A DNA stretch of 29,987 nt from positions 1 to 29,987 of the IMG/VR virus record IMGVR_UViG_3300037045_000291. The stretch is one strand, 5' to 3'. The DNA is from a virus. Its lineage: Duplodnaviria > Caudoviricetes. How positions within the stretch are numbered: position 1 is the first letter of the stretch; every line of letters begins with the position of its first letter. Below, piece after piece: positions 1 to 29,987 of the stretch. A program made the position numbers and the translations under genes. The notes beneath the pieces were generated by a model, which worked only from the letters and a program-made list of their open reading frames with translations, was not told the origin of the DNA and searched no databases.

Positions 1-45
1 ACGGAACTTGAAGCTAAATTTGCTTAACAGATAAAAATGAATAAA

Positions 46-62
46 CACATCCACAGGATGTG
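46..62. terminator. Short perfect hairpin, possible terminator for minus-strand transcription (or an operator)
   Basis: CACATCC-ACA-GGATGTG is a 7-bp inverted repeat, followed by TTTATT on the minus strand. Confidence 0.3.
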
Positions 63-368
63 AAAAAAGCGTACTTTTGTCCTAAACTATTTTTAAAAAA
101 GTGTCCAAGGAATAGGGGGTCAAACCATCATTACAATAGAGTACAGGTTCAAGTCCTTTGTCTTTTATACAGTATTTTATCTCTGAATTCTTATGTTCAC
201 ACATTTGTATGTTTTTTTTAATATGACCGCTAATATTTCCCTAAACACTACTCAAATTCCTGAAGCAGCACTCTAATTATACATCACCTTCTGCAAACTT
301 CGCACTCATTTCTATTGGTGTGCAACCTTATGATTGGTGTTAACATATGTTTTTAATAATCATTTAAG

Positions 369-1229
369 CTAATTGCTATAACCCAATGAACTGATAATTT
401 CTTTTTTAGCTCTTTCTTCATACTCAAAATATTTAACTAAAGCTCTTTCTTCCAATTTGTAAAATGCCAAGAAGACCATCCACATGATTGCAATAGGCAT
501 CATTAAAATTTTATCAATATTACTATCTCCAACATCATCAGTATTCCTAATTATTGCACTTAATATTAATATGATAAAAGGTATATGAGCAAGTATCAAA
601 AACACAACAGTCTTTTTTTTAATGCTTTTCAATTTATCATGTTTATTCGAAAGAGTTAGTAAATATTGATCTTTTAATAAAATTGAGTTTACTTTTTCTT
701 CAAAGTCTTTTTGTCTCTTTAATTCTAATTCTTTTGCCAATTTTTCTTTAGTTTGCTTATCTATTATAGATTGAGCTCTCGATTCTTGTTCATATTCTAG
801 TTTCTTTTGTGTTATGTCCCTATTCTCACTTATCTTTGATTTATTATGAAAATAATTTTTAATATCATTTAATGTTTTTGGCAGAAAATCTCTTTTATTT
901 GCATCATCAATTAGAAAAGCATATGTATCTGTACCATCAAGTTGCAAACTAAGAATAATAGAGTCTTGAAACACGGGTCTTAATAGAACAGCTCCATTAG
1001 TTGTTTTAATCATCAAACAATTATTAGTAGATAATAATTTCCAATTTGCAATTGTTACAATACCATTAACAGAGATAAAGAGCTCTTCATTTTCTTGAAA
1101 AATATAAATTGCTTTCTCGCCTGTGTCATTGAACACCCACCATTCTTTATTACATAAGGTAGTTTTAATATCCAAACTTTCACTTAATCGTTTATAACGA
1201 TTAAACGTGTCCATTAAGTATGTTTTCAT
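369..1229 (-). CDS. Hypothetical membrane protein: N-terminal beta-rich domain, charged coiled-coil, two C-terminal TM helices
   Basis: 286-aa ORF with hydrophobic segments VVFLILAHIPFIILILSAII and ILMMPIAIMWMVFLAFY and a K/E/Q-rich helical middle. Confidence 0.8.
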   Translation of the reverse strand: MKTYLMDTFNRYKRLSESLDIKTTLCNKEWWVFNDTGEKAIYIFQENEELFISVNGIVTIANWKLLSTNNCLMIKTTNGAVLLRPVFQDSIILSLQLDGTDTYAFLIDDANKRDFLPKTLNDIKNYFHNKSKISENRDITQKKLEYEQESRAQSIIDKQTKEKLAKELELKRQKDFEEKVNSILLKDQYLLTLSNKHDKLKSIKKKTVVFLILAHIPFIILILSAIIRNTDDVGDSNIDKILMMPIAIMWMVFLAFYKLEERALVKYFEYEERAKKEIISSLGYSN

Positions 1230-1249
1230 TGTTTAATGATTAAATATGA

Positions 1250-2071
1250 TTAATATTCGTAGTCGTCGTAAGTGTCAGGGGTATAATCACCCTCTAAACC
1301 ATCAGTTAAAGCGTAGAAGTTATCACGAGCCAAGTCAGAATCAGATGGCCTATCATAATAATTGTCGTTCAAAACAGGAGGCAACTCATAGTTTTCTACA
1401 AGCTCTAATTCATTTATAAATTTCGGTTTAAATTCTTCGAACTCAATGTTTAGTACATCTTTATCAACAGGATACCAATTGAGGAATTTATATGGCTTTT
1501 CAATGAATTCTAAAATAAATTGCGTTCTTTCTTTAACAAAACTTCGTCGCAATAAATCTGACAATAATGATTCATCATTGTGAGCTGGTAAAATGTTTAC
1601 GCAATATGTGTGTTTTGTGAAATCTGTTACAGTACTCCAGGCTGTTGTAACCAATACTGTACTTCCGTAATAATTTTCCATTTTTTTAAAGAGAGAATAA
1701 TAGCTGTTGAAGTATTGATTATCAAATGTACTTCTGGCTTTTTCAACTTTATCTATCAATGAAGATAAAAAATATGATGGATAACAAAAGGATGCTGCTT
1801 TTATAGTATAGTTTGGATTATTTGATGTGGAATTATTATCTAAGCAATAAAGAGGAAAGAACTTTGTTTCAACCGGTAGAAAATTATTTATTATCACGGT
1901 TTTAGAGTCTTTTCTTCCTAATTTAAATAAGCCAAATTCAAGGCTTTTGTGTGACCTTTCAATAGCATCTTGAATTAGCTCATTATCTGATTTGCTATGA
2001 AATGGATAAGATACTAGTGTTGAGTCTAACAAATTTGTTAAATAGGTGCGGTATGAAGATTGGTCACTCAT
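1250..2071 (-). CDS. Hypothetical protein with acidic, Tyr-rich C-terminal tail
   Basis: 273-aa ORF ending 20 nt before the next gene; C-terminus DSDLARDNFYALTDGLEGDYTPDTYDDYEY. Confidence 0.75.
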   Translation of the reverse strand: MSDQSSYRTYLTNLLDSTLVSYPFHSKSDNELIQDAIERSHKSLEFGLFKLGRKDSKTVIINNFLPVETKFFPLYCLDNNSTSNNPNYTIKAASFCYPSYFLSSLIDKVEKARSTFDNQYFNSYYSLFKKMENYYGSTVLVTTAWSTVTDFTKHTYCVNILPAHNDESLLSDLLRRSFVKERTQFILEFIEKPYKFLNWYPVDKDVLNIEFEEFKPKFINELELVENYELPPVLNDNYYDRPSDSDLARDNFYALTDGLEGDYTPDTYDDYEY

Positions 2072-2286
2072 TGCTATTGCTGTTAAAAATTATTTTTCCA
2101 TGTATTGTGTCAATATAAAAATACAACTATCTAATTAGTAATTGAAAAAAGGTTAAAGTTGCTTTTCTAGATTCATTTGCGAGATAAATGTTATAATGCT
2201 CAGTCAGAATCTAATTCAAAGTCAGACCATTAGTGCAAATTAAAACTGAAGCTACCTTCAAAAAGTATAGAATTTTAAGTAAAAAA

Positions 2287-4095
2287 TTACCACTCACTAA
2301 AATCGACCTCGTTGATTTCTATGACAGATGCCAGATCCCTATACTTTTTGAAAATTTCAAGACTATCTTTAATATCATCATACTCTTCATGCTCAACAAG
2401 TTCATTATCAATTATGTCAAATACCTTGTAGTTTGAAATCACAATACACTTTTTGACAGCCCTAGTAATAGCAACGTTTAACCGGTTAGGACTATAGAAA
2501 AAGTCTAAACGACTCATTGATTCCAATGGGTGCGAATTTCCAAAGCTGTAGATTATGTAATTTCTTTCTTGTCCTTGAATACTATCAACAGTATCCACGA
2601 ATAGCTTTTCGAATGGCTTTTTAATATTTTTTGGCAGAACTTTATTAATAGCTTTTTTGATTTCCCTTACTTGAGCCCTGTATGGTGAGATAATCCCAAT
2701 TTCTTCAATTTTAATTCCATTTGAAAGCAGATCACTTATTAACCCTGCGACCAGTTTGGCTTCATATGGAGAGCGTCCCTGGGCATCAAAAGTATTGTGA
2801 AGAACTAATGTATGGGAACCATTGTTAAGTATTTTGGAATAATCATTAGAAAAATAATACTGGCTGTCAATAATTGTTGTTTCTGCTGCAACTAATTTAT
2901 CGTTATAAAAAAGGTGATTAGGGAGTTTGATTAACTCTTCATTGAGTCTGTAAGACGTCTGTAATAGATGAATTTCCTTGGGATATAATCTTGCTAATCT
3001 GCTAAAGATTGACTCTGCAAACATCTCGTTATTCGACTTTTTGGGAATAATCGGGTCAAGTTGTTTATGGTCTCCTACAAAGATAACTTTTTTCACTCTT
3101 GAAATTATTGCCAATGCTAATGGAATACTTAATTGGGATGCTTCATCTACAATAGCGACATCAAAATTCCATCCCTCCAATTTTTTTGAAACAGGATAAC
3201 ACAATGCATAAACAGTTGCACCAACGGTAATGCCATAATTTCCTGTTACATTATTATCCGATAGAATTGATAACCAACGATTATGTTGGAGTCTTGATAG
3301 TTTTTCAACTATATCGTTTGATTGAATTTCTTTATTATTGGCTTTTTCTCCAATTTTAATTGTTCTCCATTTAACATTTACAGTTTTAGAAATAGAATCA
3401 AGACAGTTGTTGATTGCAGTATGAGTTGGTGCTGTAACAAAAACTTTTTTACCTTCAATAATAAATTGTTTAGCTATACTAGCGATAGTAGTAGTTTTTC
3501 CTGTACCTGGAGGTCCTTGGATTAAACAAAAATCACTGGCACTAACTGCATTTTGAAAAGCTCTGTTTTGTGAATCATTCAAACCTTTTACCCCATCAAC
3601 TTGTGGATAATAACTGTTTTGTGTTTTTCCGTTTAAAAATTTTTCAACTCTAATCAGGTCAAACTCATTACATTCCAGATGTCTTGCAGTGTTTTTCAAC
3701 ATCTTTGTGCCGATATCGGTATAAATACTACATATTTCCCAATTGGTTCTGGGGTAGTCAAGTGAGTTGAGTAAGCAAAATTGAGCGTCCCAATCGTTTG
3801 GTTTTAATATGAAATTATCGACACTGTCTTCATCTACATCCATTTTAAAGCTTATATCACCGTTACTTAAAATAACCGGAGTACCTTCTTTAAATTTTGA
3901 TATATTGTTTTCACAGAAAATTTTTGCTAAAATAATATGTCTGCTTTCAAGTTCAAATTCTACTGTAAGATTTGTCATTAGTACTCCCTTTGCTACACGT
4001 TCATCTATTGGCAATTTTTCTTGTTCGTTGAATTCCTGAATTGTTTTATTGTATTCGATTTCAATCGCTTCATGAAATGATTTCAGTACGTCCAT
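2287..4095 (-). CDS. Superfamily 1B helicase, Upf1/Dna2/IGHMBP2-like (AAA_11 plus AAA_12)
   Basis: Q motif LNDSQ, Walker A GPPGTGKTT, motif Ia APTHTAIN, Walker B VDEASQ, motif III VGDHKQL, YRLN, motif V TVDSIQGQE, motif VI RLNVAITRA. Confidence 0.93.
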   Translation of the reverse strand: MDVLKSFHEAIEIEYNKTIQEFNEQEKLPIDERVAKGVLMTNLTVEFELESRHIILAKIFCENNISKFKEGTPVILSNGDISFKMDVDEDSVDNFILKPNDWDAQFCLLNSLDYPRTNWEICSIYTDIGTKMLKNTARHLECNEFDLIRVEKFLNGKTQNSYYPQVDGVKGLNDSQNRAFQNAVSASDFCLIQGPPGTGKTTTIASIAKQFIIEGKKVFVTAPTHTAINNCLDSISKTVNVKWRTIKIGEKANNKEIQSNDIVEKLSRLQHNRWLSILSDNNVTGNYGITVGATVYALCYPVSKKLEGWNFDVAIVDEASQLSIPLALAIISRVKKVIFVGDHKQLDPIIPKKSNNEMFAESIFSRLARLYPKEIHLLQTSYRLNEELIKLPNHLFYNDKLVAAETTIIDSQYYFSNDYSKILNNGSHTLVLHNTFDAQGRSPYEAKLVAGLISDLLSNGIKIEEIGIISPYRAQVREIKKAINKVLPKNIKKPFEKLFVDTVDSIQGQERNYIIYSFGNSHPLESMSRLDFFYSPNRLNVAITRAVKKCIVISNYKVFDIIDNELVEHEEYDDIKDSLEIFKKYRDLASVIEINEVDFSEW

Positions 4096-5853
4096 TTAAA
4101 TTTTATGTTTAAGTGAGGTTAATATTATTTTTGATTCTCTTGTCATGTCTGGGACTCTGACTGTATAATAATTAGGATAATTCTCATGTAGAACAACCAA
4201 CTGCATAGAAGAAATATTCATTGAATATTCAGTTTCTATAAGTAATTTGTATATGTTTTGTTGTAAGCAGTATCTATAATAACTCGAATTATCTAAATTG
4301 TTTAACTCAGATAAAGCATAGCCATATCCATAAATTCTGGGGCGTCCGTCAATTATTAACTTTTTACTTCTCTTCCAATCGACCATCACATATTCATTTT
4401 TATGTTCTTTTTTGAAAAGGCAGTCAATTGTTCCCGCAATATTGTATTGGTTAGAGAAAACAGCTTTTTCTGCTTCAAAGAAGCTAAGATGTCTTGGCCT
4501 GACTTCATTATTGTAAAACTCAAGGAACATTTTAAATTCCATTAGTTCAGAATCGAACTCTTTACCAGTTAAGAAATTCTCAATTTGACTGTGCAGGTAT
4601 GTGCCTTTTTCTGCAGCCTCATCTCTTGTAAAAAGATACTCGTCAAGCACTTCGTCTTCTGTTCTATTTTCCCTTTCAGCTTTTTTTTCTATGTATCGTT
4701 TTAAATCAAAAGGGAAAAAGCGCTCAATAAGTGTAGTGACAGAAATATACTCGGCATTTCCTGTTTCGTCTTTTGGGTGTAAGTATGTGTGTGACTCTTC
4801 GTCAAAGGCAATATTGCTACTCCAGTTTTCTGATTTAAATTTTTTGGTTCTCTGAATTATATTCTCAATGCTTTCATCTTGTGATGTGTCAATTAGAATC
4901 TCTTTGTAGCTATATTGTTTATGGAATCTCTCTATTCCTAAATACCTTTCACGAAAATAACTTTTTTGCCACTGAATACATTGATTATAGTCCCATTGAT
5001 TTTCTTGTTGGCAGATTATTTCATTTGAAACTGGTCTGTTATACAATGAATTAAGAACGTTTTTCACATAATCTATACACTCAAGAGCTTGACAATGTAC
5101 TTGTCTTTCAGTAAATCTTATAACAATCCATCCACTTTCAGTGAAAAACAAATCTCTTGTATTGTCCTGTTTGGTGTCATCTTCAGGGTTAATATAATGT
5201 GTTGGGTATCTGTAGTATCCATCATAAGGTTCATCTATCTCAATATCTATGTAAAGATTTAAGATTTCATCGAATAGCACAATATCTGGTTCATAAGGTT
5301 TGTTGAAATGCGGGATAACCATATGTACATTATTGGTCATCTCAATATCTCTAATGTTATTTTTTAGCAAATCGAAAAAGTCGTCTTCTTTATATCCCTT
5401 TTGATTTGAACGCCCAGTTCTTGGGAGTTTAAGTATGGAATTTAAAACAGGCATTATAACCACAGGATACAGATATTGCCCTTCTTGTGCGAAGATACTA
5501 TTAGGCTTGTATAAGATTCTAAGGTCATTAGTTTGTGCTTCATTGGGCTCTGACCTAATAATCTGTTTTGATTGCTTTTGGGGTTTTTCTTCCTCAGAAA
5601 TATTTTTCTTTTTTTCTGTTGTAGGAGGTATAGGTATAGATTCTTCAACAGGTGAAGGTGTAATTGGTATATCTACTTTTGACTGTACCCTCAATAATTT
5701 ATATGATGCCCAATCTTGTCTTACCTCGGTAAAAAACCTGCTTTTCTCGTCCTTAGTTAGTTGGGCAGGTGATGTTACTCCATAAAGACTCATTTTTGAC
5801 AAAAAAAAGGCTCTATACTCTTTCTGTAGAATAGATAGTTTTCTTTCTTGCAT
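4096..5853 (-). CDS. Two-nuclease fusion: small N-terminal helical domain, DUF559/Vsr-like endonuclease, C-terminal PD-(D/E)XK (RecB/phage exonuclease-like) nuclease
   Basis: Middle domain PYEPDIVL...IDIEIDEPY...H...D..RDLFFTESGWIVIRF; C-terminal domain FDEESHTY...SVTTLI...GTYLHSQIE...AGTIDCL...VDWK...Y.LQQNIY. Confidence 0.8.
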   Translation of the reverse strand: MQERKLSILQKEYRAFFLSKMSLYGVTSPAQLTKDEKSRFFTEVRQDWASYKLLRVQSKVDIPITPSPVEESIPIPPTTEKKKNISEEEKPQKQSKQIIRSEPNEAQTNDLRILYKPNSIFAQEGQYLYPVVIMPVLNSILKLPRTGRSNQKGYKEDDFFDLLKNNIRDIEMTNNVHMVIPHFNKPYEPDIVLFDEILNLYIDIEIDEPYDGYYRYPTHYINPEDDTKQDNTRDLFFTESGWIVIRFTERQVHCQALECIDYVKNVLNSLYNRPVSNEIICQQENQWDYNQCIQWQKSYFRERYLGIERFHKQYSYKEILIDTSQDESIENIIQRTKKFKSENWSSNIAFDEESHTYLHPKDETGNAEYISVTTLIERFFPFDLKRYIEKKAERENRTEDEVLDEYLFTRDEAAEKGTYLHSQIENFLTGKEFDSELMEFKMFLEFYNNEVRPRHLSFFEAEKAVFSNQYNIAGTIDCLFKKEHKNEYVMVDWKRSKKLIIDGRPRIYGYGYALSELNNLDNSSYYRYCLQQNIYKLLIETEYSMNISSMQLVVLHENYPNYYTVRVPDMTRESKIILTSLKHKI

Positions 5854-5900
5854 TTAATATCGAGAATATTTTATTTGAAATTGTAATTTGCTCTATAATA

Positions 5901-6479
5901 TCAAAATCTGCCTTGTTGAACTTTCTTCCAAAATTTGAATTCTTCGTCAATCAATTTTGAAATATATGATGGATTACTATCTATTTTTAATATCAATGTT
6001 GGTTTGTCAGGTAAGTAACAAAAAAAATCAATTGAGTCCAATCCTGTAATGGCTAATACGTGTTGCAATTGACCATAGTAATAATCTGGAACTTTTTTAT
6101 AATTACTCACATTTTTGTATACCGACTCACCACATTTAATTTCCACAACACTGCTTTTATCAAAAGATAATCCATCTAGGCTTGCTTTTAACCAATCATA
6201 GGTATTACTCTGCAGACACACAGGTCTAACATTTTTGTTATATTTCTCATTATATAACTTGCGTGCGATTGGCTCTAATAGCATTCCTCTTCTCATTGCA
6301 TCATTAATAAATTCATCTTGGGGTGGATTAATTTTTTTGCTTAAAAGTTCAGTTGAAGTTTTCCAAGGATTTTCACCCATAATAATTGGCGCATCTGTAG
6401 CTGAAATTCCGTTGTGTCTCCATTTTTTCCATTCTTGAGAGTCTTGTGTGAGATTCATGATTGAATAGTTACCCTTCAT
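5901..6479 (-). CDS. yqaJ: YqaJ-like viral recombinase / lambda-exonuclease family nuclease
   Basis: QDSQEWKKWR..GISATD..IIMG.NPWKT, AMRRG..LEP.AR, ASLDG, VEIKC, VPDYYYGQLQH. Confidence 0.9.
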   Translation of the reverse strand: MKGNYSIMNLTQDSQEWKKWRHNGISATDAPIIMGENPWKTSTELLSKKINPPQDEFINDAMRRGMLLEPIARKLYNEKYNKNVRPVCLQSNTYDWLKASLDGLSFDKSSVVEIKCGESVYKNVSNYKKVPDYYYGQLQHVLAITGLDSIDFFCYLPDKPTLILKIDSNPSYISKLIDEEFKFWKKVQQGRF

Positions 6480-6618
6480 AAGTGTTAAGTTTTTAAATTG
6501 CCAATTTTTAGATAATTGAATATTAATTTGCTTTTTAAATTATGATTATAGATAAAAGTAAAAATCTCAATCTCAAAAATTTCAATAGTTAATCATCTTT
6601 TCATAGTTCATCAATGCA

Positions 6619-6651
6619 CAAATATACAAATATGTCTTTATATAAACCAAA
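6619..6651 (-). promoter_or_regulatory. Bacteroidota housekeeping-sigma promoter for the yqaJ-nuclease-helicase operon
   Basis: Minus strand reads TTTG (6651-6648), 21 nt, TATATTTG (6626-6619), matching the -33 TTTG / -7 TAnnTTTG consensus. Confidence 0.6.
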
Positions 6652-6689
6652 GAAACATAAAAAATATTTTATTTTACACTATTTGACTA

Positions 6690-6772
6690 AGTTAAACAAT
6701 TCTAAATCAGTCTGTTGACTGGGTAAGAAAGATTGCAAATCTCTAACTCAATTAGTAAGTTTGTACTATAAT
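6690..6772 (+). promoter_or_regulatory. Promoter cassette copy 1 (IHF-like site, -33 TTG, -7 TAAGTTTG)
   Basis: TTG 6733-6735, 20 nt, TAAGTTTG 6756-6763; aligns without gaps to 7314-7396. Confidence 0.75.
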
Positions 6773-6806
6773 CAAAAAGCACTAATCAATTTAAAAACAA
6801 ATAGTT

Positions 6807-7253
6807 ATGACAAACTTATTCAGCAATCCATTATTGGAAGTACAGTCAATCAGCAAAAGAGCAGTAGAAAGATCCGGCCAACTTATTTACGATTTCTTTT
6901 CCGAAATGGAAGCTCAGGGTTACATCGAAAGTTTTGAATTCGAGATGAAACCATACAACAACGGATATGAACTATGTTTTGAACCGAAATGTAATCTCAA
7001 TAAACTGGAAAGTATCCCTGAAATCCTACGGAACTACTGCTTTGGAACTAAAATTATCAACTTCCATCCGGAAAGTTTTTTCAACTCCTACTTTAACGAA
7101 GGCAGTGCTTCAATCACTTACAGAACAGTAGATGGAGATTATAAAACCATCAAGGTAAACGAAGCAACCAATTTTGAAACACTTATAAACGACTTTTGGA
7201 ATGCCAACCGTTCAAAACTTACCGTAGAAACTGAGCTGTTAATATCAAAGTAA
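6807..7253 (+). CDS. Hypothetical phage protein (148 aa)
   Basis: ORF with its own promoter and downstream terminator; start context AAATAGTTATG is shared with the gene at 7420. Confidence 0.8.
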   Translation: MTNLFSNPLLEVQSISKRAVERSGQLIYDFFSEMEAQGYIESFEFEMKPYNNGYELCFEPKCNLNKLESIPEILRNYCFGTKIINFHPESFFNSYFNEGSASITYRTVDGDYKTIKVNEATNFETLINDFWNANRSKLTVETELLISK

Positions 7254-7273
7254 TCACAATTTTTAAAGCTAAG

Positions 7274-7300
7274 AAGGGGGTGTAATTCACTCCCTTTTTT
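7274..7300 (+). terminator. Intrinsic terminator
   Basis: AAGGGGGTG-TAATT-CACTCCCTT stem running into a T tract, 20 nt after the 7253 stop. Confidence 0.8.
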
Positions 7301-7313
7301 GTGCAAAATAATT

Positions 7314-7396
7314 AGTTAAACAAATATAAATCAGTTAGTTATATGCGCTTAGCTGCTTGCAAAAATATTATACCTTTTGTAAGTTTGTATCATAAT
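7314..7396 (+). promoter_or_regulatory. Promoter cassette copy 2 (IHF-like site, -33 TTG, -7 TAAGTTTG)
   Basis: TTG 7357-7359, 20 nt, TAAGTTTG 7380-7387; same register as copy 1. Confidence 0.75.
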
Positions 7397-7419
7397 AAAA
7401 CACTCAAAACTAAATAGTT

Positions 7420-7611
7420 ATGACTACCCAAAAGCAAAAACATTCAGAATTGACATTCACCTATGAATTATTTTACAACGAGTATTTCTGTGATAGGTTT
7501 ACAAGTTTAGATGATGCAATTGGCAGAGCGAAATATATCATAAAAGCTAATCCTGAATCCAAAGGAGGTTTTACCATAGTATTGAACAACACAATTATAG
7601 CAGTATACTAA
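7420..7611 (+). CDS. Small hypothetical phage protein (63 aa)
   Basis: First ORF after promoter copy 2; ends 2 nt before the next gene. Confidence 0.7.
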   Translation: MTTQKQKHSELTFTYELFYNEYFCDRFTSLDDAIGRAKYIIKANPESKGGFTIVLNNTIIAVY

Positions 7612-7613
7612 TC

Positions 7614-7847
7614 ATGGAAACCAAAACTAACAAAGCCCTCTCATTATTCAGCTCCGGTGATATTGCCGGAGCATTGAAAATCTTCAAAACATTCCGGATT
7701 GGATTAACCGCAAATGAAAGAAGAATCCTTCAGATAGCCCAGGAATCATTAACCGGAAAAGAAAGTTTCTACCAGTCATTACAGCTCAATACAGAAGCTA
7801 TAAAGCAAGAAGCAATACAAATCATCAAACAGAAGTATAATCTTTAA
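7614..7847 (+). CDS. Small helical hypothetical protein, of a type I recall from Bacteroidales prophages
   Basis: 77 aa, METKT.KA....G....AL.IF.TFRIG.T..ERR.LQIA.ESL.G...FY..L pattern; operonic spacing. Confidence 0.75.
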   Translation: METKTNKALSLFSSGDIAGALKIFKTFRIGLTANERRILQIAQESLTGKESFYQSLQLNTEAIKQEAIQIIKQKYNL

Positions 7848-7907
7848 AAATTCGCTCTGGCAATAGCTTAGCACTTATTAATAGAATCATCAAATAAAAC
7901 AACAGTT

Positions 7908-8327
7908 ATGGAAACTCCAAAATTATCACCGAAATTAGAAAGCAACTTAAAGTCAATGGAAAACAGCCTTGGTATTTCATTGAAAGGTAAAAAAATCAAC
8001 TATCCCTATATAGGCGAAGGAATAATAGCTGGAGCACAGGGTGGAGAGATTCTCTGGTTCTCTGAATTAAAACAACTCCTATCTTTTCCGGTTGAAGAAA
8101 TATCAATGTACTTAGTTGAAGATGTCGAAGTTATAAAAAATGAAATTAAAAAGAACGACAAAGTTTTTGTTGCCGAAAGAGAAGGTGTAGTCAAAGAAGT
8201 ATACAAAGATGGATTTAAATCCGGAGTTTATGCACCAATGGATTTAATGTGCCAAAGATGGTATTTAGTTGAGTATGGGGATACAATTGGCGTTTTCCCT
8301 GAAAGCCAATTAACTAAAAAGGTCTGA
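7908..8327 (+). CDS. Hypothetical protein, possibly tandem SH3/KOW-like barrels
   Basis: 139 aa; IKKNDKVFV...EGVVKEV...WYLVEY....VFPESQL resembles an SH3-like pattern (inference). Confidence 0.7.
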   Translation: METPKLSPKLESNLKSMENSLGISLKGKKINYPYIGEGIIAGAQGGEILWFSELKQLLSFPVEEISMYLVEDVEVIKNEIKKNDKVFVAEREGVVKEVYKDGFKSGVYAPMDLMCQRWYLVEYGDTIGVFPESQLTKKV

Positions 8328-8355
8328 TAACTGTAGAATAAATCCAGAATCGAAA

Positions 8356-8634
8356 ATGAAGACAACCAATCGAGCCACAGCAATCATCGACACGATAGTC
8401 GAGTATTTGAACGGAACCACAATCTGGAGGGCAGCAATGACGCTGCCTTCAGGAAACGATATCACAGTTTACTGCATGACAGAAGATGGCCCGATGGAAT
8501 TCGGACTTACCTTCAACCAAGAAACGAATCAGTACACAGTCAACCGGACCGGCAAAACTTCAGAATCGAAGTTAGCCCCGAAGCACTGGTCAGACTATTC
8601 CCGCAGAGTAGCATCAAGTCGCAACAATAAATAA
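8356..8634 (+). CDS. Hypothetical phage protein (92 aa)
   Basis: Co-oriented ORF with short intergenic gaps. Confidence 0.7.
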   Translation: MKTTNRATAIIDTIVEYLNGTTIWRAAMTLPSGNDITVYCMTEDGPMEFGLTFNQETNQYTVNRTGKTSESKLAPKHWSDYSRRVASSRNNK

Positions 8635-8647
8635 TCTAAGCAGCATT

Positions 8648-8920
8648 ATGATTACATTAGCTCAAATTCAAAAGCGGTACATGAAACCAATCAACCGTAG
8701 TTTCAAAATGCAAATTGAGAAATACATTTCAGTACCGGAAGTGCAGCACTATATCGAGAAAGCAATGTATTACTCACTCGAAAAAGAAGACTACCGAAAA
8801 CTGGGTGAAATTGGTGGACACAAAGGCAAATATCAGTATTTGTACTGGCTCTGCTGCATTTACATTCACCCACTAACAATAGCTCAGCACATAGTAACAG
8901 AAGCATCAAAAATCAAGTAA
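8648..8920 (+). CDS. Hypothetical phage protein (90 aa)
   Basis: Co-oriented ORF ending 1 nt before the next start. Confidence 0.7.
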   Translation: MITLAQIQKRYMKPINRSFKMQIEKYISVPEVQHYIEKAMYYSLEKEDYRKLGEIGGHKGKYQYLYWLCCIYIHPLTIAQHIVTEASKIK

Positions 8921-8921
8921 T

Positions 8922-9251
8922 ATGGAATCGAATACAGACATCAAACCTTTCTGCAACCTCCACCTTTGGACAGATGTTGAACCATACGAAGTTGTGAAAG
9001 TAATTAGCCCCAAAAAAGTACAGATCAGAAAAATGGATGCCGTTCTGAAGGTGGCTCCTCAAACATTCCATCAGGGAGGTTTTGCGGCCAATTGCGAAGA
9101 CAATCATTCACAACGTTGGGAGTGTGTAAGTAATCCGGATTATCCACTTGAAACAATAACTCTTACTAAAAAAGGTTGGGGAAAGCCCGGAAGTCACGGA
9201 AGGTACAAAATGAATGAAAAGCCAGTGAAGTTTTACGATTACAATTTTTGA
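8922..9251 (+). CDS. Hypothetical phage protein (109 aa) ending KFYDYNF
   Basis: TDVEPYEVVKVIS...GGFAANC...PVKFYDYNF, a pattern I recall from diverse tailed-phage hypothetical proteins; function unknown. Confidence 0.75.
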   Translation: MESNTDIKPFCNLHLWTDVEPYEVVKVISPKKVQIRKMDAVLKVAPQTFHQGGFAANCEDNHSQRWECVSNPDYPLETITLTKKGWGKPGSHGRYKMNEKPVKFYDYNF

Positions 9252-9256
9252 AAGTT

Positions 9257-9448
9257 ATGAAAACACTCAATGTAGTAGTAATGGATTATTCAATCTGTAA
9301 AGTAACCTATCTTCAAAACATCATCTTACCCGAAGAGAACGACGAAGATGAAAGCACCATGATAGAAAATTACCTTTCAGATAACGGATTTCACCTTTCC
9401 AATTGCAATTGGATGTCGAGCGAGGATGAAATCGAGTTTGAAATCTAA
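9257..9448 (+). CDS. Small very acidic hypothetical protein (63 aa)
   Basis: ATG at 9257 in an AAAGTTATG context is preferred over the TTG at 9248; 14 Asp/Glu versus 2 Lys and no Arg. Confidence 0.7.
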   Translation: MKTLNVVVMDYSICKVTYLQNIILPEENDEDESTMIENYLSDNGFHLSNCNWMSSEDEIEFEI

Positions 9449-9531
9449 CAATTCTAATCATCGAAGTATGTCAGGCTAAATCAACGGAACTCAATCAATA
9501 TCAATTTGTTGCGATTATATTTAATTAACAG

Positions 9532-9570
9532 AAAGTGTTTACATGATAAGCATTTTCTGTTTTATTTTTG
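9532..9570 (+). promoter_or_regulatory. Late (head operon) promoter with palindromic operator
   Basis: AAAGTGTTTA-N5-TAAGCATTTT (9532-9556), then TATTTTTG -7 box (9563-9570); same architecture at 28867-28904. Confidence 0.7.
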
Positions 9571-9595
9571 CCTGAAAGAATTTATTACAAGTATC

Positions 9596-10267
9596 ATGAA
9601 TGAGAAGATTTTAGCGCTGTTGACTAATAAATTCACACAGGCAAGAAAAGATGGATTACAGCAGTTGGCACGTTCACTGACGTTACAGGTTGCTGATGAG
9701 TCCGAAGCACAGGCACTTATCGACAAGCTAACGGTCGAAAAAGTAACTGATTTTATCAAAGAATGGAGGCGTGAAGTTGATGCGGAAGTTTCCAATGCCA
9801 ACAAAACCTACGAGGGCACCTTACGCTCGAAGTATGATTTTGTGGATAAGAAAACCCAGACTAACACTCCCACACCCAAAAACGAAACTCCTGAAGACGT
9901 GGCCGAGATTATCAAACAATCCATTCAGGCTGCTGTTGAACCCCTTCAGGAAAAATTATCACTTCTTGAAAGCGGAAAAATCACCGATTCACGTAAGCAA
10001 ACTCTTAAAAGTAAACTTCACAACGCCCCGGCTGCATTTAAAAAAACCGTGTTAAGCAGTTTTGAGAAGATGCAGTTCCAAAGCGATGAAGAGTTCAACT
10101 CTTTCATTTCGGAAACGGAGCAGAATCTTGAAGCATTTACCCAAGAGGCTGCAAACAGCGGATTAGGTGGATTCCCTCGCCCCGGTATTCCTGCCGGAGC
10201 AGTTTCTCAGGATGCGGTTACTGCCGACATTAAAGCATGGGCAGGCGCCAGACAGGAAAATCATTAA
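9596..10267 (+). CDS. Capsid scaffolding protein
   Basis: Likely start is ATG 9596 (MNEKILALL), downstream of the promoter; helical charged protein with a Pro/Thr linker and Gly/Pro C-terminus, two genes upstream of the capsid gene. Confidence 0.75.
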   Translation: MNEKILALLTNKFTQARKDGLQQLARSLTLQVADESEAQALIDKLTVEKVTDFIKEWRREVDAEVSNANKTYEGTLRSKYDFVDKKTQTNTPTPKNETPEDVAEIIKQSIQAAVEPLQEKLSLLESGKITDSRKQTLKSKLHNAPAAFKKTVLSSFEKMQFQSDEEFNSFISETEQNLEAFTQEAANSGLGGFPRPGIPAGAVSQDAVTADIKAWAGARQENH

Positions 10268-10292
10268 TTTATTCACTTTTGAAATTTAAGCT

Positions 10293-10865
10293 ATGCAGAT
10301 TAAAAAAGAATATGCACGAGCCGGAATTCCTATTTGGCAAAGTAAAAACACTCAGGTAGCCCAGGGTGGTTTTTTGCTTCATGATGCAGCATTTAGCACC
10401 GAAGGGACTGTTGTTCCTGCCGGAATTCCAATCGGTTTTGACGAAGCGACCCGCAAGGCAAAGGTTGGCAAGTTTGCCGTAATGCAAGCTACTGCCACTG
10501 CTTCTGCAACAGATTATAAAATCCTTAAAGGGCACAAGCTCAAAGTTGGAATGGCTCTTACAACCACAGGAGCATCAGGGGCACAAAACATTACTGAAAT
10601 CACAACTACCGCTCAGGATTACGATGTGGTGAAACTCTCGGCAACGCTGGGTGTTGCTCTGTCGGTTGGTGATGCTTTGTTTGTGAATGACGAAGGTTTC
10701 ACCCAGCTCAAAGGATTACTCTATGAGGATGTTATCATTGATTCAAACGGAATTGCTGATGTTGCAGTAGTTCTTCACGGAACTGTTTATGCACGTCGTA
10801 TTGTTCCTGTTCCTGATGCTATTCAGGCGAAACTTCCTCTCATTATTTTCTCACAATCTTACTAA
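10293..10865 (+). CDS. Head decoration / auxiliary capsid protein
   Basis: 190 aa between scaffold and major capsid; GGF.L...VPAG.PI...GLLYEDV...V.HGTVY pattern. Confidence 0.65.
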   Translation: MQIKKEYARAGIPIWQSKNTQVAQGGFLLHDAAFSTEGTVVPAGIPIGFDEATRKAKVGKFAVMQATATASATDYKILKGHKLKVGMALTTTGASGAQNITEITTTAQDYDVVKLSATLGVALSVGDALFVNDEGFTQLKGLLYEDVIIDSNGIADVAVVLHGTVYARRIVPVPDAIQAKLPLIIFSQSY

Positions 10866-10880
10866 AAGGAGGGATAATTT

Positions 10881-11969
10881 ATGTCTAAAATACAGTCCAT
10901 TTTCGGGGCTTATGCAAACAGTTTGCAGACTATTATCGACAATAGTCTCGACCGTTTTGCTCCCAACTGGTATCCTAAGTACTTCGGCTGGGCCCCGGCA
11001 CAACAAACTCTTACTTTCACCTCGGTAGTAGGTGCAAGTCGTATTGAAGCAGCAGCTTCGATTGTCAACCGATCTTCCGAAGCTCCATTGAGGGCTCGCT
11101 CGGAACTGAGCAAATATCAGGGTGAAATTCCTGCTATCAAGCAGAAATTCTCCATGCGTGAAGGTGACTACCGTGATTTCCTTGCTCTTCAGGCATCCAG
11201 TCTTGATGAATCAGCCAAGAAAGCTCAGTTACTTGATTTCTTATTCGATGATGTTCAAAAAGCCGGAAGTGCACCACACAAGCGGTTGGATATTATGGTT
11301 CTTCAGGCCATTTCGACCGGAAAGATTTCTTTAACGGTGGATAATAATCCCGACGGTATCATCTTAAAAGAGGATTTAGACCTTTTGATGCCCTATGGTA
11401 ACAAGCTATCGGTTACATCCACTCCGGAACGTAAATGGAGCAATCCACTTACTTCAACTCCTCTTACCGACATTACGAATGTTGTCAATGAAGCCCGGCA
11501 GAAAGGTCACTCATTTGAAAAAATTCTGATGAGCATGACACAGGGGATGCAGCTATCGAAAAGCAAGGAGGTGATTGATAGTTTAATCTCATTCAATCAA
11601 CTTCAAAAAGGTGCTGCTATTGCCACATTTGCTAAGATTAACGAGTACCTGCAAGCTAATTTACTTCCACCTATCGAACTGGTGGATGAAGTCATTGGAA
11701 TTGAAAAGGATGGTATCATCAATACCTTCCGACCATGGCAGGAAGGTAATGTCGCTTTCATTCCTTCTGGTAAACTTGGAGTGATTAAAAACGCTGTTTG
11801 TCTGGAACAAATGCAACCTGTTCAGCATGTAAACTATGCTATTTACAACCGTGCATTACTCAGCAAATGGCAGGAGAACGACCCATGGGCAGAATTTACA
11901 GCTGTTGAGCTCAATGCTTTCCCTGCATTTGAAGCTATCGACAAGGTGTATATTCTAACAGTAGATTAA
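10881..11969 (+). CDS. Major capsid protein (HK97 fold, lambda gpE-like family)
   Basis: 362 aa; position in the module; GEIPAIKQK, QAISTGKI, KWSNP...PLTDI and QENDP.AEFT..E..AFP motifs typical of cap_E-type capsids. Confidence 0.88.
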   Translation: MSKIQSIFGAYANSLQTIIDNSLDRFAPNWYPKYFGWAPAQQTLTFTSVVGASRIEAAASIVNRSSEAPLRARSELSKYQGEIPAIKQKFSMREGDYRDFLALQASSLDESAKKAQLLDFLFDDVQKAGSAPHKRLDIMVLQAISTGKISLTVDNNPDGIILKEDLDLLMPYGNKLSVTSTPERKWSNPLTSTPLTDITNVVNEARQKGHSFEKILMSMTQGMQLSKSKEVIDSLISFNQLQKGAAIATFAKINEYLQANLLPPIELVDEVIGIEKDGIINTFRPWQEGNVAFIPSGKLGVIKNAVCLEQMQPVQHVNYAIYNRALLSKWQENDPWAEFTAVELNAFPAFEAIDKVYILTVD

Positions 11970-11972
11970 TCT

Positions 11973-12278
11973 ATGACTACAAGGCAATACCTGCAAATAG
12001 CACTTTCGAAGTTTGAAGTTGGTGATTCATTGATTGATTTAGTAGTTGTTGAGAACAGCCTTGACCCGGATTCCGATGTAAGTGTTGATGAAGTGAAGCG
12101 AGCGATTCATCGGAGTCTGGGCACATGGCTGCCAGTTCAAACTTCTATTTCTGAAGGTGGGGTTTCCATGACATGGAATTTGGATGCTTTAAAGCTCTAT
12201 TATTCGGCTCTTAGTCGGGAATTAGGCTTGGAGGATATCACCAAACCAACTATCAGAGATATGTCAAACATTTGGTAA
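11973..12278 (+). CDS. Head-tail adaptor/connector
   Basis: 101 aa immediately after the capsid gene, with an SISEGGVSMTW motif typical of connectors. Confidence 0.7.
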   Translation: MTTRQYLQIALSKFEVGDSLIDLVVVENSLDPDSDVSVDEVKRAIHRSLGTWLPVQTSISEGGVSMTWNLDALKLYYSALSRELGLEDITKPTIRDMSNIW

Positions 12279-12279
12279 T

Positions 12280-12588
12280 ATGAAGGGATTTGTACGGGCA
12301 GTATATCAATCGCAGGGGGGTATCAATCAAGATGGGGAACCGATTCCGGCAGTCAAGACATGGGGAGAGTATTCCCCCTGTCTTTATTCTGCAAATACTC
12401 TTTCCAACAAAGGAGTATATGTGGGAGGGGAATTTCAGGAATCATCCTTTACCATTACCCTGAAGAATATGTCGTTCAAAGCAGATTTCATTCAACTTGC
12501 CAACTCTAAAAAAGAGCTGGTTTGTGAAAAGCAGGTATTAAGTCTTGAAGTGTTGGATTCCGTAAAGCGAGTAAAAATTACCCTGTAA
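12280..12588 (+). CDS. Head closure (stopper) protein
   Basis: 102-aa beta-rich protein in the second neck position, with an N-terminal GGINQDGEP loop. Confidence 0.6.
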   Translation: MKGFVRAVYQSQGGINQDGEPIPAVKTWGEYSPCLYSANTLSNKGVYVGGEFQESSFTITLKNMSFKADFIQLANSKKELVCEKQVLSLEVLDSVKRVKITL

Positions 12589-13031
12589 TGCCGATTCATC
12601 AGAAAACACCACAAACAGCCATTGATGAGTACTTATCCAAACGTCTCAAAGAACGTGAGAGTAAGCTCATTTATGCATTGGAATATGTCGGTGTTAGTTG
12701 TGTTCGGGAAGCAAAGCTTAATCCCGGATACATCGACCAAACAGGTAATTTACGAAGCTCTATCGGATATATGATACTCAAAGAGGGAAGAGTTGTTTGC
12801 AGGTCAGGCTTTCATCAGGAAAAACAGGGTGATGATGGTGTAAAAGAGGGAAAGAATTTCCTGAAAAGCCTGATTGCTAATAACCAAAAAGGGTTGGTTT
12901 TGATAGTGGTTGCCGGAATGAATTACGCTGCCTATGTCGAAACCAAACGCAATGTCCTCAAGAAATCAGAATTACTGGCAGAGGAGTTAGTGCCCAAATT
13001 ATTAAGGCAGTTAGGATTCAAAGTGCAATGA
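12588..13031 (+). CDS. HK97 gp10-like neck/tail-completion protein
   Basis: DQTGNLRSSI and GMNYAAYVE motifs; 1-nt overlap with the upstream stop. Confidence 0.8.
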   Translation: MPIHQKTPQTAIDEYLSKRLKERESKLIYALEYVGVSCVREAKLNPGYIDQTGNLRSSIGYMILKEGRVVCRSGFHQEKQGDDGVKEGKNFLKSLIANNQKGLVLIVVAGMNYAAYVETKRNVLKKSELLAEELVPKLLRQLGFKVQ

Positions 13032-13435
13032 AAAAGACCGGAAGTACCTTTGAAAAGGAAGTGTTTCTGCTCATCAGAGATAGTCCATTGAAAGAATCTC
13101 TTTCAGGCGGTATTTATCGTGATGGAATGCGACCCTTCAATTCTGACAAAGAAGATGCTGTCATCTCATTTCTGACAGGTATTGATGGACAGTTCCAGAA
13201 AGGGATTGTAAACATCAACATCTTTGTTCCAGACATTGAGTTCGGAGGTTCCAATAAAGTGAAAAACATCGCCCGGTGCAATCAGATTGAGGAGTTGTGT
13301 CAAGGGATTATCCCTTCTCTCAAAAAGGAGGGTTATCGCTTTTCGTTGGATTCACTCATTCAGACTTTTAAGGCAGAAGAAACCAGTCAGCACTTTGTGA
13401 ATGTGAAGTTGAGATTCGATTATGTGACATTTTAA
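13028..13435 (+). CDS. Tail terminator protein
   Basis: 135 aa directly upstream of the major tail gene, with an ATGA overlap at its start. Confidence 0.65.
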   Translation: MKKTGSTFEKEVFLLIRDSPLKESLSGGIYRDGMRPFNSDKEDAVISFLTGIDGQFQKGIVNINIFVPDIEFGGSNKVKNIARCNQIEELCQGIIPSLKKEGYRFSLDSLIQTFKAEETSQHFVNVKLRFDYVTF

Positions 13436-13447
13436 AAATTTGAAGTT

Positions 13448-13903
13448 ATGGCTTTATCGTGGGGAAAACCAAAGATAGAAGTTGCACCGTATGTAGGCGG
13501 TGCTTTGCCTGCATCTCCAGCATATACTGCTTTTCCGGAAATTAGGGAAGACAGTGCACGACTTTCCACAACTAAGGGAAAGAAGCGGGAAGCAAGGGCA
13601 GAAGGTGGTGAATTAGTTGATATGTGTTACTCAAAAAACGCTTACTCTTTTGAGTGTGAGGTTTTCGTAAAGTCTGGTGATACCCGACCTATCGAAGACA
13701 ACGATGGAGTTATTGCGAATAAATACGCTGTTCGTTTAACACCGGAGGACCCGACAGCAGAGGGTTTCATCTTTGAAAAATCGCTTGTAAGCGTAGAAGA
13801 GATTTGGAGTGCTGCCGATGGAAAGCTCCTCAAATACACTTTTGAAGCACTTAAACCAACAAGCGGTAAGATGTGCAAACCATATACTGGTCAGGCTGAA
13901 TAG
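13448..13903 (+). CDS. Major tail (tube) protein
   Basis: 151-aa beta-rich protein (MALSWGKP...AEGGELVD...YTFEALKP) located before the chaperone and tape measure genes. Confidence 0.8.
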   Translation: MALSWGKPKIEVAPYVGGALPASPAYTAFPEIREDSARLSTTKGKKREARAEGGELVDMCYSKNAYSFECEVFVKSGDTRPIEDNDGVIANKYAVRLTPEDPTAEGFIFEKSLVSVEEIWSAADGKLLKYTFEALKPTSGKMCKPYTGQAE

Positions 13904-13913
13904 CCTCTTTTTT

Positions 13914-13988
13914 AGCGAGGGAGAACGATGGTTGTTCGTTTATTCCATGAGTGAGTAAAAGGTGGTGGTTCGATTCCACCTCTCGCAA
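13914..13988 (+). tRNA. Non-canonical tRNA-like element (initiator tRNA-Met-like scaffold, atypical anticodon arm; pseudo-tRNA or tRNA mimic)
   Basis: Acceptor stem AGCGAGG/TCTCGCA (1:72 mismatch, discriminator A), D-arm GAAC-GATGGTT-GTTC, T-arm GGTGG-TTCGATT-CCACC, CAT at 13946-13948. It lacks U8, A14, A21 and an encoded CCA. Confidence 0.7.
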
Positions 13989-14010
13989 CTTATTTTTTTG
14001 TAGGGTTGAT

Positions 14011-14484
14011 ATGCGTGTTGAAGAAAAAGTAGCCAAAACAATTTTCCAGGAGAAGGAAAAAATCAAAATAGGCAGTAAGGAGTACATGATAGCTCCACCC
14101 ACTACTGCCACACTTATTCAGGTGTCGAGACTGATTGCAAAATTGCCCGACATAAAGCTTGAAAACGATGAAGTGTTTTTTGGGTCACTAATGATTGCCA
14201 AAGAATGCCATATTTTGGGCAAAATAGCCGCAATTTTAATATTGGGCGTGGATAGGCATATCTTTTATCATTCCGAAAGAAAAACGCTCTTAAATCGCCT
14301 AAAAACACGCCATGCCAGAAAAGTCGATGAACTTGCCGATGTGATGCTGTTTGAATGCAAACCCAGCGAGGTGAATTCATTCATCGTAAACCAACTTTCG
14401 AGAATGGAGATTGGCGATTTTTTCGGGCTTACCACTTCCCTGTGCGAAATAAATATCCTAAGAAAAACAAGGGGAGTGGTGTAG
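14011..14484 (+). CDS. Tail assembly chaperone (gpG-like)
   Basis: Likely start is ATG 14011 (MRVEEKV), because the track's GTG at 13951 lies inside the tRNA-like element; sits between major tail and tape measure. Confidence 0.75.
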   Translation: MRVEEKVAKTIFQEKEKIKIGSKEYMIAPPTTATLIQVSRLIAKLPDIKLENDEVFFGSLMIAKECHILGKIAAILILGVDRHIFYHSERKTLLNRLKTRHARKVDELADVMLFECKPSEVNSFIVNQLSRMEIGDFFGLTTSLCEINILRKTRGVV

Positions 14485-14687
14485 ATAACGACAGTATTTG
14501 GTCACTGGTAGCAGGTGTTGCCAAAAACTTTCCTCAACTCAAATTCAACGAAATTCTTTTTGATTTAAGCTATTCCAATTTGGTGCTTTACAGTGCCGTG
14601 TTGCCAACATACGAAGATGACAACGGTGATATCGATGCCGATGACCCACGTAACAAACATCTGATAAGGAGCATGCTGTATGATTAA
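14418..14687 (+). CDS. C-terminal extension of the tail chaperone (gpGT-like), reached by -1 ribosomal frameshift
   Basis: In-frame slippery heptamer T TTT TTC at 14418-14424; the -1 frame is open to 14687 (…DNDSIWSLVAGVAKNF…SYSNLVLYSAVLP…) and overlaps the tape measure start. Confidence 0.65.
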   Translation, partial: FFRAYHFPVRNKYPKKNKGSGVDNDSIWSLVAGVAKNFPQLKFNEILFDLSYSNLVLYSAVLPTYEDDNGDIDADDPRNKHLIRSMLYD

Positions 14688-17600
14688 CGATTCCGGAAAA
14701 ATATGGTACTCAACAGGGATTGATAATTCCCAACTTCAGAGGGATGCCGAAAAAGCTAAGGGGCTTATCGGAAGCATCGGACAAAGGGCGGTTGATGAGG
14801 GTAGTCGAATAGATAATACCCTTAGTCAACTGGGAAAAGCTTTTGCCACTGTTTTCACTATTCAACAGGCAGCCAATTTTGCCCGGGAGTTAGCCAATGT
14901 CAGAGGGGAGTTTCAACAGTTGGAGATAGCTTTTACCACCATGCTCAAAAGCAAGGAAAGGGCTGATCTTTTGATGCGTGAAATAGTGGACTTTGCAGCT
15001 ACCACTCCATTTGACCTTCAAGGTGTGGCTTCGGGTGCAAAGCAGCTTTTGGCATATGGATTCACGGCAGACAGCATTCGTGATAATCTTACTATGTTGG
15101 GTAACGTTGCAGCAGGTGTTGGTTCTCAAATTGGAGATATCATCTACCTGTACGGAACGTTGAACGCTCAGGGAAAGGTTATGACCAAAGACCTGATGCA
15201 GTTTGCCGGTCGAGGTATTCCCATCTACAAAGAGCTGGCAGCCGTACTACAGGTTACTGAAAAGGAAGTGATGGACTTTGCATCTTCTGGTCAGCTTTCC
15301 TTCGCTCATGTTGAACAGGCATTCAAAAACATGGTCAGTGAATCAGGGATGTTTTATAACCTGATGCAGGAACAATCCAAATCCATCACTGGCCAGCTAT
15401 CCAACTTAGGGGATTCCATCGACCAGATGTTCAATCAGATTGGTCAGTCCTCAGAAGGTGTTATTTCGGGTGCAATTTCTGGTGCTGCATATTTGGTGGA
15501 AAACTACCAAAAGGTAGGTGAAGTGATTGGTTCGCTGGTTGCCGTTTACGGTACTTACAAAGCTGCTATCATGGTGTTTAATGTGGTTCAATCCACATCC
15601 ATCGCTTTAAGCAGGGGCTGGACAGTTGCTGAACTTGCAAAGTTCAAAGCTTTGGTACTGGTAGAAGGTGCTCAAAAACTCCTTAACAAAACCATGTTGG
15701 CTAATCCTTACATAGCAGCTACAATGGCGGTAGTTACTCTTACTACTGCTTTAACCTTTTACGCCCGGAGTGCCAAGAAAGCCCAATCAGAAACTCAAAT
15801 GCTGGGCGACATAACCAAGGAAGCTGAAAGTAACATCAAGACAGAGGTTTCAGAGTTAGAGTCTTTGCGAAAGATACTCGATGATTCCACTAAAGGCTAT
15901 TCAGACAGGAAGAAAGCATTGGATAAAATCAGGGAAATTGTTCCTGAATATCATGCATCACTCTCTACTGAGGGAGCGCTGATAAACAACAATTCCGATG
16001 CGCTGGACGGTTATGTAAAGAAACTCAAATACACCGAACAGGTTCGGATTGCTGTTGCAAAACAGGCAGAAGCACAGGAGACGCTCGATAGCTGGAAAGC
16101 TAAAAACAGGGATGTCCTTGCTGGTGCTGTTGCAAAAAAGTACGGTGGTAGGGAGAATGAAATGTTTGCAGGCGAAAAGGCTGCAATGGATATCTACAAG
16201 CGCCTTTCCGATGAAGCTCATAAATACTCACTGGTAATTGATAAGCTTCAGGAGGAGATGCTAAAGGTAACACCTGAAACATCTACTTCTTTTACAGCAC
16301 CAGAGAAGGATGATAAAAAAACCGACAAGCTACTCAATCAAATCAGGAACGAAAAGATAGAAATCGAGCGGGCCAAGGAGGATTTATACTTTAATCGTGT
16401 AGAAGCGGAACTGGAACTATTGGAAGAAGGTTCAGCCAAAGAACTGGCTCAGTTGGAGCTTAATTTTCGTCGTAAGATAACCGAAATCAATCGTCAGGAG
16501 GATGAACTTTTACAGGTATTACGCAACCATGCTAAAAAGGAATGGGAAGCAAAGGGTGGTCAGGGTACATTTAACGAAAACTCCATCACTCTACCAAAGG
16601 AACAGGCCGATGAGTTCGAACGCCTGCGGGATGCTGAAAGTAAATCTTACGAAATTGCACAGGGTGATGTTTACAAGAAACTCCTTATAAAATATCAAAC
16701 CTATGCAGAACAAAGAAAAAGCATCGAGGAGAAATTTCAAAAGGACATTGCCGAACTGACTACAAAGTTCGGAGCTGATAGTTCGGCTGTAAAGGTTGCA
16801 ACAGAACAGATGAAACAGGCACTGGATGAACTCTCTAAAGATGTTCTACAGGACAGTGGTTCGGGACTGTTGGATTTATACCTATTCGGGGATGGTACGG
16901 ACTTTATTACATCAAAAATAAAGGAGGCCTTACCCTTATTCGAGGATATCACCAAACTATCCTACAACGAGCTTTCAAAGGTTAAGGAAATCATCGGCAA
17001 AGTGACTTTTACCGACAAGCAGTTAGCACTTTTTAAAGAAGCTGGTATCGATATCGAAAAACTCAAAACAGCACTGGATGAAGCTAAAGAGTCAGCCGAT
17101 GAGATGCTGGATGTCAAGGCATGGGAAAAGGTTGATGAAATGGCCAAAAAACTTTCTGATTCACTGGGTGAATTAGGGGACTCGCTTTCTACCTTCTCAG
17201 GAGTAATGGGTGAAATCGGGAAAGCTATTTCAGGGATTTCCGGCAGTCTGGATGATGTGCTCACTTCCTTTGATAAGAACGCTACTTCAATGGATATCGT
17301 CAGTGCAGGTATTTCCGGACTTTCCACACTGCTTTCCATGATTGGAAACCAGATAGAGCAAAACAGGCAGGCTCAGGAAGAATGGAACTTAAAGATTCTC
17401 GAAGCAGCTCATAACATATCTATGGCTCGCATCGAAATGGAAGCTTATAAGGAATCAAACATCTTTGGAGTTGAGAATCCCTACGCTAAAGCGATAGCTG
17501 GTGCACGGCAATATTCTGCTGCGATTTTTGAGCTCAAATCAACCGCAAACACTCTTTCTCAGGGGAAAGTTCAAACCGGAACAAAGCAACAGCTTGATGC

Positions 17601-18537
17601 AGGAAACATCGCTACCGGATTAGGTGCGGGTGCTGCAATTGGTGCTGCTGTAGGTTCTTTCATTCCTGTAATTGGTAACTTGCTCGGAGCTGCTATTGGT
17701 GCTGTTATCGGTGGAATTGCAGGAGCTGTAACCACCAAAACAGTTCCGGTATTTGAGTCGCTGGCAAAAACCTACGGTGAGATTTTCGATAAAGATACTT
17801 TTGAGCTTAACCCTCAGATATTGGCCGATTACGACAAGCTGGATGAAGCCACCAAATCCATTGTTGATAATTGGCAGGAGATAGCCGACAAAGCAAGGGA
17901 AGCACAGGAGCAAATGCGGCAAACCTTCTCTGATCTGGCAGGAGAAATTGGCTCAATGCTGTCCGATGAATTGGTAAATGCCTTTAGAAATGGTGATGTC
18001 TTTGGAGCTGTTGATTCATTCAAAGGTAAGGTAACAACAGTAATAGAGGATATTCTATCTCAACTCATCTTTGCTCAGTACTTCGAGGGTCTGTTCAATA
18101 ATCTCGAAAAGGAGATGATGGACAGTTTCGGTTATGAAGGAGACCAAAGTATAGTAGATGATATTATCCGCTTTACAGAAGGGTATAATAGTGCATTAGG
18201 TGAGTATAGTCAAGCGATGACCACGGTTCAGGAAGAACTGGCCAAACAGGGTTTTGATATATTCTCCAACTCACGAACGGCAGCAAGTAAAGGATTTCAG
18301 TCCATGTCACAGGATTCTGCCAATGAGCTTAATGGTAGGTTTACAGCTATTCAGGCACATACTTACCAAATCTCTGAAAGCATCAAAAGCCTGCTCATAA
18401 ACAGTGCTCAATCACTAAAATACTTGTCAGGAATAGAAAATCATACCTCAAGACTGGAAAGTATAGAAAATTTTCTAAGAAGCTTAAAGTCGGGCATTGA
18501 TGACATAAACATTAAGGGGGTGTACATACGAGGATGA
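14680..18537 (+). CDS. Tape measure protein
   Basis: 1285-aa helical protein with a tape-measure N-domain (FAATTPFDLQGVASGAKQLLAYG…QFAGRGIPIY) and Gly/Ala hydrophobic segments. Confidence 0.95.
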   Translation: MINDSGKIWYSTGIDNSQLQRDAEKAKGLIGSIGQRAVDEGSRIDNTLSQLGKAFATVFTIQQAANFARELANVRGEFQQLEIAFTTMLKSKERADLLMREIVDFAATTPFDLQGVASGAKQLLAYGFTADSIRDNLTMLGNVAAGVGSQIGDIIYLYGTLNAQGKVMTKDLMQFAGRGIPIYKELAAVLQVTEKEVMDFASSGQLSFAHVEQAFKNMVSESGMFYNLMQEQSKSITGQLSNLGDSIDQMFNQIGQSSEGVISGAISGAAYLVENYQKVGEVIGSLVAVYGTYKAAIMVFNVVQSTSIALSRGWTVAELAKFKALVLVEGAQKLLNKTMLANPYIAATMAVVTLTTALTFYARSAKKAQSETQMLGDITKEAESNIKTEVSELESLRKILDDSTKGYSDRKKALDKIREIVPEYHASLSTEGALINNNSDALDGYVKKLKYTEQVRIAVAKQAEAQETLDSWKAKNRDVLAGAVAKKYGGRENEMFAGEKAAMDIYKRLSDEAHKYSLVIDKLQEEMLKVTPETSTSFTAPEKDDKKTDKLLNQIRNEKIEIERAKEDLYFNRVEAELELLEEGSAKELAQLELNFRRKITEINRQEDELLQVLRNHAKKEWEAKGGQGTFNENSITLPKEQADEFERLRDAESKSYEIAQGDVYKKLLIKYQTYAEQRKSIEEKFQKDIAELTTKFGADSSAVKVATEQMKQALDELSKDVLQDSGSGLLDLYLFGDGTDFITSKIKEALPLFEDITKLSYNELSKVKEIIGKVTFTDKQLALFKEAGIDIEKLKTALDEAKESADEMLDVKAWEKVDEMAKKLSDSLGELGDSLSTFSGVMGEIGKAISGISGSLDDVLTSFDKNATSMDIVSAGISGLSTLLSMIGNQIEQNRQAQEEWNLKILEAAHNISMARIEMEAYKESNIFGVENPYAKAIAGARQYSAAIFELKSTANTLSQGKVQTGTKQQLDAGNIATGLGAGAAIGAAVGSFIPVIGNLLGAAIGAVIGGIAGAVTTKTVPVFESLAKTYGEIFDKDTFELNPQILADYDKLDEATKSIVDNWQEIADKAREAQEQMRQTFSDLAGEIGSMLSDELVNAFRNGDVFGAVDSFKGKVTTVIEDILSQLIFAQYFEGLFNNLEKEMMDSFGYEGDQSIVDDIIRFTEGYNSALGEYSQAMTTVQEELAKQGFDIFSNSRTAASKGFQSMSQDSANELNGRFTAIQAHTYQISESIKSLLINSAQSLKYLSGIENHTSRLESIENFLRSLKSGIDDINIKGVYIRG

Positions 18538-19337
18538 ACGGAGAATTTATAGTAAATGGGATTAGTTCTACTAGCATGGGTGTTTATCTATTGGAAAACA
18601 GCTATGCTTCGCTACTTTCATATCCACCATTAAAGGAACCGCTTCAAAATAGCTGGGCGGAAGAAGATGGTATGGAGGTGGACTTGTCAACTCCCAGACT
18701 GGATGCAATTGTTAGAAAGTTGAATTTTTTCTCATCTTTCGGCAATGCTGATGAATTTTTAAACTCTCTTTTATCAACCTCACAATCCACATTTTACTTT
18801 CCGGATTTAGGACTAAACGTAACACTTCGATACATGGACTGTCAATCATTCGAGTGTCGGTCCGGTGCTGAATTTTCGCTTACCTTTTCAGAAGATGTGC
18901 CGCTTGATGGATACGAATATACTCCACCTTACTGGTTAATGGTAGGTAGTCAAAGCGTGTCTATCGATGGAGTTGATATTAGCGCCTATGGAATACAGTT
19001 ATTAGAAAATTCTCTATCAAGTATCAGACGAGCTCCGGCAGCAAAAGATGTTACGACCATTAACTCACTTTACCTTCATGGAGTACAGTCAGACTATACT
19101 AAGCTTTACAGAAAAGCAAAGGAGGTAATCCTGAGTCTTTTTCTCCGGACAGAATACGCATATCAGTTTCTGACCAATTACTATGCTTTTCTGCATGATT
19201 TAATACTTCCAAAAGAAAGGGAACTGGGAATTGATGGGAGGACTTACAAATGCTATTACAAGCGCTCTGAAATAAAACACTTCACGCTGGAAAACGCTGT
19301 GTGGTGTGAGTTTGATGTTGTGTTTTGCTTTACATAG
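18534..19337 (+). CDS. Distal tail protein (Dit-like) with two related halves
   Basis: Follows the tape measure with an ATGA overlap; internal duplication (NGISSTSMGVYLLENS / DGVDISAYGIQLLENS). Confidence 0.65.
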   Translation: MNGEFIVNGISSTSMGVYLLENSYASLLSYPPLKEPLQNSWAEEDGMEVDLSTPRLDAIVRKLNFFSSFGNADEFLNSLLSTSQSTFYFPDLGLNVTLRYMDCQSFECRSGAEFSLTFSEDVPLDGYEYTPPYWLMVGSQSVSIDGVDISAYGIQLLENSLSSIRRAPAAKDVTTINSLYLHGVQSDYTKLYRKAKEVILSLFLRTEYAYQFLTNYYAFLHDLILPKERELGIDGRTYKCYYKRSEIKHFTLENAVWCEFDVVFCFT

Positions 19338-19340
19338 GAT

Positions 19341-21779
19341 ATGAAATTATTTGACAAAGGTGGTGCTGAGATAGTTGATTTGATAGTTGGGGATGATAGC
19401 TACCGCAATCGAAGGGTGATGGGTGAAGATTCAATCACCCTGAAGGTACAACTGTTTGAACATGTGGAAATCCCTGTTGGTGCTTATTGTCAGCATCAGG
19501 GGGAAACTTATACCCTTTTACGACCTCAAAACATCAGGAAAAACCATACAAGAAGTTTTGAATACACGCTCATTTTTGAGGCTTTTTCTGCTAAACTCGG
19601 ACTTTATAAATTCAGGGATACAACATCTGGTAAACTCAAATTCTCTCTTACTGGAAAGCCGTCAGATTTCATAGCTATGTTACTGGAAAACCTCAATCAA
19701 CGTGAATCAGGCTGGATATTGGGGAGTTGTATTGAGGGAAACGAGAAAACCATCTCATTTAATCATAACTACTGTAATGAAGCTCTCAAATTCATTGCCG
19801 ATGCTTTTGAAACAGAGTTTGAAATATCCGGAAAAACTCTTTCTCTACGCAAGGTTGAATATGGCAAAGAGTCACCACTGGCTCTTTCCTACGGCAAAGG
19901 AAATGGCTTTCGCACCGGAGTAAGGCGTGAGAATTTCGAGAATTCTCATTCGGTTGATATTCTCTTTGTACAGGGTGGAACACGAAACATAGATGCAAGC
20001 AAGTACGGATCAACAGAGCTTTTACTTCCTAAAAACCAAACACTCACCTACGAAGGCAGAACATATCAAACCGATGATTCCGGATTGTTTGTTAGTCGTG
20101 CTGACAAGCCAGTTTCTTTTAATGTTGAAGATAGCCTGGATTGTTCTCACCTTTATCCATCCCGCATTGGTGAAGTTTCTTCAGTAACGGTTGTAAATGC
20201 TTCAAAAAACTTCTACGACTTTACCGATTCAACAATACCTGATGAGCTCAATTATAAGGATTGTCTGATTGCAGGGGAAAAGATGACAGTCATTTTTCAA
20301 ACCGGAATGCTTGCTGGCAAGGAGTTCGATTGTGATTATTCTCATACAGAAAGAAAGTTCCAGATTATTCCTCAGGAGATTGATGGACAGGTGATGCCCA
20401 ATGACATCTTTAAACCTGTAATGGGTGATAAGTATGCCATTTTTGGGATTTCACTTCCTGAAAGCTACATCTGTAACAATTCCGACCAGTCGGGTGCTTC
20501 GTGGGATATGTTCCGTGAAGCAGTCAGGTATTTATACCAGAATGAAGACCCACGGTTTTCTTTCACAGGAGAGCTTGACCCTATCTGGGCTAAAAAGAAA
20601 TGGTTGGAGATTGGCTCGAAAATCCGTTTAGGAGGATATGTGGCTTTTACCGATGAACAGTTTCAGGAGGAACCAGTGCTCATACGCATAGTAGGTATTA
20701 AGGATTATATCAACTCTCCCTATAGTCCTGAAATTGAACTATCCAATGTAACAGTTGGAGGTGGTTTCTCTAATACCATTAAAAAGCTGGAAACAACGGA
20801 AGTAGTTATCGAGGAAAGACATCAGGAGTCAATCCGTTATGCTAAAAGAGGTTTCAGGGAGGCGCAGGAAACAACCGACCTTCTCAAAGCTGCTTTTACC
20901 AACTTCAACGGTTCGATATCACCTGTAACCATCAGCACAATGCAGCTACTGGTTGGAGATGAAAGTCTTCAGTTCAGGTTCGTTGATTCAAACGATAATT
21001 CCATCGAGGTCAATCACACGGTTTCATTTAATCCGGAAACAAAAGTTCTAAGAGCTGAGTTCGGAGTTATCCAGCACATGACAATCGGAGTTGAACAAAT
21101 ATCCACTACACACAATCGAAAAGTTTGGTTTATCGAAGCTTATGAATCACCCTATTTGGATACAACGGATACGGCTTACTACTTATATGCCAAAGTGGAA
21201 CGTGATGGGAATACAGGTGTTTTTCTGCTTTCTCAGCATCCTGTAAAGATGGATGAAGTAACCGGATATTTGCACCTGTTGGTGGCTATTGTAAATTCAG
21301 AATACGAAGGGGACAGAAACATAGCACTGTTGTATGGCTTTTCAGAAATCCTGCCCGGAAGGATTACAACAAAAAAAATAGTTTCATCGGATGGAAAGAC
21401 CTATTTCGACCTTCAGAACAACCAGATTGGTGGAAACATCAAATTCATCTCTACCGGAGGAGAATACACAGATATCGATGAAAAGTTAACCGATGTCGAA
21501 AACAATATCACTTACAAAGTAGAAATTTATAGCACAAATGGAAATACATTTCGTAATGATTTAATTGATACTACACTTATCGCTATGGTTTACAGGGGAA
21601 AGGAGGAGATTACATCAATACTGCCAAATACAGCCTTTCGTTGGGTGCGTCAATCGGACAATCCGGATTCTGACACAGTTTGGAATCAAAGGTATTCAAC
21701 TTTTCATTCGCACGTACTCGTTATCAATAGTGAAGATGTTGATGGAAGGGCTGTATTTAATTGTCAGGTAAGCATTTAA
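19341..21779 (+). CDS. Tail hub / Tal-like minor tail protein
   Basis: 812 aa after the Dit-like gene; VMGEDSITL, LSYGKGNG, GGTRNI and SDGKTYFDL patterns typical of Bacteroidales phage tail proteins. Confidence 0.75.
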   Translation: MKLFDKGGAEIVDLIVGDDSYRNRRVMGEDSITLKVQLFEHVEIPVGAYCQHQGETYTLLRPQNIRKNHTRSFEYTLIFEAFSAKLGLYKFRDTTSGKLKFSLTGKPSDFIAMLLENLNQRESGWILGSCIEGNEKTISFNHNYCNEALKFIADAFETEFEISGKTLSLRKVEYGKESPLALSYGKGNGFRTGVRRENFENSHSVDILFVQGGTRNIDASKYGSTELLLPKNQTLTYEGRTYQTDDSGLFVSRADKPVSFNVEDSLDCSHLYPSRIGEVSSVTVVNASKNFYDFTDSTIPDELNYKDCLIAGEKMTVIFQTGMLAGKEFDCDYSHTERKFQIIPQEIDGQVMPNDIFKPVMGDKYAIFGISLPESYICNNSDQSGASWDMFREAVRYLYQNEDPRFSFTGELDPIWAKKKWLEIGSKIRLGGYVAFTDEQFQEEPVLIRIVGIKDYINSPYSPEIELSNVTVGGGFSNTIKKLETTEVVIEERHQESIRYAKRGFREAQETTDLLKAAFTNFNGSISPVTISTMQLLVGDESLQFRFVDSNDNSIEVNHTVSFNPETKVLRAEFGVIQHMTIGVEQISTTHNRKVWFIEAYESPYLDTTDTAYYLYAKVERDGNTGVFLLSQHPVKMDEVTGYLHLLVAIVNSEYEGDRNIALLYGFSEILPGRITTKKIVSSDGKTYFDLQNNQIGGNIKFISTGGEYTDIDEKLTDVENNITYKVEIYSTNGNTFRNDLIDTTLIAMVYRGKEEITSILPNTAFRWVRQSDNPDSDTVWNQRYSTFHSHVLVINSEDVDGRAVFNCQVSI

Positions 21780-21804
21780 AAATTTTCAATCATTAAATAA
21801 GAAT

Positions 21805-23211
21805 ATGGCAAAATTAGTTTCAACAGGACAAATAACCATCGTTGATAATAACGATGCAAGGCCGATAACGGCATTTATAACTGCAAGTCAGGGGACACAA
21901 CAGATTTACACAAAGGATGAAAGCACTGTTACTTCGGTTCCCAACTGGTCATCCACTCCCAACGTTTTAAGCGCAAAAGTTTACGTGGGTGGTACTTCTT
22001 CAGCAGTTGATGTAACCAATCAGGTGTCTAACAGGAAGTGGTCGAATGATTTAAATACCACTATTGGAAGTGGAACGACTCTTACTGTAAACACTAATAT
22101 GGACCCGGTATCAGCTCCATCGAAGGTGTACTATTTTGAAGCGGATTATACCGACCCGATTACTGGTTTGGTGTCTCACATTATAGCTCAAATCACTTTA
22201 ACAGTGGTTCGGACTGGTACAAACGCTGTGTACCTTTTACCCCGAGGGACAACGGCTATTCAACAAGCAGATGGAAGTACAAAAAATGTGGCTGTTGTGT
22301 GTGTTGACTTGGTTCGTGCGGCAGGTGTTGATACATCGGGTATAACCTACAAGTTCTTTGAATCCAACGGAACAGCTCAGGTTACTACAGCGATGAACAC
22401 GAAATACGGAATGAAAACAACCTCTACTTCAACTGCACCGTCAGGTTCAGCGTCGGATATCGGTGTCAACTTACCTGCTACAAATGCATGGTCAGCACAT
22501 AATACCTTAGTAGTTCATGAAAGTGCTGTTGCCGATATTGCCGTATTTCGAGCTGAAGCAAAGGATGCTGATGGCAATATATTTCAGGGCTATTTTACCA
22601 TTTATGATGTTTCTGATCCATATGAAGTTAAGCTAATATCTACAGCCGGCGAGAAACTTCAAAATGGAGTAGGAAGTACAAATATCTATCCATTGGTATG
22701 GAACGGAGCAAATCAATTGAGTCAGGCTGATACTGCTAACTGGTCCTTTTCATGGTTTTTCTATGATGGTGTTGCACCGGGTAATCGTGCTGGATTTATT
22801 GACACTACCAGAACAGCAGTTGCAGGTGGTCGAAGTATCACTTCAAATACAGCAGGTGCAGGAAGTGTAATTACCTATTCGGGAGCTGCTATCACTTTTG
22901 CTGCAGGTGATATGGTGAAAATCGTCAGGACTGATGGTACTGCAAAGTATTACGAAGTAGCAAGTGGTACAACTACCTCTAACCTTACTTTGCGTACAGC
23001 AACCGTTTCCACTTTCTTAAATAGTCCTTGGCCAACAAGTGCAATCACAGCCAATGAATTTGCAGGAGGGAAACTCTTTGTGTGTACAGGTACAGGTTCT
23101 ACGGCAGGAACAAGGACTTCAACTGGAACAGGCTCATCGAACTTTATAACCGTAACTGGAGATGAGATTGATGGCAAAGGAACAATCATTTGTGAAGCCA
23201 CACGACCATAA
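21805..23211 (+). CDS. Minor virion/baseplate protein, Thr/Ser/Gly-rich, probably Ig-like beta-sandwich domains
   Basis: 468 aa between hub and fibre; N-terminus paralogous to the next gene's. Confidence 0.65.
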   Translation: MAKLVSTGQITIVDNNDARPITAFITASQGTQQIYTKDESTVTSVPNWSSTPNVLSAKVYVGGTSSAVDVTNQVSNRKWSNDLNTTIGSGTTLTVNTNMDPVSAPSKVYYFEADYTDPITGLVSHIIAQITLTVVRTGTNAVYLLPRGTTAIQQADGSTKNVAVVCVDLVRAAGVDTSGITYKFFESNGTAQVTTAMNTKYGMKTTSTSTAPSGSASDIGVNLPATNAWSAHNTLVVHESAVADIAVFRAEAKDADGNIFQGYFTIYDVSDPYEVKLISTAGEKLQNGVGSTNIYPLVWNGANQLSQADTANWSFSWFFYDGVAPGNRAGFIDTTRTAVAGGRSITSNTAGAGSVITYSGAAITFAAGDMVKIVRTDGTAKYYEVASGTTTSNLTLRTATVSTFLNSPWPTSAITANEFAGGKLFVCTGTGSTAGTRTSTGTGSSNFITVTGDEIDGKGTIICEATRP

Positions 23212-23222
23212 ACAAACCAAAA

Positions 23223-23260
23223 GGGGGTTGATTTATTTCAATCCCCACTTTCCTTTTTTT
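23223..23260 (+). terminator. Intergenic hairpin / probable partial terminator
   Basis: GGGGGTTGA-TTTATT-TCAATCCCC followed by ACTTTCCTTTTTTT. Confidence 0.6.
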
Positions 23261-23268
23261 CTTTGATT

Positions 23269-26184
23269 ATGTCAAAAGTAGTAAGCACAAGTCAGATAAC
23301 TATCACAGATCAGAATGACTATATATTTACAGGCACTTTCGCACCTTCAAACCCAATTAAGGGATTGACTTTGTGGATTGATACTTCTGTAACCCCCAAT
23401 CAATTAAAGCGCTGGAATGGGAATGATTGGGAGATCGTAAATGATGTCAGAATTGGTGGGACTAACTTGCTCCCCAATTCAAGTTTTGAAGATAAGTTCA
23501 ATTTTTGGACTCTTCATGGAGCTGATGTTTCAAGATGCCTTACAAACGGTTATGACGGAGGATCTTGTCTCTACATTGCCGGCTCAGGTTATGTGAACGC
23601 TGGAATTCACATACCAAGCTTCATATGTGAATCATTGCAGGTTTACACCTTTAGTTGCATGGTTAAAATTGAAAAGGTTGGAAGTCGTGTAGTTTTGGGA
23701 TGGAAAGATAGTACAGTATCTGCAATTCAGCAGCAGTTAGCTTCTCTGCCCTTGAATGTTTGGAGAAAAGTTCAGATAACGTTTACGGGTGATGGTACTT
23801 CCTCTCCGATTTTTCTAATTTCCACAGGTTATAATTTATTTATCGACCATGTTAAGTTAGAAAAGGGAAATACTGCTACTGATTGGTCGCCTTCTCCTAA
23901 TGATACTGTTAAAATTGCAAGCAGGAATTTGCTATCGAATAGTGGAGTGCCTGTAACAAGCAATGCCTATTTTGTAAAAGAGTATCCGGTCACAACTTTA
24001 ACAACTAATACAAAATATACTTTAGTTGTTAAGGCTGTTGTTGCACCTGGTCAATCTATGGGTGTATACTGGAATGGTGGTTTTAATCTGGCAGTAATAC
24101 TTAGTCGGCAAGAAGGAGAAACTTTATACTATGCTCATATTACTAGCCCGGATTCTCTGACCAACAATTCGTTGTGGCTCTATAACATGCCAAACACCGG
24201 TGCACAGATGACACTCAAATTTGCATGTTTGTACGAGGGGCATATATCACCTCCGATTGATTGGTCTCCAGCTCCGGAAGATATGCTTATTCAACTGAAT
24301 GATATTTCTGATGATAACAAACTTACTCCTGACGAAAAGCAAAGGGCTTTGAAGGAATGGGAGTCAATTCAGAGTGAAGTTAGCCCTATCAGAACTCAGG
24401 CTGACATATTTAAGGTTAGTCGTACAATCTATGATGGAGTATATGCCACTTTGAATTCATACATAACACCGTTATTATCAAATCTCACTTTAACAAGTGA
24501 CATTATTGGTGCAACATTCAGATCTAGGTTTAATGATTATTACACAGCAAGGACAAATCTATTATTGGCCATCAGCAAACAACAGATGGATAATGTAGAC
24601 AACATCATTGTAGGAGGTGAAAATCTCTACAACGACACTAAAGAATTGTATGTTTGGTCTCCCGGTGGTTCAACTCCAACAATTGCAAGAAATACAATAA
24701 ACTCTCCAAATGGATTTGAATTTTTATCTTCAAATGGAGGAAATGGCGTGGATGTACGTGTATCAAATGTAATACATGGAAATGGTTTTCATGTTGTGTC
24801 ATTTTGGGCAAAAGTAACATCAGGAACTCATTCAATCAACATAGATTTGGCAGATAATTTTGCCGGATCATTCGTTTTGGATACTAGTTGGAAAAGAATT
24901 GAAGCTGTTGCAAATGTGCAGAACCACACTCAAGCAATCTACCATTTTGTGGATATTTCAACCAGTTCATACATGACTTGTTATATTAAGGATTTTCAAG
25001 TTCAAAGAGGTAACAAATCTACAGAGTTCAGGAAAACCACTGAATTGATCACTAAAGCTATTGAAGGAAGTACAGATATCAACGGCGGGTTGGTAGCAAC
25101 TCATTTATTGATGCTTAAAAACAGTGCAAATGCTATTACTAGTGGAGTTTCAGGACTAAGTAATGACAATGTAGGTTTTTGGTCGGGAGGAACATATAAC
25201 GATGCTTTAAATGGTTTTGCAAAATCAATAATCAGAAAAGATGGTAGTGGTCATTTTGCTGCTGGCAACTTCAACTGGGATACCATAGGGAATATTGCAC
25301 TGAAGGGATTCATCGATGCAGTTGGAGGACGAATTGGTGGATTGACAATCCAACATAACTCATTGTCAAGTAAAGGGATTCGCTTTTCGGACACCCCTGT
25401 TGAAGCACTCGAAAGCCTATTAACCCCATCAACTGCATCGTTTTATTATCAATCAAGTTGGAATATTGAACTGCAAAGTCAGACAGCATGTGCATATACT
25501 CAACAACTGTATTTGACATTTGAAGCAAGTATATCTTTTGTTGCCTCAACATATTCTGACGGGAATGATCAACGTTGGAGAGTTGAAGTCACCGGAAATG
25601 ATGGTTCAGTTGCTTATTTAGATTCAGGAATAGGAGTTTTGAACCAAAAACTATATACTGTTAGTCTGGGAGTTGGAAGCTATGTAGTACGTGTGTTTTC
25701 GATGAGCGTAGCCAATTTTCAACAAATCGTTACTAATGCAGCTATAATCTCAGGTTCTCCTTCAAGTAACATTATTCAGGCAACAGGATATGTGAGTCAA
25801 ACAAAAGTAGGTAACAATGGATTATATTCCTTTTGGAGTAATCAGCTTTATCTATACTTTTCAAGTCTTGGTGGATTTGAACTAAAAGGGCCTACTAATA
25901 TGCCAGGTGTTTTGGCAAGTGGAAGTATTTCCAGCTCAGGAGGACACACAAACTATTGGGGAGCAAAGAAAAATACATCCAATGCTAGCTATATAGCTAC
26001 TGGGATTTATGATGTTCCACACAATGCTGGTTCTGTTTATCAGGTAATGATTCAGCCAACAATAGATAATGTTAGGGCATCAGTAACTTCAAAAGGTCAT
26101 AATACATTCAGGGTGCAGACTCGAACTAACTCAGGTTCAGCTACGTTGGGAAGTTTTGATTACGTGATTTTTGGAAGTAATTAG
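23269..26184 (+). CDS. Tail fibre / receptor-binding protein with three carbohydrate-binding-module-like inserts
   Basis: ATG at 23269; modules bracketed by GGTNLL…KLEKGNTATDWSPSPND, ASRNLL…DWSPAPED and GGENLY…QRGNKSTEF; helical DDNKLTPDEK segment; last tail gene. Confidence 0.8.
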   Translation: MSKVVSTSQITITDQNDYIFTGTFAPSNPIKGLTLWIDTSVTPNQLKRWNGNDWEIVNDVRIGGTNLLPNSSFEDKFNFWTLHGADVSRCLTNGYDGGSCLYIAGSGYVNAGIHIPSFICESLQVYTFSCMVKIEKVGSRVVLGWKDSTVSAIQQQLASLPLNVWRKVQITFTGDGTSSPIFLISTGYNLFIDHVKLEKGNTATDWSPSPNDTVKIASRNLLSNSGVPVTSNAYFVKEYPVTTLTTNTKYTLVVKAVVAPGQSMGVYWNGGFNLAVILSRQEGETLYYAHITSPDSLTNNSLWLYNMPNTGAQMTLKFACLYEGHISPPIDWSPAPEDMLIQLNDISDDNKLTPDEKQRALKEWESIQSEVSPIRTQADIFKVSRTIYDGVYATLNSYITPLLSNLTLTSDIIGATFRSRFNDYYTARTNLLLAISKQQMDNVDNIIVGGENLYNDTKELYVWSPGGSTPTIARNTINSPNGFEFLSSNGGNGVDVRVSNVIHGNGFHVVSFWAKVTSGTHSINIDLADNFAGSFVLDTSWKRIEAVANVQNHTQAIYHFVDISTSSYMTCYIKDFQVQRGNKSTEFRKTTELITKAIEGSTDINGGLVATHLLMLKNSANAITSGVSGLSNDNVGFWSGGTYNDALNGFAKSIIRKDGSGHFAAGNFNWDTIGNIALKGFIDAVGGRIGGLTIQHNSLSSKGIRFSDTPVEALESLLTPSTASFYYQSSWNIELQSQTACAYTQQLYLTFEASISFVASTYSDGNDQRWRVEVTGNDGSVAYLDSGIGVLNQKLYTVSLGVGSYVVRVFSMSVANFQQIVTNAAIISGSPSSNIIQATGYVSQTKVGNNGLYSFWSNQLYLYFSSLGGFELKGPTNMPGVLASGSISSSGGHTNYWGAKKNTSNASYIATGIYDVPHNAGSVYQVMIQPTIDNVRASVTSKGHNTFRVQTRTNSGSATLGSFDYVIFGSN

Positions 26185-26240
26185 TTTTTATTTGAGAAAA
26201 TTGAATAACTTTACATGCCCAATCTTTTTTACTGATAATT

Positions 26241-28076
26241 ATGAGAAAACCTATTCTGTATCAGTTTTATTTAATTGTCGCAATTCTCCTATGTAGTTGT
26301 GAACAAGAAGTTGACCTTGCCCGATTACCCGTAGTAAGTACAACAGTAGTTTCATCAGTAACTTACTATTCAGCTCAAAGTGGTGGTGTAATTACCGCTG
26401 ATGGTGGATATGACGTAATAGCACGTGGAGTCTGTTGGAGTACCTCACCAAATCCTGACATAAAAGATTCAAAGACAGTTGATGCTGCCGGAACTGGAAC
26501 ATTTGAAAGCTCAATAGAAAACCTATTGCCAGGTACTACTTATTATTTGAGAGCTTATGCGACCAACAAAAAGGGAACATCTTACGGGTTGCAGGAAACA
26601 TTCACAACAATGGCTTTGTCGTTATCCGAAATCACCACTTCACCTGTAACATCAATAACTACTACTTCAGCCGTTACAGGAGGTGCAATTTCAATAGATG
26701 GAGGGACATCCATAACTGCACGTGGAGTGTGTTGGAGTACTTCATCAAATCCTACCATAAATGATAGTATTACTGTTGATGGGGTAGGTGCTGGAAATTT
26801 TATTAGCACACTTTCAGGATTAAAAACGGGCACTACATATTATGTAAAAGCATATTCAACAAACTCTAAAGGCACATCGTACGGCGATGAAGTGCAATTT
26901 AAAACACTATCATCAATACCGGAAGTAATAACAGCTACCATTAATTCCATAACAACTTCATCGGCAATATCAGGAGGTGAAATATTACACGACGGTGGTG
27001 AAACAGTTATTGCAAGAGGAGTTTGTTGGGGTACCTCACCAATTCCTACAACAAATAATAGTAAAACTATAACCGGATCAGGTAAAGGAAGTTTTTCAAG
27101 CATACTTTCAAATTTAAAATCCGGAACTCAATACTACATTAGGGCTTATGCAACTAATTCAATTGGAACAGCATACGGGAATGAATTAACCTTTAGTTCA
27201 TCAATAAGCTTGCCCGAACTTACTACAATTGAAATTTCAGATTTGTCATCAAGCATGGCTAAATCCGGCGGAATTATTACTCATGATGGTGGAGCTGAGA
27301 TTACTTCAAGAGGTGTGTGTTGGAGTATTACACCAAATCCAACCATAAATGATAATGTTACTGTTGATGGGGCTGGTACTGGTAATTTTTTCAGCACACT
27401 TTCCAATTTAATAGCCGGAACTAAATACTACCTTAGGGCTTATGCTTCGAATTCAGTTGGTGTTTCATACGGCAATGAAATTAAATTCTATATAATAAAT
27501 CCGGGAGAGGTTTATAATCCTATCACAGAAAGAATTTGGATGGACAGAAACCTTGGTGCAGGCCGTGTTGCAATATCGAGTACTGATGATCTGGCCTATG
27601 GCGATTTATATCAGTGGGGACGAAATTCGGATGGACATGAGAAGCGCACTTCTCTAACGACTACTATTGAAAGTATTAGTGATACTCCCGCTCATGGTAA
27701 TTTTATCATCGTAAAAAGTGGAAATTTAGACTGGCGCAGTCCTCAAAACAATTACCTGTGGAGTAAAATATATAAAATTAACAACCCTTGTCCTGAAGGA
27801 TTCCGCATACCCACAGCAGATGAATGGGAAGCAGAACGCACAAGCTGGATTAGTAATAATGCGATTGGAGCTTATGATTCTCCACTGAAATTGCCCTTGG
27901 CGGGCTATCGCTTCTACGGCACTGGTTCGCTTTTCAGCTTCGGCACTTATGGTTACTATTGGTCAAGTACAGTTCATGGTACATACGCTAAGCACCTGTA
28001 CTTTTACAGTGGCGATGCTTTCATAAACACTCTCAGCCGTTCGTACGGTTTTTGCGTTCGGTGTATAAAAGATTAG
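26241..28076 (+). CDS. Lipoprotein with four FN3-like repeats and a C-terminal Fibrobacter succinogenes major paralogous (FISUMP, C-type-lectin-like) domain
   Basis: Signal peptide II (VAILLCS-C20) followed by EQEVD; four ~97-aa repeats; WMDRNLGA…GDLYQWGR…PCPEGFRIPTADEW…YWSST…VRCIKD. Confidence 0.9.
   Translation: MRKPILYQFYLIVAILLCSCEQEVDLARLPVVSTTVVSSVTYYSAQSGGVITADGGYDVIARGVCWSTSPNPDIKDSKTVDAAGTGTFESSIENLLPGTTYYLRAYATNKKGTSYGLQETFTTMALSLSEITTSPVTSITTTSAVTGGAISIDGGTSITARGVCWSTSSNPTINDSITVDGVGAGNFISTLSGLKTGTTYYVKAYSTNSKGTSYGDEVQFKTLSSIPEVITATINSITTSSAISGGEILHDGGETVIARGVCWGTSPIPTTNNSKTITGSGKGSFSSILSNLKSGTQYYIRAYATNSIGTAYGNELTFSSSISLPELTTIEISDLSSSMAKSGGIITHDGGAEITSRGVCWSITPNPTINDNVTVDGAGTGNFFSTLSNLIAGTKYYLRAYASNSVGVSYGNEIKFYIINPGEVYNPITERIWMDRNLGAGRVAISSTDDLAYGDLYQWGRNSDGHEKRTSLTTTIESISDTPAHGNFIIVKSGNLDWRSPQNNYLWSKIYKINNPCPEGFRIPTADEWEAERTSWISNNAIGAYDSPLKLPLAGYRFYGTGSLFSFGTYGYYWSSTVHGTYAKHLYFYSGDAFINTLSRSYGFCVRCIKD
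26325..27488 (+). repeat. Four tandem intragenic FN3-like repeats (~291 nt each)
   Basis: Each copy reads GG.I..DGG......RGVCW…P…G.G.F.S…L..GT.YY..AY..N..G..YG…F; the DNA copies are diverged. Confidence 0.9.
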
Positions 28077-28192
28077 GTTTGTACTGATTAAGATTTGCGG
28101 CAAATTGGCTCCCACTTACAAAAGGCATCAGCAACAAAAGGATGTTGGGCCACCTCTCAATCTTTGTTCGGATCTAAACATGATAGTATTAC

Positions 28193-28230
28193 AAAAAAAA
28201 CCGGAACATCACTGCTCCGGTTTTCTCTTT
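28193..28230. terminator. Bidirectional intrinsic terminator between the convergent lipoprotein genes
   Basis: A8-CCGGA-N10-TCCGG-TTTTCTCTTT, giving T runs after the stem on both strands. Confidence 0.7.
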
Positions 28231-28796
28231 TACTGCAATCCTTGTGCTTTCAACTCCCGATATTCTGCCCCTGTTATCGGCCTAAACTTAAAAGCATTGT
28301 AGAATAAGTTATACACTTCATCATAATCCTGTGCATCAAAAGCCTGTCGGATTTTTTGTTCTGCTTCTCGTAATACAGAATTTGGGATGTACGCAATCGT
28401 ATCAATATCATTGTTTGTTCTAAACACTTCAATCACCATATCATACGCTTCAAGAAAATCCGGAATAAAATACCCATCAGGATGTAAAATATCAGTAGCA
28501 TATCTTAATAATGCCGGTTCCTCGGAAATGGTATCTTTCCCTGCAAAACCAATTGCTGCACCTAATCCTGTGGTAGCATTAAGTGCCGCGTTGTAGCATC
28601 GTACATTAGTTGCCCGTTTTACAATTTCCAAAGGAGTGAGATGTTCCGGATTCTCTGAAATTCTTTGTGAACCTACATTTAGTGCTTTCTTCTCTCCTTT
28701 AATCTTCAACATTGTTGTTGGATCTAAATAGAATGCTTTCTCCTGCTCACATGATACGAGCGTACAAATCAATAAAATAAATAAAAACCTTTTCAT
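28230..28796 (-). CDS. Hypothetical lipoprotein (188 aa), moron on the opposite strand
   Basis: Likely start ATG 28796: MKRFLFILLICTLVS-C-EQEK is a typical Bacteroidota signal peptide II; has its own promoter. Confidence 0.85.
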   Translation of the reverse strand: MKRFLFILLICTLVSCEQEKAFYLDPTTMLKIKGEKKALNVGSQRISENPEHLTPLEIVKRATNVRCYNAALNATTGLGAAIGFAGKDTISEEPALLRYATDILHPDGYFIPDFLEAYDMVIEVFRTNNDIDTIAYIPNSVLREAEQKIRQAFDAQDYDEVYNLFYNAFKFRPITGAEYRELKAQGLQ

Positions 28797-28822
28797 AACG
28801 ATAATAATTAGAAATACATTTG

Positions 28823-28854
28823 CAAATATAGCATATATTAGCATATATTACAAA
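28823..28854 (-). promoter_or_regulatory. Consensus Bacteroidota promoter for the minus-strand lipoprotein
   Basis: Minus strand reads TTTG (28854-28851), 20 nt, TATATTTG (28830-28823). Confidence 0.7.
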
Positions 28855-28866
28855 TAATTATTCGTT

Positions 28867-28904
28867 AAAGTGCTTATAAAGTAAGCATTTTATTGGTACA
28901 TTTG
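28867..28904 (+). promoter_or_regulatory. Late (lysis operon) promoter with palindromic operator
   Basis: AAAGTGCTTA-N5-TAAGCATTTT (28867-28891), then TACATTTG (28897-28904). Confidence 0.7.
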
Positions 28905-28922
28905 TCATAAATTTCTAATGGC

Positions 28923-29207
28923 ATGGTTAATCAAAGTGATAAGATTACTCCAAAGACCTGGATAGGCTGGGCGTTGACAATCATTTTGTCGATTATTGGT
29001 GCATGGACTTCCATGAGCTCTAGGGTTTATTCCACTGAAGCACAAATCAGACTCTTGGAATTACGAGTTTCAGCGGTCGAAAAGGGATATGATAAACAGC
29101 TTGACACAATGGTCAAGCTAAATGAACAGTATAACGAAATCAAACAGTCATTAATTCGGATTGAAGGTGTGCTAAACACCAAAGCAGATAAACAATACAG
29201 ACAATAG
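28923..29207 (+). CDS. Holin-like / lysis-associated protein (one TM plus coiled-coil)
   Basis: 94 aa with WIGWALTIILSIIGAW followed by a heptad-rich helix; first gene of the lysis cassette. Confidence 0.6.
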   Translation: MVNQSDKITPKTWIGWALTIILSIIGAWTSMSSRVYSTEAQIRLLELRVSAVEKGYDKQLDTMVKLNEQYNEIKQSLIRIEGVLNTKADKQYRQ

Positions 29208-29210
29208 GTT

Positions 29211-29576
29211 ATGATGAACATTGTGGAGTGGATTAAAGGTAAGCTAAAAAGCTATCCGGAACTGTATTCAATACCCATTGCTTTACTTGCATGGGTAGTA
29301 AGTATCGAGTTTTTAAGGGCATTAGATGAAACTGTTGGTATTTATGATTCCGGCATTTTTCAGATTCCAATCTTTTCAATCATTCTTCTTTTTGTGTTTT
29401 TGTCGGTTTCATGGCTGGCTATGGGATTACTTTTCGGTTCACTGAGAAGGTTTTTAAAGGATGAATTCAAAGAAGCATTTCAACAGTTTGATGTATGGGA
29501 AAAAACACTCTTATCCTATTTGGTATTTTTCTCGCTGGTTTTCTCTCTTGTAGCACTTTCGTTTGTGCTGACTTGA
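29211..29576 (+). CDS. Putative holin (three TM segments)
   Basis: 121 aa with three hydrophobic helices, directly upstream of and overlapping the endolysin; tandem ATG ATG start. Confidence 0.65.
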   Translation: MMNIVEWIKGKLKSYPELYSIPIALLAWVVSIEFLRALDETVGIYDSGIFQIPIFSIILLFVFLSVSWLAMGLLFGSLRRFLKDEFKEAFQQFDVWEKTLLSYLVFFSLVFSLVALSFVLT

Positions 29577-29987
29577 GAACTAGGGTAGTTGAAATATATA
29601 CCAGTGAAATAGGTGTCCGTGAAAAATCCGGCCAAAATGACGGTGAAAGGGTGGAAGAGTATCTACGTTTATGCGGATTGAAGAAAGGTCAGCCTTGGTG
29701 CGCTGCTTTCGTTACATGGGTTTATAAACAAGCAGGAGTTAATGCGATAACCAGTGCATATTCTCCTTCATGGTTTCCATCAAAAAAAGTGGTTTATACA
29801 CATGGCTCTAAAAACAATCTTATCCCGCATCAAGCAGATGTATTTGGTATCTATTTCTCTTCAAAAGGTCGGATTGCTCATGTTGGATTTATTGACAAAT
29901 GGAATGAGAGTGATTCATTCTGTATGACTGTTGAAGGTAATACCAATGAAGCAGGGAGTAGGGAAGGAGATGGAGTTTATCGTAAAA
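29495..29987 (+). CDS. CHAP-domain endolysin with N-terminal signal peptide (3' truncated by the window edge; absent from the ORF track)
   Basis: Hand translation from ATG 29495: MGKNTLILFGIFLAGFLSCSTFVCADLRTRVVEIYTSEIGVRE…QPWCAAFVTWV…IAHVGFI…TVEGNTN…, with catalytic Cys/His and the EGN motif. Confidence 0.9.
   Translation, partial: MGKNTLILFGIFLAGFLSCSTFVCADLRTRVVEIYTSEIGVREKSGQNDGERVEEYLRLCGLKKGQPWCAAFVTWVYKQAGVNAITSAYSPSWFPSKKVVYTHGSKNNLIPHQADVFGIYFSSKGRIAHVGFIDKWNESDSFCMTVEGNTNEAGSREGDGVYRK

Follow-up and report, generated by a model that had tools for sequence, protein, structure and literature searches.

A candidate two-gene nuclease-helicase defence system of Bacteroidota with a nuclease module shared with large phages

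Two abutting genes on the minus strand of the window (the whole stretch of 29,987 nt analysed here) encode a tandem nuclease of 585 aa (4096-5853) and an SF1 helicase of the Upf1/IGHMBP2/Dna2 family of 602 aa (2287-4095), and this pair is very probably, judging from gene content and context, an anti-phage system of Bacteroidota. The conserved unit is this pair, without a third gene: in 42/42 genome loci with the full nuclease, the helicase is the next gene downstream, the paired helicases are 49-62% identical, and the gap between the genes is -1 to +3 nt wherever both ORFs were called (40 loci). A known defence neighbour is present at 24/42 loci (a raw count, with 145 of 164 representative ORFs scanned), while type I restriction-modification (RM) genes lie beside the pair at 11/42 loci and enclose it between hsdS and hsdR in seven. 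An earlier note on this DNA had proposed an undescribed nuclease-helicase defence system, a proposal that this pairing and these neighbours partly support.

The pair and its locus

In the window, the nuclease stop codon (4098-4096) directly abuts the helicase ATG (4095-4093), which confirms the TAA|ATG junction at 4098-4093 already noticed from the sequence. Bacteroidetes-type promoters have the consensus TTTG-N19-21-TAnnTTTG, which is matched on the minus strand at 6651-6619, facing the pair's slot; the window contains 4 such matches versus 1.0±1.1 expected by chance. Both boxes are invariant across 4/4 aligned related viral contigs, in line with the earlier call of a consensus promoter, and sequence homology to related phages stops at 6580-6615. 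By this alignment, the pair occupies a variable slot behind a phage-conserved promoter. A sigma-70 scan gave 51 matches versus 38.9±6.2 expected, no useful excess over chance. The AT-richness relative to the phage core also holds, with a GC content of 0.326 at the locus versus 0.411 in the structural genes. One RNA run (X3) contains exact pieces of both genes, but these are so short and shallow (depth 2-3) that transcription is not demonstrated. The attachment sites of the carrier element were not found, nor were its terminase and portal.

Two more co-oriented ORFs, more AT-rich and absent from the earlier note, lie further on (1250-2071 and 369-1229). They were rejected as members of the system, being found at 0/42 nuclease loci and 0/80 yqaJ loci and having no family matches.

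Outside the window, the nuclease cassette was matched in 6/400 sampled Bacteroidota genomes besides the centre, some with one domain only, and the N-terminal module of the nuclease in 0/400; blastn against plasmids gave no match to the pair. There are no fixed chromosomal neighbours around the pair, which sits in RM operons and in a phage cargo slot. It also occurs without the module, at L025/L108 and L107, and for 5/7 tandem nucleases lacking the module, the next 1.5 kb downstream contain no helicase.

Domain architecture and relation to known systems

The nuclease has 1248 homologues among 7995 scored, and 127/150 best family representatives cover both of its predicted catalytic domains. Domain 1 (residues 125-310; 4924-5481, minus strand) is a DUF559/Vsr-like PD-(D/E)XK domain that matches DUF559 under the cut-off in the window protein (E 0.005-0.016) and over it in relatives P0125, P0139 and P0200. 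Its E188, D190, E205, D207 and H219 are conserved in 57, 58, 60, 60 and 58 of 60 sequences (alignment A3), but it is poorly modelled, so its fold is putative. Domain 2 (residues 345-583; 4105-4821, minus strand) is of the MGME1/RecB/lambda-exonuclease type (PDDEXK_1 E 0.004; phrog_298 exonuclease E 6e-25), with human MGME1 as its top Foldseek match (E 2e-7) and structural similarity to MGME1, AdnA, AddAB and RecE folds; in A3, H421, D477, D492 and Y535 are present in 60/60 sequences and K494 and Q531 in 58/60. The helicase matches AAA_11/AAA_12 and, under the cut-off, TIGR00376 (E 7e-68), and has motifs Q, I (GPPGTGKT, 194-201), Ia, II (DEASQ, 317) and III-VI. The three nuclease domains and intact helicase claimed earlier are upheld, with domain 1 reaching the cut-off only in relatives.

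A PDB sequence search with the nuclease gave no real match, no full-length copy was found in viral contigs or named phages, and no PADLOC or NCBIfam model names it, with 60 family members scanned. Upstream of domain 1 is a variable low-complexity linker (residues 53-98; 5560-5697, minus strand), gappy and unconserved in alignment A1 and with pLDDT <35. The N-termini of the representatives include HU, VWA, UvrD, RT, SH3, SPOR, WG, Sel1, pentapeptide and many hydrophobic anchors: HU takes the module's place in P0131 and P0134, an HU-type N-terminus with domain 1 stands ahead of a related helicase in L061, and in L025 a VWA domain plus membrane anchor replaces the module while the helicase is kept. 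The paired DUF559-like and MGME1/RecB-like domains form a conserved tandem cassette whose N-terminus can be exchanged. This N-terminus and its phage-type module had escaped the earlier note.

The best PADLOC match of the helicase is MkoA (E 2e-57, covering only 609-1097 of the 1112 profile positions), and Mokosh types I and II likewise combine an Upf1-like (COG1112) helicase with a nuclease. However, in Mokosh the nuclease is of the PLD family and the type I helicase carries a Ser/Thr kinase (10.1101/2022.05.11.491447), whereas here neither protein has a PLD match, the nuclease has two PD-(D/E)XK domains and the 602-aa helicase has no kinase match. The nuclease-NTPase class (Gabija, Hachiman, Nhi, AbpAB, Hna; 10.1101/2025.07.10.664194) similarly consists of one to three genes, with a PD-(D/E)XK nuclease and a helicase, in defence islands. 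One conserved nuclease plus NTPase operon characterises that class and is found here at all 42 loci, but the pair departs from the class in its helicase family, its tandem nuclease and its swappable N-terminus, and no class model names the nuclease. Gabija pairs an OLD/Toprim GajA with a UvrD-type GajB, and here GajA has no match and GajB matches short stretches only (E 4e-5). Hachiman combines the SF2 helicase HamB with the HamA nuclease, whereas this helicase is SF1; no Ham match occurs among 25 of 33 families listed for the helicase, nor for the nuclease. Nhi is a single nuclease-helicase polypeptide, in contrast to two genes at 42/42 loci here, and its match is confined to the P-loop region. 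Upx also has two PD-(D/E)XK-type nuclease domains per chain, and its activation by a phage protein offers a precedent, but it is a single protein with an NTD, a regulatory middle domain and a PD-(D/E)XK CTD (PMC13099982); no Upx match was found in PADLOC or NCBIfam for the 60 family members. CoCoNuT type III-B (PMC11090510) and the DUF4011 fusions (Hhe, ProA, PDC-S37) share the combination of Upf1-like helicase and Vsr/DUF559-like nuclease, but in them the nuclease is fused to the helicase and accompanied by a McrBC GTPase or DUF4011, whereas the present genes are separate, a second nuclease is added and no McrB GTPase or DUF4011 is conserved nearby at the 42 loci. Matches to Hhe, ProA and PDC-S37 span the helicase core only.

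Dna2 has a nuclease with a four-Cys Fe-S cluster fused to its helicase. Common features with Dna2 and MGME1 are the Upf1-family helicase (Dna2) and the RecB-type nuclease fold, but the pair is split and has an extra nuclease; its domain 2 contains two cysteines (C478 and C529), and only C259 is near-invariant in A3. The earlier label of a "split Dna2" is therefore an analogy only, since no four-Cys Fe-S motif is conserved and domain 2 structurally matches MGME1 best.

The N-terminal module and its phage relatives

The N-terminus of the window nuclease is a predicted helix-loop-helix module of 45 aa (residues 7-52; 5698-5835, minus strand; phrog_28651 E 4e-7, phage-only HMM E 2e-12); its model reaches a pLDDT of 85, and matching BFVD structures superpose on 39-40 residues with an rmsd of 0.4-0.7. 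By the phage-only HMM, it is present at 39/42 loci and in 119/119 close homologues, but in only 5/150 family representatives. Outside this helicase-linked clade, the module belongs to large T4-type and jumbo phages, whose glutamate-rich proteins carry 1-3 copies each: it was found in 24, 57 and 73 of 50,697 phage records, those listed being 191-462 kb, and a single codon pattern picked it up in some 660 viral stretches. The marine-type module had no match in named phages. In a tree (52 columns, no real root), 20/21 bacterial copies group on a single branch within the phage-type copies, with L024 outside it, and the nearest phage copies come from phages of Erwinia, Yersinia and Pseudomonas rather than of Bacteroidota.

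Several features of the phage proteins are consistent with a role in the head. The tripeptide L/I-x-E, purely as a sequence pattern, occurs just upstream of 37/82 phage copies versus 205/1460 positions (14%) in the same proteins, and L/I-X-E is given as the cleavage motif of T4 gp21 (PMC9026906). In Illi-2, L092, L099, L100, L101 and L104, the module gene has a portal, protease, scaffold or capsid gene as its neighbour. In these respects the module proteins resemble T4 internal and prohead core proteins, described as small cargo in E-rich proteins after L/I-X-E sites (PMC3012670, PMC9026906). However, no module match to T4 was found among the listed records, and the head location is putative: a T4-type head gene lies within 3 kb of the module at only 17/80 viral loci, and some loci (L095, L098, Va1, pT24) lie amid replication genes. 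A literature search found no virion proteomics on a module protein. A capsid-targeting-like N-terminal pattern showed no enrichment in one of two sets (6/84 module proteins versus 51/476 neighbours) and was present in 30/120 in the other.

No known fold stands out for the module: the top structural rows are generic helices, with a Z of 5.8 at best, a possible SAP/HeH-like DNA-binding fold does not appear among the matches listed, and a PDB sequence search gave a best E of 0.19. Its conserved surface is aromatic (Y13, F17, F40, F41, W48).

Proposed mechanism and alternatives

The abutting pair very probably defends Bacteroidota, and we tentatively propose, as somewhat less likely than not, that its module is a mimic docking the pair on a phage head-assembly component. 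The two proteins would form a complex, as in tested nuclease-NTPase defence systems, in which the helicase would move 5' to 3' on single strands and feed DNA to both nucleases, domain 1 acting as an endonuclease and domain 2 as an exonuclease. Phages are the presumed source of the captured module, which in them is probably cargo inside the head, excised by the prohead protease. In the nuclease, the module may bind the target of the phage copy; late in infection this would recruit or activate the enzyme, which would then degrade phage DNA and might or might not kill the cell. As a precedent, foreign nucleases enter T4 heads when T4 capsid-targeting sequences are fused to them (PMC3012670, PMC9026906). 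A complex prediction of the nuclease module with a phage module scored 0.01 versus a mark of 0.32, without folded controls, and counts neither for nor against an interaction.

The main rival, somewhat unlikely in our view, is a generic tether that binds DNA or a host structure without phage specificity and would be, in phages, a small DNA-associated head peptide. The sister architectures with HU or a membrane anchor at the module position fit such a tether, as do the mostly basic bacterial copies (19/20 with a net charge of 0 or above) and the lysines of T4 internal proteins, which touch DNA (PMC3012670). However, phage copies are mixed in charge (8/14 neutral or acidic), the conserved surface is aromatic, and no known DNA-binding fold is among the top structural rows.

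It is considerably less probable that the module is an integrated decoy. In that case the phage copy would be injected, or would act late, and would be bound or cleaved by a second phage protein such as the prohead protease, and engagement of the bacterial bait would free an inhibited nuclease for abortive infection. Protease-type sites do flank the phage module, activation of CBASS enzymes through cleavage by prohead proteases is reported (10.64898/2026.03.04.709575), and T4 internal proteins include injected counter-defence factors (PMC3012670). Nevertheless, the nuclease linker shows no enrichment of L/I-x-E (1.72 versus 1.87 per 100 aa, 20/38 linkers parsed), which led us to reject a protease tripwire there, and a VWA domain with a membrane anchor can replace the module with the helicase retained. 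No more probable is a Trojan horse, in which the captured T4-type head-cargo module would draw or build the nuclease-helicase into assembling proheads and the genome would be destroyed at packaging or the next infection; the tandem nuclease would then belong, as an effector cassette, to a large family whose targeting heads are exchanged (phage module, HU, membrane anchors, periplasmic sensors).

A role in repair or recombination rather than defence, with end resection by a split Dna2/AdnAB-like machine, is very improbable: the folds resembled by domain 2 and the helicase family would suit it, but the pair is rare and patchy, has no fixed chromosomal neighbours, lies within RM operons and in a phage cargo slot, and lacks the Fe-S cysteines. 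Least credible of all is a three-gene system requiring YqaJ (5901-6479, minus strand, 192 aa; PF09588 E 9e-28, TIGR03033 over cut-off), since its ORF, although on the same strand as the other two, as first described, and 47 nt from the nuclease start behind one promoter, was found at 0/42 nuclease loci (33 with at least 1 kb upstream), nuclease or helicase at 0/80 yqaJ loci (of which 41 extend 1 kb or more downstream), and its closest relatives (48-58%) have miscellaneous neighbours. YqaJ is thus rejected as a component, and the linkage expected for homologues of the 585-aa protein extends to the helicase and not to yqaJ.

The defences of Bacteroidota have been thinly tested, and this work adds a candidate unnamed two-gene nuclease-helicase for them, as part of a large, modular family of nucleases whose N-termini are swappable. 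It also brings to light a module that is widespread and unannotated in T4-type and jumbo phages, and the presumed phage origin of the module yields a sharp prediction of which phages are targeted. If the module indeed steers the nuclease into proheads, the pair would be a natural counterpart of the T4 capsid-targeting fusions, which so far have only been engineered.

Domains and relatives of the tandem nuclease

The three minus-strand ORFs that an earlier note had read as one defence system are confirmed: the yqaJ exonuclease gene (5901-6479), the gene for a 585-aa tandem nuclease (4096-5853) and, abutting it, that for a 602-aa helicase (2287-4095). As first noted, this last is a Upf1/IGHMBP2-type protein with every motif intact. 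In the nuclease, a disordered linker joins an N-terminal module of 45 aa to the two nuclease domains anticipated, whose catalytic residues are kept. Domain 1 is DUF559/Vsr-like, a weak match in the window protein that rises above the cut-off in three relatives; its predicted structure is poor, and of 60 aligned members 57-60 retain E188, D190, E205, D207 and H219. Domain 2 best matches the structure of MGME1 (E 2e-7), followed by AdnA, Cas4 and AddAB, and 58-60 of the 60 members retain its residues D477, D492 and K494. No model in NCBIfam or in PADLOC, a search proposed in the earlier note, names the nuclease, and the 60 members gave only weak Cas4 matches and matches from their N-termini.

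Both domains are covered by 127 of the best 150 family representatives, whose N-terminal extensions range from none to >900 residues. The N-termini of 64 scanned representatives include HU, VWA, HerA, UvrD, RT, SH3, SPOR, WG, Sel1, TPR, BatD and pentapeptide repeats, and many representatives start with a hydrophobic anchor. The helicase link is not family-wide: five of seven module-less tandem loci have no helicase within 1.5 kb, the others being L107 and L108 (the latter apparently the same gene as L025). Fusions of the tandem nuclease to a reverse transcriptase (P0173), to a UvrD helicase with an RNase T domain (P0136) and to a membrane HerA-like ATPase (P0124) are further candidate defence architectures. 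Domain 1 alone is common in cyanobacteria and Bacteroidota, usually behind hydrophobic stretches (L047-L085, L111), and domain 2 alone (about 250 aa) is found among housekeeping genes (L112, L335-L340).

The N-terminal module and its possible role

Residues 7-52 of the nuclease match phrog_28651 and 24 phage records; phage copies used as queries match 57 and 73 records, those listed being 191-462 kb. Tenacibaculum phages pT24 and PTm1 are among the carriers. The proteins pT24 gp169 (L001:3117-5927) and Va1_209 (L087:6959-7144) look like glutamate-rich module proteins, and their annotation as 'DNA ligase 1' is likely a misannotation. Trained on 14 viral rows only, an HMM recovers the window nuclease at E 2e-12, and finds the module in 39/42 loci of the long nuclease form and 119/119 close homologues (P0008 has two tandem copies), and in only 5/150 representatives. 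The module is predicted as a helix-loop-helix (pLDDT 85) whose best viral structural matches are the phage proteins found by sequence, and no fold stands out among the solved structures compared.

In viruses the module is common (one codon pattern finds about 660 stretches; 1519 of 7989 proteins scored), either alone in 55-67-aa proteins or within glutamate-rich ones; the nuclease core is absent from all of the best 120 proteins, 23 of which hold the module two or three times. A module tree (90 rows, 52 columns; unnamed protein rows labelled phage by assumption) places 20 of 21 bacterial copies in one branch (99/94), which joins copies from Erwinia, Yersinia and Pseudomonas phages, and that of locus L024 elsewhere on a long branch. 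The module's distribution suggests, with the tree unrooted, that it was captured from phage.

Several phage genomes have the module gene next to one for a portal, protease, scaffold or capsid protein, and L/I-x-E, described as the motif of the T4 prohead protease (PMC9026906), lies just ahead of 37/82 copies, against 14% of same-protein positions. In a larger viral set, only 17/80 module loci lie beside such head genes, some copies sit among replication genes, and capsid-targeting-like N-termini are not enriched. A head location of the phage module proteins is putative.

Upf1-family helicases travel 5' to 3'. Pairing, motifs, modularity and homology are established for the two genes; in the proposed mechanism, the helicase would pass DNA on to one endonuclease and one exonuclease, and the nuclease's N-terminus would set where or when the pair acts. 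Tested nuclease-NTPase defence systems are described as forming complexes (10.1101/2025.07.10.664194). Our tentative preference is that the module is a mimic docking on a component that large myoviruses use in head assembly, which would recruit or activate the pair late in infection. Against this mimicry, the nuclease linker has no excess of protease sites, and HU or anchors occupy the module position in sister proteins; that the module is a generic tether is possible, if somewhat less probable. We regard it as unlikely that the module is a decoy, and prohead homing of the nuclease through it is equally doubtful.

Conservation and surroundings of the pair

A genome scan confirmed 105 stretches, of which the best 80 (79 loci) were kept; 42 fit the long nuclease form and 37 domain 1 only. 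Host records of the 42 are nearly all Bacteroidota, by record title. By our own count, with no background set, several contigs short and 145 of 164 representative ORFs scanned, 24/42 lie next to known defence genes: type I RM at 11 loci, the pair lying between hsdS and hsdR in 7, DRT-type RTs at 4, and AbiE, CBASS, PsyrTA, Septu, Tiamat, a retron and PDC candidates. That the pair is instead repair machinery seems very unlikely. A UG19-like reverse transcriptase with a 207-211-aa partner adjoins the pair in L006, L009, L034 and L041, upstream in three loci and downstream in one.

The helicase lies directly downstream in 42/42 long-form loci (49-62% identity), whereas yqaJ occurs in none (33 include at least 1 kb upstream), and neither nuclease nor helicase occurs in the best 80 of 141 yqaJ loci (41 include at least 1 kb downstream). 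The conserved unit is two genes, nuclease and helicase; the three-gene system, with no co-occurrence from either side, is rejected as highly improbable.

The double-nuclease cassette is rare: apart from the centre, 6/400 Bacteroidota genomes sampled have a match, in some to one domain only; the module is in 0/400. The nuclease gene is split by an inserted 315-aa ORF in L031 (8599-11494) and fragmented in L010 and L042, as expected for a gene gained and lost.

A probable variable slot in the carrier

Eight close viral contigs carry the same small genes and structural genes as the window, where 6807-29576 holds capsid, tape measure, tail and holin-like genes. The promoter proposed ahead of the three ORFs is borne out by a consensus match at 6651-6619 (minus strand), which we take to be of Bacteroidetes type; the consensus has 4 matches in the window vs 1.0+/-1.1 expected. 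Its two boxes are invariant in four aligned relatives, and homology stops just past it, at 6580-6615, in five contigs reaching there. Beyond, L114 has a P-loop NTPase, presumably KAP-like, and L123 and L124 another gene pair, which we take to be transposase and integrase. Because contents differ past the conserved promoter, the region fits a variable cargo slot. Two further co-oriented minus-strand ORFs, at 1250-2071 (273 aa, GC 0.29, acidic tail at the end) and 369-1229 (286 aa, GC 0.29, two hydrophobic stretches near the C-terminus), gave no match in family searches, have no homologues in the 42 long-form loci and are probably further cargo.

Three relatives are classed as proviruses, and since one starts at the 148-aa gene, flanking host DNA is possible. 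No attachment sites were found in the carrier, and genes for a terminase, portal or integrase were not identified among ORFs scanned in the window or relatives' stretches (including G406, G407 and G408). Terminase- and portal-like genes lie just before a scaffold homologue in distant relative L125. At its other variable end, the related provirus G406 (L127:1584-2549, 4529-14822) carries a homologue of domain 1 on its own, along with a type III RM-like pair and a helicase-containing protein of 1616 aa. A 120-bp upstream stretch occurs at 6690-6809 and about 7300-7420 (blastn cross-hits), before small rightward genes, and is probably a phage promoter region in two copies.

As the earlier note saw, the cassette region is richer in AT than the structural genes (GC 0.326 vs 0.411). 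Its sequence is real, because exact or one-difference contig pieces occur in 4/4 sequencing runs from four studies, none of those listed covering the whole stretch. Mokosh and other nuclease-helicase systems work alike, but their defining tests do not place the pair among them. No description of pair or module was found in the literature searched, judged mostly by listings, and tables of predicted defence candidates may include the family. The locus is thus a real, and probably undescribed, two-gene anti-phage candidate with an apparently phage-derived N-terminal module.

Follow-up and report, generated by a model that had tools for sequence, protein, structure and literature searches.

A tRNA-fMet-derived element between the tail-tube and presumed chaperone genes of Bacteroidota siphophages: a candidate RNase P/RNase Z processing signal

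In mitochondrial tRNA punctuation and at the MALAT1 mascRNA, excision of a tRNA-shaped structure creates the ends of the neighbouring RNAs, and in MALAT1 a stabilising structure lies upstream; both systems are eukaryotic and rely on other enzymes. Plant mitochondrial t-elements are tRNA-like structures with a conserved T-arm that lie beside coding regions or mRNA ends, and they have been proposed or shown to direct cuts by RNase Z and RNase P, a role that canonical tRNAs fill at other genes (Forner et al. 2007, PMC1920247). Bacterial RNase P has non-tRNA substrates, among them the C4 antisense RNA of phages P1 and P7, phage M3 RNA and operon mRNAs (PMC11143913). These cases resemble the one proposed here in that host RNase P acts on phage or polycistronic RNA, whereas none of those named in the excerpt of that paper is a tRNA-derived cloverleaf at a fixed structural-gene junction. 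Two further groups are phage tRNA-fMet/Met genes whose anticodon arms are altered (van den Berg et al. 2023, PMC10264068) and Bacillus cereus tRNA-Other, a non-translating tRNA-like element proposed to act within a larger RNA, which in the excerpt of its description is chromosomal, flanks an island and has no link to a virion operon (PMC3399842). The purpose of phage tRNA genes is debated, the usual answers being codon supply and defence evasion; the locus described here would offer a third, mRNA processing.

The DNA analysed (the window, 29,987 nt at its full length) is a siphophage contig with a capsid gene at 10881-11969 and tail genes extending past the tape measure gene. In it, a tRNA-like fold with a conserved T-arm adjoins a coding region, as in t-elements. 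Compared with these, it lies in a phage late operon, has a tRNA-fMet origin, belongs to a series that runs from full tRNA to arm-less mimic, and is a predicted cleavage site. Most genes in the same position in relatives fit the altered phage tRNA-fMet/Met genes (PMC10264068, as excerpted), whereas in the window's clade there is no stable anticodon and the anticodon stem is extended. The literature titles and abstract openings searched, which cover few subscription papers, describe neither a tRNA, genuine or mimicked, at the tube/chaperone boundary nor t-elements in a phage. All in all, the element is real, selected and tRNA-derived, it likely works like a t-element, and it is not a canonical tRNA.

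Table 1. Features of the window around the tRNA-like element
Feature	Position	Strand	Description
Major tail (tube) protein gene	13448..13903	+	151 aa; phrog_17745 (unknown function); AlphaFold2 fold match
Weak terminator-like hairpin followed by a U-run	13893..13913	+	5 bp, -5.1 kcal/mol; spans the stop codon and abuts the element
tRNA-fMet-derived tRNA-like element	13914..13988	+	75 nt, A1 to discriminator A73; CCA not encoded
Acceptor 5′ strand	13914..13920	+	pairs with 13981-13987; A1.A72 mismatch, G2:C71, C3:G70
D-arm	13923..13937	+	4-bp stem including A11:U24; GG in loop
Rewritten anticodon arm	13939..13959	+	7-bp stem, 7-nt loop
T-arm	13964..13980	+	5 bp; canonical T-loop TTCGATT
U-rich trailer (leader of the chaperone gene)	13989..14010	+	22 nt
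Presumed tail assembly chaperone gene	14011..14484	+	157 aa; phrog_12247 (unknown function)
T-like -1-frame ORF overlapping the chaperone gene	14355..14687	+	phrog_25685; no ATG ahead of the conserved part
Tape measure protein gene	14680..18537	+	Pfam TMP_3; phrog_9959

The product of the gene upstream of the element has no named family by sequence, and a PDB sequence search with the tube alignment returned nothing relevant. Its AlphaFold2 model (mean pLDDT 66) matches the tail-tube chains of Sf11, YDC107, monocin and lambda gpV (best E 2e-4), and the gene thus matches a tail-tube gene at the level of predicted fold. The downstream gene, which sits between the tube and tape measure genes, is presumed to encode a lambda G-like tail assembly chaperone from gene order and the overlapping -1-frame ORF. 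No XXXYYYZ slip site was found near this overlap, the sequence of which is conserved across relatives. The nearest genome-resident relatives lie in two Paludibacter MAGs (tube identity 90-93%), and of the other 28 matches most are titled Bacteroidota and two Bacillota. Searches of the phage collection turned up no cultured annotated relative: the tube protein matched a single record, which is unannotated, and neither the chaperone nor the tube protein of the related locus L064 matched any. Further downstream (26241-28076), the window encodes a protein of the tail region that carries fn3/Ig-like domains and, at its C-terminus, a Fib_succ_major domain; such domains are known as diversified receptor-binding ends in Bacteroidota phages.

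Anatomy and origin of the element

A first-pass annotation of the letters alone had described a non-canonical cloverleaf filling most of the gap between the two genes. Pair-by-pair verification of all stems bore out this anatomy: the gap (13904-14010) measures 107 nt, the stems lie where they had been placed, and the acceptor consists of six pairs plus the A1.A72 mismatch. U8, A14, A21, the three G:C anticodon pairs of the initiator and CCA are missing, as had been read directly from the sequence. The importance given to the missing CCA was an over-reading, since tRNA genes of the likely host mostly do not encode it: in a Paludibacter sample (30 of 45 matches fetched), 2 of 35 distinct tRNA genes encode CCA by script, or 4 of 35 if two rows read by eye are included. 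Of the two alternative registers proposed for the anticodon arm, the extended one is favoured over the one presenting CAT (-20.8 vs -16.8 kcal/mol).

ARAGORN made no call at default settings and returned a sub-threshold tRNA-Met (score 98.0) when relaxed. The element thus reaches neither the ARAGORN nor the Rfam threshold for a canonical tRNA (RF00005). It has the acceptor, the 5-bp T-stem with its T-loop and the GG of the D-loop; it lacks U8/A14/A21 and a 5-bp stem with a 7-nt U33 loop and conserved anticodon. The only Rfam match was tRNA-Sec (RF01852), which scored 23.7 bits where the gathering threshold is 47 (E 1.3), and this identity was rejected, the stack being of 12 bp and not 13 and the variable loop of 4 nt and not a long arm. 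Folding by itself barely separates the element from chance (z -1.97, with equal stability in 9 of 200 shuffles), and it is the comparative evidence from kin, slot and parser that sets it apart. It scores 37 in a T-arm/acceptor parser in which 0 of 3400 shuffles reached 36, and a profile of slot tRNA-Met genes aligns to it over model positions 4-73 (E 2e-6, against 52 gaps). Searching viral sequences with its 23-nt T-arm/acceptor pattern gave 32 loci: 7 slot copies, 14 ARAGORN tRNA-Met genes and 11 others. Two marks of initiator tRNA-fMet in the element, the 1:72 mismatch and A11:U24, are named as formylation elements (PMC8576571). Because of these marks, the tRNA-Met profile and pattern matches and the comparison with a host fMet gene (L373), descent from initiator tRNA-fMet appears well supported. 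A tRNA 3′ fragment of the attP type was also considered and rejected; the cloverleaf is full, it is flanked by tail genes, and its T-arm is unlike that of the host fMet gene. When the element was folded in its context, its acceptor stem had a probability of 0.04-0.2, and two near-canonical slot tRNAs (L009, L156) had 0.00, so that this value is not diagnostic. Of three small-share DNA runs compared, X2 covers the gap with four small indels, X3 shows a 106-letter replacement and X1 did not align; none of them bears on expression.

We then compared the window with five close variants. All of them keep the acceptor, D-arm and T-arm as well as the upstream hairpin and U-run, even where the stop codon has moved. 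The acceptor/D/T core differs from that of the window at 2-5 of 50 positions (about 4-10%), against 38-45% at the 4-fold sites of the flanking genes, and the acceptor change is double-sided, A5:U68 in the window being G5:C68 in the kin. The anticodon arm is still a hairpin, with a 6-bp stem and a variable loop in the kin against 7 bp in the window; the extended register is the one that the kin keep, with two double-sided changes. Anticodon loops all differ (TATCAGT, TAATTGT, TATCAAT, CAAAAGAT; CATGAGT in the window), and CAT is absent from all five variants. An ARAGORN SeC label on the kin loci L001, L004 and L006 depends on TCA, which other kin do not have. Random decay without compensatory changes, which the first-pass annotation had named among the outcomes that would speak against it, was therefore not what the close kin displayed. 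A conserved core without a fixed anticodon argues against neutral decay, against decoding and against mimicry of a VapC target. The earlier suggestion of a decoy for VapC toxins accordingly falls away as unlikely, the anticodon arm of fMet being precisely the part that is rewritten. The substitution pattern thus shows an acceptor/T stack under apparent selection while the anticodon arm changes freely.

A conserved slot and its occupants

The family sample comprised 344 fetched loci and the window, of which 329 had both flanking genes (16 were dropped for lacking one); these had 170 distinct gaps and, at 80% protein identity, fell into 88 clusters. Since relatives were taken as the best 80 matches at most per search, closer relatives are over-represented in the sample. 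The slot is occupied by a tRNA or tRNA-like element in 117 of the 170 distinct gaps and in at least one member of 53 of the 88 clusters (parser null rate 0.3-0.4%), counts that are biased toward retention of the upper half because the parsers demand a T-arm and an acceptor. An nhmmer counter-search for broken remnants found L330 alone, decayed in acceptor and T-stem. No element was present in 35 of the 88 clusters, three of which have no gap at all. ARAGORN called a tRNA in the slot of 38 of the 88 representatives and only one outside it, over a total of 407,297 nt. Of 20 records with a completeness of at least 90%, 14 have no RF00005 match besides the slot element; one of the other six has three more matches, two have a non-slot match only and three have none. 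Positions in these whole records were matched to the slot loci by hand, and zeros are not to be read as absences because at least one slot tRNA (L102) was missed. By these comparisons, the slot between the tail-tube and presumed chaperone genes is conserved in Bacteroidota siphophages, a family that infects bacteria of gut and sludge. The first-pass annotation was right in seeing the element as embedded in the tail operon; it missed this family-wide slot, filled mostly by near-canonical tRNA-Met(CAT) or tRNA-Ser(GCT).

The geometry of the slot is tight. From the discriminator to the chaperone ATG the median distance is 19 nt, with 13-28 nt in 47 of 50 clusters, and where an ORF has been inserted and the element is intact, the element stays beside the chaperone gene in all four cases (L067, L211, L237, L261). 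A hairpin of at most -5 kcal/mol lies upstream of the element in 42 of 50 clusters, and in 29 of these it lies 3-6 nt before position +1. Such a hairpin is also present in 26 of the 38 representatives without a strict-parser element, and a U-run follows it in 12 of these 26 against 8 of the 42 with an element (p=0.028, a contrast confounded by AT-rich leaders and kinship). Sister lineages share a hairpin but differ in what comes after it: a short leader and a tRNA in L099, L101 and L105, a U-rich run and no tRNA in L100, L104, L324 and L329. Terminator and element are not strict alternatives, as the window has both the element and a terminator-like hairpin. The Bacteroidota promoter motif TAnnTTTG showed no enrichment upstream of the elements, where it occurs in 2 of 50 cases, compared with 1 in 50 control windows. 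At the gathering threshold, Rfam recognised only RF00005 (8 matches) in 20 loci and no family for the upstream hairpins.

Occupants of the slot, as called by ARAGORN or the parser, include fMet-derived Met, Ser(GCT), Gly and Thr tRNAs, odd anticodons and scrambled forms, tRNA identity having been exchanged in place. Shortened elements (54-65 nt) whose anticodon arm is deleted or truncated occur on four separate branches (L016/L230, L112, L300, L292) of a FastTree phylogeny whose deep branches are weakly supported, and one-hairpin mimics occur in L055/L057/L058/L060 and L261. In the 23 clusters with an fMet scaffold, CAT is kept in 22, U8 in 22 and anticodon-stem pairing in 114 of 115 cells. 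Charging or decoding is therefore still selected in most lineages, and pure punctuation is not a sufficient explanation of the slot; the majority of slot genes probably still function as tRNAs. Positions 32, 37 and 38 are identical to the host in 9, 15 and 11 of the 23, three G:C pairs are present in 5, and the host loop together with three G:C pairs in none. The T-stems of this set vary as freely as the anticodon stems.

Several features of the junction were noted in passing. In L009 (709-854) the slot holds tandem tRNA-like units, a degenerate one (RF00005 38.7 bits) and then a tRNA-Met (61 bits). The Gly-type tRNA of L012 (3542-3619), and likewise those of L246, L248 and L253, ends 4 nt before the chaperone ATG, and among these close kin the anticodon is TCC or ACC, or the loop has 8 nt; a 3′ cut there, if made, would leave a nearly leaderless mRNA. 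A family of 50-62 aa ORFs lies directly after the tube gene and before the hairpin or element (L095:2455-2616, L237:1644-1829, L247:1361-1549, L261:1186-1362, L306 and L329). Other insertions at the junction are ORFs of 496 aa (L067:1389-2879), 278 aa (L211:2544-3380) and 180 aa (L109:2787-3329, NUMOD/HNH-like by eye), and a second tail-tube-like gene is found in L250 (2996-3517). Two hairpins recur 25-60 nt upstream of the slot tRNA (L151, L156, L163, L166, L171, L180, L217 and others); their stems vary while purine-rich loops of the GGAAAGA and GGHAGGWNA types are conserved, with no Rfam match in the tested loci, and a protein-binding or 3′-end-stabilising motif is possible.

A candidate cutting mark and the rival readings

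RNase Z processes tRNA precursors that lack CCA by cutting behind the discriminator. RNase P gauges its substrate by the T-arm/acceptor stack, measured from the elbow (PMC4919913), and this stack is kept by every reduced form. In five host genomes, RNase P RNA and RNase E/G were found in all five, and RNase Z was over the cut-off in four. We read the element, a former initiator-tRNA gene without its normal decoding arm, as a mark in cis at which RNase P and RNase Z would cleave the late mRNA, and give this reading about an even chance. The fixed slot, the fixed distance to the ATG, the kept acceptor/T stack, the repeated loss of the arm and the hairpin alternative lend support to a processing signal, which had been one of the two first-pass interpretations. 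The late operon, with no promoter motif upstream of the element, would be co-transcribed across the gap, and transcripts would read through the weak terminator-like hairpin. RNase P would cut before 13914, so that a protective hairpin would form the 3′ end of the upstream mRNA, and RNase Z would cut after 13988, giving a chaperone mRNA with a 22-nt leader. The head and tail-tube mRNA would in this way be parted from the chaperone and tape measure mRNA, allowing differing stability or translation. In most relatives the slot would probably be dual-use, holding a working tRNA the maturation of which also punctuates the mRNA. Extended to the family, the proposal is that Bacteroidota siphophages step down late expression by tRNA punctuation, a captured tRNA gene having been reduced repeatedly and independently to an RNase P/RNase Z mark that is interchangeable with a terminator; we hold this more tentatively, at slightly under an even chance. 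The 35 clusters without an element and the decayed L330 mean that the mark is dispensable, and the in-place identity swaps could come from tRNA-gene recombination instead of selection for the site. RNase P prefers U at N-1 (PMC10731613), and this preference counts against cutting, as non-canonical elements have U there less often (9 of 18) than near-canonical ones do (26 of 32). The slowing of RNase P by a nearby stem-loop, taken up below, likewise speaks against it.

An excised small RNA acting in trans, as a late-site counter-defence tRNA, is a rather unlikely alternative that would make nuclease-resistant replacement tRNAs of the near-canonical slot genes and decoys for elbow- or acceptor-binding host factors of the non-decoding forms. 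It would account for the fMet clusters that keep CAT without ever combining the host loop with three G:C pairs, since such altered arms have been proposed for nuclease-evading phage tRNAs (PMC10264068), and for the retained formylation elements (PMC8576571). It also fits the T5 tail assembly chaperone, which in Enterobacterales triggers a Schlafen nuclease, an enzyme that cleaves tRNAs in the anticodon arm (PMC13056530). However, the very arm that an anticodon-nuclease decoy or replacement needs is rewritten in the window's clade and deleted in L016, L112 and L300, a decoy needs neither the 13-28 nt spacing to the ATG nor a hairpin 3-6 nt upstream, and T-stems as variable as the anticodon stems make the anticodon variation nothing special. 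Foreign ORFs are inserted at the tube/chaperone junction in several relatives, which suits a counter-defence site, with HK97 gp15 as a possible precedent for counter-defence genes there. The excerpt of PMC11364771 does not state that such genes lie at this junction.

It is less probable still, and in our view improbable, that the RNA stays uncut and acts in cis, either as an attenuator of translation or transcription lowering chaperone and tape measure expression or as a protein-binding landmark. Constant closeness to the ATG (only 4 nt in the L012 cluster) and a predicted alternative pairing of the window's anticodon arm with the U-rich trailer would agree with it, as would upstream hairpins that may hinder RNase P, a stem-loop near the leader having slowed the enzyme about 10-fold (PMC10731613). 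Any hairpin would suffice for such a role, though, which leaves the T-loop consensus and the 7+5-bp stack unexplained, and accessibility of the start site is predicted to be alike whether the RNA is cut or uncut (0.41 vs 0.44). Pairing of anticodon with start codon was not beyond chance (n=27; total p 0.15 and 0.18, with two single positions at p~0.04 uncorrected). Least probable, and by a wide measure doubtful, is a tRNA pseudogene in neutral decay. The lost U8, A14, A21 and anticodon, the decayed L330 and the many relatives without an element are what it would predict; the low divergence of the core relative to the 4-fold sites and the compensatory changes in acceptor and anticodon stem are not, and for the window's clade neutral decay is largely refuted.

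If the cutting mark is what we propose, these would be bacteriophage t-elements with a complete evolutionary series preserved. They would explain many phage tRNAs called 'pseudo' or mis-called as Sec or suppressor tRNAs, and would serve expression tools for Bacteroidota as small, naturally occurring cut sites of RNase P/Z. The family offers natural controls side by side: full tRNA, scrambled arm, armless form, hairpin only and nothing.

The architecture of a tRNA before an ORF may extend beyond the tail junction. In the unrelated phages L376, L394, L406 and L380 (match at 701-723, minus strand), 9-27 nt separate the end of a tRNA-Met or odd tRNA from the ORF that follows, which in L376 encodes the terminase large subunit; a hairpin lies upstream in L406, and degenerate forms are found in L379, L386, L393 and L397.
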